Below, one piece after another: positions 1 to 64,000 of a stretch of 64,000 bases of DNA (the first letter of the stretch is position 1; each line of letters opens with the position of its first letter). Below the pieces are notes generated by a model that ran no database searches, was not told the DNA's origin, and saw only the letters and a list, made by a program, of their open reading frames with translations. A program made the translations under genes and the position numbers. The DNA comes from a virus, in IMG/VR virus record IMGVR_UViG_3300035698_024280; one strand, written 5' to 3'.

Positions 1-234
1 CCGCGCTCTTTCTTTTGAGGTTATTTTCATGGAAATTAAACAGGGTAGTTTGATATGATAAAATTTTCTACAGCTGCTTGTGGCGATACATGCCGCTTTG
101 CAACTCCAAACGGTTGGCTAAATCTTATTTTTACTGTGCTAGCTATATACCAATCAGTTGTAAATGACTCCATTGGTATCGTTTTATGAAGAGATTTATA
201 TTTTAAGTTTACAATTTTCAACATCTGATACCTG

Positions 235-477
235 CTACTTCCAGTTATAAACTCTGGCCTTATCTACAGTACAGCTATAAACAGTTGCACATATATTATT
301 TTGATAACTGTTTGTTATTGTGGGCTCTTTCGTTTCATATGATTCACTAAATGATGCCTCCTCCTGATGGCCTAATGCAGATTGAGCTGCACTAGTGAGA
401 TCAATCATTAGGCTGCCTACAGCGTCGAAGCATGACCATCGGATAGGGGGGCTATTTTCCACAACTGTGTTACTCAT
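235..477 (-). CDS. Hypothetical protein (80 aa)
   Basis: ORF track; the start lies 6 nt downstream of a GGAAC-N5-TATAAT motif at 484-499. Confidence 0.6.
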   Translation of the reverse strand: MSNTVVENSPPIRWSCFDAVGSLMIDLTSAAQSALGHQEEASFSESYETKEPTITNSYQNNICATVYSCTVDKARVYNWK

Positions 478-483
478 ACTATT

Positions 484-499
484 ATTATATAGGGGTTCC
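484..499 (-). promoter_or_regulatory. Putative early promoter GGAAC-N5-TATAAT (representative of a recurrent motif)
   Basis: Minus strand reads GGAAC CCCTA TATAAT. The same spacing recurs at 3285, 4787, 5150, 6532, 8928, 9712, 13582, 14220, 15974, 17633, 18246 and 35352, with near matches at 7001, 24720 and 37229. Confidence 0.7.
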
Positions 500-522
500 G
501 TTAGTAATTTAATAAACTGGGG

Positions 523-828
523 TTATTTATTTAAATGGCACATATAAGGCTTTTGATATCCCTTTTTAGTTTTTGAATTACGAAACTCCATCGAGAGCCA
601 TCTCTCGCGTTGCTTGACTGTCGTATCATTTGATCGAATGTGTGAAGACATATGAGATAATTGCGATTGCAGAACCTCCTCAATACTATTATTAATACTG
701 AGAGGTACACGAGACCTACCAACTGCATGTACCATTTGCATGCGTATGGCGAATCTAAATCTGGGGGTGTAATACTCTCTGATACACTCCATATCAATAG
801 CATTTACAAAATTGCCTTCATTCATCAT
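523..828 (-). CDS. Hypothetical protein, paralog 1 of tandem pair (101 aa)
   Basis: Paralog of 899..1207 (shared MMNEGNF...KQRERWL..EFRNSKTKK.YQKPYMCHLNK); AGGAG upstream. Confidence 0.75.
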   Translation of the reverse strand: MMNEGNFVNAIDMECIREYYTPRFRFAIRMQMVHAVGRSRVPLSINNSIEEVLQSQLSHMSSHIRSNDTTVKQRERWLSMEFRNSKTKKGYQKPYMCHLNK

Positions 829-898
829 TATTATACTCCTGGAGTTTCGATAGAATATTATCAGTTAGGGGTTCCGTTAGTAATTTAATAAACTGGTT

Positions 899-1207
899 TT
901 ATTTATTTAAATGGCACATATAAGGCTTTTGATACTCCTTTTTAGTTTTCGAGTTACGGAACTCCAAACGAAGCCACCTCTCGCGTTGCTTACCTATTGT
1001 ATCGTGTTCATGATCATATGAAGCCATATGAGAGAATTGCGATTGTAGAGTTTCTAACATAGTATTATTACTGCTGAGAATTATACGAGACCTAACAGAT
1101 GCATGCGCCATATTCATACGTGTTCTGAATCTCAATCTAGGGGTGTAATAGTCTCTAATGCATTGCAGCGAATCGATCGCATTAATAAAATTGCCTTCAT
1201 TCATCAT
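899..1207 (-). CDS. Hypothetical protein, paralog 2 of tandem pair (102 aa)
   Basis: Paralog of 523..828 with both reading frames conserved. Confidence 0.75.
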   Translation of the reverse strand: MMNEGNFINAIDSLQCIRDYYTPRLRFRTRMNMAHASVRSRIILSSNNTMLETLQSQFSHMASYDHEHDTIGKQRERWLRLEFRNSKTKKEYQKPYMCHLNK

Positions 1208-1415
1208 TATTATACTCCTGGAGTTTCGATAGAATACTATCAGCTAGGGGGACATATTCTTCAGCATATACAACTAGATCAGTAAGCGTTGAGGTGTGCA
1301 TCAGGTCCCACTGCACAGACAATCTCATCCTACTATCCATGGAGATTTCAAACGTTTCTAATATATCATCGTGACAGTCAAGTTTGTAAGCTAGCCCATG
1401 ATCGTTAACAGTCAT
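1197..1415 (-). CDS. Hypothetical protein (72 aa)
   Basis: ORF track; tightly packed in the minus-strand gene run. Confidence 0.5.
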   Translation of the reverse strand: MTVNDHGLAYKLDCHDDILETFEISMDSRMRLSVQWDLMHTSTLTDLVVYAEEYVPLADSILSKLQEYNNDE

Positions 1416-1424
1416 ATAATTCAG

Positions 1425-1805
1425 CTATGGTATCTGACGAATGATGCGTTTTGCAACTTGGAAACAATTCTGATTTTTTATATTGATACTACCATCTAAA
1501 TCGATGATATCATCAGCTTTGACCCTACGCAATTCTTTAGCTATAAGCGTTGAGAGTTGATCGACTGTAACTACTACCTCTTTGCTCCCTTCTTCCACCA
1601 TCTCATTTATACTTTCAGAAAAAGACTCCATTGCATTACATAAAGTAATTGTAAGTTTCGAGATATCTTCTATCGGATATTTCTCATCTGCAATAGCTTC
1701 AACCAGTCGCATCATAGCGGGGTCGAATATATCATCTAAAGTTCTTTCTAATTTATCGTTTATTTTTGTTCTATTTACCATAATACTACCCTCTCCTAAC
1801 TGCAA
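1425..1805 (-). CDS. Hypothetical protein (about 118-126 aa)
   Basis: ORF track; acidic and helical-looking; true start may be the second Met (MVNRTK). Confidence 0.55.
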   Translation of the reverse strand: MQLGEGSIMVNRTKINDKLERTLDDIFDPAMMRLVEAIADEKYPIEDISKLTITLCNAMESFSESINEMVEEGSKEVVVTVDQLSTLIAKELRRVKADDIIDLDGSINIKNQNCFQVAKRIIRQIP

Positions 1806-2181
1806 GAATTCGTCGATAATTATATTTCAATTTCTGCACCGGTCGACTGCGTGTCGGTCGATGTATAATTTTACCACGACCGTCATAGATGCCAATATGG
1901 TTGTATCTTCCAGACTTGCTATATATAATAATATCACCCCGCTTCCTATTACGTATTGCAACAGCAATTCCCCAGTTGTTCCAATTAGTACATTTTTCGT
2001 ATCCTTTAGGTGGTAATCTCCCTGTAGATTTGACGACTGCCCCAACGAAGCTGGCGCACTGTGCACTAACCCCTCGTTTATAGTATTTACCTTCCCAGGC
2101 TTCAGCCTTTGCGGCAATGACCCCTGAAGGTAGTATGTTTAGAAATATAGTTAAAATTCCTGTTAGTATTAGTGTATTCAT
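1786..2181 (-). CDS. NlpC/P60-family (C40) cell-wall peptidase with N-terminal signal peptide
   Basis: Hydrophobic N-terminus ending in AAKA; catalytic QCASFV; GDIIIY..SGRYNHIGIY.G.GKIIH (Cys-His-His pattern of NlpC/P60). Confidence 0.8.
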   Translation of the reverse strand: MNTLILTGILTIFLNILPSGVIAAKAEAWEGKYYKRGVSAQCASFVGAVVKSTGRLPPKGYEKCTNWNNWGIAVAIRNRKRGDIIIYSKSGRYNHIGIYDGRGKIIHRPTRSRPVQKLKYNYRRILAVRRG

Positions 2182-2183
2182 AT

Positions 2184-2420
2184 TTAAATGGTTGGAAAGT
2201 TGCGAGACATATAATCAATAACCATTGGGCATATTTTATTATTAGTCTCTCTCATCCTAGCGTAAGCTGACAGCCGGATACAACTATTAGTTGTATCATA
2301 AACATAATGGTAGGCTTCTGAAGGTCCTTCAGAAGAACTTTGCATTCTTTGGACCCGGTCGAATACTCGATGTAATATATGACACCGACGTTCGTAGCAA
2401 TTATTATCGATCATTAACAT
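2184..2420 (-). CDS. Hypothetical protein (78 aa)
   Basis: ORF track; abuts the NlpC/P60 gene. Confidence 0.5.
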   Translation of the reverse strand: MLMIDNNCYERRCHILHRVFDRVQRMQSSSEGPSEAYHYVYDTTNSCIRLSAYARMRETNNKICPMVIDYMSRNFPTI

Positions 2421-2638
2421 TAATAGCTAAAATATCTCTCAGGCGGTCACCTTGCTCTTGTATTCTTCGGAATTTCTCTGATACAATATGCTGATTGGAT
2501 ATCCTATGATTTTCAGTAAAGATAGATTTCAAATTTAGCCAAATGTTAAAGGAGGCTATACAAGGAGTTAAGGCCACATCATCCTCAATATCTTTCTTAT
2601 CTCCCTTATTATATATTTTTTTAATATTATTATAGTAG

Positions 2639-2715
2639 TGGTACGCCTGGTGAGACTCGAACTCACAACCGCGAGTTTAGAAAACTCGTGATCTATCCAA
2701 TTGATCTACAGACGC
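2639..2715 (-). tRNA. tRNA-Arg(UCU)
   Basis: Minus strand: GCGTCTG TA GATC AATTGGATA GATC A CGAGT TTTCTAA ACTCG CGGTT GTGAG TTCGAGT CTCAC CAGGCGT A CCA. Full cloverleaf, anticodon TCT, encoded CCA. Confidence 0.92.
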
Positions 2716-2723
2716 GATTAAAG

Positions 2724-3041
2724 TCAGATAATACGATCTGCCTCCTTCGGTACAGTCGCCCATTCAATTGGTACAAAGCCTGTACCATCTGTATCAACGT
2801 TTCCATCGAAATCAACTAGCACTCCATGAGACCCAATCCAAATTATAGATTCTGGATTAGTAACCGTACTAATTGTAGTATCTATTTCTTCAATATTATA
2901 CGAGCTCGTTAAAAAATCAATAGTGTCATTTTGACGTCGTGACATCTGATCATTATACCCTCGAACATGACCTAGTGAAGATTTACGCCGGGTATAATTT
3001 TGTGGGCGGTGTTTTCGTTTATAAAAATTAAATAGTTTCAT
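2724..3041 (-). CDS. Hypothetical protein (105 aa)
   Basis: ORF track; 4-nt overlap with the upstream ORF. Confidence 0.55.
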   Translation of the reverse strand: MKLFNFYKRKHRPQNYTRRKSSLGHVRGYNDQMSRRQNDTIDFLTSSYNIEEIDTTISTVTNPESIIWIGSHGVLVDFDGNVDTDGTGFVPIEWATVPKEADRII

Positions 3042-3271
3042 TGCTCTCTCGAATTGTGGTATGGTTGTGGGGCGGCATCTTTGATCTCTGTAATATGCGG
3101 AGCTGACGATTTCTTTGTGTCTTTATGAAATCTGAGACGAAGAGAGGTCACAGCAATATCTGCAACCGCTGCATAAGGGTCTCCATCTACATAGCTATCT
3201 ACTTCAGTGGCAACTTTACTGTAAATATTCATCCAGAAATTTGCCTCTACATCATCTTCAAATTTAATCAT
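3038..3271 (-). CDS. Hypothetical protein (77 aa)
   Basis: ORF track; downstream of the GGAAC-N5-TATAAT motif at 3285-3300. Confidence 0.55.
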   Translation of the reverse strand: MIKFEDDVEANFWMNIYSKVATEVDSYVDGDPYAAVADIAVTSLRLRFHKDTKKSSAPHITEIKDAAPQPYHNSREQ

Positions 3272-3307
3272 ATCGTTATACTTAATTATAAAAAGGTTCC
3301 TATAGAC

Positions 3308-3338
3308 AAAAAGGGAGAGGTAATTTACCCCTCCCTTT
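3308..3338 (-). terminator. Probable intrinsic terminator
   Basis: Imperfect inverted repeat aaagggagaggtaa / tacccctcccttt with a T-run on the minus strand, just after 3362..3709. Confidence 0.55.
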
Positions 3339-3361
3339 ATTATCGCCCACGATGTTAGTTA

Positions 3362-3709
3362 TTAGTCTCTTACTGCTTGAAGACTCTCAGTGAAGTAATC
3401 ATACTCCTGCTGGATGCCGAATTCCCAAGTACCTGGCTCTAGAGCGATCGCATCGTGTCGGTTCTCCATAACGCATCGGATTTGAGTGGGTTCTGAATTC
3501 TGCATAAACAGAGTACCTCCGCCATTTTGGAAGAAGTTTACTCCGGCCTTATTATCAACGACGTGATGATTTCCAGTTGTTTCAGAATCAGCAACGATGA
3601 CAAATGCCCCATCGACTTTTTTTGCGGAAGTACCTTCAGGGATATCGGATGGGAATACCATGCATTCGCCGTGAAGGATTACTTTTGTTTTTGTGTTGGT
3701 TTCGTTCAT
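3362..3709 (-). CDS. Conserved phage protein usually paired with DUF6745 proteins (115 aa)
   Basis: ILHGECMV...VADSETTGNHHVV...HDAIALEPGTWEFGIQQEYD pattern; start at MNETNT (3709), 6 nt after a TATAAT. Confidence 0.65.
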   Translation of the reverse strand: MNETNTKTKVILHGECMVFPSDIPEGTSAKKVDGAFVIVADSETTGNHHVVDNKAGVNFFQNGGGTLFMQNSEPTQIRCVMENRHDAIALEPGTWEFGIQQEYDYFTESLQAVRD

Positions 3710-3767
3710 ATAATTATTATATATTAGTTGTTGTGGGTTTCTACTGTTATTTAGGTAAAGTTTTAAA

Positions 3768-4739
3768 TTAGGCAATGGCTGCAATCGTAAAGTCCTTACC
3801 ACCGAACCTCTCTTTAATTGCGTCTTTAAGGTTAGCACATTTAGGTGATACAGCTTCAACGTGCCATACGCCAGTTGACATATTTTTCATCTTGAGGTGT
3901 GGAGCGTATGCGACCCCCTCAAAGATTTCATTCATATCCCAGAGTTCGTACTCTGAATTAGTCCACCACTCGTGATCATATTTCTCAAAAGTATCGAGTT
4001 GTTTGCCAAATTCTCCGAGCATTCGCTCAATTCCAAATTTACGGACAAATTCAGTCCGCTCATCTGCATTTTTAATATCGTGGTATCGCTTTAGATCTAG
4101 CTCCATTGCGGGAGTTTCAACAAGCCAATCACTACAGCTAATACCATTCATAGCGTAAATTTTAAATTCCCCTGCACCTGCGTAGGCCAATGCGGGTCCA
4201 CCATCACGGTGCAATTCGTTATCCTCGTTCAGATGAATGTAGAGAGGCTTTTCAGTCACAATACAAACCTCATCGAGTGGGTAGATTAGACCAAGCTTAG
4301 AAGTATCTTTCCAGATCTCGAACTTATCGAGAAGATCTTGAGGGATATCAATTCCAAGCTCACTGATCATATAATCGTAAAAAGACAAAATCGAAGAGAA
4401 AAATGAACCATCTTGATATGGGTATACCGGCCGATCGATCTCAATATCCTTTTCACCCTTTGCGCACTTAAAGTAGTTAGCAATACGATCTTTGATTTCG
4501 TCGATTGGGACGCCTGTAACTGCATAGTTACAACCAACCCAAGCCTCAATAGGGTTATCTACAATGAGGACCGGAGTCTTCTTCATTTTCAGAATATTCT
4601 CCTGATATGCGTGAATGATATTCACGGTTTCATCAGGATCCAGTCGGGAGGTATCTACACCGATTTTACGCCACTTTGCAACGTAGTCATCCATTGCAGC
4701 TTCTTGCTCTGGTGTTAGTTTGTCGATTTTATCAGCCAT
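3768..4739 (-). CDS. DUF6745-domain protein (323 aa)
   Basis: N-terminal LTPEQEAAM..Y..KW.KIG; LHRDGGPALAY.....IYAMNGI; IKNADERTEF; adjacent to its typical partner gene. Confidence 0.7.
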   Translation of the reverse strand: MADKIDKLTPEQEAAMDDYVAKWRKIGVDTSRLDPDETVNIIHAYQENILKMKKTPVLIVDNPIEAWVGCNYAVTGVPIDEIKDRIANYFKCAKGEKDIEIDRPVYPYQDGSFFSSILSFYDYMISELGIDIPQDLLDKFEIWKDTSKLGLIYPLDEVCIVTEKPLYIHLNEDNELHRDGGPALAYAGAGEFKIYAMNGISCSDWLVETPAMELDLKRYHDIKNADERTEFVRKFGIERMLGEFGKQLDTFEKYDHEWWTNSEYELWDMNEIFEGVAYAPHLKMKNMSTGVWHVEAVSPKCANLKDAIKERFGGKDFTIAAIA

Positions 4740-4843
4740 GTGTTTTAGTTGTTTGTTTTAGTTGTGTTGGTTGTTTGTATACTATTATTATAATGAGGTT
4801 CCTATTATTGTTCCTCTAATAAATTTTTTATTTAAATTAAGTT

Positions 4844-5125
4844 TCAATTTAATTGACGTACTTTTCTTTCAGCTCGCTTCGCTCGTTTAGCTTTTGCTGC
4901 TGCGATATTCGCAATATCAGATGGCGTCTTCTCACGGTCTTTATTATGCCGTTTATCATAAGCTGATGCCTTAAACAATCGACTATTAAAGATATCTCCA
5001 GAATTATCGTGTGAAACATATGACAATGCGGATGCCGCGAGCATTAATTTACTCATTGAGGCTGGCGCCTTCTCGGAAATTTTGATTATAGGTTTCGAAT
5101 CGTTTGTATAAATGTGATCGTTCAT
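4844..5125 (-). CDS. Hypothetical basic protein (93 aa)
   Basis: ORF track; C-terminal AAAKAKRAKRAERK; GGAAC motif at 5150-5165 upstream. Confidence 0.6.
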   Translation of the reverse strand: MNDHIYTNDSKPIIKISEKAPASMSKLMLAASALSYVSHDNSGDIFNSRLFKASAYDKRHNKDREKTPSDIANIAAAKAKRAKRAERKVRQLN

Positions 5126-5167
5126 GTGGTATCTAATGTCTGTACAATTATTATAAGGGGGTTCCTA

Positions 5168-5389
5168 TTACTTTAATACCTTAGGAAGATTTTCCCGCTC
5201 TAATTTAAGGTCTTCGAGTTTTTTATTTAGTTTCCTGACGCGAGTATCCATTTCAAGAGTACACTCAAAGGTAGTCGCATTCGAATTTATGCCATAACGC
5301 TTAACTATGGCGTGTATACGAGCCAACATCGCGCTATCCTTATTTAATTTGTGATACTTTACTGCATCTATGGTATAATTTATTTTCAT
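5168..5389 (-). CDS. Hypothetical protein (73 aa)
   Basis: ORF track; tightly packed. Confidence 0.5.
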   Translation of the reverse strand: MKINYTIDAVKYHKLNKDSAMLARIHAIVKRYGINSNATTFECTLEMDTRVRKLNKKLEDLKLERENLPKVLK

Positions 5390-5391
5390 CG

Positions 5392-5835
5392 CTACCCGTG
5401 GGGGGGGTTAAGACGAAACTCATGATCAAAACGATTGCGAAGCGCGCTGCTATGTGCCAATATATCACTCGCATACCCCCATAGCAGATCAGATGCGAAT
5501 ATTAATAACTGATAATAAAATTTTATGACCACTCTACTAATTGAATATTTAATGTTAGTAAATAGAGCGACGTCATAATACTTAGCATAGCGAGTACCTC
5601 TCGTTATACTTGTATAAATTAAACAAATTGAAGTAGTTCCAAACTCCCACCTCACTCCGAGTGTTTCACCATTTTCAAGTAATGCGATAGTACCTCTACT
5701 TCGGCTCATGTCAAAAGCACCTATGTCCACCACTTTATCTCCTACTTTAAAGGAATCGTGCAATAGTTTAAATTCGCTGTCATTACAATTCAACCCTGGG
5801 TTGAGTATATGGTTCCGTAAATTTTTAATTTTCAT
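5392..5835 (-). CDS. Hypothetical protein (147 aa)
   Basis: ORF track; 4-nt overlap with the upstream ORF. Confidence 0.55.
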   Translation of the reverse strand: MKIKNLRNHILNPGLNCNDSEFKLLHDSFKVGDKVVDIGAFDMSRSRGTIALLENGETLGVRWEFGTTSICLIYTSITRGTRYAKYYDVALFTNIKYSISRVVIKFYYQLLIFASDLLWGYASDILAHSSALRNRFDHEFRLNPPHG

Positions 5836-6275
5836 TTTTCTCGGGTCGGGAAGTTTATATTAGCTTCGTCTCTCAAAATCTTCAGTCTTGTATCGAGTTT
5901 CGCAAAATCTTCATTATTATATAAATAAGAGAGATCATCCCAATGTTCCATATAGACCTCCCAAACTGAGGAACATGTCTTCAAAAGTTCAAATGAGTGG
6001 GCGATAGATGGCACTATACTTAGTAGTCTTAAACATCTTCCAAAATCACCATGGTCTTGCGGTTCTGTTAGTCGTCGAGTTGGTAGAATAACTTTACCGT
6101 GCAGCGCTATAGCAGCCATATATTTAGAGCTTACTCCAGTATCATCACCAATAAACCATTGAGCAACGGCAATCTCTTCAGAGGGGGATAGAATTTTACC
6201 ATCCTCACAATACTTGCACCCTAATCGCTCGCAAATGGTTTGAGATAAACAATCAGAACAATATATATTTTCCAT
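5832..6275 (-). CDS. Conserved phage hypothetical protein (147 aa)
   Basis: N-terminal CxxC..CxxC; QWFIGDDTGVSS...PQDHGDFGRCLRLL motif resembles a family recalled from other phages. Confidence 0.6.
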   Translation of the reverse strand: MENIYCSDCLSQTICERLGCKYCEDGKILSPSEEIAVAQWFIGDDTGVSSKYMAAIALHGKVILPTRRLTEPQDHGDFGRCLRLLSIVPSIAHSFELLKTCSSVWEVYMEHWDDLSYLYNNEDFAKLDTRLKILRDEANINFPTREK

Positions 6276-6299
6276 AATAATTATAACAAAATGAAAGTT

Positions 6300-6503
6300 T
6301 CACGGGCAAACCGATCGCGATTCTGAAGCCATACTGGCTTCTCTCATAATGCGGCGAAGAGCCGGCCCCCAGCCCAACAGCCCATTCCAATGGCAGTATT
6401 CGTCAAACATTTCTCCAGCGTCCATATTATTAATATCTTCAATAGTATGCCCACGAGACATTAGAGCGTCTTCGAGCTCTTCTGATAACTTAAATTCTTT
6501 CAT
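6300..6503 (-). CDS. Hypothetical protein (67 aa)
   Basis: ORF track. Confidence 0.5.
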   Translation of the reverse strand: MKEFKLSEELEDALMSRGHTIEDINNMDAGEMFDEYCHWNGLLGWGPALRRIMREASMASESRSVCP

Positions 6504-6788
6504 AATAAATATAATCTTTTAATATACTATTATTATATGTTAGTTCCATTCTCTTGGAGTAGTTAGAGCTCCATAGCAGCATCAGCGAGTGCTTGAGACA
6601 TACCTTTAACTATATCTCGAGCGGTATATCCTTCTGCCTCGAGTGCGTTCATCTGCAGTAGAAAATGGTCTGATATGATGGCCCAGTCCGGGTAATGAAA
6701 CTCACTGAAATCATCATCTTTATCATCATACTGCATTACAATATTTATTCAATGATGACATCTGGACACATATAGTTTTCAGTAAATA

Positions 6789-6994
6789 TTATGAAACATT
6801 AAAATTCTTCATAGTCAATTGTAGCAATTCATCATAACTACCGTTCACCGCTTCTTCTCTATAAGTTTTAATTTGCTCAGCGGACCAATTTACTCGTTTG
6901 GCGGCGGTATTCGACGAATACCTAAAATAACAAATGCATTACCATCCGCGGCAGTAAGTTTCAATTTAGGTTTTTTAGTAACTTTTTTATTCAT
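6789..6994 (-). pseudogene. Frameshifted small conserved phage gene (DGNAF.ILG...W..E.I..Y.EEA..G.YD.LL family)
   Basis: Frame 1 gives MNKKVTKKPKLKLTAADGNAFVILG and stops about 10 codons later. A second frame gives AAKRVNWSAEQIKTYREEAVNGSYDELLQLTMKNFNVS*. The ATG-to-TAA span is 206 nt, not a multiple of 3. Confidence 0.6.
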
Positions 6995-7265
6995 ACTATT
7001 ATTGTACAGAAGTTCCATTTATTCGTAGGTTCTGCAAGTTTAAGATTCATTATCATCCTTGGGAGTATGATCTTTCATACCTGACCGTATCCCCTTTATA
7101 AATGCTTGTATAAATACATATAGTAAACCAATCATATATATTTACTGATCATAAATATCAACGATGATACAGCTAATACATCTACAGCGAGGAAGCATAG
7201 TACATACGTTAGAGGTAGGCAGTATATCATAGCAGCGTATGCTATAATATTTACTGATATTGAAG

Positions 7266-7532
7266 TTAATGTCGTTTGTTCCATAATTTTATTACAGCAT
7301 TTATTGATCCGGTAGCTGGAGCTGGCGCATTAGGGCCATCTGCATTGCAAGATTTACAACTAACACCCGCCCCCCAAGGAGTTTCGTACGCTACGGCAGT
7401 GCCACGGCAAAAGGGGCATTCCTTTAAAATATTATTTTTGGATGTACTAATTACATTCTGCCGGAGCTTTAATGTACCCTCACCGTGGCTTAGTTTTATT
7501 TTTTTCTTCTTTGGTGGTGATTTATTTATCAT
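7266..7532 (-). CDS. Lar-like (restriction alleviation) zinc-finger protein
   Basis: LKECPFCRG...VSCKSCNADGP...AVIKLWNKR matches the Lar_restr_allev pattern. Confidence 0.65.
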   Translation of the reverse strand: MINKSPPKKKKIKLSHGEGTLKLRQNVISTSKNNILKECPFCRGTAVAYETPWGAGVSCKSCNADGPNAPAPATGSINAVIKLWNKRH

Positions 7533-8209
7533 TCAATACGCTTGAGTAATTTAGTTATTATAGTTTTATCAAAATTTGTTCTTGCGTCTTTTAATGAGTA
7601 TACTACATACCCCATAATAGATTTTATTATAACTCGACTAACAGATGTATCAATCTCTATAAGACTGCGATCAATCGCCCAATTCCACGCATGACACTCC
7701 CTCTCTACAAACCGCGAGTACCAAGACGGACCATCTACTACGTGAGCTATCTCGTGTAGCGCAGTAAAATATGTCTCTGCATCTACAATAGGGCATATAG
7801 CAATTCGTCGAAGAGTTCGCTGAGCCCAGGCATCGTCTGGGTTATATATAATGGTCGCGTTAATTTTATTATCAAATAACAGATGCTGAATGTGGCTATC
7901 GAGAGTTACCTGTAGCACTTTAGGTAGCTTATTCAAACGGAAATAAAATAGGGTTCGATCTCTTAGCTCTGCAAAGCTCTCCTGCAGCTGCCATAATAAT
8001 AGCCTGAGGTTATGCCAGCACCAATAATATGCAGCTCTATAATCCAGCATAATAATAGATCGTTGCCGGCGACGATTAATTTGCCTTTGATATAGTAGCA
8101 CATAATGTATAAAATACCTATCAAAAGTCATTATTGATCGCTTAATTATGTCACAATAAAATAATACGGTCGCTCCTATAGGAGCGTCTTGCGGTTCGAT
8201 GAGCTTCAT
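7529..8209 (-). CDS. Putative zincin metallopeptidase-like protein
   Basis: ALHEIAHVV (HExxH) followed by ERECHAW; N-terminal extent uncertain. Confidence 0.5.
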   Translation of the reverse strand: MKLIEPQDAPIGATVLFYCDIIKRSIMTFDRYFIHYVLLYQRQINRRRQRSIIMLDYRAAYYWCWHNLRLLLWQLQESFAELRDRTLFYFRLNKLPKVLQVTLDSHIQHLLFDNKINATIIYNPDDAWAQRTLRRIAICPIVDAETYFTALHEIAHVVDGPSWYSRFVERECHAWNWAIDRSLIEIDTSVSRVIIKSIMGYVVYSLKDARTNFDKTIITKLLKRIE

Positions 8210-8218
8210 TTATTAAAT

Positions 8219-8911
8219 CTAGTTTGCTACCTTTAATTTTTTCCGTACAATTGTATTAATTCCCGGATATTGCTGTCGAATTTGTGGGATGATAACACGG
8301 CGTAGCCAGTTTCTACGAATAGTAATATCCTCATTAGATGGGTCTTCTACGATATGATCGTTTAAGCATTTATCTCTAACATAATTATTAATATCTGACC
8401 TTTCAGTATCTGCTACAAAAGGTCTAATTACTGTATAATTACCTCGATTAGTTCTTGTAGGGATAGGCATGAAGTCTGCATGGCCATTAAGACAATTCAT
8501 TAGATAGGACTCTACACAATCATCTAGGTGGTGACATACTACAATCTCTTCATCTCTCGTGTCTTCGAGAGCTGTACTAAATAGCTTATATCTAACATTT
8601 CTAAAATCTGATTCAGATTTAAGCTTGACCTTATTAGAATATCTCATTACTGCATACTCAATAAGAGTCACCTCTTCTCCAGCCTCCCGCCGCCATCGAC
8701 GTTCTGTATTTAAATAGTGTACATATTCAATGAAGGCCGTCTCTGCCTCTTGACTGTATGGGGTACCGTGATTTACATGAATGAGTTTTAACTTTCTATA
8801 CCCAGAGCATAAAAAATGAGATAGAGCGACGCTATCTTTACCCATTGACACTGCAACATTAAGCGTTGCCCATTTGGGTGTTTCAATATTGTTTTTATTA
8901 AACCTAATCAT
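8219..8911 (-). CDS. tilS: tRNA(Ile)-lysidine synthetase-like PP-loop ATPase (catalytic domain only)
   Basis: VAVSMGKDS PP-loop; IHVNHG; RNVRYKLF; CHHLDDCVESYLMN; IRPF; EDPSNED...RRNWLR. Confidence 0.85.
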   Translation of the reverse strand: MIRFNKNNIETPKWATLNVAVSMGKDSVALSHFLCSGYRKLKLIHVNHGTPYSQEAETAFIEYVHYLNTERRWRREAGEEVTLIEYAVMRYSNKVKLKSESDFRNVRYKLFSTALEDTRDEEIVVCHHLDDCVESYLMNCLNGHADFMPIPTRTNRGNYTVIRPFVADTERSDINNYVRDKCLNDHIVEDPSNEDITIRRNWLRRVIIPQIRQQYPGINTIVRKKLKVAN

Positions 8912-8928
8912 CGTTCCTCATATATTAA

Positions 8929-9153
8929 TTATAAAGAAGTTCCTAAAGGTTGGTAATGGAAAAAATTTCGAATTCTTGTTCTCGTACTAGGGGAACAGTC
9001 GGAACTACCCATATATTGCAGTATGGCGTCCCCGACGGTTCCCGAGCCCAGACCCCCGAAGTGGTTTATTAGCTCATCAACATCAGCTGTACACTCTTCT
9101 AAAATAGTGTCCGGCTGATCATCATCTTTTTTGGTTGCGGAAATACTGGGCAT
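8929..9153 (-). CDS. Hypothetical protein (74 aa)
   Basis: ORF track. Confidence 0.5.
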   Translation of the reverse strand: MPSISATKKDDDQPDTILEECTADVDELINHFGGLGSGTVGDAILQYMGSSDCSPSTRTRIRNFFHYQPLGTSL

Positions 9154-9163
9154 TTATTATCTA

Positions 9164-9457
9164 TTAAAGTTCGCACCGATCCAGCAAAGATATCATTCTG
9201 CTGTTAATTTGCCGTAAATATTCTATTTGGTGCAAAATAGATAGAGTAAGAGGCGCTGCATCCGTTCCTACCTCAGTATTACTAGCAGTCTCTGGATTTT
9301 GCGCAGGTATCTCGGCTAATACAGGGGCAAGTTTATATGTAAGATCTGTAACGATACTGTCGGTATATTCTATTACTGACTGCATCTCTGCTATAATACA
9401 GTCAATTCGCGATTGATTACTAGGTTCGGGGAGGGAGGGTAGTTGTAGGTCTGACAT
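9164..9457 (-). CDS. Hypothetical protein (97 aa)
   Basis: ORF track. Confidence 0.55.
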   Translation of the reverse strand: MSDLQLPSLPEPSNQSRIDCIIAEMQSVIEYTDSIVTDLTYKLAPVLAEIPAQNPETASNTEVGTDAAPLTLSILHQIEYLRQINSRMISLLDRCEL

Positions 9458-9459
9458 AT

Positions 9460-9705
9460 TTATGTATTGGTTTTGTTTGTTTGTTTAAAATTTTCTTGCA
9501 TTCTCTCAGATTCTTCGAAGTAATTCCAACCGGTGCATGTTTCTACCGCTGCGGTCCATCTCTCTAGATTTTTACCCCAAGGTCGGGTAGCTTTATGATC
9601 TGCCCCCATAAAGACATATGCCTCCTTGAGCAGCTCCATTAGTTCGGAACTAAGCAGCGAAGGGGAAATTAAATCTTCTACAATTCTAGGCGATGTAAGC
9701 TTCAT
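9460..9705 (-). CDS. Hypothetical protein (81 aa; start reassigned to MKLTSP)
   Basis: The GGAAC-N5-TATAAT motif at 9712-9727 overlaps the longer ORF start and lies 6 nt upstream of the ATG at 9705. Confidence 0.5.
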   Translation of the reverse strand: MKLTSPRIVEDLISPSLLSSELMELLKEAYVFMGADHKATRPWGKNLERWTAAVETCTGWNYFEESERMQENFKQTNKTNT

Positions 9706-9744
9706 TATATAATTATACCCTAGTTCCATTTAATTATGAGGTTA

Positions 9745-10137
9745 CTATGATCCAGTAGTAATGGTTATAGTCCGTTGAGCCTCATCAATATATAGATACT
9801 CAAGGTATATATGATGGCCATTATTCACACGCTCAAAATATTTAAATATATCTGGCCACTTAGGGCTATACACCATTTCGTAATCGTCTAAATGATTTCC
9901 AGGCTTAAGGCTGGCTAATTTGAGTATCCACTTACCCCTTCTAATTGGAATTGTTCTAGTAAGTTTAGGTGCTTTAATATGCCACTCAGCGTCCCCTTGT
10001 GTTCCTCCCTCAGGTATTTCAAATATTGAGAATATTGTATCAATCTGTCCTAATTCCTCGGCTCGTTTTTGCAGATGCTTATATGTAGTATTACTAGTAC
10101 ATGCGTTAGGGTCCCGGTTTTTTGTATCACTTATCAT
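9745..10137 (-). CDS. Hypothetical protein (130 aa)
   Basis: ORF track; C-terminal HHIYLE...ITITTGS. Confidence 0.55.
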   Translation of the reverse strand: MISDTKNRDPNACTSNTTYKHLQKRAEELGQIDTIFSIFEIPEGGTQGDAEWHIKAPKLTRTIPIRRGKWILKLASLKPGNHLDDYEMVYSPKWPDIFKYFERVNNGHHIYLEYLYIDEAQRTITITTGS

Positions 10138-10265
10138 TTTTCTTTACGCTTATCAGCCTCCAATGCCTTAGCTTTTAATTTCTTAATAGCTACTATTCTA
10201 TCGTAGGTCGCGTTATATTTATCAATATTCACAGATCTATACCTATCTCCTTTTCCAGCACTCAT
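10134..10265 (-). CDS. Small conserved phage protein (43 aa, MSAGKGDRYRSVNIDKYNATYDRI...)
   Basis: Translated by hand (below the ORF track cutoff); GKGD..R.V....Y...YDRI pattern recalled from other phages; TAAATA just upstream. Confidence 0.55.
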   Translation of the reverse strand: MSAGKGDRYRSVNIDKYNATYDRIVAIKKLKAKALEADKRKEK

Positions 10266-10266
10266 T

Positions 10267-10740
10267 TTATTTACTTTGGGCGAGTTTTTTGCACTCCTCT
10301 AACTCATTATATATACGGATCGCCTTTAGTCCAATTTTTTCCCAGTTTTCTGCTTCTCCTTCACATTGCTTTACGTTCCACTTATCAACAGGTCTTTCTG
10401 ATACCATATGTATATGAGATCTACCGATAATCCAATACTGATACCAATGACAGAACTCGTGGAAGATCGTCTCAACGAAAAGTTTATAGGTAGGGCAATT
10501 ATCAACATTGATATAAATTGTTTTACCGAAATAGAAGTACCCAACGAGATCGGTATTCTCATCTGTATCAGATTCAAATGCCTTTACTCTTATAATATTA
10601 CTAACGGCTTGTCTATTAGGGATAGACCAATTGTATACTAACGTCATGCAATAAGATAATAATCGCCAATCTACTTCACGATCGTACACGTTATTAAATA
10701 TTTTACGATCCTGTTTACTCGGAGATAGTGTTATTTGCAT
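10267..10740 (-). CDS. Putative zincin metallopeptidase-like protein
   Basis: TIFHEFCHWYQ (HExxH) and downstream CEGEAENWE. Confidence 0.55.
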   Translation of the reverse strand: MQITLSPSKQDRKIFNNVYDREVDWRLLSYCMTLVYNWSIPNRQAVSNIIRVKAFESDTDENTDLVGYFYFGKTIYINVDNCPTYKLFVETIFHEFCHWYQYWIIGRSHIHMVSERPVDKWNVKQCEGEAENWEKIGLKAIRIYNELEECKKLAQSK

Positions 10741-10755
10741 ATAATTGGTTGCTGG

Positions 10756-12499
10756 TTATTTATTGTCATTGAAAAATGTGTACATATGAAATCGAATACT
10801 ACGAACGGTACGGGTATTCCTTTGTAGCCGCTCGTTGTATATACGGAATAATGGCCTTGTAGGGCTAAGAGATAATAGGGAGTTAATACTACTCATCTCC
10901 TGATTCATTAAATCGTGAAATTTAGTTGCACCGCCGCTCCAGACTGATAGTCTCGCGATAATGGGTATATTATTTTTACTCATTGAAATAATTATGCAAT
11001 TCTGCCTTGACTAAATGTGTAGGGCCAGTATTAGAACCCGAAATAGATCGTCTTCCCATCATTAAATTAGTTATATCTATTAAACTTCGGGTTTGTTGTT
11101 TGCCATATGCTGTAGAGAGTGGATCGGCTGACGGATCACATAAATAAGGATCAACGCATGTTGAAATACTGTAGTTTTTATTTTTGTTGTAAATTTTGTT
11201 GAAAATTAAAGTCATTACTATCTGTGCGATTGGGAGTCTAACATATCTGATGATATCTGTCCATCAGGTACTCTGACACCGATGGGTATAAATTTACGCT
11301 CGAGGCTTGCTTATCTCTATATACTTTAAAGATCATTTTAAATAAAGGCTGACAGTCATTCTTCAGTGCGGGTAGTCCAGTACTAGCAATTCGATAATAG
11401 AGACCATAGGAGACCGATTCTTGTATTTGCTTCCTCAGCGAGAGTACCTTTTGACCTGCCGGCGAGATAGATGATATGTTATATTTGAGTTCTATTATTT
11501 GCTGGAGTTGATTTTTTTGCGACCCTTGCTACATTGTTTAAAATATGCTACCGCTAAAGGGTTAAAAAATCTAGTAGCTCGAGGGGTATACCCGCCTTGC
11601 TTTTGCCTAAATATATGCCAAATCGCTTTATTGGGGTATTTGCATGTGTCATTTAACCTGCAAGTAGTACTCCAAGAATCGGTGTAAGATTGTACTACTC
11701 GACATCTTAGTTTGTATCTAAAATAATTCATCACGTCTATAAATTTAATATATAATTTGTCAATTTATCTCTTAACATACCTCTGTTCTTTTGCAGCTCG
11801 CGATGTGCGAGATGCGCACGATTTATATACCAGCTTATTAAGCCAGGCAATTCATCCGTTACAGCAGTAAATAATGAGAGGTAGAGATCGTCAATCACTT
11901 CACTATGTGGGGAGTCTATTAACCTCTCCTTTAATTGTTTGCTTTGATCACATTTCATCACGCTTATAAATTTGCTATATTTTTTGTAGAACTGTGCATA
12001 AAATTTGTCAATATAGCTCTTAAAGTGAATCTGTTACCTTGCTTCTCGCTATATAGATCCCAGATATATCCAGGCTCTTCTATATCCGACGGGTATTTAC
12101 ATAAAGAATATAACGGGGCGACTCGATGCCTCACATCAGCAGAACCTGGAATTTCTGATATACTATTTATTAATTCCTCTCTTCGTCGGTTATATGTTGA
12201 TTTTATAACTTTAATGTATTAATGTCATTTTCTGTCATATATCTTATCAGTGCAAGGTATATAGCGCATTTATTGTTTACTTTGTTTCTATATAAATCTG
12301 CGGCCTCATTAGCAAAGCTGCATATATTTCTAAGCGGGGTAATGTGAGTATACATAATATTATTACCGCCGGCGCAAGGCGCTAATAACACGCTAGCTTT
12401 TAATTTATCCCGGCGAGTCTGTTGAGTATATCCAGTGTTACCAGTCTTAAGTTGTTTTATCATGGGGGGTTTAATTTTAATATTTGTAAAGTAGTGCAT
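10756..12499 (-). other. Cluster of small orphan ORFs (10756-10983, 10976-11215, 11495-11734, 11737-11961, 12203-12499)
   Basis: Tightly packed 74-98 aa minus-strand ORFs with no recognisable motifs. Confidence 0.45.
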
Positions 12500-12527
12500 T
12501 GAGCTTATTTTAGTCTCAATGCACTAC
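12491..12527 (-). promoter_or_regulatory. 13-bp perfect hairpin sequestering the start codon of 12203..12499
   Basis: gtagtgcattgag (12491-12503) and ctcaatgcactac (12515-12527) are exact reverse complements; the ATG (12497-12499) lies in the 3' arm on the minus strand. Confidence 0.65.
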
Positions 12528-12623
12528 ATATAAAGAGGCTACCTCATTTTCAACAAATGATTGATACTTGTCAATTCAAGTCCGGCTTGCGCCTGAGGTA
12601 TTTCTATGTATGGCTAATACAAA

Positions 12624-13538
12624 TTACATACTATGCTTCCAGGAAGCTGTCGTCCCTCTGCCGTATTTAACTAATTTGCCTTGCTGGCATAAATTTCTCA
12701 AGAGGTAATTAGCCCTAGTAGCATCTATATTAAGATCACTACATACTCGAGATACATCAAGTCCTGGAGGCTCATTAATTTGCATAATTTCTACTAATTC
12801 CTGATCTTTTTTCGCGCTCTTAGATTTAGACTTAGCTGTAGTTGAATCAGCAGCGACAACTGTCTTAGAAAAATCAAATCCCTTAGCACCGAAATATGTC
12901 GCGCACTCATACAGTGACCCGTAACGGTTTTTGCTAGTCGAAATAGTTCTGATTGTCATATCATCATCATCAACTCCGATCGTCATATTAATATCTACTG
13001 CATGAGGGATAGCAGTGCTCCCCTTATAACCACCCCCTTTAGTAACGTGTAGTACGACGGTCAGCGCTGTTTTTGTTCTCTTCGCAGCTGATACGAGTTT
13101 GCTAATAGCTTCTTCCTGACCTGACATATTAAGCCTCTTACCATTCATAGTAAGACATGGGAAGGAATCATAAACTAAGAAGTCAACTTCTTCCATATGA
13201 CTGATAATAATATCTACATTATTTTCATTTGCAATTAAAACGTCACTTACCCCAAGTCTCTTACTCGAGTATGCAATCATTTCTTCTGACTCTTCACCAG
13301 TAACGTATGCTGCAGAATATCCGGAATCTTCTAGAGACTGACAGATCTGAAGATACAATGTGGTTTTACCACTTCCGGGTGGAGCAGCAATGGTTGAAAC
13401 TGAACCTGGCAGTATACCTTCACCGCCATATACCTGATCAATTTGAGAAATGCCAGTCTTCATTCTAGAAAAATATTCTTCTGGAATAATAACATCAGAA
13501 ACTTTTCTCAATGAGGTCTTTGTGTGTGCAATATTCAT
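12624..13538 (-). CDS. RadA/Sms-like RecA-superfamily ATPase with C-terminal HTH-like extension
   Basis: TGISQIDQVYGG.GILPGS; Walker A APPGSGKTT; YVTGEES; Walker B FLVYDS; KNRYG (RadA KNRFG signature). No N-terminal Zn finger or Lon domain. Confidence 0.75.
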   Translation of the reverse strand: MNIAHTKTSLRKVSDVIIPEEYFSRMKTGISQIDQVYGGEGILPGSVSTIAAPPGSGKTTLYLQICQSLEDSGYSAAYVTGEESEEMIAYSSKRLGVSDVLIANENNVDIIISHMEEVDFLVYDSFPCLTMNGKRLNMSGQEEAISKLVSAAKRTKTALTVVLHVTKGGGYKGSTAIPHAVDINMTIGVDDDDMTIRTISTSKNRYGSLYECATYFGAKGFDFSKTVVAADSTTAKSKSKSAKKDQELVEIMQINEPPGLDVSRVCSDLNIDATRANYLLRNLCQQGKLVKYGRGTTASWKHSM

Positions 13539-13627
13539 TTAACTATTAAGTTTGTTTGGTTTAGGTTGTTTGTTCAATATAATTATACGGGGGTTCCCTT
13601 CCCTACCCTAATACTAATTTAATTTGA

Positions 13628-14038
13628 TTATTTCATCACAACAGCGCAGCCGCATTTAGGGCACTCGTAGTCCCAGCAGCACTGACAGGGGAGAGGTGTA
13701 TATGGTGGTTCTGGATACTGAGCTGCCTGCTCCCACCCACAATCATCGAAGCATACCCACCCCGGGCCGTCGGGATCATCTGATTCATTTACATCTAAGA
13801 GGTCACCATAGATTTCTATATTAATCATATGCTGCAAACTCTGCATTTCTGACATATAAATATTATAATTATCCCAATCTCCTTTGTCAAAGGATTTATA
13901 TGTATTAGTCTGAGCAATGTTATACTTATCTTGTAATACTCTATACCGAGCTCTAAGAATTGTCAGTTCCTGCACAGATTTGGAGTGCTCGAAGACTCGC
14001 TTACAATATTTGTATATTTCTCTTAGTCTAATTTTCAT
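13628..14038 (-). CDS. Hypothetical protein with Cys-rich C-terminus (136 aa)
   Basis: ORF track; PCQCCWDYECPKCGC. Confidence 0.5.
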   Translation of the reverse strand: MKIRLREIYKYCKRVFEHSKSVQELTILRARYRVLQDKYNIAQTNTYKSFDKGDWDNYNIYMSEMQSLQHMINIEIYGDLLDVNESDDPDGPGWVCFDDCGWEQAAQYPEPPYTPLPCQCCWDYECPKCGCAVVMK

Positions 14039-14058
14039 ACAGTCTGTATTATCTAAAT

Positions 14059-14183
14059 GGGTGGTGCTGGGAGTCGAACCCAGTAAGATACCTATCTCTT
14101 AATGTGAGACTCGAACTCACACACTCAACCAGAGTCACAACCAGGATTTGAACCCAGCTTCGGCTTCCGTGTCGCCCACCACC
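14059..14183 (-). ncRNA. Candidate tRNA-like ncRNA with acceptor stem and three D-loop/T-loop-like modules
   Basis: GGTGGTG...CACCACC closing stem; T-arm hairpins CTGGG-TTCAAAT-CCTGG, GTGAG-TTCGAGT-CTCAC and CTGGG-TTCGACT-CCCAG; intergenic; GGAAC-N5-TATAAT motif upstream at 14220-14235. Confidence 0.65.
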
Positions 14184-14267
14184 TATTTAAATAATAACGT
14201 CTCAATACCCTATAATATAATTATATTGAAGTTCCGTAAAAAATATACATTTGCCTTAAATATTAGT

Positions 14268-15020
14268 ATGTCATACTCAAACGTAGGAAAAGTCTGGACT
14301 CCGGAAACTTTTGATCAGTATCTTAATACTATAAAGGTTCCGAGTTGGTGTAAAAGTGTAACCATGCATCACACATGGGCACCTAATCTCGAGACTAGGC
14401 CGCGTGGGTTTACAATTCAGCACATAGTAAATATAAAAAATTACTATCAAAAAAAATTAGGATGGTCGAGGGGACCTCATCTGTTTATTGATGAGGATCA
14501 AATTTTCGGAATGTCGCCTCTCCAATCCAGCGGCATCCACGCCCGCTCCTTTAACTCTACGTCGATCGGTATAGAAGTTCTAGGTAATTATGATACTGAA
14601 GATCCGGAATCGGGTAGAGGTCTGGAGTCTTGGGAAACTGCGGCTGCAACAGCAAGGTCTTTAATTAAATGGATGGGTAATAATTCCACAATAGATAGCA
14701 GCGATGTTAAGTTCCATCGAGAAGACCCTAAAAGTTATAAAACATGCCCTGGTAAAAAAGTTAATAAGGATTGGTTTTTATCTCTCGTTAATAATGAGGC
14801 TACGGACAGCTCATCTCCAGGTACGGAACCGGAATTTGTACCTGTTGTAGAATGGTTGGTTGCAAATCGGGGCATCTCGGCGGATACAGCTGCAAAACAT
14901 CTTAGCAATAAAGGCGGTATGGTATATTTTAGTACCTTTTGGTTAGAAAATTCCTACTATAATCGGTCGGAGAAGGCTACGTATGCCCCAGTATCAGAAC
15001 TGAAACAGATACCAGAATAA
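14268..15020 (+). CDS. N-acetylmuramoyl-L-alanine amidase (Amidase_2), probable endolysin
   Basis: TMHHTW; PHLFID; GIHARSFNSTSIGIEVLGNYD; HRE...KTCPG. Start at 14268, 5 nt after TAAATA. Confidence 0.85.
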   Translation: MSYSNVGKVWTPETFDQYLNTIKVPSWCKSVTMHHTWAPNLETRPRGFTIQHIVNIKNYYQKKLGWSRGPHLFIDEDQIFGMSPLQSSGIHARSFNSTSIGIEVLGNYDTEDPESGRGLESWETAAATARSLIKWMGNNSTIDSSDVKFHREDPKSYKTCPGKKVNKDWFLSLVNNEATDSSSPGTEPEFVPVVEWLVANRGISADTAAKHLSNKGGMVYFSTFWLENSYYNRSEKATYAPVSELKQIPE

Positions 15021-15024
15021 TAAA

Positions 15025-15057
15025 TTAACGGGCCCTTAGTTACTAAGGGCCCGTTAA
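15025..15057. terminator. Bidirectional terminator hairpin
   Basis: ttaacgggcccttag / ctaagggcccgttaa perfect 15-bp inverted repeat between convergent genes. Confidence 0.8.
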
Positions 15058-15093
15058 AAGTATAGCACACACTACACTAGGTTGAACAAATTA

Positions 15094-15939
15094 TTACGCC
15101 CCTTGAAGTATCTCCAGTGCCTGAGTAGACATTGTGGATGCGGTTAGGGTTCGGATCAGTTTAGCTGGAGTAAATTTCTGGTGAGATTCAAATTCCGTTA
15201 CGGCGTTTAGTGCATCCCATTTCGTTTTGCCTTCATTCGCTCTGCCGTTGTTGCCGAACTTCGAGATTAGACATGACCTCTTACTGACCCTCTTTGTAGA
15301 CTCATCGTCTTGTTTGGGCATTAATTTATGAGATAATAGTACCATTTTATCCTTTGTAAATGGCTGATCTCTTAGCCTATTGGCAATTGTCTGGAAGTTC
15401 TTTACAGTTTCAATATTCGATTGAATATTAGTAACAAACATTTCCACTCGCTCATCAAAATTGTAATTATGACGTAGTGAGGTATTTCGAGTATTACCGG
15501 TCGATTCCTTATGCTTATATCTAACTAGATGTAGAGCATTATCACACGAAATCCGCATGGTTGAGGGGATGACCATATTTGCAGATTTTCCAGAATTATC
15601 AATAATAGTATAAAAAATTCCCTCGATCGGATCATCAGTTAATCCGAAGTTGCCGATCTTTGATTGGATCAATACCTTCTTACCTGATGAGCTCGTAGTA
15701 TATCCAATATGCTCAATATCACCCGCCGCTTTAGATGCAACTTTGATTGTCTCAATCATCTCATTCATTTGAATGGGGCGATATGAATTGGTGCAAGACC
15801 CTAAATGCTCTCGACTATCAGTTCGCATAAGCGAAAAAAGATTGGGAATCGGTTCGTTTCTAGAATCAAATAAAGGCTCTTTAATAACCTCAAATTGCGG
15901 TACCTCGTCTAATGATTTAATGTTTGTTAGGAATCCCAT
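15094..15939 (-). CDS. DUF932-family protein (phage/plasmid, TIGR03299-like)
   Basis: MRTDSREHLG....SYRPIQ; RISCDNAL; LRHN; GKTKWDALNAVTEFESH. Confidence 0.75.
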   Translation of the reverse strand: MGFLTNIKSLDEVPQFEVIKEPLFDSRNEPIPNLFSLMRTDSREHLGSCTNSYRPIQMNEMIETIKVASKAAGDIEHIGYTTSSSGKKVLIQSKIGNFGLTDDPIEGIFYTIIDNSGKSANMVIPSTMRISCDNALHLVRYKHKESTGNTRNTSLRHNYNFDERVEMFVTNIQSNIETVKNFQTIANRLRDQPFTKDKMVLLSHKLMPKQDDESTKRVSKRSCLISKFGNNGRANEGKTKWDALNAVTEFESHQKFTPAKLIRTLTASTMSTQALEILQGA

Positions 15940-16014
15940 AATGGTCGTTTGTAGATATATTGTCTTCTCTCTAATTATACTAGGGTTCCTAAACAGTATC
16001 CCCTTAAGATATAA

Positions 16015-16407
16015 TTACTTAGTATTTAAAATTGTTAAGTGGAACGGTGAGAATCCAGGCTCAATTTTATGTATGTTGAGCTGCTTCCTAATATTAATAA
16101 AATCGACGGAATATGCATCTAGCCAGAAGTTCAGAAACCCGCGAGAGAACCCTCCGTAGTTGCCGCTAATGTCAACACTAAAATCTACCGGGGTATCATT
16201 AAGATGTAAAAATTTTGTACAGTCAACATCATGGATTTTAGAACTCACTACACCAACGTGCGCGCCATGTCTTGGTCGGTTTGATTTAATGGTATTAAAG
16301 TGATGACGGTTAAAAAGCCATTGGTAATATTTACATATATCGTCACATGTTTTTACTTTAATTGATCGATTAGTAACTACATAGTTACCGGATAGGTTTA
16401 CATTCAT
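16015..16407 (-). CDS. Putative 2H-phosphoesterase-like protein
   Basis: Two spaced motifs, GAHVGV and PFHLTI, resemble the paired HxT/S motifs of the 2H superfamily; the first is degenerate. Confidence 0.4.
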   Translation of the reverse strand: MNVNLSGNYVVTNRSIKVKTCDDICKYYQWLFNRHHFNTIKSNRPRHGAHVGVVSSKIHDVDCTKFLHLNDTPVDFSVDISGNYGGFSRGFLNFWLDAYSVDFINIRKQLNIHKIEPGFSPFHLTILNTK

Positions 16408-16606
16408 CTCTCAATTTTCGTACACAGCTTAAGGATTCAACCGTGAGTCTACGGTCATTTTCTAACAGACCCCTTGCAAAAGAATTTTCTTCATTAGACT
16501 CGTTATTGTGTATATAAACAAGAAACGACATCAGAGAGTCTTCTATTTTATACAGATCATCAGATCTGCTTTCCCAAGGGAGAGTAAAGTTCCAATCACC
16601 ACTCAT
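16385..16606 (-). CDS. Hypothetical protein (73 aa)
   Basis: ORF track. Confidence 0.45.
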   Translation of the reverse strand: MSGDWNFTLPWESRSDDLYKIEDSLMSFLVYIHNNESNEENSFARGLLENDRRLTVESLSCVRKLRDECKPIR

Positions 16607-16970
16607 TAAGCTCTAGTTTATATTTTTCTACTAATTTCCAGCCGTCTTCTATATTAAGCTTTATCCAGACGAAAAAACTAACAGCAGAAACTGTGGATAA
16701 TCCTACATCCCAATAATCTTTTGATTGGCTATCTAAATCATCAGCTTCAGATTTGGGGGGTTGCAAAAAACTTTGATCTCTATAAATAAAATTATAATGT
16801 GTAGGAGTGTCTTCAGATAGTAATAGTATTTGCGGTAAAGTTTTAGTAGTAGGTATTCTAGCGTAGCTAATAGCGCAATCTAGCATATCTAATTTAACTT
16901 TCCCTATAGTAGCTGCTTCTGCTAATACTTTAACAGCAATATCTTTCGGTAATGTGTATGCTGTATTCAT
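16596..16970 (-). CDS. Hypothetical protein (124 aa)
   Basis: ORF track. Confidence 0.55.
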   Translation of the reverse strand: MNTAYTLPKDIAVKVLAEAATIGKVKLDMLDCAISYARIPTTKTLPQILLLSEDTPTHYNFIYRDQSFLQPPKSEADDLDSQSKDYWDVGLSTVSAVSFFVWIKLNIEDGWKLVEKYKLELNEW

Positions 16971-16972
16971 TA

Positions 16973-17626
16973 TTAATTTAACTCCTCTAATAGTTGTAAA
17001 ATTAATTCTTTCGGCTTCTCGAGCCCGAGCTCATCAAGCTTTTCTTTGAAGAAATCGTCCCATTCAGATTTTTTCAGACTGATATTAATGTACTTAGACT
17101 CTTGCTGAATTTTAGGTTGTGATACTCTATGAAAGTTTAAAGCGTCAGCTTTTGGCTCCAGTGCGGCTATTGCACTGTGTGCTTCTTCGCTCAGGGATGT
17201 TAGAGCCCATCCCTTACCTGGGAATCGATCTACAATTAACCCAAACATTTCCGCAGCTTTTTTAAAATTTTTATTATGATACTGAACGTCATTACAATCC
17301 GGCAATTCTAAAATATTATTGTATAGATGCGCAAGCTCATGAAGCAGCGTTTCATATATATCCTGAGCTGGACGGTTCATATACTCAGCGCATATATTTA
17401 TTTCATGATAATATTCCTTATCCTCATCAGCTGCAGAAGAGTCTGACACCCATTTTTCCGCCCAAAAATGACCTAGATTATTTCGTCGAGCGCTCGTCTG
17501 AATAGTAATAAATACATTAGCGTTTTTTACTCTATCATCATCACAAAACCTATCGAGAAAGAATTTCTTTGCCCTATTAAGCTCGTCAATGGCTACTTGA
17601 TATTTTTTATTAATCTGGTCTTCCAT
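16973..17626 (-). CDS. SprT-like zinc metalloprotease
   Basis: EINICAEY...IYETLLHELAH...YHNKNFKKAAEMFGL (HExxH plus a third His). Confidence 0.75.
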   Translation of the reverse strand: MEDQINKKYQVAIDELNRAKKFFLDRFCDDDRVKNANVFITIQTSARRNNLGHFWAEKWVSDSSAADEDKEYYHEINICAEYMNRPAQDIYETLLHELAHLYNNILELPDCNDVQYHNKNFKKAAEMFGLIVDRFPGKGWALTSLSEEAHSAIAALEPKADALNFHRVSQPKIQQESKYINISLKKSEWDDFFKEKLDELGLEKPKELILQLLEELN

Positions 17627-17653
17627 ATTATAATTATAAATAGGTTCCTAATT

Positions 17654-17929
17654 TTATACTTCAATAGGGGCTGACTTCACCTCAACAGCACACTCATTTG
17701 TTATCATTTCATGATACTCAGGATGTAATATAGCTTCAAGCTCCGATGTGGCGACTTTAATAGCCCCCAGCTTAATGGCTACACGAAGTATCTTGTCTAA
17801 ATCTCCCGCGGCTCTCGCGTTTTTAATAGATAACTCAGCGGTAGCAATTCGTTTATTCCATACTGTGAGTAAGTTTTCTAGCTGCATTGTAGCAGCAGCT
17901 CGATGCAGATCTTTATCTAATACTATCAT
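17654..17929 (-). CDS. Hypothetical protein (91 aa)
   Basis: ORF track. Confidence 0.5.
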   Translation of the reverse strand: MIVLDKDLHRAAATMQLENLLTVWNKRIATAELSIKNARAAGDLDKILRVAIKLGAIKVATSELEAILHPEYHEMITNECAVEVKSAPIEV

Positions 17930-18237
17930 ACTAATTTATAACCAAGACTATCCGCAGTCATATTCCACAATTTAGATCGTTGCTCTGGAGTGTTTGCGTG
18001 GTCCTCGCTAAAATGATTATACATCTGATCCATCATCTCGCATCGGAATTCTTTATATGCATCGACGTATGGAGTCTCACTATCTAAAAATATATCTAAC
18101 ATCCACCCAGTCATGCATCGCCTCTCCCCCTCTCTAAATTTGCCCTTTACTAATTTTTCTGGCTGCATCTTTGGAAGTTCGCTGGGACGCACGAAGTGAT
18201 TGGAAAGTGGAACGTCTGTCTTATGTGTACTCTTCAT
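17926..18237 (-). CDS. Hypothetical protein (103 aa)
   Basis: ORF track; GGAAC motif at 18246-18261 upstream. Confidence 0.55.
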   Translation of the reverse strand: MKSTHKTDVPLSNHFVRPSELPKMQPEKLVKGKFREGERRCMTGWMLDIFLDSETPYVDAYKEFRCEMMDQMYNHFSEDHANTPEQRSKLWNMTADSLGYKLV

Positions 18238-18267
18238 ATATTATAATTATAAATAGGTTCCAATATA

Positions 18268-18942
18268 TTAATTAAGAAAACTTCTAAATGTTAGACTAAT
18301 ACGCCAATCGCAGGGCCTATCATGTTTCGGAATTCTATGGAAGTAATCGTCCTGAAACCCTACAGGCATTACAAATAAAGAGCCTTCTTCTAATAAAATT
18401 TTCTGATCGTCTGGTATATTTCCTTTGGTTGGTATCATACCAGTGTCGTTACAAATTGTACATTTAAAATTATGGGGGGTGTTATCAAGAACCGATGCCT
18501 TTTCTACTCCAGTTCCGCAACATCCTGAACATTCAGATTTTTGGGGCTTAACCCATATTTCTCTCTCCGCTCCAAATGAAATTACAGCAATTGGCTCGTC
18601 TGGATCCATGCCATCAAAGTCATCTGCATGATACCCTAGATGCTGTTTATCTGTATCATATTTGTTTAAGAAGCAACCGTTAAAATTAGAGCCTATATCG
18701 TAATTAAGAAGGGACATTATAGAGCCTATAAAAGGCTCCATATTTTGGGAAGTATATTGCTCAGCTCCACCAAATGCATTACCGTAAGAATATTCAGTCT
18801 TAGAATTGGACATAAAGTATTCATGCCGAGCAGCTCTTTTTGTTATCCAGTCAAGATTTAATAGCTCTGCTGTTATCGCTGGTATAGTTACAGATGGTAT
18901 ATATTCTTTATAATAAGTAATACCTTTATACAGCTCTTTCAT
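18268..18942 (-). CDS. alkB: AlkB-like 2OG-Fe(II) oxygenase with internal Cys4 zinc-finger insertion
   Basis: FNGCFLNKY...LGYHADD (HxD); IAVISFGAER; LEEGSLFVM; HRIPK (distal His); RISLTFR. Confidence 0.8.
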   Translation of the reverse strand: MKELYKGITYYKEYIPSVTIPAITAELLNLDWITKRAARHEYFMSNSKTEYSYGNAFGGAEQYTSQNMEPFIGSIMSLLNYDIGSNFNGCFLNKYDTDKQHLGYHADDFDGMDPDEPIAVISFGAEREIWVKPQKSECSGCCGTGVEKASVLDNTPHNFKCTICNDTGMIPTKGNIPDDQKILLEEGSLFVMPVGFQDDYFHRIPKHDRPCDWRISLTFRSFLN

Positions 18943-18974
18943 AATCTAATATTATTATAGTTCCATTTTAATTT

Positions 18975-20198
18975 CTATATTAATTCAGAGATAATGTTCC
19001 CCTTACTTATTTTTATCGGTCGGAGATCTGGAGTCATTAACTCCTTTGTTGAATCTATACCAGCAAGATGAAACATTGTCGCAAATAAATCCTCTGGAGA
19101 TACTGGACTCTCCTCCACTTCGTTAGATATGGAGTCTGTAGTACCGTAAACCATCCCATTATTAATACCACCGCCGCCGATAATAGTAGAAAAGTTTCTA
19201 GGCCAGTGATCGCGACCTGCCGTCTTATTAATCTTCGGAGTACGGCCAAATTCACTAGTTACAATTACCATCGTCTCATCTAAAATACCTCGCGCTGCAA
19301 GATCGGTGAAGAGTGCAGAGAGAGCTTTATCTAGATCAGGTGCCTTCGCATCGAAACTGTTTTTTATCTTGTCATGATTGTCCCAACCGCCATAATTTAC
19401 CTTAACAATTCGTACCCCCGCCTCTACAAGTCGTCGAGAAATCAAAAGCCTTTGCCCTGGCTGAGTTTTCCCATACATATCCTTCATCGTTTCTGATTCC
19501 TTCGATATATCAAATGCCTGCATTGCTGCCTCAGAAGACATTAAATCAAATGCTTGATCATAAAATTTATCCATCGCAATTACATTATCGGATTTTATTT
19601 CTCTCTTAAATTTAGAATCCACGAGCTCTAGTAAATCCCTTTTTCTGTTTGATACTCCATTCTTTAAATCTCTAACCTTGAAGTCTTTTGCAGCTGGGTC
19701 AGCCCCAAGGCTAAAAGAGCCAAACTTAGCTGAGAGAAAACCCGTGCTCGCAAATTCGTTTTGCTCTACTGGGACTGAAACATAAGCAGGCAGAGAATTT
19801 CTAAATCCGAGTTCGTGAGAGACTATAGATCCTACAGATGGATATTTAATGGCGGGGCTGGGCTTATAGCCTGTAAACATGTACTCAGTACCCCTCTCGT
19901 GCGCGGCCTGACCATGAGTCATGCTGTTAATCACAGAAAATTTGTCAGTCTCTTTCGCAAGTAGGGGGAAGCGATCTGAAAACAATAAACCGTCTGTCTT
20001 AGTCTTAATAGCTTCATACGGGCCTCTAAATTCAGCGTCCGCAAACGGTTTAGGGTTCCAGGTCTCTTGAGATGATATACCCCCGTCCAAATATATATAA
20101 ATTATATTCTTAGCTTTTACGGCTTTACCATATTGCGCATTTAAAATTGTAGGGAATGTTAATCCGCCCATTATAGATAAAAAACTTCGCTTATTCAT
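18975..20198 (-). CDS. DUF1501-domain protein with Tat-like signal peptide
   Basis: MNKRSFL; KAKNIIYIYLDGGISSQETWNPKP; LLISRRLVEAGVR; GGWDNH; TMVIVTSEFGRTPKIN; AGRDHWP; GGG...GMVYGTTD; VSPEDLFATMFHLAGID. Confidence 0.9.
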   Translation of the reverse strand: MNKRSFLSIMGGLTFPTILNAQYGKAVKAKNIIYIYLDGGISSQETWNPKPFADAEFRGPYEAIKTKTDGLLFSDRFPLLAKETDKFSVINSMTHGQAAHERGTEYMFTGYKPSPAIKYPSVGSIVSHELGFRNSLPAYVSVPVEQNEFASTGFLSAKFGSFSLGADPAAKDFKVRDLKNGVSNRKRDLLELVDSKFKREIKSDNVIAMDKFYDQAFDLMSSEAAMQAFDISKESETMKDMYGKTQPGQRLLISRRLVEAGVRIVKVNYGGWDNHDKIKNSFDAKAPDLDKALSALFTDLAARGILDETMVIVTSEFGRTPKINKTAGRDHWPRNFSTIIGGGGINNGMVYGTTDSISNEVEESPVSPEDLFATMFHLAGIDSTKELMTPDLRPIKISKGNIISELI

Positions 20199-20207
20199 AT
20201 ATTATAT

Positions 20208-20663
20208 TTATTCATATTTTTGCTTAAGTCTATCAAGCTCTGCCAAATCATCTCGACGGACATTATCTTTATGAAGACGTCGGCGGTTATCAGCTTCAAC
20301 TATTTCACATATATTGAAAATCTCTACAATATCTTCATCGCCCTCCGGCTCACCGGTTGCAATATTAAATCCTAACTTACCGATTTTACTAACACATAAG
20401 GTGCATGATACAATAAACCCACTGTCAAAGTAATTTCTACCCCCATACCCATCAGCGCAAGAGTATAAGTCAGCCTCTACAATTATTGAGTCTCTAGGGT
20501 GAGGGCACATTGCTCTCAACTCTTTATGATTTTGAGTCACCTGAGCTAAATGTTCTTCGCTTTGATTTAGTTGAAATTTATATAAACCGCCTCCCACACA
20601 AAAAGTTTTAACTATTGCAGCTGAAAGGTCCGCAAAACTTGATTTCATTTTTCTATTACTCAT
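20208..20663 (-). CDS. Hypothetical protein (151 aa)
   Basis: ORF track; CPH and CTLC motifs. Confidence 0.55.
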   Translation of the reverse strand: MSNRKMKSSFADLSAAIVKTFCVGGGLYKFQLNQSEEHLAQVTQNHKELRAMCPHPRDSIIVEADLYSCADGYGGRNYFDSGFIVSCTLCVSKIGKLGFNIATGEPEGDEDIVEIFNICEIVEADNRRRLHKDNVRRDDLAELDRLKQKYE

Positions 20664-22179
20664 AACTCTATACCTCTACTATCTGTTATTCTAACATTAT
20701 CTTCACCATTATACCAGCAATAGGCCGACGCTATGTTTATAGCATCCGTAAAATTATTAATAGCATCTACTCGCTTCCAGCCATGAACGCCATTAACATA
20801 AATTAATAATGGGTAATTATAATCTATATTACAGGAGCACGGGGAGGTATTATTAGATTTTTTTTTATTTTTTATATTCTCAAAATCTGTGAACTGGGAC
20901 AACTATATATATATTTGGATCTGCTCCGTTATATCTATTTCTATGAGACTCCATTTCTACATCAGCACGACGAGTAACTTCTGTCCAATCGTCCATAGTA
21001 TTATTATTATGAACGCAGCTTACTATGCAAGGGGATAGAGGTAGAGTTAATAATAATAAAAACCTAAGCTTGTTAATGTTTTTTTTGATATTATATATTG
21101 TATTGTTTTCCATTTGATTATTTATATTAGATGCTATCGGAGAGGTTTACTCTTTTGAATAATTTATATCTCTGTCAAGAGATGAGACAGCTACATGTTT
21201 CAATATAAATTTTATAACATCTGCATCCGACGAACTGTATATACTTTTAATAAGGTGAGTCTGTCGGGGAGGTGTAACATCTTTTAATTTGTCAGGGTAG
21301 CAAATATTCCACCTAATATCATTATCTTTATTTGGTCTATGGTTTTTTATATCAGCTGGTATTATTACATATGATGATATTTTGACCGTATCGTCAATTC
21401 TAGTGGGAATATCAAATGGAATGGCTCTTCGCACATAATTTATTTTATTGAGGAGCAGCTTCGCGGCGGCAATAGCCTCATTTTTAGTATCTAAATTGTT
21501 AGCTACTTGTATCATATGAGCTTTTACTATCTTATCTAGCTCTTTATATTGGTATGTTCTCATTATATAATTATTTTTGTAATTTTACTTTATTTAATAT
21601 TCTATACATATATCTTATAAATCTTAATATCCCATATATAGCGCCCCATATAATAAGCAATGGCCATATAGCTGCTATAACTAAGCACGCTGCACTATTT
21701 ATCATGAACGCTGAAAGTGGGTCATTTGAATCCCACGGGTAAAGATATAAAATTGGGCACTCAAATATAGTTATTGTCAGTCTGCTACTATTGTCATCTT
21801 TAATATAACGGATTGAGAGCCTTATAAAATATTTTAAAGGCATCAGTATCCCTGGAATGAACATACATACGGTGCCTATATAGAATATATACGGAGTATA
21901 AAAATCACTTAATAGCTGTATAATCATCGTGTATTAAATTAAATTTCCAAAGAGATCTACTTTTAGTGTATCGTCTCTCCAGGACTCCTTAGATACATTC
22001 TCAGAAAAGCAAACCGGGCAGCAGTCCCCGCTAGGGGACATGTAATCTCTAGTCGGGGTTTCCCATTCATATCCACATGTTATACCATCCTCGACATCTT
22101 GGCACTCAAATTTATGAATACCTGGGTATCTTTTTTTTATATCTCTAGTCGCGATTGTTAATATATCTTTGTTTTCCAT
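20660..22179 (-). other. Run of small hypothetical ORFs (20660-20902, 20880-21113, 21147-21563, 21571-21927 membrane protein, 21934-22179 with CCPVC)
   Basis: ORF track; tightly packed; 21571-21927 has two hydrophobic segments. Confidence 0.5.
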
Positions 22180-22950
22180 TTGTATTATCCTCCAGACTTA
22201 AGGTTAGATAGGTATTCTTCTTCAGTCATATCTCCCATATTATCAACTAGGGTTGAGCATTTAATACCAGCTAATGTGGGGTATTTATAAGATTGCATAC
22301 ACCGTATACAATATGTATGCTGCCAAAAGCCACATTAGTCTAAAACCCAATCATGACCCTCATTTACACTTTTACAGAACCAAATATTTAAACTCTCGAT
22401 AACATCATCTACCTTTTCTGAATCCGTGTCCGACTCAAAAATGATATCGTAATATTTATCTATAAGATTTTTATAAATTTCTAAACCCTCGTTATTCATA
22501 TATTATATTGTAATCAAGTTCCAAACTTGATGAATTGCTTTTTTGTTTTTTGAATTTGTTTAATTGCTTGAGTATCAGTAAGCCCATCTGCAACTAGTAT
22601 TGCAGTGATAGTTTTTATTTTTGTGTAAGGCTTATCATTGTATAAAAAAACATTTTCACCTGATATAGTAACATATTGAAGATTAATAAAATCAATCATA
22701 GGGGGTTATAGAATAATACCTTTATGTATAATATAAAAATTCACTTATATTAGTTTAGATTAAATTGTATTATATTAGATGGGGTAGCTATTTGCATCTC
22801 CTCAATAGCTTTTAAAATATTAATAATATCGGGGATATCTATAGTATCACCGCTAAGAAAGTTAATTAGCTCTAATTGGTGGTCCTTATTTAGTGTTTTT
22901 GTATACTCAAATAAGACTTTCGCTAATTCTACTGATAGGGTAGTCATATA

Positions 22951-23355
22951 TTAATTACCGCTCCAATAATCATCTTCATTAGGAAACATAAATAAAAATA
23001 CATCTTCAAAATCGGGCGGGCCATTGGTAGCCAATCGGTCGGATACAATATCTAAATTTTCGATTATTTCTTTTAATCCATTATAGCCAGATTCAGCAAG
23101 AATATTACTAGCTACCAGCTTAAGCTCGAAAGCATTAGATTTAATTTCTACTTTTGATATCTCTTCAGCTATTCTCGTACATATATATTCAAGAATTTTT
23201 TTATATATACTTGCATTTGCAGGTGATAATACTCGTAGCAGATAAAGAGATATCGACGAAGACTTACTCTGCTGTACATCATCTATTAATTCAAATAGTG
23301 CTACCACTTTCGATTTTCCGAACAACTGATTGATTTCTTGTAATAAATTTTCCAT
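22951..23355 (-). CDS. Hypothetical protein (134 aa)
   Basis: ORF track. Confidence 0.5.
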   Translation of the reverse strand: MENLLQEINQLFGKSKVVALFELIDDVQQSKSSSISLYLLRVLSPANASIYKKILEYICTRIAEEISKVEIKSNAFELKLVASNILAESGYNGLKEIIENLDIVSDRLATNGPPDFEDVFLFMFPNEDDYWSGN

Positions 23356-23389
23356 TTATAATTATAGGTTTGTTTTCATTGTAATTAAA

Positions 23390-24103
23390 TTATATCTTAG
23401 TTCCTTTTTTTGTATAGCTATCTACCATAGCCTCTATCTCGTGTTTTAGATAGTTACAATTAATAGGTAGAAACTGTTGACCTTGCTTGTAATATACTGT
23501 TAGTGCTGCGCACTTTTTATTAGTCATTTTCTCATATAAAAATGCATATAACGACATCTGTAAAGCATAAGAATTAAACTCACATACAGCTAGGTGAGAA
23601 ATGGGGTCTAGGTAGTATTCTTTGTACTTTGATTTAAATCGGAATCGTTTATTTGTTTTAAAATCTCCGACAACAAAGGTATCTTTATTCTCTACGACAA
23701 TATCTGCAGTACCAGCAATTCTTAGATCTAGATCCCACATAAGCTTTTCTGCATAAATGGTCTTCCCATGAGATATTAATGGCTTTGAAACCCTATCGAA
23801 GGAATCAATTAAATTAAGATATTCCGACCTCTTTACGCCTGTGAGTAAGAACTCTTCACATGCAACGTGTACATCGCTACCGAATTCACACGCATCATCC
23901 TTTAGTTTATTCCAGCTTGCTAAAACTACATCTACAGATACACCTTCCCTCTTTGCAACTCTAGCGGCGTGATATTCTGAATCAAATTTTGGCTTATATT
24001 CTTCTAATAATGTAGTTGCAGAGATAAGCTCAGAACCATCGATATTAGATGTATACACATGAGCTGATTCTTCAAATGTAATTGGAGATTTTATGTCTGG
24101 CAT
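23390..24103 (-). CDS. PD-(D/E)XK-family exonuclease (Cas4/lambda-exo-like)
   Basis: ITFEESAHVY; ISATTLL; FGSDVH; AEKLMWD...IAGTADIV...VGDFKTNK; YALQMSLYA. Confidence 0.8.
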   Translation of the reverse strand: MPDIKSPITFEESAHVYTSNIDGSELISATTLLEEYKPKFDSEYHAARVAKREGVSVDVVLASWNKLKDDACEFGSDVHVACEEFLLTGVKRSEYLNLIDSFDRVSKPLISHGKTIYAEKLMWDLDLRIAGTADIVVENKDTFVVGDFKTNKRFRFKSKYKEYYLDPISHLAVCEFNSYALQMSLYAFLYEKMTNKKCAALTVYYKQGQQFLPINCNYLKHEIEAMVDSYTKKGTKI

Positions 24104-24137
24104 TTTAAAATTTAATAGCAGTAAAATATATGCAATA

Positions 24138-24698
24138 TTAGTTTTTGGAAAACTTGAAGTTTTCTGAGTAATCGAACGACTTCACTAACAGTTGCTTTTC
24201 AAGAGTGTCGATATAATCAGCAGCTTCAATCATTTGAACATATGGAGTACCATCGCAATAGTCCTCTGTCGCTAAATCCCGTAAAACGGACGAGATTGAC
24301 TGCTTATCTGCATAAGGGTGAAGCGGATTTGTAATTAATAGTGTATTCATCTAATTATTAACTATTGTCATCTCTTCAATCGCCGCTGTCATAATAGCAA
24401 TGAGATCATATTTATCATGAAACGCTCCAACTAAGCACATGGAGAGTGTTTCAATACTCATTTGAGCAAATTGAGTAATATCAGCAGGCTTGGATTGTCG
24501 CCTGAGACCAAAAGATCCCCGCTCAGCCCTTTTAATAATACGATTAACGAGAGCTTGATTAATTGTAGGTAGTTTACTAGCTAATGTAGTATCTTTAACC
24601 TTAATATGTTCAGCAGTACTTTCAATATTCTTAATTGCCGTAGCAACTCCTTTAAGCTGCTCAGCAGCTTCTGATACTTTATTTCTCTTTCTTTTCAT
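24138..24698 (-). other. Two small hypothetical ORFs (24138-24350, 24351-24698)
   Basis: ORF track; contiguous. Confidence 0.5.
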
Positions 24699-24762
24699 AA
24701 ACGATTATCTGATATTATTATTATACCAGGTTTCCATTAATTTTCAAGAGGCTAAAAAATAA

Positions 24763-25563
24763 TTAACCGTAATCCCCATATACATCCGAATCCATATGCT
24801 CGTCCATATCAAATATATTATCTCCACTATATTGGTCAATATCCCCTAATGGGCTATCATCGTCAGTGGTAGGGTGATCACCTCCACTCAATCTACCAGA
24901 AAAGCTGTTATTAAATATCTGATTATCTCCGCCCTCTCCGCTGAGACCTGGCTCAAAAGACCATTCAAGTCTCCTGGCTCGAATTCGCCATACATAATGA
25001 CCGCCTAAGGCGTTCATCCCAGATGAAATATCAGACTCCATCCGCTCAGTAACTATAAATTGCTTACCTGTTCTATCTCCTGGTCTAGTTGCTCCATACT
25101 CTTCAAGTACAAATACATCATCCGACTTTGGCTCGATAAACCAACCGTTATCTGTATATATTGAGTCCCCATCAAACGCAGCGGCATATGAGCTCAAATG
25201 AACATAAGCGGTAATGTTATCATCAGCTCTTATACCGAATTTAGAAAACTGAATAGCGTCTTCATCAAGCTCTATATACATTAGCATAGGGCGAGGTGGG
25301 TGATATACAGCTTCCGGTTGTTCGCCATATATAGGGTCTGCTCCAGTTAATGTCGTTGTATTCACATAGTACTGAACCTCTACACCTGTACTATTAATCG
25401 CATCTCTTACAATTTCAGACACTGTATCAATATCATTACTATTGCAGTCCTTATCAGTTAACCTTGTTTTACACTCAATTGATGTATTATTACCTCCGGT
25501 ATAAAAGCAAGAGCCTCCAAGAGATGAAGGAGTATAATATTTATCGCAATCTTCTATACTCAT
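24763..25563 (-). CDS. Neck (head completion) protein, T4 gp14-like
   Basis: IVRDAINSTGVEVQYY; DPIYGE; MLMYIE; FSKFGIRADD; EPKSDDV; YVWRIRARRLEWS.E. Confidence 0.7.
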   Translation of the reverse strand: MSIEDCDKYYTPSSLGGSCFYTGGNNTSIECKTRLTDKDCNSNDIDTVSEIVRDAINSTGVEVQYYVNTTTLTGADPIYGEQPEAVYHPPRPMLMYIELDEDAIQFSKFGIRADDNITAYVHLSSYAAAFDGDSIYTDNGWFIEPKSDDVFVLEEYGATRPGDRTGKQFIVTERMESDISSGMNALGGHYVWRIRARRLEWSFEPGLSGEGGDNQIFNNSFSGRLSGGDHPTTDDDSPLGDIDQYSGDNIFDMDEHMDSDVYGDYG

Positions 25564-25964
25564 GATCTTTTAAGGATAAATGCGTTGTGTGGCGCACTAT
25601 AAGTTATAATAATTCCAGTGTTGGATAGTTGCTTAGGCGATGTTGGAGATAGATTAGATATATTATACATATCTGCTATACGGCTTACATCAGCGGGTGA
25701 TAAAATCTCTTGTGTCGATTGATTTAATCTCATTTTTTCAACCTTAGGGTGCAGCGAGCCGTCGTGCTGTCGGCTGTCAGGTATAGCATCTATAGAAGTA
25801 ATTCTACCACCATCACCTCTAAAGTCACCATCTGTCTTAAACGGGCTAGATTTAGATTGCCACTGCTTACGTTGAGAATTTGACAGTTTTGAGCCCCAAT
25901 ATTCTAAAAATGTTTTCACATCATTATTTATGCAAAATCTATGTTTTATCTCCGATAATAACAT
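25560..25964 (-). CDS. Hypothetical virion-region protein (134 aa)
   Basis: ORF track; contains KTFLEY; overlaps neighbours. Confidence 0.55.
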   Translation of the reverse strand: MLLSEIKHRFCINNDVKTFLEYWGSKLSNSQRKQWQSKSSPFKTDGDFRGDGGRITSIDAIPDSRQHDGSLHPKVEKMRLNQSTQEILSPADVSRIADMYNISNLSPTSPKQLSNTGIIITYSAPHNAFILKRS

Positions 25965-26544
25965 TCGGAAACGCTTGTGGTGGTGGCTCGCAGCCAGTAG
26001 TTATAACCTTATAGATGTTTGTCTTATCATGGTAGTGCGGAAATGGCACATCTGGTACATCAACTTCTAAAAATCTACACAGGTGATCCCAACCCATCTC
26101 GGGTCTAGTAACTAATACTCTATCAGAAAGCTCCCCGCTTATTATCCTCTCAAAAATCTCAGTATAAAATAGCCTTGCGCCGGTTGCAATGCCACTATAA
26201 TCAAATTTTGGGGCATTTTGTAGTATAGGGGATACTTTTTTACCCGCGTGTAAGAGACTTTGATTGTGATTAAATGTGGAAAACGCTAAATCAAAAGGGT
26301 CTCGGTAGGATACTATAAATTTAGAGTCGGTAAATTCATTCAATAGCTCTCGCCAGTGAATCCACCCTAGATCAAAAAATGCATTATATTCCGAATTTCT
26401 AAAATACTCCCAATCTCTTAATTCGGTTCTAACCGGGAGCTCTATATAATTATGAATTGAATTCCACCCAAGAGTTTTTAGAGCCCATGAGTAAGATTTA
26501 CTTCCAGATTTCGGTGGAGATATAAAAAAGACCTTTTCTTTCAT
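25939..26544 (-). CDS. Sulfotransferase-family protein (Sulfotransfer_4-like P-loop)
   Basis: KVFFISPPKSGSKS..WALKTLG; KFIVSYRDP; MGWDHLCRFLEVDVPDVPFPH. Confidence 0.75.
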   Translation of the reverse strand: MKEKVFFISPPKSGSKSYSWALKTLGWNSIHNYIELPVRTELRDWEYFRNSEYNAFFDLGWIHWRELLNEFTDSKFIVSYRDPFDLAFSTFNHNQSLLHAGKKVSPILQNAPKFDYSGIATGARLFYTEIFERIISGELSDRVLVTRPEMGWDHLCRFLEVDVPDVPFPHYHDKTNIYKVITTGCEPPPQAFPNVIIGDKT

Positions 26545-26555
26545 TTAGTAGACAC

Positions 26556-26593
26556 AAAAAAGCCGCTCCCTATTTAAAAGATAGCGGCTTTTT
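26556..26593. terminator. Intrinsic terminator
   Basis: aaaaagccgct...agcggcttttt inverted repeat with A/T tails on both sides. Confidence 0.7.
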
Positions 26594-26609
26594 ATATACT
26601 AGAGGTTAA

Positions 26610-27446
26610 TTATTTACTAAATGCTTGACTACCTGGAGTTACTCCCCGCTTCGCACGAACTCGGTGACGAGCTTTATCAGAATTTTTATGCTTACCGTTT
26701 ACAATAGCATGACCATGATCACCATCATCGCCAACCTTAGTAGTAGTAGTTTGTTTACCATCGCCAGAGGCTACAAGGTCTTTGTGCGCAACCACCTGTC
26801 GTGATTTGTCAGAATCTTTCGATGGTTCTGGGATGGTCTCTGAATCGACACCTTCTCCGAATGAAAACTGATCATCTTCATCCATCTCATCACCGTCAAG
26901 ATCCAGCTCACCATCATCCTCTTCTTCACCAGTGTCGTCTAACTGACCTGCTAAGAGATCAAAAAGTTGCTCAGCTACTTCTTTGGGTAGTGTTAGGGTA
27001 ACTTCTCCCTCACCGGCTTCAGAATCAAATTCGTCTCCAAAATTGCCCTCACCGTCATCATCGCCGCCGATACCTAAAATATCCTCATCATCGGACATCA
27101 CTTCTTCATATAATTCATCAAATAAACTTTTACCGCTCATATAACTATTTATGCCTTCTTTGGAAAAGTTCTTATCTTTTTTAACCTTTTTATTAGTTTT
27201 AGATTCTTTATGTACTTTTGCACTAGAATTATATTTATCTTCAGCTTCTTCTGGGGCTTTATAGCCGTCAGTCTTGGTTGGGCACTTTTCCTTATTACCA
27301 ATACCGGCATTACCTTTAACCTTTTTACTCTTAGATGTTGACTTTGTATCATCAGGTAAGGATTGATCCTCAACCTTTTCATTAATAAAGTTGGCACCCA
27401 TTTGGGAGTAAATTGAAGCTATATCTTTGTGGTCAATTGTGGACAT
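26610..27446 (-). CDS. Highly acidic late protein, possible prohead core/internal protein (278 aa)
   Basis: Asp/Glu-rich centre; TAAATA-N5-ATG; next to the terminase gene. Confidence 0.55.
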   Translation of the reverse strand: MSTIDHKDIASIYSQMGANFINEKVEDQSLPDDTKSTSKSKKVKGNAGIGNKEKCPTKTDGYKAPEEAEDKYNSSAKVHKESKTNKKVKKDKNFSKEGINSYMSGKSLFDELYEEVMSDDEDILGIGGDDDGEGNFGDEFDSEAGEGEVTLTLPKEVAEQLFDLLAGQLDDTGEEEDDGELDLDGDEMDEDDQFSFGEGVDSETIPEPSKDSDKSRQVVAHKDLVASGDGKQTTTTKVGDDGDHGHAIVNGKHKNSDKARHRVRAKRGVTPGSQAFSK

Positions 27447-27510
27447 GTATATATTTAATGTTTTATTGTATTATTTCCAATAAAAACTGACATTAACTAT
27501 AAATATTATT

Positions 27511-27888
27511 ATGGAATTTACATTCAACTCATTAAATCTTATACTCCCTGAGCCAGACTCTCTCATCGCGCAGGCATCTACCCATGTACTATTTATTAGC
27601 GCTGGTGATATCGATGGGAGGAATATTAAGGGAGTATCGTTTAATGCTGTTGAGGATTCGGAGCTGTCAGGAGATATGATTACGTTGAGTGCCACTCAAG
27701 GTATTAAATTTAGTGTAGATGCAGTATACAACACAACCGAAATGGGTATAATATTAGATGATAATAGCGTTACTTTATTTACTGCAACTACCGGATTCCA
27801 GGAGACAAAATCTCAAAACCTCTCAAGCAATTCCACTAATCATAGCTTTCCAGAGCTTCGTCGATTAGTTAGACAGGGCATGCTATAA
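27511..27888 (+). CDS. Hypothetical late protein (125 aa)
   Basis: TATAAATA at 27498-27505, 5 nt before the ATG. Confidence 0.55.
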   Translation: MEFTFNSLNLILPEPDSLIAQASTHVLFISAGDIDGRNIKGVSFNAVEDSELSGDMITLSATQGIKFSVDAVYNTTEMGIILDDNSVTLFTATTGFQETKSQNLSSNSTNHSFPELRRLVRQGML

Positions 27889-29565
27889 GGCAGTCCACCC
27901 TAAAGATTCAAGATCTTCCATATCTATATCCTCCATGGTATCATTAAAAATCATGGGCATTCCGATTTGCTCATGATTTTTTGCAGCATCCTCATATTGG
28001 GATAAAGGATTTGTAAATTTGTGCAGGCCATAATCATGAGGATCTAACTTCAATGGTCGGCCATTATCATCTCGGTCTAATACTTCAAAGTATTTTGTAA
28101 CAATCTCTTCATGTAGTATCATTAATGCCCAGGCAAGCGCCATTATGCGGTCATCATGAAATCCCCTCTCTGCAGCCCAAGCCTTATTAGGTTTTCTAAC
28201 AAAATGTTTGAACTCCTTTAGAGTCTCCAGACTATGTAACACTACAGATTCTAAATCATTAAACCAATACCTCATATTAGTTACGGCAGCATATTTTGTA
28301 TTAGTATGAGATACCATTCCTATCTGCTTATTGCTTCTAGCTGCTTTACCCGATCCGTATGAAACTATGTTACTGTAGTTCTCAGTATGGTATAATCGCT
28401 CTAGTACTGCTGTGCCTTGATTATTTCTTTCTATAAGAGTTAGTGGATTTCCCCAGTTTCCTAAAATCTCTAACAACTCTGTACTGAAATTATAAGGTGA
28501 TATTCCATTGTTAGCATATTCTGCCACCTGCTCTATTTCTTGTAAATTAGTTATATCTAATACTTGTATAATAGAAAAATCCTGACCAACTCCTTCAGCT
28601 ACATCTACACCTGCTACATAAACCCTAGACTCGTCAGGTGTTGCATATATTTTATATGCTCCGTTATATAGCTCAAATTCAGGCTTTCTTGCATTAAGTT
28701 TTAATCTTTCATACTGTTCAAAGTCTACTGCAGATTGCCCTGCTGAGTGGAATTGGAGTTCAAATTCCTGCTGCCATAAATCTTCACTCTCTAGTGAATC
28801 TCGAGTTTCTTTAGCCCACTTCGCGTCTCTCCCTGGTATCTCACTCCAATGAATCTTAGCTGGAGTCCAGCCATTTTCTCCCCTTTCAGCGCCAATCCAT
28901 AGAGTATAAAATAGATTATCAGTTCCAGCAGGAGTTGAGGCAATTAGTATCTGAGATTTTTTAGAGGCAGAAATAATTGGGTATACTGCCGCCCAAAATT
29001 CTTTCATCATGTTTCTCTCAATGTGAGCGAGCTCATCTAGTATTAGAAGGTCGCAAGAACTACCTCGACCGGCTGAAGATGTAGTAGTAGTAATTCCGAT
29101 TCTAGAGCCGTTTTCAAACTCTGCAGAAGTTTTGCCATATTCTGTAACTGGTGGCTTTAACCAGTTTGGAAGCTCCTCATAAGCCATACGTACTCGTCTA
29201 AAAATTTCAATAGCAGTAGCCTCTTTATTAGCTACGATAAGTATTCGTTGATCTGCTTTAAAACACGCTACCCACAATGCATAAATAGTCATCATCGTCG
29301 ATTTGCCTACCTGTCGAGAAGCTAAAACTATATTAAATCTATTATCTCTAAACCCTCGTAGTACTTTTTTCTGACATTTATGAAGCTTAATTTTGCAACG
29401 GCCAGATCCTGGAGCGATGATAAAGAAAAACTCTTCAGCGAAGTATATAATATTATTTTTCGCTTTGTTTAATCTCTTAATTTGGTCCGGTGAGTACTCA
29501 AACTGTGCTCCCCGCTTGGGGAGGTTTGGGTTATTCATGTAAAATTGGTCACTCTTCTTAGACAT
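27883..29565 (-). CDS. Terminase large subunit (T4 gp17-like)
   Basis: NPNLPK; FNIVLASRQVGKST (Walker A); LILDELAH (Walker B); ASTP; EQEF-like QQEFE; YVAGVDVAEGVGQDFS; HDDRIMAL. Confidence 0.95.
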   Translation of the reverse strand: MSKKSDQFYMNNPNLPKRGAQFEYSPDQIKRLNKAKNNIIYFAEEFFFIIAPGSGRCKIKLHKCQKKVLRGFRDNRFNIVLASRQVGKSTMMTIYALWVACFKADQRILIVANKEATAIEIFRRVRMAYEELPNWLKPPVTEYGKTSAEFENGSRIGITTTTSSAGRGSSCDLLILDELAHIERNMMKEFWAAVYPIISASKKSQILIASTPAGTDNLFYTLWIGAERGENGWTPAKIHWSEIPGRDAKWAKETRDSLESEDLWQQEFELQFHSAGQSAVDFEQYERLKLNARKPEFELYNGAYKIYATPDESRVYVAGVDVAEGVGQDFSIIQVLDITNLQEIEQVAEYANNGISPYNFSTELLEILGNWGNPLTLIERNNQGTAVLERLYHTENYSNIVSYGSGKAARSNKQIGMVSHTNTKYAAVTNMRYWFNDLESVVLHSLETLKEFKHFVRKPNKAWAAERGFHDDRIMALAWALMILHEEIVTKYFEVLDRDDNGRPLKLDPHDYGLHKFTNPLSQYEDAAKNHEQIGMPMIFNDTMEDIDMEDLESLGWTAL

Positions 29566-29604
29566 TATATACTCTTTATTTATGGTATAAGTCTAAATAT
29601 TATT

Positions 29605-30213
29605 ATGACTAGTGCAACAGATCCTAATTCAATTGAGTATATGCCATCTGCACTTAATAAAGCGCAGATTGATAAATTCCTCTTAGTGCTAAATATACCT
29701 CATGCATTAAAGCTGATAGATTCGAAGATAGAGAGAAATAATGCCACAATGAATTTAAATAGCTTACAGTTCTCTGTATGGGGCACTGTAATACCGCCTA
29801 TAAGTGTGCCGTCGGTAGAGTTGCAATACATGGGTGGTAATATGCCTGTATCTACTCATGCAAGACCATCTTGGGACCCTGTTACGGTAAATTTCCATGT
29901 AGATAGTTTGTGGAGTAACTACTGGGCTATTTATAGATGGATTAACCTTATGAGATCTGAGAATGATGGTCAATTTAGCGAGCTGACAGATCAACCGAAA
30001 GTATTAAGTAAAAAATCAATCAGCATCGAAGACTATTCTACCGATTTTACAGTTTATGGTTTAGATGAGTTCAATAAGACTCGATTAAAGTGGACCTATG
30101 TAAGAGCCTTTCCAACAAACCTAGGTAGTATAGCTTTTAATGAGCAGGAGAGCTCTCAAATTTCCTGTACTTTTACATTCCAATTCTCTCAACTATTATG
30201 TGATTTAATATAG
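29605..30213 (+). CDS. Tail completion/tube terminator protein (T4 gp3-like)
   Basis: KFLLVLNIP; LQFSVWGTVIPPISVP; PVTVNFHVDSLWSNYWAIYRW; AFPTNLGSI.F; start at 29605, 5 nt after TAAATA. Confidence 0.7.
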   Translation: MTSATDPNSIEYMPSALNKAQIDKFLLVLNIPHALKLIDSKIERNNATMNLNSLQFSVWGTVIPPISVPSVELQYMGGNMPVSTHARPSWDPVTVNFHVDSLWSNYWAIYRWINLMRSENDGQFSELTDQPKVLSKKSISIEDYSTDFTVYGLDEFNKTRLKWTYVRAFPTNLGSIAFNEQESSQISCTFTFQFSQLLCDLI

Positions 30214-30273
30214 TATTTAAATAAATAACCAATAATGCGGTTTTTATAGCTAAAATTTATTAAATATTGGTAT

Positions 30274-32649
30274 ATGAGAACTATTCAATCCCCTGGGGTG
30301 GAAATACGAGAATTTGACCTCACGTCGCGACTAGCTACATTTGCTGGGACTGATGTCTTTGCAACTGGTTTTGCCTCTAAGGGTCCTACAGATGAAATAA
30401 TAAAGCCGACGAGTATGCGAGAGTACGAGGCAATATATGGAATTCCACAAACACCTGCTGAGCGATATTTATATTACAGTGTAGAGCCATTAATAAAGGC
30501 TGGCGCGAATGTCAATATATCACGAATGCCTTACGGGCCAGATCTAGGGGAAGGATTTGGAGATCAATATGGGGCATTAGTTTACCCAGTAGTCACTGTA
30601 TCGCCTAATAGTGGTAACGGTAAGTATAACGACTTTAGTACTGCTTTATCTCCAGCATCTGCAACGTATATACTCGGCGAACCTATACACTTTGCATTAA
30701 CTAAATCTGAATATCTGTCAGCTATTGATGGTAGTGGATTTACTTGGGCGAATACAGCGTCTGCAGCTGGTAACATCTCCAGCGTTAGTAATTTTGGTGG
30801 AGCTGGTGTAGTTGTACTCAATAAAGGCCTCACTACTATTAATGATAGATTTGAGGGATACTATATCGGTATTACAGATAACACGAATGTAAATCCTGCA
30901 GAAGAAAATGATACAATTCGTCAAGTTAAAACCCTACAGACAGATTCAACGTCTAGTGGTAATGGTTCAAACTTTACCAATCTTCCAGAAAGCCGAATTA
31001 ATTTTACATTAAGTGGCACACAAGTATCTCAAGGTACTGTTTCACAAGTACTAGAGAGTACAGCTGGGTTTGATGTACAGGGATCATCATATGATGATAT
31101 ACTAAATATAGGTGTATTTAAATTAAGACAATCTCTGTTTAATCCAGATACTATTAAATTAGATTATTACCTCGAAGATAATGCTGTCGGCTCTCTCGAC
31201 TCGCATAGGCAAATCGGAGATACTCAAGGCGGTGATCCTATTACATTCTTTATTGAGCCTAAACTCAATAATTCTTCAAGAAACGTTACGGTGTTAGTTA
31301 ATGATAATATAACTAATCGAGGTGGCTCTACATGGTTAAGTCCAGATGGCATACCTAGAAAGGCAGTAAGATTGTTTACTAATAATCTTATTGAGGATAC
31401 ATACCAAGCTCATTTAGGGACTAGTACATTATCCGCAAGAGGTGAAAAGTATAGGTGTGAATATAGTGCTCTAACTGCCGCTGCGTTTAAGACTGCACTC
31501 GGTATAAGTGATATAGGGTCTGATAGTTCGGCTGACAATCTATACCCTATCGGCGCATATTCGAGTAACACATATTCTGATAAAAGCCTCGGCAGTATAC
31601 CGCTTAAGCTTGATCGTATTCTCGATCTAGTTAGAAATGATGAAATATATAATATAGATATATCAATCGAGGCTGGTCTAGGCACTATATATGCAGTAGC
31701 AAGTGCAAATCGGACTAGCTATTATGACGATATACAAACATCAGAAGGTTTGACTGAGGGTTTGGGAGCTCTTGCAAATACAAACGGATATGTTACACCA
31801 GCTCTAGAGTCTGACCTTAGAGGTAATTATAATACTATATTCAGTAGATTTCAAAACTTTGCAGAGTTTGAAAGGAAAGATCATCTCTTTATTGCTGATC
31901 CAATTCGCCATATTTTAATTCAAGGTACTAATGCAAAAACGATATCTAATCCGAATAAAAATTGGTCTCAACATATATTTAGCTCATTGAGGCATCAATT
32001 CAATAATAGTAATAGCTCTTATACGTGTACATATGCTAACTGGGCAAGGGTTAACGATAAGTTTTCCGGTACTGATTTCTGGTCACCGTTCTCTGGTATT
32101 GCTGCGTCGCTTATGACAAAAACTGATACTACTACATACCCTTGGATAGCTCCTGCAGGCTTTACACGCGGTAGAGTATCGGGTGTTAACGATATTGCAA
32201 TTACGCCTAACCTCAAACAACGGGACGATTTGTATAAATTCGCAATGAACCCTATTACATTGTTCAGGGAGGGTATAACAGTATTCGGTCAAAAGACTCT
32301 ACAGAAGATGCCGAGTGCGTTTGATAGAATTAATGTTCGTCGATTATTCTTATATTTGGAGAAAGTTACTAAGGTAACTTCTAGATATTATGTGTTCGAG
32401 CCTAACACGGTATTTACACGTACTAGAATAGTAGATGATCTCAGGCCGTTATTCGAGAAAGCTAAGAACAATGATGGAGTTTATGATTACATCATCGTTT
32501 GCGACGAAAGAAATAACACCCCTGATATCATTGATCAAAATGAACTTGTAATTGATATATATCTCAAACCGACGAGAGCGGGAGAGTTTGTATTAATCAA
32601 CTTCTACGCTAGTAGAACTAATCAAGACTTCAAAGAGCTAGTTAACTAA
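30274..32649 (+). CDS. Tail sheath protein (T4 gp18-like)
   Basis: SPGVEIREFDLT; GFASKGP; PWIAPAGFTRG; MNPITLFREGITVFGQKTL; SAFDRINVRRLFL; FEPNTVFTR; IYLKPTRAGEFVLINF. Confidence 0.95.
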   Translation: MRTIQSPGVEIREFDLTSRLATFAGTDVFATGFASKGPTDEIIKPTSMREYEAIYGIPQTPAERYLYYSVEPLIKAGANVNISRMPYGPDLGEGFGDQYGALVYPVVTVSPNSGNGKYNDFSTALSPASATYILGEPIHFALTKSEYLSAIDGSGFTWANTASAAGNISSVSNFGGAGVVVLNKGLTTINDRFEGYYIGITDNTNVNPAEENDTIRQVKTLQTDSTSSGNGSNFTNLPESRINFTLSGTQVSQGTVSQVLESTAGFDVQGSSYDDILNIGVFKLRQSLFNPDTIKLDYYLEDNAVGSLDSHRQIGDTQGGDPITFFIEPKLNNSSRNVTVLVNDNITNRGGSTWLSPDGIPRKAVRLFTNNLIEDTYQAHLGTSTLSARGEKYRCEYSALTAAAFKTALGISDIGSDSSADNLYPIGAYSSNTYSDKSLGSIPLKLDRILDLVRNDEIYNIDISIEAGLGTIYAVASANRTSYYDDIQTSEGLTEGLGALANTNGYVTPALESDLRGNYNTIFSRFQNFAEFERKDHLFIADPIRHILIQGTNAKTISNPNKNWSQHIFSSLRHQFNNSNSSYTCTYANWARVNDKFSGTDFWSPFSGIAASLMTKTDTTTYPWIAPAGFTRGRVSGVNDIAITPNLKQRDDLYKFAMNPITLFREGITVFGQKTLQKMPSAFDRINVRRLFLYLEKVTKVTSRYYVFEPNTVFTRTRIVDDLRPLFEKAKNNDGVYDYIIVCDERNNTPDIIDQNELVIDIYLKPTRAGEFVLINFYASRTNQDFKELVN

Positions 32650-32670
32650 CTTACCTACGACATACACAGG

Positions 32671-32699
32671 AAAGCTGAGCCGAAAGGCTCAGCTTTTTT
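32671..32699 (+). terminator. Intrinsic terminator after the sheath gene
   Basis: aaagctgagcc-gaaa-ggctcagcttttttg. Confidence 0.9.
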
Positions 32700-32774
32700 G
32701 GTGTATTTAGCTTAACTACACCATTAGTGTAGTCCCCACCCTGACAGGGATAGCAATAACTACGTTAGACCTAA

Positions 32775-33365
32775 CTAATTACTTATAATTGTTGCATGAG
32801 TTATAAAATCATCAACTGCAGTCTCCAAATATGAATATTTACTATCGGATAGACCCTCAATAGTTACTGTATCTTTATTCTCACTTAACGATATAATATT
32901 AACAATATCAAATCCCTCAATAGAAATAACAACTCCGGATTTTGGTACAAATTGCCCAGCTTCGTTTTCATCGCAGTATTTATCGAAGAAATCTGTGAAG
33001 GCGCCTGTAGCTATTCCATCAGACTCTTCATTCTCATTGTTTACTTTATATATATCATCAAACACTTGCTCTAAGACACTACCTCGATCTATAGGAGAAC
33101 CAGGGAGACCAGATTGATTAAACCACTCAACTGCGATCTTTATATTTTCATTGTACATATCAATGACAGTCTGCGTATCAGAATATATCATCGCTTTTTT
33201 GAGCATCTGCTGAATATCATTACCAGCATCGATATATGCATCACCAGGGCTATCAGCATTGGTGACAAATATATCTTCTAATATACTATATATTTCATCA
33301 GCTAGTGAGACCTCATTTGATCTCCCATTAAATGCCTCCCAAATTAAATTAGTTTCGTTGTCCAT
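32775..33365 (-). CDS. Putative internal head protein with N-terminal MDNETNLIWE leader (196 aa)
   Basis: First 10 codons identical to 33397..33870; TAAATA-N5-ATG; acidic. Confidence 0.6.
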   Translation of the reverse strand: MDNETNLIWEAFNGRSNEVSLADEIYSILEDIFVTNADSPGDAYIDAGNDIQQMLKKAMIYSDTQTVIDMYNENIKIAVEWFNQSGLPGSPIDRGSVLEQVFDDIYKVNNENEESDGIATGAFTDFFDKYCDENEAGQFVPKSGVVISIEGFDIVNIISLSENKDTVTIEGLSDSKYSYLETAVDDFITHATIISN

Positions 33366-33396
33366 ATTCGTATTTATTAAAATCTTATTATATTAA

Positions 33397-33870
33397 TTAT
33401 CTGCCGGCTTGAGCATTCCTAAAAGCTGTAATATCTATAATATTTTCATCACCGTTTAATAATACATTAAAAGCTGATTTAATCGCTTCATCAGCTTTAA
33501 ATTGTCCCAGATCACTTATAGATAATACATATGCTACTAATTCACTCGCAATTATCTCATCTTCCTCATAAGATCTCGCACTTTCAAATGTTTCTCCATC
33601 TTCGTTCACAGGTGTGTCTGTATCAACCTGGATGCCCTTTAAAAATTCTAATGTAGCAGGATCAGATAGCTTATAAAATTCTTTACCTTCACCTCGTGGG
33701 AGCAAAACTCTTATCTGATTAGAGTTTGGCTGTATAGATATCCAATATTCTCCTAATTTATGCTTTCCGTCAGAGCGACGCTCCGAATTATCACGAATAA
33801 ACGATATAATATCGTCATGTGGTGCATCTCTATTATATGACTCCCAAATTAAATTAGTTTCGTTGTCCAT
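33397..33870 (-). CDS. Putative internal head protein with N-terminal MDNETNLIWE leader (157 aa)
   Basis: 30-nt identical 5' end (33841-33870 = 33336-33365); TAAATA-N6-ATG. Confidence 0.6.
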   Translation of the reverse strand: MDNETNLIWESYNRDAPHDDIISFIRDNSERRSDGKHKLGEYWISIQPNSNQIRVLLPRGEGKEFYKLSDPATLEFLKGIQVDTDTPVNEDGETFESARSYEEDEIIASELVAYVLSISDLGQFKADEAIKSAFNVLLNGDENIIDITAFRNAQAGR

Positions 33871-33922
33871 TTATAGTATTTAATGTATTACTACTAAAAT
33901 TTTAAATATTATCAGATAATAT

Positions 33923-34069
33923 TTAACTTCCGATAGTCATTGGTATTACTACAATCCCAATAAATTTTGACATTATATAGTCTATACTAGTAAGAACTTC
34001 GTGGGATGTAATAATAATTAAAAATATAATAGACACATTTAATAGTATTTTTGGGATTTTGTATTTCAT
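33923..34069 (-). CDS. Small hydrophobic membrane protein (48 aa)
   Basis: Translated by hand: MKYKIPKILLNVSIIFLIIITSHEVLTSIDYIMSKFIGIVVIPMTIGS*; starts 2 nt after the PAS gene stop. Confidence 0.45.
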   Translation of the reverse strand: MKYKIPKILLNVSIIFLIIITSHEVLTSIDYIMSKFIGIVVIPMTIGS

Positions 34070-34071
34070 GT

Positions 34072-34755
34072 TTAAAAAAAGTTTCGAATTGCAGTAGCAA
34101 ACGCAGCTAATAGCTCTATAAATCTAGGGCCTAGTATTACTGTACCTAATACCATAAGCAGTATCGCAGTAGATTTAGGCTTTTCTGCTGCTGTTTGAAT
34201 AATACGTGATATAGTATTAGACTTAATTTCTTCGATCTGTCCCTCTATATTTGCAGTAACAGCAGTTATTGTAGCGCTCAATATAGCGATCTGACCCATA
34301 ACGTCTCGGCTCAACTGCTCATATGATTGGGTGATAGTTGAATATTCATCTCTTAGCAACTTAACTTCTACTACAAAAAACTCATATTTTCCCTCAGGGG
34401 GGTATCGACGCACAAAAACTTCTACAAATACTGGGGCAGCTGCTTTCGGTATATAAAACTTGCGGATAGTATACTCATTATAATCTCCCCTTACACAAGC
34501 TGCTGCAGCTTCCATGTCAGCTTTTAATGATTCATCTTTTAATGAAAAATCCTCCCAAGTTACAGGGTTATCTTTCCTAGTAAATTCTGGGAGAGAATAT
34601 CCGATAAACTTTTGAAATATCTCATTAGACCATAATACTGCGCCTCCAATATCAGCTATCAGCCACATAGTTGCAGACTTCTCAATAATCTCTGTTGCAA
34701 GATGAGGGTGATGATTAAAAAATGTTTGTAGATGAACGTTTCCCTCTGAATCCAT
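34072..34755 (-). CDS. PAS-domain protein with coiled coil and C-terminal transmembrane helix
   Basis: IADIGGAVLWSNEIFQKFIGYS..EF.....TWEDF...ESLKADME......G....YTIRKFYI.K..APVFVEV.V (PAS/PAC pattern); C-terminal AILLMVLGTVILG; TAAATA-N6-ATG. Confidence 0.7.
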   Translation of the reverse strand: MDSEGNVHLQTFFNHHPHLATEIIEKSATMWLIADIGGAVLWSNEIFQKFIGYSLPEFTRKDNPVTWEDFSLKDESLKADMEAAAACVRGDYNEYTIRKFYIPKAAAPVFVEVFVRRYPPEGKYEFFVVEVKLLRDEYSTITQSYEQLSRDVMGQIAILSATITAVTANIEGQIEEIKSNTISRIIQTAAEKPKSTAILLMVLGTVILGPRFIELLAAFATAIRNFF

Positions 34756-34823
34756 AAATATTATTTAATCAATAACAGTGTATTACGGTTGAGGTTGCTA
34801 CTAATAAGAAATATCATTATTTA

Positions 34824-35081
34824 CTATACGTTAGATGAGTTCATTACTTTATGAACTCCAGAACCTCTCCCAGTATTTCTACCGTAGGGGTTATACTTTC
34901 GATGATCAGCGAATTGCTCAGGGGTGACTACTTGCATCTCTCCGGCAGTCTTACCACCATAGCACATAACCCCCCTTACCTTCGGTATACTATCAGCGCA
35001 CATAATGCAATAATTATATCCAGCTTCTATACGAGCGCTGTTTACTATTTGAGAGCAATGGCAACATTTCTTATTATTCAT
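34824..35081 (-). CDS. DksA/TraR C4-type zinc-finger protein
   Basis: CCHCSQIVNSARIEAGYNYCIMC matches CxxC-x-I-xx-R-L/I-xA-x4-CxxC. Confidence 0.55.
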   Translation of the reverse strand: MNNKKCCHCSQIVNSARIEAGYNYCIMCADSIPKVRGVMCYGGKTAGEMQVVTPEQFADHRKYNPYGRNTGRGSGVHKVMNSSNV

Positions 35082-35378
35082 TATCTTAGGATTTAAATAT
35101 ATCAGGAGCTTCAGAAGTATCTGACATCTCTCTTACAGCCTGCTTATATAACTCAATCTGTCTTCGATCTGCGATTTCGTCTGCATCATTATTTTTTTTT
35201 AGTTTCTACTGCCTCTATAAAACATCTTAGGTGAGAAGGTCTTTCGGAATAATTAGCCCAAACAGGATTTCCGCAATAAGTGCACGGGGGGCGTGGGAAT
35301 GCAGAATTAAACCGTATTCTAAAATTCTTTAGTAATTTCATTTATAAAATAATTATACAGTGGTTCCGTATATGTTAG

Positions 35379-36356
35379 TTAATTGTTATTAATATACCAA
35401 CTTACAGTATTTTCAATACTCTTATTAAATTTAGTGACTCTTTTCCATCCTAATTCACGAGAAATTTTATTTGCATTAATTGCATATCTTTTATCGTGAC
35501 CGGGCCTATCTGCAATATACTCAATAATACTCGTGCATGGTTTTGCGGTTTGTAAAGATACCTCAAACATAACTCTATTAGCTATCGATAGATTTGTACA
35601 TTCACATTTACCCCCTATATTATATGTTGACCCAGAAACACCTCCTTCAAGCACTCGGATTAAACCATCGCAGTGATCTGTAACATATAGCCAATCTCTT
35701 ATTTGGAGACCGTTTCCATATAAAGGTAAATTTTTACCAGCAATAGCATTTAATATTAACTTAGGTATTAACTTCTCTCTATGTTGACGGGGCCCGAAAT
35801 TATTTGAGCAATTGGTAACAATTGCATCTATGCCATAAGTTCTTGACCAAGATTTTACTAGATGATCCGCAGCCGCCTTAGTAGCAGCATATGGTGAGGA
35901 TGGTCTATACGGTGATAACTCTGTAAACGGGGATTTATTTAAATCTAAATCCCCATATACTTCATCAGTACTGACGTGAATAAGTCTAACACTCCTACCG
36001 GTAGTTTGCTTTAATTCTCTTATGGATTCTAGTATATTATATGTGCCTATAATATTTGAATCTACAAAAGGTTTAGGTGATGCAATTGAATTATCTACAT
36101 GTGACTCGGCTGCTAGGTGAATGATACTATCAATGCCCTTATCATGTAGCAATTCTCTTAATAGTGGCCTCTCAGATATATCACCGACAATGAGAGAGAC
36201 GTTTGATAGCCTACTACACATATTCTCAGCAAACTTAGAGTTGCTAGCATACCCCATCTTGTCTAAGATAATTATTTCGTAATTAGAGTCTGCTAATATT
36301 TGAACTAATGCAGATCCGATAAAACCGGCGCCGCCCGTTACTAATATTTTTTTCAT
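35379..36356 (-). CDS. rfbB: dTDP-glucose 4,6-dehydratase
   Basis: ILVTGGAGFIGS; DKMGYA; HLAAESHVDNSI; HVSTDEVYGDL; PSSPYAATKA; NCSNNFGPRQHREKLIP; IRDWLYVTDH; DRPGHDKRYAI. Confidence 0.95.
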   Translation of the reverse strand: MKKILVTGGAGFIGSALVQILADSNYEIIILDKMGYASNSKFAENMCSRLSNVSLIVGDISERPLLRELLHDKGIDSIIHLAAESHVDNSIASPKPFVDSNIIGTYNILESIRELKQTTGRSVRLIHVSTDEVYGDLDLNKSPFTELSPYRPSSPYAATKAAADHLVKSWSRTYGIDAIVTNCSNNFGPRQHREKLIPKLILNAIAGKNLPLYGNGLQIRDWLYVTDHCDGLIRVLEGGVSGSTYNIGGKCECTNLSIANRVMFEVSLQTAKPCTSIIEYIADRPGHDKRYAINANKISRELGWKRVTKFNKSIENTVSWYINNN

Positions 36357-36622
36357 AGACTATCTGACTCTATTGGTGTGTTTATAGCTATAAAATTTAG
36401 CAGTAGCTCCCTATCAGTTATTCTAATATCCTTATGAGGTACCCTCGCAACTTTATTAGATTTATGATCTTGATAACGCTGCCTATTGATACAGTTAGAT
36501 ACAGACATGGTGATGGCTGTATCGCCATAATTATCCTCACCATTTATATCTAATGTAGGCCACGGCTCGTAGAATTTTAAGAATTTAGAATCTCTTTGAT
36601 CTAATAATGCTTTTATATTCAT
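36353..36622 (-). CDS. Hypothetical protein (89 aa)
   Basis: ORF track; overlaps both neighbours. Confidence 0.5.
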   Translation of the reverse strand: MNIKALLDQRDSKFLKFYEPWPTLDINGEDNYGDTAITMSVSNCINRQRYQDHKSNKVARVPHKDIRITDRELLLNFIAINTPIESDSL

Positions 36623-37206
36623 TAAAACTTATGAACTTTTTTATCAGTAGATGGCGAGATTGCCTTAGGTATTTCTATAAATAGTACTCCGTTATTAAGG
36701 GTCATACAAAGATCGTCAAGATTAAACTCGGGAGATACAAAGAAGCTTGAAGTTAATTTCTGTTGCGGTATCTTACTTTTTGCAGTGTGATGTTTTATAT
36801 TAAACGAAGAGCTGCAGTTTCGAGTAGCGGATATATCTAAAATACCTGTAGACTTTGTAGTATTTACATTAATCGATGAGCGGATAACCCCAGGTAGATC
36901 AACACTAATAATGAGGTCTTTACTGTCAGTGTAATATGACCTAGATCTAATAGTAAACGTTTCCTGGGACTTTGGTTTAGAGCCGTCGGTTAGGTCTCCA
37001 TTAAAGTGGTTGGGCTGGGCAGATTGACAATCTTCACCAGGGGGTGATTTACGCTCTCGACGATTCGGACCGGCTGTAGTGGTCACTACAGTCCATAAGC
37101 CGGTATTATGCAGTGATTGACAATCACCAGTGTTTCCTAAGTCGGGGTTAGTAGTGTTGAGCCGTTCAAATTCTTTTAGTATATTTTCGTAGTAATCCGT
37201 ATTCAT
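36622..37206 (-). CDS. Small heat-shock protein (Hsp20/alpha-crystallin) with N-terminal extension
   Basis: LIISVDLPGV...INV...LDISA...TSSFFV......L...LNNGVLFIEIPK. Confidence 0.75.
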   Translation of the reverse strand: MNTDYYENILKEFERLNTTNPDLGNTGDCQSLHNTGLWTVVTTTAGPNRRERKSPPGEDCQSAQPNHFNGDLTDGSKPKSQETFTIRSRSYYTDSKDLIISVDLPGVIRSSINVNTTKSTGILDISATRNCSSSFNIKHHTAKSKIPQQKLTSSFFVSPEFNLDDLCMTLNNGVLFIEIPKAISPSTDKKVHKF

Positions 37207-37512
37207 ATTTGTTGTTTGTTACATCTATATTATGATGAGGTTCCGATCTAAGTCCACTGTAAGTTTTAATCTTCTGTAAATTCTTCTAAAATATCTTCGA
37301 GTTGTACTGCACAACTTAATACTGCCGCTTCAATTAGTTCAGTATTCTCCATATCTTCACCCATACCAGTAGGTAGCTCATAATCGAACCACTCCTGAGA
37401 TAACTCCGTCAATTTTTTTATTAGTTCTGTCTGCATAAGTGGTATTTAGCCGATTTAGGTTAATTGTCTGCGGTTTTTTAATAAAAACGGAGGTATAAAC
37501 CTAAATATAGAT

Positions 37513-38034
37513 ATGCAAGACATAACTTCATTTTTCGAGCGGGCAGTTGCTAGAGAGTTCTCCCGTGACTTTCTATTTCGAGTGATCGGTATTAACATTC
37601 CTGGGTTTTCTCTTTCTGAAGATGATTTAGTTTATGCAAAATCTGGCTCCATCCCAAATAGGACGATTGAAAATGTTACTGCGCCTTATCAGGGGCTAGA
37701 TTTTAATGTTGCAGGTCGAGCAGTATATGAAAATTCTGCATCCTATCAAATTGACTTTTATTGTGATGCAAACTCAGATATTCATTCTAAGATGATAGCA
37801 GAAACAGAGAGAGTTTTTGGTAATGATGGTCGCGGCGATTATAATATTGGTGGGCCAGATTCTATTATATCATTAGCTCAAGTTGATAAGAACCTTGCCC
37901 CTGTAAAGACATATAAGCTAATAGGTGCAGCAATTAGAAGTACCGGAGCATTAGATTATACTATGGCGGCAGGTACTGGTCAAATTGTAAGCTTTAGTTC
38001 TACATTTGCATACCATTATTACACTAGTGAGTAG
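37513..38034 (+). CDS. Tail tube protein (T4 gp19-like)
   Basis: SRDFLFRV; YAKSGSIPNRTIENVTAPYQGLDFNVAGR; IDFYCD; SIISLAQVD; YKLIGA; FSSTFAYHYY. Confidence 0.8.
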   Translation: MQDITSFFERAVAREFSRDFLFRVIGINIPGFSLSEDDLVYAKSGSIPNRTIENVTAPYQGLDFNVAGRAVYENSASYQIDFYCDANSDIHSKMIAETERVFGNDGRGDYNIGGPDSIISLAQVDKNLAPVKTYKLIGAAIRSTGALDYTMAAGTGQIVSFSSTFAYHYYTSE

Positions 38035-38062
38035 ATAATAAAAAAATGACATAAATAGATTT

Positions 38063-38635
38063 ATGTCTACTCGCAGTTTCCTGGAAAATCTCGGCAATCC
38101 GAGGACCAACATACCTCTACACACGTCGTGGGAGGTGGAGTTTACACTCCCTGGTAGGTTGAGTGAAGTAAGCGAGCTAGAGAGTGTGTCCTGGGGCAAT
38201 GTGGATAATATACCTGGAGGTAGTGTGAAGCTATTAGCAGCTTCATTAACCCACGCTAATGATAACTATAATGCTGGCAAAGCAACAATTTTAAACAACG
38301 GTGGGTTGCTACCCGGGGTAATTAACTCTGGCAGATCATCTACTGACAGTAGACCTTTAGTTATTCAATTCATAGAGACTGAAGAGTCATTTGCAGACTT
38401 AGCTCTTAGAGCGTGGGTAATAGTATCAGCTCATTATGGTCGTATTGCAGATGCAAATGATCTAAAAAAGACCATAACTGCAACGCATTTAGGTAGAGAT
38501 GGATCACCGCGAAAGACGTTTAAATATTATAATGCATCCCCAACAGCTGTAGAGAGTGTATCATATACGTACGATTCTTCAAAAGTAGACCTAATAGGTA
38601 CTTCCTGGGTGTATGATAATTATAGCGTATCTTAA
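38063..38635 (+). CDS. Tube-fold baseplate protein (gp54/gp48-like tail tube initiator)
   Basis: Tube-like motifs LVIQFIET; AWV; TFKYYNASPTAVESVSYTY; directly follows gp19. Confidence 0.55.
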   Translation: MSTRSFLENLGNPRTNIPLHTSWEVEFTLPGRLSEVSELESVSWGNVDNIPGGSVKLLAASLTHANDNYNAGKATILNNGGLLPGVINSGRSSTDSRPLVIQFIETEESFADLALRAWVIVSAHYGRIADANDLKKTITATHLGRDGSPRKTFKYYNASPTAVESVSYTYDSSKVDLIGTSWVYDNYSVS

Positions 38636-39483
38636 TGGAGTATTATACAACAATTAAAGCGCCGCAAACGAGGCGAGATGTTAAAGTAAAGCCTATTAGT
38701 AATTATATATTTTATATGATTTGCAAATTTATTGGCGATAATGATGATAATGATTCAATTTGTAAGTTTTTAGATGAAACGCTCCTGAACCTAGTTATTA
38801 ATGAGGAGGTCATACCGGAATTAACAAAAATAGATAAATTTTTTATATGGTTATCTCTATATGAAAAATATGTAGATAAATCAATATCTCTAATAGGTAA
38901 GGATGTTAATGGCAATAATCAGACTATAGGTGTCTTTTTATACACTATATTAAATAATTGTAAGCAACTACCTTTAGATATTTTAAATATAATTGAATAT
39001 CATGATATTAAAATTACTCTAACAGCTCCGGTTAATATGTTTCATAGTACAGTTGCTGATGCATATATTAGTATGATATATACTATAGAGTCTGACATAG
39101 GTGAGGTTTTATATTTTGCTAATTTTACAGATGAAGAAAAAACTAAGTTCCTAGAATCTTTAGACTTTGACCTGGTCGATATATGTAATAATATTGCAGT
39201 TGAAGATACTAATACCTTAACACTTCTCCCATCTGCGGCGGAAGGTTCACAGGTATCTTATGATAAGATTGAGTCTGGTATTTTTGATAACAATTTATTC
39301 TTTCTTTTAAAATCTCTATTTTCTGTTGATGAAGATGCTTTTTGTGAGAATGTATATATTTTCAGTAAGGTTATAGGTGGGAGCTACGATCAATTTTGTA
39401 AAATAACCCCCCGAGAATTTAATAAAATTATAAGCATTCATAAAAAGTTTGAAGAGACTAATAAGAATGGAGTTGATTCTTAG
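38635..39483 (+). CDS. Baseplate hub assembly protein (gp26/gp51-like)
   Basis: N-terminal TIKAPQTRRDVKVKPI; position in the baseplate operon. Confidence 0.4.
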   Translation: MEYYTTIKAPQTRRDVKVKPISNYIFYMICKFIGDNDDNDSICKFLDETLLNLVINEEVIPELTKIDKFFIWLSLYEKYVDKSISLIGKDVNGNNQTIGVFLYTILNNCKQLPLDILNIIEYHDIKITLTAPVNMFHSTVADAYISMIYTIESDIGEVLYFANFTDEEKTKFLESLDFDLVDICNNIAVEDTNTLTLLPSAAEGSQVSYDKIESGIFDNNLFFLLKSLFSVDEDAFCENVYIFSKVIGGSYDQFCKITPREFNKIISIHKKFEETNKNGVDS

Positions 39484-39510
39484 AGATACAACTATAATTA
39501 ATATATATAT

Positions 39511-40254
39511 ATGAGCACGAGTACCCTTCTAGATAAACTTAATGAGATAAATGAGTCGACCACACATAGTATATCTGTACCTACTGCTAAAAAAGAGTTT
39601 GAATTTAGAGGTCTTAATGTAAACCAACAAAAAGAGATAATAAAGACTGCTGCAGATGGCCCGTCAAGTGGTATTACTCTTACAAATGTACTTAATGAAA
39701 TAATAGTAAGCAATGCAAGCGCAGACTATAATTTTTCTATTATTGATAGATACCCTATTATACTAGCGTTGAGGTCTTTGTTCGTTGACGATGTAATCAA
39801 AGTAGCTGGTAATAAATTGAGTATAGCTAAGCACTTAGCTACAGTTACTACTAACTACAACAGCTTATTAGATGGCCTCGTTTTAAAAGATTCAATTGTA
39901 GTTGATGGTATAACTGTACATATTGAGGTACCATCTCTCAATAGAGATATAAAGGTAAATAAAGCTATAGAGAGAGTTAATGAGGTGAATACATCCATAG
40001 GGGACACCATAGGTAATTTGTATATTTATGAAATTGATAAATTTATACAAAGTATAGAGTTTGGAGATGATACATATAATTTTGCTGATGGTATGAGTGC
40101 GTCTGCTAAAAGATCCATAATTGAGGCTATGCCTAGTAGTATAAACAAAGATATTATAGATTTTATCACAAAAACCCGGAAAATCGAGAATTATTACTTA
40201 GATACTGAATTTGGTTCTATAGAAATTGATGCGGCTTTCTTTACTAGTGAATAA
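39511..40254 (+). CDS. Baseplate hub subunit (T4 gp26-like)
   Basis: ISVPTAKKEFEFRGLNVNQQKEII (cf. gp26 LPS.GK...RPFLVKEEK); DRYPIILALRSLFV. Confidence 0.55.
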   Translation: MSTSTLLDKLNEINESTTHSISVPTAKKEFEFRGLNVNQQKEIIKTAADGPSSGITLTNVLNEIIVSNASADYNFSIIDRYPIILALRSLFVDDVIKVAGNKLSIAKHLATVTTNYNSLLDGLVLKDSIVVDGITVHIEVPSLNRDIKVNKAIERVNEVNTSIGDTIGNLYIYEIDKFIQSIEFGDDTYNFADGMSASAKRSIIEAMPSSINKDIIDFITKTRKIENYYLDTEFGSIEIDAAFFTSE

Positions 40255-40262
40255 ATAATTAT

Positions 40263-42464
40263 GTGGACCAAGATGTTACAAAATTAATTGCTGCTTTAGC
40301 TGAAGCAGTTAAAAAGCTAAAGGATGTTGCGGGTCTCCCTGCAGCTAATCAATCATCTGCAAATTATGATGATGTACGTTCACCTGATTTTGACAATAAG
40401 AACGAACGGTCTATAAAGAAGAAAGGGCCCTCTCTCTCGACCAATGAGGCCTCCCGTTGGGGGACTATATCCAAAATATTTGCAAGGACTATGTTCAATT
40501 TCTCAAAAGAGAAAAATCCAGATTTTGGTGCGAAGAAGACACGTAACATACCGTCAGTAATTAATGTAGATATTCCTAAGTCTGATGATGCATGTTCTAA
40601 GTCTTTACTAAAAGGCTTAGGGGGTATTTTATTAGTCTTGGGGGGTTTAGGTCTTGCAATTGCAGCATTTTTTACTGGTCCTGGAGCTGCAGGAAAATTG
40701 ATGCAAATGTTCAGTGGTGGCTTAGTAAAGCTCGGGGGTATATTCTTAGAGAGTATTAAAAAGAGACTCGGTAGATTAGTCACCAGTGCAATTAATATAT
40801 TAAAAACAGCGACATTTGGAATTATAGATAAGGTGACAAAAGCATTCCCTAAAGCTGGTAAATTCTTAAAAATATTTTCAACATTGGGTAGTAAATTAGG
40901 CGGCCATATTTCTAAAGTTATCAGATTTTTACCGGGTGTAGGGGCGTTGGTTGCTTTTTGGTTTGCCTATAAAAATATAAAAGCGGGTGATATTATAGGT
41001 GGTGTTGGGGAGATTGCTTCTGGATTACTAAGCTTAGGTACACTAATCCCAGGGGTGGGGGCTATTACAGGCCCTTTAGGCATTGCTTTAGATATTGCTC
41101 TATTAGGGCGATATGCTGTAATGAGCCCAAGTGCTCGAGTTAAGCAGTCAGAAAAATTTGGTTCAATGTTCAGTAAGCTAGCTGGATGGGTTGGAGATAA
41201 GATATCAAAATATGGTAAATATATACCTGTAATATCCTCTCTGATGTGGTGGTTCGAATCTTGGAAGGCCTTTAATAGAGGTGATATAAAATCTGGATTT
41301 GAAAATATAATAAAGGGTATCTTTCCATACGCGCCGCTTTTAGCGGAAGGGGTAAGTAAGGGTTATAGTATAATTTCGTCTCTTAGTATGTCTAAAATTA
41401 CTGATTCAGTAAATTTTTCAAATATAAAAGACTTTGGAATGAGTGCAAAAAATTGGATCAGTAATAAACTTAAAAATCTGCCATATTTCCTAGCTAAACC
41501 ACTTGAGTGGCTAGGTCTCATAGAAAAAACCGATAACGGTAAGAGTCTTGAGTTAACTCAAGGTACAAATGAGTTTATATCAAAAATAAAGGCCTTTTTC
41601 TCCCCTCTAAGTTCTGCAGGAGAAAAAATTAAAAACTATACAAATAATATTATAGATAAAATTAAGTTACCTGGGAGAGCTATATTTGATACAGTTAGTC
41701 AAAATATAAGGATATTTATAGATAATATAAAAACTGCATCTGCTGATGTATTTAGTAATGCTAAATCTAAATTAAAGGGGCTTGATGCTATAGTAAAAGC
41801 CAAAGTTACCAATGTAATCGCTTCAGGTAGTGATTTATTGAGTGATGCAGCTGCCCGTATAAAGAATTCAAGTACGTTCATTGCTAACCAATTAAAGTTA
41901 GGGAAGGATATCTTAGTAAATAGTTCAACTACAGTTGCTAACTGGCAAAAGAATATGACGTCGAGTATTACTAATTTTATAGCTAGTAAAGCTATGTCTC
42001 TAATAACTAGCATACCTAAGATGTTGAAAGCTTCAATAGGCCACGCAAAAGATATTATAGCTAAAATAATAGCAGTACCTAGAGAGACAGGCGCTGCTAT
42101 CGCAGGTCATATTGCTGAAGCGGGTGCAGATTTTGGGAGTAAAATACAAACAAATGTAGATAAAGTTAAATTCAATATTGAAGGCGACTTTAAAGTTATC
42201 GCTGATCTTAATAGGGCATCAGTCAAAGAGTTGTCTAAACTTAGAAAGGATATTATTACTGCATCGAATAATCAGGTACAGATATTAAAAGATATTAGAT
42301 CCGGTCTTTCAAATATTGCTTCCGTTAATAACTCTGCAGGTAGTACAGCGCCAATGATGTTCGGTGGGGGTGGGAATAGTAGTGGGACAGGTGGTGGTGG
42401 TGGATATCCAGCAGATACAAACGACATGTTCTTCAACGATAGAGTATCTAAGGGGATTTCATAA
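40263..42464 (+). CDS. Tape measure / baseplate hub protein (gp29-like)
   Basis: 733 aa; GTG start 5 nt after TAAATA; Gly/Ala-rich amphipathic helices and hydrophobic segments (RFLPGVGALV; KYIPVIS). Confidence 0.65.
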   Translation: MDQDVTKLIAALAEAVKKLKDVAGLPAANQSSANYDDVRSPDFDNKNERSIKKKGPSLSTNEASRWGTISKIFARTMFNFSKEKNPDFGAKKTRNIPSVINVDIPKSDDACSKSLLKGLGGILLVLGGLGLAIAAFFTGPGAAGKLMQMFSGGLVKLGGIFLESIKKRLGRLVTSAINILKTATFGIIDKVTKAFPKAGKFLKIFSTLGSKLGGHISKVIRFLPGVGALVAFWFAYKNIKAGDIIGGVGEIASGLLSLGTLIPGVGAITGPLGIALDIALLGRYAVMSPSARVKQSEKFGSMFSKLAGWVGDKISKYGKYIPVISSLMWWFESWKAFNRGDIKSGFENIIKGIFPYAPLLAEGVSKGYSIISSLSMSKITDSVNFSNIKDFGMSAKNWISNKLKNLPYFLAKPLEWLGLIEKTDNGKSLELTQGTNEFISKIKAFFSPLSSAGEKIKNYTNNIIDKIKLPGRAIFDTVSQNIRIFIDNIKTASADVFSNAKSKLKGLDAIVKAKVTNVIASGSDLLSDAAARIKNSSTFIANQLKLGKDILVNSSTTVANWQKNMTSSITNFIASKAMSLITSIPKMLKASIGHAKDIIAKIIAVPRETGAAIAGHIAEAGADFGSKIQTNVDKVKFNIEGDFKVIADLNRASVKELSKLRKDIITASNNQVQILKDIRSGLSNIASVNNSAGSTAPMMFGGGGNSSGTGGGGGYPADTNDMFFNDRVSKGIS

Positions 42465-43339
42465 TGAGCCTATATACAATAGAATCTTCTGGAGGTAAAA
42501 TGTCAGCAAGGCCGTCAGGTAGCGGTCTTGTTAACATTATAGGTAAATATTCTACCGTTAAATCTATAGACATTCCAGAAATTAGATTAAAGGAATCAGA
42601 AATACTGCAAAGCTCTATTGTTACTCAAGCTAAATATTCAACAGCTGTTGCATCAGGTAGCTTTAATAAGATTTTAGAACTCTGTCCAGCTGGAGTAAAG
42701 GGTAAACTGAAAGATATAATGTCAGCAGCAGATATTCCAGACTCTGACGATCCTTTTGATGGGCTATATGATAGTGAGCCTACAGGGTTTATATACACAT
42801 TACCGTATTATAATGAAGGACCTGTATTTACAAAATCAGCTGATTTTGCGGAAACATATAAAGGTGACGGGCTAATGGATGCAGCGAGTGATCTATATAA
42901 TGCATTTAAGAAGATTTCTATTGGGACAAACCAGCTCGTTAAAACCTTAACTGAGCCGGGGGTATTTCTTTTAAAGCCGAGATTTTATGATCCTGGCAGT
43001 AGTACCCAATCAGTCAGCTTTTCATTTCCGCTACTCAATACGCTAAATGAAGAAGACATTCAAAGTAATTACGATCTTGTATGGCTACTTTTATTTCAAA
43101 ATTGTGTTAAGCGATTGGACCGTAGCGCCTTTGTACCTCCGTGTATATATGAAGTAACAGTCCCTGGATATACCTATATGAAGTTTGGATATGTAGAGTC
43201 TATTTCAGTTGATTTTCTAGGCACAAGAAGAACTATGGATATAGGCGGTGTTAATACTATTATTCCAGAAGCTTATAATATATCCATTACATTAAGACAG
43301 CTTACAACGGACGTTGCTGAGTTTTTCGATAAGGTATAG
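42464..43339 (+). CDS. Baseplate/tube-initiator-like protein, paralog A
   Basis: Shares YTLPYY, EPGVF..K.RFY.P, SFPLLNT, P.IYEVTVPG and IIPEAY.ISI with 43370..44305. Confidence 0.5.
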   Translation: MSLYTIESSGGKMSARPSGSGLVNIIGKYSTVKSIDIPEIRLKESEILQSSIVTQAKYSTAVASGSFNKILELCPAGVKGKLKDIMSAADIPDSDDPFDGLYDSEPTGFIYTLPYYNEGPVFTKSADFAETYKGDGLMDAASDLYNAFKKISIGTNQLVKTLTEPGVFLLKPRFYDPGSSTQSVSFSFPLLNTLNEEDIQSNYDLVWLLLFQNCVKRLDRSAFVPPCIYEVTVPGYTYMKFGYVESISVDFLGTRRTMDIGGVNTIIPEAYNISITLRQLTTDVAEFFDKV

Positions 43340-43369
43340 GAATAATTAATATTTGAATAAATATTATTA

Positions 43370-44305
43370 ATGGCAAATGTTACTACTACAAATCCTGGAG
43401 CTCCGAGCAGCTCAGCTGGTAGATCATCATCTTCAAATCAAAATACAACCCCTAGTGGAAATACTGGAGGTAATGGGGGGAGCAGCTTCGATATAGTTAA
43501 TGGGTATGATTGGTCCTTAAATAAGCCGAAAGATCCACCATATATAGAGTTGAAGGAGTATAAAGTATCTACTAGTCAAGTTACACAAGGCTTTGCTCAC
43601 TTTATTACATCTACATTAGAAAATCTAGGCGGTACAGTCTGCGATTTTGTGGATGAGTGTATTGCAGGTGAACTAGCAACTGGTGGTAATAGTGAGAGCT
43701 CTCCACATTTAGAGCCTTACGGGGGGATGTATAATCTATTAGAATCTGGCAATACCTTTAAGTTACCTTATTTTGAGAACTCAGTAAGATCGAGGACTAA
43801 TAGCTGGGCAACTACATTCGGCGGCGATAGTAACAATTTAATCGCGGACTTTGCTGCGGCGGGGGCTAAGTTTGTTAATCAGCATATGGCTGGAAGCAAT
43901 TACGGATTTAGTGGGTTGCTGGAACCTGGGGTATTCGTCGAGAGGACCAGATTTTACCAGCCATCCGCTCTATCTGAAGAGCCTATATCTTTAACATTTC
44001 CTCTTCTCAATACTCAGGAATCAGGGAGTATACAAAAAAATAAAGAATTTATAAATACACTTGCCAGAAATACTTCACCTAGTCGTAAATCAAAAACGCA
44101 ACTAGACCCTCCCCATTTTTATGAAGCTCTAATACCGGGTATTAGATTTATAAAATATGGGTTTATATCTTCCTTTAAAGTTGAGATGGCAGGCACACGA
44201 AGAATGATTGGAGGTGATATCATACCAGAGGCTTATCAAATAACTATCGAAGTGAAATCACTAACAGAAGAATCTGGAAACTTTTTAATAGAGGCACAAA
44301 AATGA
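43370..44305 (+). CDS. Baseplate/tube-initiator-like protein, paralog B
   Basis: FKLPYF, EPGVFVERTRFYQP, TFPLLNT, PHFYEALIPG and IIPEAYQITI. Confidence 0.5.
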   Translation: MANVTTTNPGAPSSSAGRSSSSNQNTTPSGNTGGNGGSSFDIVNGYDWSLNKPKDPPYIELKEYKVSTSQVTQGFAHFITSTLENLGGTVCDFVDECIAGELATGGNSESSPHLEPYGGMYNLLESGNTFKLPYFENSVRSRTNSWATTFGGDSNNLIADFAAAGAKFVNQHMAGSNYGFSGLLEPGVFVERTRFYQPSALSEEPISLTFPLLNTQESGSIQKNKEFINTLARNTSPSRKSKTQLDPPHFYEALIPGIRFIKYGFISSFKVEMAGTRRMIGGDIIPEAYQITIEVKSLTEESGNFLIEAQK

Positions 44306-44679
44306 TAATACAACTGAAGCAAAATGACATAGAGGAATTGCCTAATCTCGATATACGAAGATATGAAAATATATTTAATGTGTATACTCAAGGAAATGGG
44401 AAGGGCACATCATATTACTATTTTAATATACTGAGAAAAATATCAATAGATAGTAATAATATTGATCCTGAAGTTTTTAATTATGTGGAGATAGCTAAGC
44501 CGATTCCCTGGACGACAATCAGTCATGATGCCTATGGCACTCAGCACTTATGGTGGCTTATACTAGCTATTAATAATATAATAAACCCAGTAGTATTGCC
44601 TAAGACTGGAGATACATATAAGGTAATTAAAAAGGAGTATTTAACTTCAATACTAAACCAATTAAAAAATTCATTATAA
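44302..44679 (+). CDS. Baseplate wedge protein (T4 gp53-like, LysM-type)
   Basis: WTTISHDAYGTQHLWWLILAINNIINP. Confidence 0.7.
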   Translation: MIIQLKQNDIEELPNLDIRRYENIFNVYTQGNGKGTSYYYFNILRKISIDSNNIDPEVFNYVEIAKPIPWTTISHDAYGTQHLWWLILAINNIINPVVLPKTGDTYKVIKKEYLTSILNQLKNSL

Positions 44680-46038
44680 ATGGCAAAGATAGCACAAATA
44701 GATGATCGATCGTTTACATTCGATATATCTCTAGGGTCGGGGGTATCTCTTACTAAATCATCCATCAGATACTTAGAGATAGACTCTCGTCTTCCCTCTA
44801 CTGGTTTTGTAGAAGGATTTATGGTTGTAGATAATACTGCAGGTGCTCTAGACAACTTAATAAAATTTGGTGGTGATCCGTTTACTGATTTGATGTATAT
44901 ATATATACAAGCAAATGATGGTGATGAGGGCGAGATTTCTACACCACCTGTAGAACACGCGTTAAGTATTTATAAGGTAGATAATTTACCAATAGGGGAA
45001 TACCCTAGAAGTATGAAGCGGATATACTTTAGAGAAATTGGAGGTCAGGCATTAAGAGAAATAAAATCTACTGTATCTATTGAGGATTTTAAAGAGATAA
45101 CAGATAGTGAAAATGATATCACTAATATGTCTAATAACGAGAGAGGAGTTAGAACAGATGTATATCTCAGGAAGGTATTTGAAAAGGCAGGCATCCCCGT
45201 AAGTAAAGATAATTGGGCAAAGGGGAAACATTATACACCACCTCTCTCGCCTTTCGGTAATGAATATTGTTATGATGTTATTAAAAAAATACACTCACGA
45301 CATATATCAGAAGAAGCCCCTCATGACTTTATTTACACATATTGGGATAATAAGGATAATGAAATGAAGTCGTACCCCATGCATCAGGTTTTCGAGAAAT
45401 TCTCACAGGATGCAGAGTGGGTACTAGAGTCATTTATATTAGGTGATATGGGAGTTAGAGGCGACGGTGGTTCAGGCGGTATAAAGGTTGCAAAGAATGC
45501 TAGTAGCGATTTAAGCGTTATTAAGTCGTTTAATCATGAATACCCTAACGGTGGGGAGCTTGGCAGAAAGATGTCGTTATATATCCCAGTTACAGAAGGC
45601 GCAACTGGGTCAAGATTTAATAATGGAGCTAAATTTTTAGATAAAACACTTTCAGATTATAAAAAATATTTTGTTGATCCGCTTGGTGATAATTCGGCGA
45701 TAGAGTTTAATGATCAATTTAAGAATAATATTTTAGAATCAAGTAATACGTTTAAATCTACATTTCTTCGACCCGATTATGCGGAACAAGTAGATACTAA
45801 CGCTGTATTTTTTAACAATTTAATTAACAATTCTCATAAGATTAATATAACTACAAGAGGCATGCCGTATAGACGGTCAGGGCTATTTGCAGATATAGCT
45901 TCAATAGAGGGAGGTGATGCTACAGAAAGGCATAGAAATATATGTGGGCGGTATTGGATTACAAGCTGCAAGCATATATTCAGTGATGAAAAGTATTGGA
46001 ATGAAATATCTGGAGTAAAAACATACGCAAGTAAATGA
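44680..46038 (+). CDS. Baseplate hub protein (gp27-like)
   Basis: C-terminal INITTRGMPYRRSGLF.DI...GRYWITSCKHIF...YWNEISGVK; follows the gp53-like gene. Confidence 0.55.
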   Translation: MAKIAQIDDRSFTFDISLGSGVSLTKSSIRYLEIDSRLPSTGFVEGFMVVDNTAGALDNLIKFGGDPFTDLMYIYIQANDGDEGEISTPPVEHALSIYKVDNLPIGEYPRSMKRIYFREIGGQALREIKSTVSIEDFKEITDSENDITNMSNNERGVRTDVYLRKVFEKAGIPVSKDNWAKGKHYTPPLSPFGNEYCYDVIKKIHSRHISEEAPHDFIYTYWDNKDNEMKSYPMHQVFEKFSQDAEWVLESFILGDMGVRGDGGSGGIKVAKNASSDLSVIKSFNHEYPNGGELGRKMSLYIPVTEGATGSRFNNGAKFLDKTLSDYKKYFVDPLGDNSAIEFNDQFKNNILESSNTFKSTFLRPDYAEQVDTNAVFFNNLINNSHKINITTRGMPYRRSGLFADIASIEGGDATERHRNICGRYWITSCKHIFSDEKYWNEISGVKTYASK

Positions 46039-47357
46039 TAATATCTAAAACAGCTCTCCCATTCATATTTACTCATTTACCATATTCGTATTATGTAGAT
46101 AGTTTTGGCTTATGTCAGGAAATAAGTGCATTTAAAACCATAATCGATTTAAATAATCAATTTTATTCAATTATGTCATCAACCTCGCCAGATGAGGCAG
46201 CTACTGAATTTGCAATTAATCTATTAGAAATATCGTCAGATTTACCACCAGATGTACTAATTGAATATTCTGAAGAGTATAATAGACTACCATATAATAT
46301 AAAAAGTGGCGGTCTTAGAATAGGTGAGGCGCCTATAATAGATGTAATTGCAACAGCTGCTAATAATACAGGTAACGCTGGTGGGGGCTCCGGGTCAGTA
46401 GAAGAAACTGAGGAAGAATCTACGAGTGATAGCAGCGGTGGTGGTGGCGGTGGTGGTGGCGGTGGTGGCGGGGGTAGGTGTAACCCGCTAAAACCACCAA
46501 CAGATCGGCTTGCTTATCTATCTAGAGATAAAGAATACAAGCAATATAGAGCGCATAGAGTTGCAGAATACTCAGAGGGGTATAGGGACTGGTTAGGTGG
46601 GGATATACCGTCGCCAGACGCTATAGAGATTTTTAAAAATGAAGCAGAGGGCACATACCTTAAGAGCTTAGTCGGCGGTGAGTCAATCGCAGAAGCGTGG
46701 TTTAAGAAATCACCGGTAGGTCTATTAGAGGTTCCGGAAAAGCGATGGAACTCATCTACCGCTGGACAGAAACGGAAAATGCAAGGGTTATGTTTTCAAG
46801 TAAATGCGGCTGATGCTCTGTCAGATCCAGAAGCAATAGATACTGCGAGAGTAGAATCGGAAGTTGAAGAGGAAGATACATTTGCTGAAACTTTAGCAAA
46901 TGTAGCACATAATATAGTTGGTTCTTTAGAGAGATCTATTAGCCCCTTTAATGCAGCGGTAGAGGCTAGAGAAGAGATTAGGAAAAACACTGAAAAGGAT
47001 GTAGGTAGTAAATGCTTTGAGATTAGTGATTTTATTCTCAAATATAGCCCACACGACCCTGATCACAGAATTAATGACAAACCAGCAGAGTTAATGATTG
47101 ATGAAAACCCTGATACACATGGGGAGGACACTGCTACTAGTGTACATAGGGGAGGTAAGGCTGTTACTACATTTATATATAAGCCAACTGAAGATTATTT
47201 TGTTGTAATGTCTGAAAGGTCAGCTGATGATGAGTTCAGTCGAGTAGATAGAGATGATACTATTAAAGATGGCGCAGATTCAAGCGAAGTTGGTACTAAA
47301 ACTAATATCAATAATGATCAAGGTGGGGAAGATGCAAATCCAACTCTAATCACTTAG
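46035..47357 (+). CDS. Hypothetical baseplate-region protein with poly-Gly linker (440 aa)
   Basis: ORF track; S/E-rich stretch followed by a run of about 12 Gly. Confidence 0.6.
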   Translation: MIISKTALPFIFTHLPYSYYVDSFGLCQEISAFKTIIDLNNQFYSIMSSTSPDEAATEFAINLLEISSDLPPDVLIEYSEEYNRLPYNIKSGGLRIGEAPIIDVIATAANNTGNAGGGSGSVEETEEESTSDSSGGGGGGGGGGGGGRCNPLKPPTDRLAYLSRDKEYKQYRAHRVAEYSEGYRDWLGGDIPSPDAIEIFKNEAEGTYLKSLVGGESIAEAWFKKSPVGLLEVPEKRWNSSTAGQKRKMQGLCFQVNAADALSDPEAIDTARVESEVEEEDTFAETLANVAHNIVGSLERSISPFNAAVEAREEIRKNTEKDVGSKCFEISDFILKYSPHDPDHRINDKPAELMIDENPDTHGEDTATSVHRGGKAVTTFIYKPTEDYFVVMSERSADDEFSRVDRDDTIKDGADSSEVGTKTNINNDQGGEDANPTLIT

Positions 47358-47816
47358 TTCCTCTACTTCAGCTTCTACCACATCTTCAGTAATAAGATCT
47401 CGTGATTTAGATATAAGTTGACGTAAAACCTCCTCACGGCTAAGTAACAGCTTCGCAGTTATTTCTTTATCCATATTTTTTGATGAGCTGTCTATCTTCA
47501 TTTGTGCTATTTCGCGGGAATTTATATTTTTCTCTCGAGAAATCATAATCTTTTGCAATATATCAATTGATGAGGCTGATGCCCTTATAAGCGATGCTAG
47601 AGATTCACTACTATCTGCATCGGGAGCTGATGCTGTAAAGTCAATCATATTCTGAACGGATTCAACGCCACCCTGAACCAATTTACCTATATTTGCTAGT
47701 AAAAAATCTTCAATATTTTCCCTAGCTAAATCTATATCTGTACCCTCGGCTCTATCCCTAGGGGGATCACTTTGCAGCTGGGCTAGTAAATCTTTTACTG
47801 TATTATCATCATTCAC
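47346..47816 (-). CDS. Terminase small subunit (T4 gp16-like)
   Basis: DIDLARENI...KLVQGG.ESVQNM..F...APDADSSESLASLIRA.ASSIDIL...LLLSREEVLRQL resembles the gp16 helical core; TAAATA-N5-GTG. Confidence 0.6.
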   Translation of the reverse strand: MNDDNTVKDLLAQLQSDPPRDRAEGTDIDLARENIEDFLLANIGKLVQGGVESVQNMIDFTASAPDADSSESLASLIRASASSIDILQKIMISREKNINSREIAQMKIDSSSKNMDKEITAKLLLSREEVLRQLISKSRDLITEDVVEAEVEELSD

Positions 47817-47874
47817 AAAATTATTTAATGTAACTGGTGGCCTTTTTCAACTCTGATACTATTATTAAATTACG

Positions 47875-48414
47875 ATGATTAATATATTTTTTACGAAAAC
47901 ACACGATAGGGCGGAAATACCTATTAGGAGTCATATAGGTATTGATAAAGAGGGTAATTCGGGTACCGGCGACTCTGGATATGATCTGGTATCTGTTGTT
48001 AATACTACTATACCAGCAGGATCACAGGGAGCATCAACTATTGAGGAAGTTCCACTTAGTAAGTATACAGACATTAATAAGCATTATAAGGTAGGCTCGG
48101 CGATTGTTGATGTAGGATTAACAGTTGCATATATACAACCAGGGTACTGGTTCAGAATTGAAGGTCGCTCAGGTTTAGGGTTTAAACATGGCATATCTCC
48201 ACATTTTGGTATAATCGATAATGGATATAGGGGAGATCTCGCAGTAAAGTTATACAATTTTACTGATGTAGATTATAATGTTAGTATCGGGGATAGAATT
48301 GCTCAAATAGTAGTATACCCACTGATTGATGCTAATATGTCCTTTAGTGCCTTTAGTATTAGCGATAGTGTCTCCGATCGTGGTGACGGTGGGTTTGGAT
48401 CAACAGGTAAATAA
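47875..48414 (+). CDS. dut: dUTP diphosphatase (trimeric dUTPase)
   Basis: GDSGYDL; RIEGRSGLGFK; GIIDNGYRGDL; GDRIAQIV; RGDGGFGSTG. Confidence 0.95.
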   Translation: MINIFFTKTHDRAEIPIRSHIGIDKEGNSGTGDSGYDLVSVVNTTIPAGSQGASTIEEVPLSKYTDINKHYKVGSAIVDVGLTVAYIQPGYWFRIEGRSGLGFKHGISPHFGIIDNGYRGDLAVKLYNFTDVDYNVSIGDRIAQIVVYPLIDANMSFSAFSISDSVSDRGDGGFGSTGK

Positions 48415-48419
48415 AAAAT

Positions 48420-49361
48420 ATGGAAAATAGTGGTGGTATAAAAAATATTTGGGCTGAAAAATATCGGCCTAAAATATTAGAAGAAATTATTCTTAGCGAT
48501 TCGTCGCGAGAAGTCCTAGATAAAATAGCGATTGATGGTAATATGAGCCATCTACTACTCCAGGGGCCTCCGGGGATAGGTAAAACTACTGTAGCTAAAG
48601 TAATTGTTAATGATATTTTGAAATGTCAGCATTTATATATAAATGCAAGTGATGAGAGCGGTATAGATACTGTTAGAAACAAAATTATAGGCTTCGCTCG
48701 TACTAAGAGCATCGATGGTAATATTAAGGTGATTATACTAGATGAAGCAGACGGTATCACTCCTGATTCTCAGAGAGCTTTGCGGAATGTAATGGAGGAA
48801 TACTCAGAGTATACAAAATTCATTTTAACTGCTAATTTTAAGCACCGTATTATTGCTCCGTTGCAGAGTAGAGTACAAGAAATAGATTTATCTCCTCCAG
48901 TTGCAGGTATAGTAACGAGGTGTATGTCTATATTAAAATCTGAAGATATAACGGTAGAAAAGGAAGATCATTTAAAATTTGTAGAATTAGTTAGAGGCAT
49001 CTATCCAGATATAAGAAAAACTATAAATCTACTACAGAAATTTAGTTCATCAGGAAAACTTAATATAAATAAGTCAGAGACTATAGACCATGTGGCTGAG
49101 AAGGTTTATAGTAAATTAGACGACCCTCTTGCCTTAAGAACATATGTTATTCAGCATGGGATAGATTTTCAAAACGACTATCAAACGCTTCTTAAAACAT
49201 TGTTAGATATAATATTTAAAAAGACAGATATAACGGCAGATAAAAAGCAGGACTGCATATTATCTATATCTGAACATTTATATAGAGCTGCTTTTGTTGT
49301 CGATCAAGAAATTAACTTTACAGCTTGCACCATACAACTAAACAGGGCTATTTTTGCATAG
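48420..49361 (+). CDS. Sliding-clamp loader AAA+ subunit (T4 gp44/RFC-like)
   Basis: WAEKYRPK; GPPGIGKTT; INASDESGIDTVR; IILDEAD; QRALRNVMEEYS; FILTAN; PLQSR. Confidence 0.92.
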   Translation: MENSGGIKNIWAEKYRPKILEEIILSDSSREVLDKIAIDGNMSHLLLQGPPGIGKTTVAKVIVNDILKCQHLYINASDESGIDTVRNKIIGFARTKSIDGNIKVIILDEADGITPDSQRALRNVMEEYSEYTKFILTANFKHRIIAPLQSRVQEIDLSPPVAGIVTRCMSILKSEDITVEKEDHLKFVELVRGIYPDIRKTINLLQKFSSSGKLNINKSETIDHVAEKVYSKLDDPLALRTYVIQHGIDFQNDYQTLLKTLLDIIFKKTDITADKKQDCILSISEHLYRAAFVVDQEINFTACTIQLNRAIFA

Positions 49362-49950
49362 CTATATATGCATCTGCCAAGCATTCTACATCCCGCTCTT
49401 TAGACTCTCTAAAGTATACAGCTTGCTTAGGGGGTGTAGGGCTTGGTATTTTTGTATCTTTTACTGGATTGGAAGCCTCTACCGGCTTTAGCTTACCATT
49501 ACCGTCATTTGCAGTACCGGTTTGCTTTTTAAATTCCTCACCTTCATAACCAGGGACAACCTCTGGTTTAATTGTAATTGCATTATCACGACGAAGTGCA
49601 TCTGGAATTGGAGCGAGATTAGGATAAAATTCAATTGGAGTACAACTCTCTGGAGGTACTGGGAATCTACCGATAATTCTACCACCTCCATAATCTACAC
49701 CTAGAAATATAGTAACATCGCCGGTGTTATTAAGTTGACTGCCAGGCTTATCAGATGGTGTGTTATTGACTATATCAATAACTCTAAGATTTAAACCTAA
49801 ATCAACATATTCTTTTAGGCCGGATCTAATTTTCTCTGAAACTTTTGATAGATCTGAGATCTCGACAACGTCTCCAACGAGAAATCCCGCCCGATCTAAG
49901 CGGGTGAGCGCAGCTTCACAAAGTTTTATAAATTTTTGGTCGTTCTTCAT
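49348..49950 (-). CDS. Hypothetical late protein (about 200 aa)
   Basis: TAAATA 6 nt upstream of the ATG at 49950 (MKNDQKFIKLCEAA); GFLVGDVV. Confidence 0.6.
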   Translation of the reverse strand: MKNDQKFIKLCEAALTRLDRAGFLVGDVVEISDLSKVSEKIRSGLKEYVDLGLNLRVIDIVNNTPSDKPGSQLNNTGDVTIFLGVDYGGGRIIGRFPVPPESCTPIEFYPNLAPIPDALRRDNAITIKPEVVPGYEGEEFKKQTGTANDGNGKLKPVEASNPVKDTKIPSPTPPKQAVYFRESKERDVECLADAYIAMQK

Positions 49951-49984
49951 CATTGTTATTTATTCTATCTCCTTAAATATTTTC

Positions 49985-50470
49985 ATGGGAAACGTTAAAA
50001 TAACGTCGTTGCCGAAAGCTCGTGAATATACAAGAGATTTTTCGTACTCCGACTTACATCTAGATATTGCTGCCACCTTTACATCCAGAGATGAGGTATA
50101 TGCGGATAATGAGAGAAAAGATATTCAAATTGACTATGATTTAGGGGCTATCAGAAATTCAATAATTAATATAATGACTACCTCTCCAGGGGAGAAGATA
50201 TTAAATCCGCTATTCGGCATTGATTTAAGAGATGTACTATTTGAGCCAATATCCGAAAGTGTTAGGGTAACTATTGTAGAGAGAATAAGGTCAGGTCTAA
50301 TAGAACAAGAACCTCGTATTGAATTTATAAAACCCCCAGAGGTGATTTCGCGTATAGAAGACGAAGCATATATAGTAAATTTATTCATTCGCGTACCCTT
50401 TTTAGCTGGAAGTGAATTATTATTATCGGGGTTACTCAACTACGAAGGGTTCGCTGTATTAAATAACTAA
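49985..50470 (+). CDS. Baseplate wedge subunit (T4 gp25-like)
   Basis: YSDLHLD; DLGAIRNSIINIMTTSPGEKILNPLFG; EQEPRI; start at 49985, 5 nt after TAAATA. Confidence 0.88.
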   Translation: MGNVKITSLPKAREYTRDFSYSDLHLDIAATFTSRDEVYADNERKDIQIDYDLGAIRNSIINIMTTSPGEKILNPLFGIDLRDVLFEPISESVRVTIVERIRSGLIEQEPRIEFIKPPEVISRIEDEAYIVNLFIRVPFLAGSELLLSGLLNYEGFAVLNN

Positions 50471-50476
50471 GAAGAT

Positions 50477-52327
50477 ATGAGTACTGAATTTGTTGAATTT
50501 AATTTACCTAAAGGAGCCTATGCATCTTTTGACGCTGTAACGCTGAAGGACTACATAACAGATAGGCTAACTGAAAATACTGTATTTACCGATCAGAATT
50601 TTGAGGGAAGTAACCTTGCTGCATTGACTGATATTTTTGCCTTTACATATCATATACTACTGTTCTATTTGAACCAAACATCATCTGAAACAATGTTTGA
50701 TCAAACTCAGCTATATGAGAATATGAATAAGTTGGTAAAACTTATAGATTATAAGCCTGAAGGGCCTAAGACTTCAGTTGTAAGCTTTCAAGCGAAGGGG
50801 ACGGCAGAACTACCGGTCGGGGCATATGGTATAAAGAGATACTCTTATATTAATTATAACGGATTTACATATTCATTTTCTAAAGATGTATCATTTGAAA
50901 AAACAATTACTGGTAATGAACCCCTTACTACTTTTTCAGACAAGACGTTGCTATTTCAGGGCGTATTTACTGAATATCCGGAATATACAGCGATGGGTGA
51001 GAGTTATGAAGTATTAACATTAATACTTCAAGATGTAGACAATAAAAATACCCAATTTATAGATTATAATAATATTAACATTTATGTTAAAAATATAGGG
51101 GATAATACCTGGTCGCAATGGGAAGAGATAGATAGTCTATATTATGCTGGCGGTACATCGGATGTATTTGAAAAGAGAGTAAACGAAAATGGTCGTGTAG
51201 AGTTAAAGTTTGGTAATAATATTACCGGTAAAAAGCTTAATGAGGGAGATATAATATATGTATTCTATCTATTGAGTGATGGTAGTGAAGCTTATATTGA
51301 TATATCAGGGCTGCTTAAGGCATCTTCTATCAAACAATACAACTCCCAAAGATTTCAAGAATTAAATTCAGCATTGTATAGCGATTCCACTAATATCAAT
51401 TTTGTTGGATCTAATACAATAGCTGGCAGGATTGCATCTGAAGAGATAGAATTAAATAATACCGCAAAATCTACCCCATACTCAGACTATGAATTATTAG
51501 AAGATATTAAACAAAACGCGCCTAGAGTATTTTCTGCGCAAAATAGAGCGGTGACTATAGATGATTATGAATCATTATTAAAAAAGCAATTTAGTAACCT
51601 GTTTCAGTCTATAAAAGTTGTCAATAATAATAGCTATATAGATAATGTAATAAAATATTACTACGACATTGGGCTATCACGACCTAACGAAGATACTAAT
51701 GTATCAATTAACCAGTTAAAGTTCGCAGATGCATGCGACTTTAATAATATATATGTTTTTGCATTACCATCAGCAGGATCCATTATAAATGAAATTGCGC
51801 CGGTAGCAACGCCACAATCATTAAAAAAGGCCATTAATGATTATATAGATCGTGTAAAGATGGTTACGAATGAGATTGTAATTTGCGATCCAGTTTATAC
51901 TGCGGTAGACTTAGGGGTAGAAATACAATCAAACGACCCAAGGTCAATTTCGGAAATTAGAGACAATACGACTTTAGTAGTTAATGCAGATAGGGGCATA
52001 AATATATCCCTAGATGATATAAAGACCTCCATCAATAAAATTATATTAGACTATTTTGATAATAGTAATATAACTCTCGGAATGGTAATAGATTTAGCTG
52101 ATTTATCTAGACGAATAATAGATATATCAGGGGTAGATGAAATATACACATCTACAACTTATGAAGGCAATACTATTAAAAAACCCGGCATTAGTCTACT
52201 AACGTGGAATACACTATATCCGGAAGATGATATAAATATTACAACCCAAAATATACAATTACCGTTCTTTAAAGTGCCGTTTTTCTACAAAGGTTCGGAA
52301 CTTGCTGCGAAGATAATAATTAATTAA
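50477..52327 (+). CDS. Baseplate wedge subunit (T4 gp6-like)
   Basis: FDAVTLKDYI; FTDQNFEGSNL; NQTSSETMFD; KLIDYKP; LKFGNNITGK; APRVFSAQNRAVTIDDYE. Confidence 0.88.
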   Translation: MSTEFVEFNLPKGAYASFDAVTLKDYITDRLTENTVFTDQNFEGSNLAALTDIFAFTYHILLFYLNQTSSETMFDQTQLYENMNKLVKLIDYKPEGPKTSVVSFQAKGTAELPVGAYGIKRYSYINYNGFTYSFSKDVSFEKTITGNEPLTTFSDKTLLFQGVFTEYPEYTAMGESYEVLTLILQDVDNKNTQFIDYNNINIYVKNIGDNTWSQWEEIDSLYYAGGTSDVFEKRVNENGRVELKFGNNITGKKLNEGDIIYVFYLLSDGSEAYIDISGLLKASSIKQYNSQRFQELNSALYSDSTNINFVGSNTIAGRIASEEIELNNTAKSTPYSDYELLEDIKQNAPRVFSAQNRAVTIDDYESLLKKQFSNLFQSIKVVNNNSYIDNVIKYYYDIGLSRPNEDTNVSINQLKFADACDFNNIYVFALPSAGSIINEIAPVATPQSLKKAINDYIDRVKMVTNEIVICDPVYTAVDLGVEIQSNDPRSISEIRDNTTLVVNADRGINISLDDIKTSINKIILDYFDNSNITLGMVIDLADLSRRIIDISGVDEIYTSTTYEGNTIKKPGISLLTWNTLYPEDDINITTQNIQLPFFKVPFFYKGSELAAKIIIN

Positions 52328-52330
52328 TAC

Positions 52331-55300
52331 ATGGAGCACCCTCAGACAGACTACACATTTTTTAATATAAGAGATTTCACTGGGAATTTCTCACTCTCTA
52401 GCTATGCTCTAGATATATGCCCATTTACATTTATACCTCAGATAAACCCTAATTCAAATACAGGTCAGGTATTGTGGGATTTTGGAGATGGTACTACCTC
52501 TCAAAGCTTATGTGCAACTCATAGTTATAATTTTTCAGGAATATACAAAGTTACATTATATGTATACAATACAGGCGGTGATGCGCATACTAGCTCATTT
52601 ACAAAAAGCCTCAAAATAAGCGACTTTGTAACAAACACAATTTCTCTTAGCTCAAAATCATCTTTTATACAACCAGCTGGCTCTACAGGTCACGACGAGG
52701 GCATAGACCTTCAAATATATAATAACTGGCAAACTTATAATTCGCTATCTGGTTCAGGCATTACTGTTAATTTATATGCGTCAGGAGGGGATTTTTTAAC
52801 ACATGATCAGTATTACTCCAACAAATATGCTCACCTAATACCTAGTGTCAAATTTTATAGTAGATGTTTTAATACTATTACCTCTACAGCTGAATATAAA
52901 GTAATCGATAGCATTACAACACACCCTAAAGATATAATATATGCAAAAGTATCTGGGGATAATATTGTAAGATGTCGTAAGTGTGATACAGACGCGGAAG
53001 TTGCAGGAACATATAGTACAGAAAGAGTATATATTAGCTCCGATAAAATAACAACCGATAATAAATGGTTGAAAGATAGATCTGCTATATTAGGTCTTAT
53101 AAGATTTGATACATCTAAATTCGATGATAGAGTATCTTATGAAAATAACTATTACAAGAATATATATAATAGATCTGAGCTACCAACGCTAAATACGGCT
53201 GCAGCCAGCTTTAATCTAACTATAACCCCTCATTTGAGTGTTAATACCTTAACATTTTCTCAAAACGGTATTGATGGTATTGAAGATAATATAGATACAT
53301 TTAAATTATCTAATATTCAATACACTGATACACGTATACCTTTTGTTATAAGATTAAAGGATGCAAGTAAATATGCCTCCAATTATTTACCCACTTTAAC
53401 CGCAGTAGGTAATATTACACAACCATATCAAATAAAAATTAATGTTGTATCTGGGGCAGGTGTTGCTATACCTACATCTGCGCAGCCATCTATTATAAGC
53501 ACGTACACAGATAATCTATCGAGTGCAGGGGGCTACTGGAAGGGGTATATGCACTTTTCAAATAGTTATTTATCATCCGATAGTAATTTCACGTTGAATG
53601 ATTTATACCTATCTGCAGATACTATAGTTAATGAAACATATAACTACTCCGATACCGTCCCAATGCTTGGAATCGTAGGATGTGGCGATATTAATAAATC
53701 TTTAAATATAAGTTTTGCACTAAAGACTCAATTCGGGTCTGATAGTATTATTGTAAAGGAAACTATTCCAGTAGCTAGTTATGTATATGACACCCCAAAT
53801 TACAATAGCACATATATACCACATAGCCTATTCCCAGAAGATAATACACATACAGGTTCCTATTATTCAGCCTGGGCAGCTTTGAAGTCTGGAATTTTGC
53901 AGAAATATGATGCGTTCTCGACCCCGCTATCTACAACACATTTATCCTCTTTCGGTCTAACCGTAGCAGCGGGCAATAGTGGGTCAAATATTGCTATAGA
54001 TGGTAATAAAGATATCTGGGGATCATTTTATAACAGCTCTAGCGCTATAAAGATTGATAATGATAATAATCTACTAGCTGTAGTTAGTCTAGATAATTAT
54101 AGTGCGGGGCCGATTGATACTGATATCAATAATAATATATGGATGACATATTCTACATCCCTCACATCTAAATTGGTTAAATACGATACCTTAGGTAACA
54201 CATTGAGCTCTATAAGTTTGACTGGGGGGTATACTCCAGTAGACCTCTGCATAGATACGAGTAATAATATATGGATAATCGCTCAAGACGAGAGTACATA
54301 TTATGAAGCTCTTTCTAGTTATAATGATAAAATTTTTCACCATAACGATGCTTCAGGTGTAACAACTGCAGTATATTCTATATCTGGGAGATCGAGCCAT
54401 ATTACTATTGATACAGACGATCATGCTATCTTTAATATAAATGTTAATGATTATGGTATCCTAAATTTATCTGGAGTTGAATTAAAAAATATATCAACTA
54501 TTACTACCACCAACTCTTCAAGTGATATAACTGGAGTAGGTACAGTTGGTACTGGGGATATAGTATTTGTAAATAACTCAACAAAATCTATAACTGGGGT
54601 TGCTTCAGGATCTTACGTTGAAACTGGCAACACTACAATAGCTACTGTAAGTAGTAATTCTTTAATTGAGGCAAGAGGTGACTGGACCGGGATGAGGTGG
54701 GCATTAAAATATGCTACAACTACATTCAGTATGTCTGCTGTAGCGACTGGTATGAGCTCAAACTTTAATATATATAATTCTAATAAGTATCAAGTAGAGA
54801 AAAAATCAGAATCCTTCGATAGTACAGAACACTATAAGAGTTTAAGATATCAAGAGGCCTTGTTTGACGATACGGTAATGTTTGATGAGTTAATAGGGTC
54901 TATAGTAGGTAATTTAAGCTCATCCCCAAACACTCTAGGTAAGCGAGTATATGATAAAATTTCAGATTTTGTTAGTAATAATTCTGATGTGGACTTATGT
55001 AATATAGATTCTCTATATAATATGTATAGTATGCTCGGGTTTAATCTAGAGTCCTTTGAGAATTTTAGATTTTCTATACCGTCCAATTTAAAACGATTGA
55101 TGGATATATTCTCAATTAAACAATCTCGTTTATGGGCTGGTAGAAATCAATATACTAATAATTTCGATTCACAAAATTACCCGATACCTAATAACTTTTA
55201 TGGAACTAATCTCAAATTAAAGATCGACAATATGGAGACTACTTTATTAACTGCAGGAGAATTTTCCGAGCCTATAGTTGCGAAGAGTAAATTTAGTAAT

Positions 55301-55654
55301 AATTATAAATTACTTAATACTAATATTTTGAGTGCATATGCAGGTGAAATGAGACTTAATCAAACATTTCCGTTGAGTAGTTTTGACGCTGGTTGGGGAT
55401 GGCCGTTAGTATTACCAGTGAGTGCTACATATATGGATATAGAAAAGTTATATGATTTATATACAATTAACTTTACTCCAGAGAACTCGCAATTAGAAGG
55501 TATACTGAACTGGGAAGACTCTAATTTTCATAATTTAAATGAGGCTCTAAGCTCAAATGCGGAATGGGTAGGTAAAGATGGTTCGGTAAGTGAAGCTTTA
55601 AGATATACTTTAATTGAAGGTACTGGTTTATTTACCACATCTCTTTGCTCTTAA
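52331..55654 (+). CDS. Baseplate wedge protein (gp7-like) with PKD domain and beta-propeller repeats
   Basis: VLWDFGDGT...HSY...G.YKVTL (PKD); repeats IAIDGNKDIW, IDTDINNNIW and LCIDTSNNIW; C-terminal DVDLCNIDSL..MY.MLG. Confidence 0.6.
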   Translation: MEHPQTDYTFFNIRDFTGNFSLSSYALDICPFTFIPQINPNSNTGQVLWDFGDGTTSQSLCATHSYNFSGIYKVTLYVYNTGGDAHTSSFTKSLKISDFVTNTISLSSKSSFIQPAGSTGHDEGIDLQIYNNWQTYNSLSGSGITVNLYASGGDFLTHDQYYSNKYAHLIPSVKFYSRCFNTITSTAEYKVIDSITTHPKDIIYAKVSGDNIVRCRKCDTDAEVAGTYSTERVYISSDKITTDNKWLKDRSAILGLIRFDTSKFDDRVSYENNYYKNIYNRSELPTLNTAAASFNLTITPHLSVNTLTFSQNGIDGIEDNIDTFKLSNIQYTDTRIPFVIRLKDASKYASNYLPTLTAVGNITQPYQIKINVVSGAGVAIPTSAQPSIISTYTDNLSSAGGYWKGYMHFSNSYLSSDSNFTLNDLYLSADTIVNETYNYSDTVPMLGIVGCGDINKSLNISFALKTQFGSDSIIVKETIPVASYVYDTPNYNSTYIPHSLFPEDNTHTGSYYSAWAALKSGILQKYDAFSTPLSTTHLSSFGLTVAAGNSGSNIAIDGNKDIWGSFYNSSSAIKIDNDNNLLAVVSLDNYSAGPIDTDINNNIWMTYSTSLTSKLVKYDTLGNTLSSISLTGGYTPVDLCIDTSNNIWIIAQDESTYYEALSSYNDKIFHHNDASGVTTAVYSISGRSSHITIDTDDHAIFNINVNDYGILNLSGVELKNISTITTTNSSSDITGVGTVGTGDIVFVNNSTKSITGVASGSYVETGNTTIATVSSNSLIEARGDWTGMRWALKYATTTFSMSAVATGMSSNFNIYNSNKYQVEKKSESFDSTEHYKSLRYQEALFDDTVMFDELIGSIVGNLSSSPNTLGKRVYDKISDFVSNNSDVDLCNIDSLYNMYSMLGFNLESFENFRFSIPSNLKRLMDIFSIKQSRLWAGRNQYTNNFDSQNYPIPNNFYGTNLKLKIDNMETTLLTAGEFSEPIVAKSKFSNNYKLLNTNILSAYAGEMRLNQTFPLSSFDAGWGWPLVLPVSATYMDIEKLYDLYTINFTPENSQLEGILNWEDSNFHNLNEALSSNAEWVGKDGSVSEALRYTLIEGTGLFTTSLCS

Positions 55655-55678
55655 GCGTAATATGCTATAAATATTAAT

Positions 55679-58675
55679 ATGCAGCCTATTCCTGTATATG
55701 GATCTATCAGTGTATCTAACTCAATTACAAATCTATCTACAGAAGAAGATAGGTGGTTGGATTTTAGTGAACCGTTTACTTTTAATGCTTTTGTAAAGCA
55801 GGTTGAAAATATAGGAACACCTCAACAATATAATAATGCATATAAAGATTATCTAGAAGCCTGGTATGTACATAAGGGTGAATCAAAGGAGGCTGTAATA
55901 TTAAATGTAAAAAATCAATACATTGATCTACTGCGTAATATCGCCTTAAATTATACTACATTAGAGGAGAAGAGATTTTTAAGTAATATAGATTATGATA
56001 GTGAAGAAGATTTAGCGATCGCTATCCCATTTTTCAGCTTAAAACTTTCGGATATATGTGAATTTTATATTGAAAAGAGAGAGAAACTGAAGACTAGAAC
56101 TGCTTCAGTCAAATCCAAAGGAACCACTCAGGAGTCTACTCAGAGAATTTTCGATACAATTTATGACTATGTATTTGTTGAATATGGTTATAATAACTAT
56201 AATCTTTTAAATACTAGTTTATCTGCAATAATTCAAGATTTAGATATAGAAATAGAGGAGCTATATGATACATATTCTGAATATTTTGATATCAGTGCTG
56301 ATTCGAACGCAAGTGATTATAACGCTACCGGTAGGCGTGCAGCATATTGGTCTTCAAATACGAATGTTTTTGAGCTCGACCTCTTTACTGATTTTGAAGA
56401 GTCTCTAAAGAGGGATATTTTTAAGAAGCCGATAATTATAGATAATATAGATTTATTTAAGGTAAATTATAGCCCAAGTTTAGTAGATCTAATATGTACA
56501 CCTAGTAATACATTAGAGCAGACAATAAGAGACGGTAAACCTAATAGTGAATATCGATTAGATATAAGAAAGAAAATATTATCAAAATATCTAGGTACTG
56601 ATATTTACTTTTTATCTACTAATAGTACATTGACTGATTTCACATCCGGTATATTAGCAGAAGCTGAATCCCCTGCAAAGAATTATTCAAATAAAAGATT
56701 CCCATCTACAGCCACTATACCGGAGGGGTCGAGGAAATCGGCGAGAGAACTTGGTCTGTTTTTTAAGCCAGATAAGTTAGGGAAGCTGACATTTAAAACG
56801 GCTATTGAGAACTTTTCAATAAAGGATATTGGTCAGCTTGAACCTGATAATATTTATATATTTCCAGACCCAAATCTATATGGTAACGTATCTAATTTTA
56901 CAGAAGATACACTCAAGAATTACCCTCTTGAGTTTTTTATAAATGAAAGTAAACTTAAAAAATCAGCTGGTCATGGGTTTTCCGTAAATGATGTATTTAG
57001 TACGCCATATGATACACTAGCCTATAGCTATAACAGCAATGAAAATACACAAAATAATCAAAATACTGTATTTACTCCACTGTTTACTAAGCTGTATAAT
57101 TCTGGGATATTGGCAAATTTAAAACATGATTTATATGGGAATCAATTTGGCCTTATAAAAAAATCTACCGGTAGAAGATCAATAGAGAGTGCTAGTTTAT
57201 TGATAAATAGTGCTAAGGATAAAGATCGCATATTATTTGACGGTCATGTATTTTATGATGATATAGAGGGGTATAATTTTAACTATAGCTTATCTAGTGA
57301 TGATCTATACTTAGGGTATGCGACGCGTACAGGTCTTACAGCAAGAACTATAGAAGAGGTACCATATGGTAGTGGGAACTACTCCACCGGATACAATTAT
57401 TTGAGTACTCATATGTTTAATCTCACAGGAGATGATATTAGTTCCTTATATTTCAGAGAGTTCTGCCCCTATATTGAAACTACATATAATGAGTCATTAG
57501 ATTATCTTTTAGAGAAAAGTGTAATATATGATGGCGGTGGTTTCCGGGGAGTTGATGAAATGAGCGCTGATGACATCAGATTCAATAAAGAACATGATAA
57601 CGCTGAAGTCTATTATAGTATACTTATAGAGGCGGGTATAAACCCTAATAATTCGAATATATCCTCACCTATAGACGAAGCGAGTTTTACAGCGGCTCCA
57701 ATATTATCTTCCAACAATTTTTTTATCATAGATGGTAAGAGCTTCGGGTTGGATATATTATATAGAGGCGAAACACTATATACTAACGATATATACCCAC
57801 GATCTGATGAAGAGATACCCCATTCAACAACAATTTTTGATAATTCAAGCGAAGCTGCTATTGATAAATCGCTTAGCTATATACAGCAGTTGTCAGGTAA
57901 TGTATTCGTTCATAACTTTAAGACTAATACGATTTTACCGTTGAGCGCTGCGCTGAGTGGGGTGTTTAGTTCATATGATAGTATAGTAAGAGATTCTATA
58001 TACGACGGAGATATTACATATTTTGATATATTATACAATACCATAATTATTGAAACGACTAATGATTTTATAGTTCAAGATTTCAAATTTGCGGATAATC
58101 AATTTAAATCTTCAATCGGTATATCTGATAATTTTGTATATAATGTACCCTTAAGCGATCCATTTAAATGGGTGAGTAATCCATTTTATGTTAACTCCTA
58201 CAATAAATTATATTTTTGCACTACTTCGTTATTAAGTACACTTTCCTCTTCAAATAGTAAAAGTGTATTTCCAGAAATATATGCTTATGATATTTCTGGA
58301 AATAAGGTCAAGAAGATATACCCGGTAGGTGATGATTATAATAAATTGTCATCACTATTCTCTCTTAGTGCTATAGGTATAAACATAACTAATATTACCA
58401 AGCCATCTCTAACTCACAACTCAAGAAATAATATTTTCTCATTAACGTGGGCAGGAAATGATGGTAATTATCAATCAACATTTTTTAATATGAGATTTAA
58501 TCATAAGGATAATGATAAATCTATCAATATACAAAGCATAAGGGCATACCCAATGTCACAAAACGGTTATAGCTATAACTTTTTTGACAGTATGAGTGCT
58601 TCATTATTGTCTGGATCTGAACTTAATACAGATCCTATACATTCAAAAGATACAGGTGAATATAAATTTAATTAG
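55679..58675 (+). CDS. Large baseplate/structural protein (998 aa)
   Basis: Long ORF in the structural operon; TATAAATA-N5-ATG. Confidence 0.65.
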   Translation: MQPIPVYGSISVSNSITNLSTEEDRWLDFSEPFTFNAFVKQVENIGTPQQYNNAYKDYLEAWYVHKGESKEAVILNVKNQYIDLLRNIALNYTTLEEKRFLSNIDYDSEEDLAIAIPFFSLKLSDICEFYIEKREKLKTRTASVKSKGTTQESTQRIFDTIYDYVFVEYGYNNYNLLNTSLSAIIQDLDIEIEELYDTYSEYFDISADSNASDYNATGRRAAYWSSNTNVFELDLFTDFEESLKRDIFKKPIIIDNIDLFKVNYSPSLVDLICTPSNTLEQTIRDGKPNSEYRLDIRKKILSKYLGTDIYFLSTNSTLTDFTSGILAEAESPAKNYSNKRFPSTATIPEGSRKSARELGLFFKPDKLGKLTFKTAIENFSIKDIGQLEPDNIYIFPDPNLYGNVSNFTEDTLKNYPLEFFINESKLKKSAGHGFSVNDVFSTPYDTLAYSYNSNENTQNNQNTVFTPLFTKLYNSGILANLKHDLYGNQFGLIKKSTGRRSIESASLLINSAKDKDRILFDGHVFYDDIEGYNFNYSLSSDDLYLGYATRTGLTARTIEEVPYGSGNYSTGYNYLSTHMFNLTGDDISSLYFREFCPYIETTYNESLDYLLEKSVIYDGGGFRGVDEMSADDIRFNKEHDNAEVYYSILIEAGINPNNSNISSPIDEASFTAAPILSSNNFFIIDGKSFGLDILYRGETLYTNDIYPRSDEEIPHSTTIFDNSSEAAIDKSLSYIQQLSGNVFVHNFKTNTILPLSAALSGVFSSYDSIVRDSIYDGDITYFDILYNTIIIETTNDFIVQDFKFADNQFKSSIGISDNFVYNVPLSDPFKWVSNPFYVNSYNKLYFCTTSLLSTLSSSNSKSVFPEIYAYDISGNKVKKIYPVGDDYNKLSSLFSLSAIGINITNITKPSLTHNSRNNIFSLTWAGNDGNYQSTFFNMRFNHKDNDKSINIQSIRAYPMSQNGYSYNFFDSMSASLLSGSELNTDPIHSKDTGEYKFN

Positions 58676-58676
58676 G

Positions 58677-59213
58677 ATGAATATGCAAACAGTACATTTA
58701 ACCGGCGGCCCAGCAGAAGGTAATCAGACCTATAATACTCTTTATATAAAGGGAGAAACGGATGTTACATTTAACTTCGCCTCACTGGCATTAGATAATA
58801 CAATCGTATCACGTATACAGATAGATTATGGCGACGGGTCTGCTATAGAGTATAAAAATTATAAAGTTGAAAATGACCATATTAATACCCCTATAACATA
58901 TAATTTTGCACGATATAACACATTTTTAATATCTACCGGGGCAGATCATACATTTAAATTTGATGAGAGCCATTACCCCGTTGAAGATAATAATATAGAT
59001 TATGGAGCAATAACAGCACAAATACTTGTTAGATATTCCGACTATAGAGAGGTGTTACATAGCATCCCAATTAATATTTATAAGGATAGTTATTATGATA
59101 CTTTAGGGGATGTTAGCATAATTAATACTCAATTAACTGATACTACCAATAATAACGTTTTTTGTATAGTAGAGACTGAGTCTGGTGACGTTATAAATAT
59201 AGTATTATCCTAA
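58677..59213 (+). CDS. Structural protein with PKD-like motif (about 178 aa)
   Basis: IQIDYGDGS; start reassigned to 58677 (or 58683) to avoid overlap with the upstream gene. Confidence 0.55.
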   Translation: MNMQTVHLTGGPAEGNQTYNTLYIKGETDVTFNFASLALDNTIVSRIQIDYGDGSAIEYKNYKVENDHINTPITYNFARYNTFLISTGADHTFKFDESHYPVEDNNIDYGAITAQILVRYSDYREVLHSIPINIYKDSYYDTLGDVSIINTQLTDTTNNNVFCIVETESGDVINIVLS

Positions 59214-59225
59214 ATATAAGTGTAA

Positions 59226-62200
59226 ATGGATACCGTATACTTTAGTACCAGCGCTCGTAGTTTAAGCGCAAGATTTGTTGATGAGGAGTTCTCTATTAAA
59301 TCTACTAGGCATATTATTGAATCGACAAATATATCGATACATAAGCCTGCCGCTCTTCAAGATGTGAAGGCTGCAAATATTAATAATTATAGTGCGCTTT
59401 TTTTATCTAAAAAAATTAGAGGGAGTGATATATTAAATTTTAATAATATATCGAATATAATTAATAATATAGTAACTCCTATATATATAGATAATTGTGA
59501 AGGTGATGTTGAGTCTCGTAAATATATATATATCAGTGAAAGTACGAGTGACTTCTCAAAGGATACATACCCATGCTTAGTCAAACAAGATGATAGTATA
59601 TCAGACGAAAGTCGTAAATATTTTGAGATTAATCTAATTAACTCAATATTTTGTCGCGTATCTCATCAATCTAAAAATAATATATTTTATTTAACCGTAA
59701 ATCAAGACGATAAATTGATGTTTAATAAGCAGGTAGTAGTAGAGGGTATACCGACTACCATCGATGATACATTATTTGAATATTATATAGATAACAATAC
59801 ACTAACCCTTGTGAAGTTAATAAGCGGAGTTGAAGGTGAGTATAGGAAAACGGTAAGCGTCGTTAATGATCAGCTTACTCTTACAAATTACAATTCCTCA
59901 GGAGGTAGTATATTGTTTAACTCGACGACTAAATTTAGCATAGATAATATAAATATAATTCAAGATATACACCCTAAAATAGATACTTCATGGGTATCAT
60001 ATAAGGACTTTAATAATAAAATTGACAATAGTCGAAGCATTTTTAATCAATCTACTAACTACTTTTTATCTACACAATATAGTAATATAACTGGGGACTA
60101 TATAGAATTAAATATGCTGCCTCTTAAGAATGCTTTAAGTAATGATAATACTATAATGCGAGGGGACTACATGACCCAATATAATTCAGAAAAAATACCG
60201 AATGTAGATCTAAGATCTTATGAAGGGATGCAAACCGGAAGCTTCGAAGAAAAAGGAAACACTGATATATCCTTTACATATACATATTATAATCAAAATT
60301 TTAAATTTTATCCAGATACATATAACACATTTACAACGCCGAAGAGCTTATACCCATATACACAGATAAATATTAATGATACATTATTTGCCAGGTGTGG
60401 AAGTTTCCCTGGGGACTCTCCCCATACTGCAGATAGATTATATACAGCGAATGAGGGGGTAATGCCGGGAGCGGCTACCGGAGAATACTTATGCACCTGG
60501 CTATCAGGTGGTGGTGGTGGTGCTAGCGTGTGGCTGGATAGGTATTATATACCTGAAGCTATTAATAAATTCAACGCTCTTTCATCTAGCGCAGTGAGTC
60601 ACGGGTATTTCTCTTCATTAGGAGAAACAATAAAGGCAGAAAATAATCTAGATGAATATTTTGATATCAAGAGTACTTTAGCTATTATACCAGATAGCAA
60701 ATATATATATCAGCGGATTGGCTCTACCTATATAAAGCAATTTTTAGAGCATTTAGATGATGAAATAATTTTAGATAGATTACAACTTAAATCATCACGG
60801 GGAGGATTACAGCCAGCTATTAGCGATGATGATGTGGATAGCAATATATATAATTTAGATAATTCTTACTACCTAACCAACGATAATGAATTAATTAATA
60901 GAAATTCTGAATTAACAATGTCATTCTGGCTTCGTAGACTCGATTGGAAGAAGTCAATAAATCATCAAATTTTAGGGTCCTACAACAATCGAGGCATTTC
61001 AGTGACAAACGATGAGGCTATAACCCCATTTGTTGCGGTTCAATCTGAATCTAAGCAATCGATTGATATATATAATACAAATGGTAGACGGCTACATACA
61101 GTCAGGCCCATCAGGACAAGCAGCAACCGTGAAAAAATTATAGATCTAATACGAACTGATCATTTAGATGATATGTATGCTATAACAGATAGTTTTAACA
61201 TTTATAAAATCCAATCAAATGGCCCTATATATAGCAGTAAGAAGCTTACTGAAATAACCGGATATATAAACTATTATAATTTTGGTGGGAAGTTGTATAT
61301 ATTGGAAAATGAAGAGGGTAGAGTAGTAGAACTAGATTTACATACAGAGGAGGTCACCATATTAGATCCAGTTATTATACCAGAAGAAAGTGGAGAAGTT
61401 TATAAAATTAGATCAATATCTATGGATATAAATGGTAACATTGTTGGGTTCCGAGGTGATAAGACTATTAAATTTAACGATTTATATGCTCTGACTCTCA
61501 TTGAAAATGTTACACTAGCTCTCGAATCATATGATCACTCCTCACGTCAGATTTTATTAAAAAATAATAATACATTAAATTCATTTACCTTAAGTAGGCA
61601 AGGTATCGTACTACCACCCACTCCCCTATCAGGAGTAGCTATTAAAGATTTTGCTGTTTTTGATAATAATATTTTTATAATTAAAGGTGAGAGCTTAATA
61701 AAAATGCGAGATAATGGTACAACAGTATATAATCTCCCTCTATTTGCTGGAGCTCCTTTAGCAGAAAATGAGAGCCGTAATGCAATTGCTGTAGATATTG
61801 TTCGAGAGTATATTAACGGCGAGTTATATGAATACCCTATTGTTATTGCAAACAGTACTATTAGTGAAAAAAAGCAGAATAATTATCTTATTAAAATATT
61901 AGAAGATAGTGTAGGTAACCCTTTAGTGGAGTCAGTATCTATAGAGACTAATGTAGTGTTTAATAGTAAGTGTGATGGGAGTAGTTATAGGTACAATTTA
62001 ACTAACTTTAAATATCTTCAAGATCAAATTGATGAAAAAAATCAGCTACACTTTAATTTTAAGATAGACAATACAAGAAATAGTACAGATAAATTAATTG
62101 CAAAATTTAATTATGATTTAGAAGAATTCCTACCCGGGAGTAAGCACCATTTTGCAATTAGGGTAGATACAAAAAGGGGGACAATAACCCTCTTTATAGA

Positions 62201-62672
62201 CTCTCATCAGGTCGAACAGTATATATTTAATCCTGCAAAGTATAATATTGAGTCGTTATTAACAGATGGTCTTTGTGTGGGAGGTACAAACTTCTTTAAT
62301 AATTTATTATTAGCGGATTACATAAAAATGCCAGGGTCATACTTATGTAGAGGTCTTCAAATGGAACAACCAAAATTTTACGCGACTGCAGTCGATGATA
62401 TAGATATAAAGTTTTTATACTATAACAATATAGATATGCCTAATTTAACCGTTTCACTTCCGGCGGGGGAAAATAATCAAATGGAGACAATTAAAGCGTA
62501 CTATAAGTGGCAGGGAGCGCCTAGCAAATCAAATGATATTAATATAATAATAAAGGGGGAGTTACTTGAGGATCTTCCTGATTCTAATTTAAAAGAAGCT
62601 ATAGTATTAGATATAACCAAAACCCTACCTGCATCCGTCAATATTAAAAATATCGAATTTAAATCTTATTAA
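59226..62672 (+). CDS. Large tail/baseplate protein with LamG/concanavalin-like segments (1148 aa)
   Basis: ELTMSFWLRR; KHHFAIRVD..G.ITLFIDS...LCVGG; YLCTWLSG...VWLDRYY. Confidence 0.65.
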   Translation: MDTVYFSTSARSLSARFVDEEFSIKSTRHIIESTNISIHKPAALQDVKAANINNYSALFLSKKIRGSDILNFNNISNIINNIVTPIYIDNCEGDVESRKYIYISESTSDFSKDTYPCLVKQDDSISDESRKYFEINLINSIFCRVSHQSKNNIFYLTVNQDDKLMFNKQVVVEGIPTTIDDTLFEYYIDNNTLTLVKLISGVEGEYRKTVSVVNDQLTLTNYNSSGGSILFNSTTKFSIDNINIIQDIHPKIDTSWVSYKDFNNKIDNSRSIFNQSTNYFLSTQYSNITGDYIELNMLPLKNALSNDNTIMRGDYMTQYNSEKIPNVDLRSYEGMQTGSFEEKGNTDISFTYTYYNQNFKFYPDTYNTFTTPKSLYPYTQININDTLFARCGSFPGDSPHTADRLYTANEGVMPGAATGEYLCTWLSGGGGGASVWLDRYYIPEAINKFNALSSSAVSHGYFSSLGETIKAENNLDEYFDIKSTLAIIPDSKYIYQRIGSTYIKQFLEHLDDEIILDRLQLKSSRGGLQPAISDDDVDSNIYNLDNSYYLTNDNELINRNSELTMSFWLRRLDWKKSINHQILGSYNNRGISVTNDEAITPFVAVQSESKQSIDIYNTNGRRLHTVRPIRTSSNREKIIDLIRTDHLDDMYAITDSFNIYKIQSNGPIYSSKKLTEITGYINYYNFGGKLYILENEEGRVVELDLHTEEVTILDPVIIPEESGEVYKIRSISMDINGNIVGFRGDKTIKFNDLYALTLIENVTLALESYDHSSRQILLKNNNTLNSFTLSRQGIVLPPTPLSGVAIKDFAVFDNNIFIIKGESLIKMRDNGTTVYNLPLFAGAPLAENESRNAIAVDIVREYINGELYEYPIVIANSTISEKKQNNYLIKILEDSVGNPLVESVSIETNVVFNSKCDGSSYRYNLTNFKYLQDQIDEKNQLHFNFKIDNTRNSTDKLIAKFNYDLEEFLPGSKHHFAIRVDTKRGTITLFIDSHQVEQYIFNPAKYNIESLLTDGLCVGGTNFFNNLLLADYIKMPGSYLCRGLQMEQPKFYATAVDDIDIKFLYYNNIDMPNLTVSLPAGENNQMETIKAYYKWQGAPSKSNDINIIIKGELLEDLPDSNLKEAIVLDITKTLPASVNIKNIEFKSY

Positions 62673-62673
62673 C

Positions 62674-64000
62674 ATGAAAATATCTGAACTCTTTAAAAAG
62701 CGATATGCATATGCTGATAGCGGTGAGCTATTATTAGATGGTAGTGCATATGAAGGATTTTTTAATATCAATAATGGTGTGTTTACTACTGGTAAGTATA
62801 GAACCGATAAATCAAAATTATTAACTAGTAATAATAAGATTGAATGTGATTACTACCAATCTAAATATTTTAAAGATCGTAAAATATCGGATAGTCTGCT
62901 ATTCCCGTATACTCGTGAAAATATATTAGTGCCTGCTAATGAGTCGATATCATATACTGCATTTAATAGTGTACTTAATAGGGTATATGAAAATACAATA
63001 TTTTTATATAGTAAGCTATTTATAGCCTCCAATAATATACCATCCGGTGAGACGTTTTGGGCAGGTGTTTCGGCAGATATTGATGTGTCGACGGCAACTG
63101 AGATATTAACAGCAACAGCTGATGGAGGGTTTGATTTGAAATGGCACGCGGGGGAATATATTGCTGATACAGTGTCTAGCAATGAAGTCGGCCTAAATGA
63201 TTTAGATTTAATCCGGAGGTTTGATAATATACAGACTAATGATGGTAATAATATAATTTTTGCATGTACTGGCACTAAATTAATAACATTATCCTCAGAT
63301 AGTGCATATAATACTATTAATGTTACATTTAGTGGGTCTAAAATTGATAGCAATAAGACGCTAGAATTTAAAAATATAGTAGATGTATGTATTGAAGGTA
63401 AGAAGATGTTTATTGCCGATTCCTCTAATAATACTATATTTAAATACGATATATCTAATTTCTTTAGTGATGGTTCAACAGATAAAAAGCTACTACTAGA
63501 AGAGAGTGTTGGTGGGGCTATAGATCGATCAAATCAAAAGAATTTATTTAGTAATATAGAACGTATAGAGTCTGCAGATGATACTATATACGTACATGAT
63601 TCAGGGGCAAATATAGTTAGGGTTTTTGATAGCTTTTTCTCGTGGATAGCTGATATTAAAATAACGGGTAAAAATGAAAAGATTTTAGCCTGCAAATATA
63701 ATAAATTTAATGATATATTATTTGTATTATCTTCTGCACCTAGAGTACCTCTACTCACCCCTCAGGGGTTGGCCTCCCCAACATTCAGAGGTGTTGGTAG
63801 TTCTATATATTATATAAATACGTTTAATAAATCTGGCTCAATACAGTATGAAAAATTTGAAATTCAGCTTGAAGATAATATTAATAAATATGAAACGAGT
63901 ATAGAATTTAGTACAGAAAACTCGAACGTCTTTTATATCCAAACGACATCTAATATTTTTAAATATTTCATATCTAACTTTTCTGAGCCTATAGGTAAAT
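62674..64000 (+). CDS. Large structural protein, truncated by the window end (beta-propeller-like repeats)
   Basis: Open frame from the ATG at 62674 (MKISELFKKRY...), confirmed by hand for about 330 codons and assumed to run to the window end; KMFIADSSNNTIFKY and IYVHDSGANIVRVFD (NHL-like). Confidence 0.7.
   Translation, partial: MKISELFKKRYAYADSGELLLDGSAYEGFFNINNGVFTTGKYRTDKSKLLTSNNKIECDYYQSKYFKDRKISDSLLFPYTRENILVPANESISYTAFNSVLNRVYENTIFLYSKLFIASNNIPSGETFWAGVSADIDVSTATEILTATADGGFDLKWHAGEYIADTVSSNEVGLNDLDLIRRFDNIQTNDGNNIIFACTGTKLITLSSDSAYNTINVTFSGSKIDSNKTLEFKNIVDVCIEGKKMFIADSSNNTIFKYDISNFFSDGSTDKKLLLEESVGGAIDRSNQKNLFSNIERIESADDTIYVHDSGANIVRVFDSFFSWIADIKITGKNEKILACKYNKFNDILFVLSSAPRVPLLTPQGLASPTFRGVGSSIYYINTFNKSGSIQYEKFEIQLEDNINKYETSIEFSTENSNVFYIQTTSNIFKYFISNFSEPIGK

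Follow-up and report, generated by a model that had tools for sequence, protein, structure and literature searches.

An intact DUF1501 gene, apparently captured from Verrucomicrobia-type bacteria, in a large uncultured T4-like phage

RESULTS

Within a 64,000-nucleotide stretch of the IMG/VR virus record IMGVR_UViG_3300035698_024280 (the whole stretch analysed, here called the window), a DUF1501 gene lies in the genome of an uncultured T4-like phage of roughly 195 kb. The window contains the TerL, sheath and baseplate wedge genes of a T4-like myophage, its TerL is 31-34% identical to those of T4-like cyanophages, and phage genes flank DUF1501 on both sides within one 195-kb contig. The gene and its surroundings are as follows.

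18268..18942, minus strand: 2OG-Fe(II) oxygenase gene (AlkB-like) downstream of DUF1501, which has an early-type GGAAC..TATAAT box of its own
18975..20198, minus strand: DUF1501 gene, 407 aa, ATG to TAA
20199..20213, minus strand: late-type upstream element AATAAATA, then 6 nt and the ATG of DUF1501
20208..20663, minus strand: upstream neighbour, 151 aa, no Pfam or NCBIfam family, ending 9 nt before the DUF1501 start

The protein matches the Pfam profile PF07394 from end to end (positions 1-390 of 390, E = 1.4e-104, 350.8 bits against a cut-off of 27) and carries the family-invariant motifs WDNH (272-275), EFGRTP (316-321) and GRDHW (328-332), which bears out the original prediction of a full-length, 407-aa DUF1501 protein with hallmark motifs. 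All family-invariant residues are kept, namely G39 and G40, S92, H100, W272-D273-x-H275, E316-F-G-R-T and G328-R-D-H331. D38 (LDGG), in contrast, is no family hallmark, since other members have P, G, S, T or N at this position. Among the 91 columns conserved in at least 93% of 84 PVC homologues, 83 are retained in the window protein, and all eight changes are conservative (R3K, G8S, D48N, R91N, Y154F, R186K, Y217F and A341G). N48 occupies a conserved acidic position that is D in 94% of cellular homologues, and the Asp it replaces could be a metal ligand. The protein has no family match in NCBIfam or PHROG, and a tblastn search of 50,697 GenBank phage records gave zero matches.

The gene is written in the AT-rich, phage-like codon style first attributed to it. 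Its GC content is 0.41 against 0.36 for the window, its GC3 is 0.36 against 0.25-0.33 in other phage genes, and its RSCU correlation with the pooled phage genes (0.80) falls inside the range of bona fide phage genes (0.65-0.89). Between phage DUF1501 copies, dN/dS is 0.01-0.07, far below 1; these copies are under strong purifying selection and not the neutral regime that had been named as grounds for doubt. Synonymous sites between the window gene and its nearest copies are saturated (pS 0.82-0.86; pN 0.20-0.24), and the population dN/dS of the gene itself is uninformative, as a single synonymous difference separates the nearly clonal assemblies.

The identical DUF1501 protein recurs in several samples, on at least 24 contigs (15 collection blocks, longest contig 50-200 kb), and the gene context is the same, with 0-1 mismatch, in three contigs fetched from three samples. 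Since independent assemblies thus repeat the gene in its phage context, a chimera, the other ground for doubt raised beforehand, is very unlikely. The 151-aa upstream neighbour also recurs in independent assemblies.

Immediately before the gene the sequence reads GAA-TAA-ATA-TAA-TAT-ATG, which is TAAATA-N6-ATG, and the TAA stop of the upstream gene falls inside the TAAATA motif. The original reading of this motif as a late-type promoter is supported, and the motif marks structural genes and the endolysin: TAAATA stands at -11 to -13 in 14 of 41 structural-region genes plus the Amidase_2 endolysin, but in only 4 of 53 genes of the early region (Fisher p = 0.0015; 0.4 genes in all by chance), and the late-type pattern has 10 occurrences where 3.2 are expected. 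In related phages, about half of 18 DUF1501 genes also have a TAAATA motif 9-14 nt upstream. Neither a Shine-Dalgarno sequence nor a GGAAC..TATAAT early-type box was found upstream of DUF1501, and scans for sigma-70 promoters and terminators around it did no better than on shuffled sequence. DUF1501 is probably expressed late, from a predicted T4-type late promoter, although the mRNA would then be nearly leaderless because merely 6 nt separate motif and ATG. The 2OG-Fe(II) oxygenase gene is probably not co-transcribed with it.

Residues 1-21 form a Tat-like signal (MNKRSFLS..ILNA, followed by QY) with a short h-region and a cleavage-type site between ILNA and Q. Its KR contrasts with the RR of 119 of 130 phage or metagenome homologues and 71 of 84 cellular ones, and phage DUF1501 copies conserve R4, F-L and the ..A-Q site; residues 1-24 are disordered in the AF2 model. 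The leader is a candidate export signal, twin-arginine-like with Lys as the first Arg of the motif. The KR-bearing Tat-like N-terminus is as first described. The accompanying proposal that the product of this auxiliary gene acts in the periplasm or virion holds less well for its second half: phage copies share the candidate export signal at the N-terminus, which leads away from the cytoplasmic site of assembly. A virion location is accordingly unlikely, and we set virion packaging aside.

In the AF2 model (pLDDT 85.5, pTM 0.86), the mature domain has the fold of the alkaline-phosphatase superfamily, with the conserved residues at C-terminal strand ends. The highest structural score is to PafA (VIA-align, Z 19.6, 274 residues, rmsd 4.1), followed by ENPP6/7/4 and Xac NPP (19.4-18.9), sulfatases (18.4-16) and LtaS/EptA/YejM (15-16). 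Of 68 chains reaching Z >= 8, the 50 listed belong without exception to this superfamily, and Foldseek gives E = 8e-8 for LtaS and a probability of 1.00 for LtaS and sulfatases. The relation to the alkaline phosphatase/sulfatase fold given in the original prediction thus finds agreement in Z-scores of about 19 for PafA/ENPP and 16-18 for sulfatases. PafA, ENPP/NPP, type I sulfatases and LtaS/EptA/YejM share the core alpha/beta fold (Z 15-19.6 over 230-274 residues) and have acidic and His residues at strand ends in comparable order, but they are only 10-17% identical to the DUF1501 protein, and the "D-H" pair of sulfatases and LtaS aligns with its E316-F317. Searching the PDB by sequence, whether with the protein alone or with a profile, returned nothing below E = 0.03.

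The Z-scores fail to separate the phosphodiesterase, phosphatase, sulfatase and transferase branches. A type I (formylglycine) sulfatase was rejected: PF00884 matches at 19.9 bits against a cut-off of 25 and in the C-terminal part only, and the protein has zero cysteines and no C/S-x-P-x-R motif. Candidate residues of the NPP/PafA type, in which a Thr/Ser nucleophile accompanies six Asp/His Zn ligands, occur in the right order as E44, S92/T94, D273, H275, D330 and H331.

The proposed phylogeny against PVC homologues places the nearest relatives in PVC bacteria. The 80 best GTDB loci are 41-56% identical to the window protein and 79 of them are PVC, the remaining one looking misbinned; the best cellular identities (52-56%) are all PVC. 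The window gene falls in a 21-row clade in which every row is phage or unlabelled metagenome (SH-aLRT 95). No cellular row falls in this clade, whose identity to any cellular protein is only 48-56%, and the members inspected all sit amid phage genes (T4 gp23/gp21/gp13/portal, RNR, or adjoining TerL). Its sister comprises 7 phage and 8 Verrucomicrobiota rows (SH-like support 94, 90 and 94 in three trees), and the window clade nests where the only cellular DUF1501 members are Verrucomicrobiota. A single clade of all phage copies is rejected (AU test on 47 rows, LG+G4, p = 0.0012), and the position of DUF1501 in the genome differs between phages. Because the phage genes are not one clade, phages have taken DUF1501 from PVC bacteria more than once. 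The window copy was captured long ago, not recently, from Verrucomicrobia-type bacteria. The gene is host-derived, ameliorated and intact, and its carrier is a genuine T4-like phage; the earlier description of an ameliorated auxiliary gene fits its intact frame, phage-like codons, PVC cellular relatives and place inside a phage genome.

A survey of IMG/VR for viral DUF1501, also suggested at the outset, shows that the gene is no rarity, with relatives encoded on at least 354 contigs. These genes, and that of an uncultured Caudovirales phage in UniProt (A0A6J5M742), belong to the same family as the window gene. Their carriers are likewise aquatic T4-like phages of large size and low GC whose TerL is 43-52% identical, and the upstream TAAATA recurs among them. 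Complete relatives of 225-243 kb, with TerL in the same identity range, have two DUF1501 copies each. Many of these other phages have 2-4 paralogues or, in addition, a PSCyt2/PSD1 partner; the single orphan copy seen in the window phage belongs to a separate clade. Only 6 of the 12-kb IMG/VR loci share a gene with the window, too sparse a set to use.

In cells, DUF1501 forms a module with PSCyt1/PSCyt2/PSD1 (DUF1549/DUF1553) that is conserved across the PVC lineages Planctomycetota, Verrucomicrobiota and Lentisphaerae (Kamneva et al. 2012, PMC3542564). Accordingly, 56-61 of the 80 cellular loci have a PSCyt2/PSD1 gene within 5 kb of DUF1501, the usual order being DUF1501, PPC protein, PSCyt2/PSD1. 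Phages keep the pair in part: in the sister phage clade, 12 of 17 loci have a PSCyt2/PSD1 gene of 595-601 aa with one CxxCH motif, as does one locus (L010) of the window's wider clade, and one of the complete 225-243-kb relatives has a PSD1 partner. In the 64-kb window, tblastn with one phage and one cellular partner found no PSCyt2 (PF07583) or PSD1 (PF07587), the best E being 2.2, and the ~131 kb of genome outside it could hold one. In the nearest cellular clade (Prosthecobacter/Brevifollis-type MAGs), 7 of 9 loci have no PSCyt2/PSD1 within 5 kb, and stand-alone activity is plausible because that clade is mostly partner-less. The window gene resembles the PVC modules over the full Pfam length, in WDxH, EFGRTP and GRDHW and in the twin-arginine-like leader, and Verrucomicrobiota proteins are nearest to it at 48-56% identity. 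It differs in residing in a lytic-type T4-like phage as a single copy with no PSCyt/PSD1 or PPC-domain neighbour in 64 kb, and in its shorter leader, KR for RR, AT-rich codons and late-type phage promoter motif.

DISCUSSION

We consider it more probable than any other reading, at about 0.6, that DUF1501 is a functional auxiliary gene of this T4-like phage, encoding a late-expressed, Tat-exported, predicted metal-dependent periplasmic enzyme, with a host most likely among the Verrucomicrobiota. A T4-type late promoter, with TAAATA 12 nt ahead of the ATG, would drive the gene alongside the structural genes and the endolysin. The KR-type twin-arginine-like leader would route the folded, probably metal-loaded protein through the host Tat pathway, and cleavage after ILNA(21) would release a soluble periplasmic enzyme. 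As a putative metal-dependent hydrolase or transferase of the alkaline-phosphatase superfamily, with a candidate active site at strand ends (E44, S92/T94, H95/H100, D273-x-H275, E316 and D330-H331), it may act on a phospho- or sulfo-ester in an envelope or extracellular substrate. It could do so alone or with PSCyt/PSD1 partners supplied by the host, these being absent from the 64 kb of phage seen, and the infected cell would most likely be a Verrucomicrobiota (PVC) bacterium. Strong selection on a phage copy indicates that the enzyme function pays off within one infection cycle.

The literature searched gives no substrate, metal or activity for any DUF1501 protein, so the proposed chemistry is drawn from the fold. 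It also holds no functional study of DUF1501, DUF1549 or DUF1553 and no paper on phage copies. The sole phage mention there is a weak CDD hit in a 61-aa protein of Pseudomonas phage ZC03.

As first proposed, the gene points to a PVC host in that its nearest relatives are PVC, and the signal now narrows to Verrucomicrobiota. What has to be qualified is its bearing on the present: belonging to an old clade of phage and unlabelled sequences about 50% identical to any cell, the gene shows its origin better than its present host. The phylogeny makes a Verrucomicrobiota bacterium the most likely host, and the present host could differ from the donor because the window clade is old and holds no cellular row. 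A competing account takes DUF1501 as an old resident of a T4-like phage lineage that has moved between phages, now serves in some other Gram-negative host and is a poor host marker. Such a history would fit the distance of the clade from cellular proteins, the saturated synonymous sites, the varying gene position, the lack of a partner gene in the window, and the composition of the phage, which has almost no Shine-Dalgarno sequences and a GC content of 36% against 48-68% in the Verrucomicrobiota loci found here. We nevertheless think it rather unlikely. Related phages (TerL 43-52% identical) have repeatedly gained DUF1501 from Verrucomicrobiota and Planctomycetota, some with PSCyt2/PSD1 too, which is hard to explain without PVC hosts, and of the 80 nearest cellular loci all but one are PVC. 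T4-like cyanophages, too, have a GC content far below that of their hosts. The phage sulfotransferase gave no second host clue, with only one distant homologue among 5.8 billion proteins. T4-like phages of PVC bacteria are indeed poorly described: the first lytic Verrucomicrobia phage reported, P8625, is long-tailed (PMC4642752), and the literature searched holds no T4-like isolate of PVC bacteria.

Alternatively, the phage enzyme could be a plug-in subunit that docks onto the haem-motif PSCyt/PSD1 (DUF1549/DUF1553) proteins of the host, boosting or redirecting a host DUF1501 module late in infection. The pairing of the genes in most cellular loci and in the sister phage clade, the conservation of the module across PVC bacteria (PMC3542564) and the partner-less window agree with this. 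The nearest cellular loci, 7 of 9 of which manage without a partner within 5 kb, do not, and we hold such docking for possible yet improbable. More speculative still is a general form of it, in which large aquatic T4-like phages of Verrucomicrobiota and Planctomycetota repeatedly steal DUF1501 by itself, leaving the haem-motif partner behind, and the orphan joins host PSCyt/PSD1 late to rewire PVC-specific envelope or glycan processing. If this doubtful idea were true, the one-gene phage version would offer a minimal, tractable entry to one of the largest function-less annotated gene families of those phyla, and an entire uncultured lineage of phages would be marked as infecting PVC bacteria.

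Phosphorus scavenging, with a periplasmic phosphatase or phosphodiesterase freeing phosphate for phage DNA synthesis, also seems a poor bet. Its appeal is that the top structural matches are PafA and the ENPP/NPP phosphodiesterases (Z 19.6-18.9), that the order D273-x-H275 ... D330-H331 appears to resemble that of the NPP metal ligands, and that the phosphatases PhoX and PhoD are typically exported by Tat. Cyanophages carry the nutrient-acquisition genes phoA/pstS, which are likewise host-derived genes of periplasmic function under selection in T4-like aquatic phages. However, those genes came from cyanobacteria and not from a PVC lineage, and DUF1501 is apparently late where they are early or phosphate-regulated; a late-type promoter is a poor fit with phosphate supply for replication. 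Sulfatases lie within 1-3 Z units, so the enzyme branches are effectively tied, and the surroundings of the gene showed neither a pho-box nor further phosphate genes. Nor does a plain phosphatase sit well with the PVC genomes, each with dozens of paralogues whose partners bear carbohydrate-binding domains (PMC3542564).

A bacterial fragment wrongly joined to a phage contig, or a decaying remnant, has next to no chance: although the gene's GC (0.41-0.42) is the top 1-kb bin of the window, DUF1501 GC exceeds that of its flanks at nearly all phage loci, as expected of a Gly/Ala/Arg/Pro-rich protein, and the repeated context, phage-like codons, intact frame with its conserved residues and low dN/dS already contradict this reading.

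In Planctomycetota and Verrucomicrobiota, DUF1501 and PSCyt/PSD1 are among the most expanded families annotated without a function (PMC3542564). Phage copies recur, on at least 354 IMG/VR contigs, and the window is a further instance of it, not a discovery in itself. The small, single-copy, partner-less phage protein is easier to express and assay than dozens of bacterial paralogues. Moreover, this gene and its relatives in related 200-kb phages are among the few sequence clues tying a deep uncultured T4-like lineage to PVC hosts.

An intact DUF1501 gene in a deep T4-like phage lineage

In the ORF listing of the window, positions 18975..20198 on the minus strand encode a 407-aa protein that matches Pfam DUF1501 (PF07394) across all 390 profile positions (E = 1.4e-104, 350.8 bits). 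A terminase, tail sheath, baseplate wedge, and endolysin identify the window as phage DNA; these and other landmarks are as follows.

8219-8911, minus: PP-loop ATPase (PF01171, E = 5e-27), common to the DUF1501 phage loci L043 and L069
14059-14142, minus: tRNA-Ser(cga), an ARAGORN call with the anticodon at position 30
14268-15020, plus: Amidase_2 endolysin, whose neighbours lie on the other strand
25939-26544, minus: Sulfotransfer_4-domain protein (E = 4.7e-20)
27883-29565, minus: large terminase (TerL)
30274-32649: tail sheath
50477-52327: baseplate wedge

By composition, DUF1501 is a phage gene. At 0.41, its GC content exceeds that of the window (0.36); its GC3 is 0.36, and its RSCU correlates with that of other phage genes at r = 0.80, inside the 0.65-0.89 spanned by bona fide phage genes, which bears out the AT-rich, phage-like codon style first read from the sequence.

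In an alignment of 84 PVC cellular homologues and 100 viral-contig copies (IMG/VR, 96; other assemblies, 4), 91 columns reach at least 93% conservation in cells, and the window protein retains 83 of them, including G39-G40, S92, H100, W272-D273-x-H275, E316-F-G-R-T, and G328-R-D-H331. The eight departures are all conservative: R3K, G8S, D48N, R91N, Y154F, R186K, Y217F, and A341G. Compared with its closest relatives at the DNA level, synonymous sites have reached saturation (pS 0.82-0.86) and pN is 0.20-0.24, and dN/dS in closer phage pairs is 0.012, 0.071, and 0.073; the gene is thus under strong purifying selection. The original prediction of an intact gene with hallmark residues therefore stands, with neither neutral dN/dS nor degenerate residues.

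A chimeric assembly is very unlikely. The identical protein occurs on at least 24 contigs (ENA, JGI, and Logan), the longest contig measures 50-200 kb in 15 collection blocks (longest on record, 195,516 bp), and in the three contexts compared, each from a different sample, the neighbouring genes are the same and differ by 0-1 nucleotide. Isolates match the TerL at no more than 31-34% identity, T4-like cyanophages being the best, which places the phage in a deep, uncultured T4-like lineage.

Repeated capture from PVC bacteria

GenBank phage records and PHROG families hold no match to the window protein. Metagenomes supply many homologues of 405-421 aa and 55-76% identity, and every group member whose context was inspected sits among phage genes, as in the following homologues and locus.

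P0011: beside ribonucleotide reductase, dUTPase, and RNA ligase
P0020: with GIY-YIG, HNH, denV-like, and peptidoglycan-binding genes as neighbours
P0075: beside Lar, SNase, and Laminin_G fibre-like genes
P0088: between T4 Gp23, a gp21-type protease, gp13, and portal
L004: directly after a T4-type terminase

Scanned with a profile, IMG/VR yielded at least 354 viral contigs that encode a relative. Among these are three complete or near-complete genomes of 225, 227, and 243 kb, one of which has terminal repeats; their TerL is 43-52% identical to that of the window, and they carry two DUF1501 genes each. Four divergent paralogues lie within ~7 kb on a 122-kb IMG/VR contig, G004 (loci L075 and L076), in which no TerL match was found (the record is 73% complete).

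Among cellular genomes, sampled at one per GTDB species, identity is 41-56% across the 80 best loci, and all but one of these belong to Verrucomicrobiota or Planctomycetota. The exception, L124 (CAZMOU010000007.1, an "uncultured Chitinophaga sp." MAG), has 67-71% GC, groups with Pirellulaceae sequences, and is probably a misbinned contig, so that the nearest cellular homologues are of PVC affiliation, as had been anticipated.

Three concordant trees (FastTree, 214 rows; IQ-TREE LG+C20, 87 rows; LG+G4, 47 rows) place the window protein in a clade of 21 rows, all from phage contigs or unlabelled metagenomes (SH-aLRT 95). Its sister (sister support 94, 90, and 94; sister clade itself 98) comprises 7 phage rows and 8 Verrucomicrobiota rows from Prosthecobacter, Brevifollis, Verrucomicrobiaceae, and Opitutae MAGs, and Planctomycetota rows fall in a separate subtree. 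Phage and cellular rows interleave, with at least 10 switches forced by well-supported branches, and a tree that unites all phage copies in one clade is rejected by the AU test (delta lnL 138.5, p = 0.0012). Such phages have therefore captured DUF1501 from PVC bacteria repeatedly, and the window copy descends from an old capture on the Verrucomicrobiota side.

Most cellular loci have a PPC-domain protein of ~820 aa after DUF1501 and a PSCyt2/PSD1 (DUF1549/DUF1553) protein after that; this is the module that Kamneva et al. reported (PMC3542564). The PSCyt2/PSD1 gene (595-694 aa) also occurs in 16 of 80 IMG/VR loci, among them 12 of the 17 loci that make up the phage part of the sister clade, as well as L010, which belongs to the wider clade of the window; in the two inspected, L010 and L013, it encodes a Sec-type leader and one CxxCH motif. 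No such gene was found within the 64-kb window (best tblastn E = 2.2), and 7 of 9 loci in the nearest cellular clade have none within 5 kb. The array at L013:6001-11409 (IMG/VR 3300036770_007495, 224.7 kb, complete with terminal repeats) reads DUF1501, two small genes, PSCyt2/PSD1 (595 aa), and a second DUF1501. This phage, with a TerL 52% identical to that of the window, thus carries a nearly complete PVC module.

Host

The place of the window protein in the trees, the recurrent captures by phages from PVC bacteria, and the presence in related phages of partner genes specific to PVC bacteria favour a PVC host (probability roughly 0.6-0.65), with about an even chance that it belongs to Verrucomicrobiota. 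The gene thus keeps its value as a host clue and falls short of proof, since the age of the window clade weakens the inference and the GC gap between the phage (36%) and Verrucomicrobiota loci (48-68%) counts against it. The sulfotransferase, a second candidate host-derived gene, yielded no useful homologues: 5.8 billion proteins include only one, a distant one. In the related phage contig L168, a Sulfotransfer_1 gene lies ~10 kb from DUF1501.

Expression signals

Surveying the 40 nt before 94 ORFs of the window, we saw two signatures. The first, GGAAC(C)...TATAAT, stands right before the ATG of many small genes on the minus strand, located at 0.2-26 kb and at 35-37 kb. It resembles a promoter cassette of early type and differs from the late-type TAAATA signal.

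Minus-strand genes with the GGAAC(C)...TATAAT box a few nt before ATG
235-477
4844-5125
16973-17626
17926-18237
18268-18942
24351-24698
35189-35341

The second, TAAATA 11-13 nt before ATG, is found at 14 of the 41 genes located at or beyond 26.6 kb, sheath included, versus 4 of 53 early-region genes, namely DUF1501, two small ORFs, and the endolysin (11 nt), which serves as an internal control for the late-type signal. The regional skew is significant (Fisher p = 0.0015; chance expectation, ~0.4 genes in total), exact TAAATA-N6-ATG occurs 10 times versus 3.2 expected, and roughly half of 18 DUF1501 genes of related phages have TAAATA 9-14 nt upstream. The core of T4-type late promoters is TATAAATA, which the TAAATA element matches; the late-type promoter proposed for DUF1501 is therefore supported as an inference. 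Almost all genes surveyed lack a Shine-Dalgarno sequence, which, with the very short TAAATA-ATG spacing, suggests near-leaderless messages. Sigma-70 promoter and terminator scans around DUF1501 were uninformative. Two adjacent paralogous small genes on the minus strand (523-828 and 899-1207; 101 and 102 aa) have near-identical 40-nt upstream regions, including an AGGAG-like box.

Export, fold, and candidate chemistry

The N-terminus, MNKRSFLSIMGGLTFPTILNA followed by QYG, has the Tat pattern with KR for RR; among 130 phage and metagenome copies, 119 have RR and 7 have KR or RK. This conservation of the leader across phage copies suggests that export is retained and, together with the lack of a lipobox and of any cysteine, predicts a soluble periplasmic protein, counting against the virion role also entertained in the original prediction.

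The AF2 model is of high confidence (pLDDT 85.5, pTM 0.86) and disordered in residues 1-24 only. In a VIA-align comparison with 48,161 chains, the highest scores go to the phosphatase PafA (Z 19.6) and to the phosphodiesterases ENPP6/7/4 and Xac NPP (Z 19.4-18.9), closely followed by sulfatases (Z 18.4-16) and LtaS/EptA/YejM (Z 15-16); Foldseek favours LtaS and sulfatases. By fold, the phosphatase, phosphodiesterase, sulfatase, and LtaS branches are effectively tied. The sulfatase profile matches only the C-terminal third, below threshold (19.9 bits against a cut-off of 25), and a formylglycine sulfatase is ruled out because the C/S-x-P-x-R motif is absent. Sulfatases and LtaS have a metal-binding D-H pair where, in HMMER alignments, the window protein has E316-F317. 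Invariant DUF1501 residues lie at strand ends, like those of alkaline-phosphatase-superfamily active sites.

Two residues are unusual. D38 (20085-20087) is an Asp in "LDGG", a position occupied by P, G, S, T, or N in the rest of the family, and N48 (20055-20057) is an Asn where 94% of cellular DUF1501 proteins have Asp. NPP-type enzymes have a metal-binding Asp at the position matching D38; that D38/N48 marks a relocated ligand is pure speculation. We found no published activity for any DUF1501 protein in the literature searched.

Significance

The DUF1501 family and its PVC module are already known, IMG/VR holds hundreds of copies, and UniProt/BFVD already includes one such protein from an uncultured Caudovirales phage; the literature searched yielded no paper on phage-borne DUF1501. 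The window gene is a real feature, and what is new is a single copy, partner-less in 64 kb, in a distinct clade confined to phage or unlabelled contigs, together with a natural KR leader, the D48N change, and a quantified late-promoter association. From its fold, the product is best read as a metal-dependent hydrolase or transferase whose substrate would be a phospho- or sulfo-ester; it would work in the periplasm, late in the infection, by itself or together with PSCyt/PSD1 proteins of the host.
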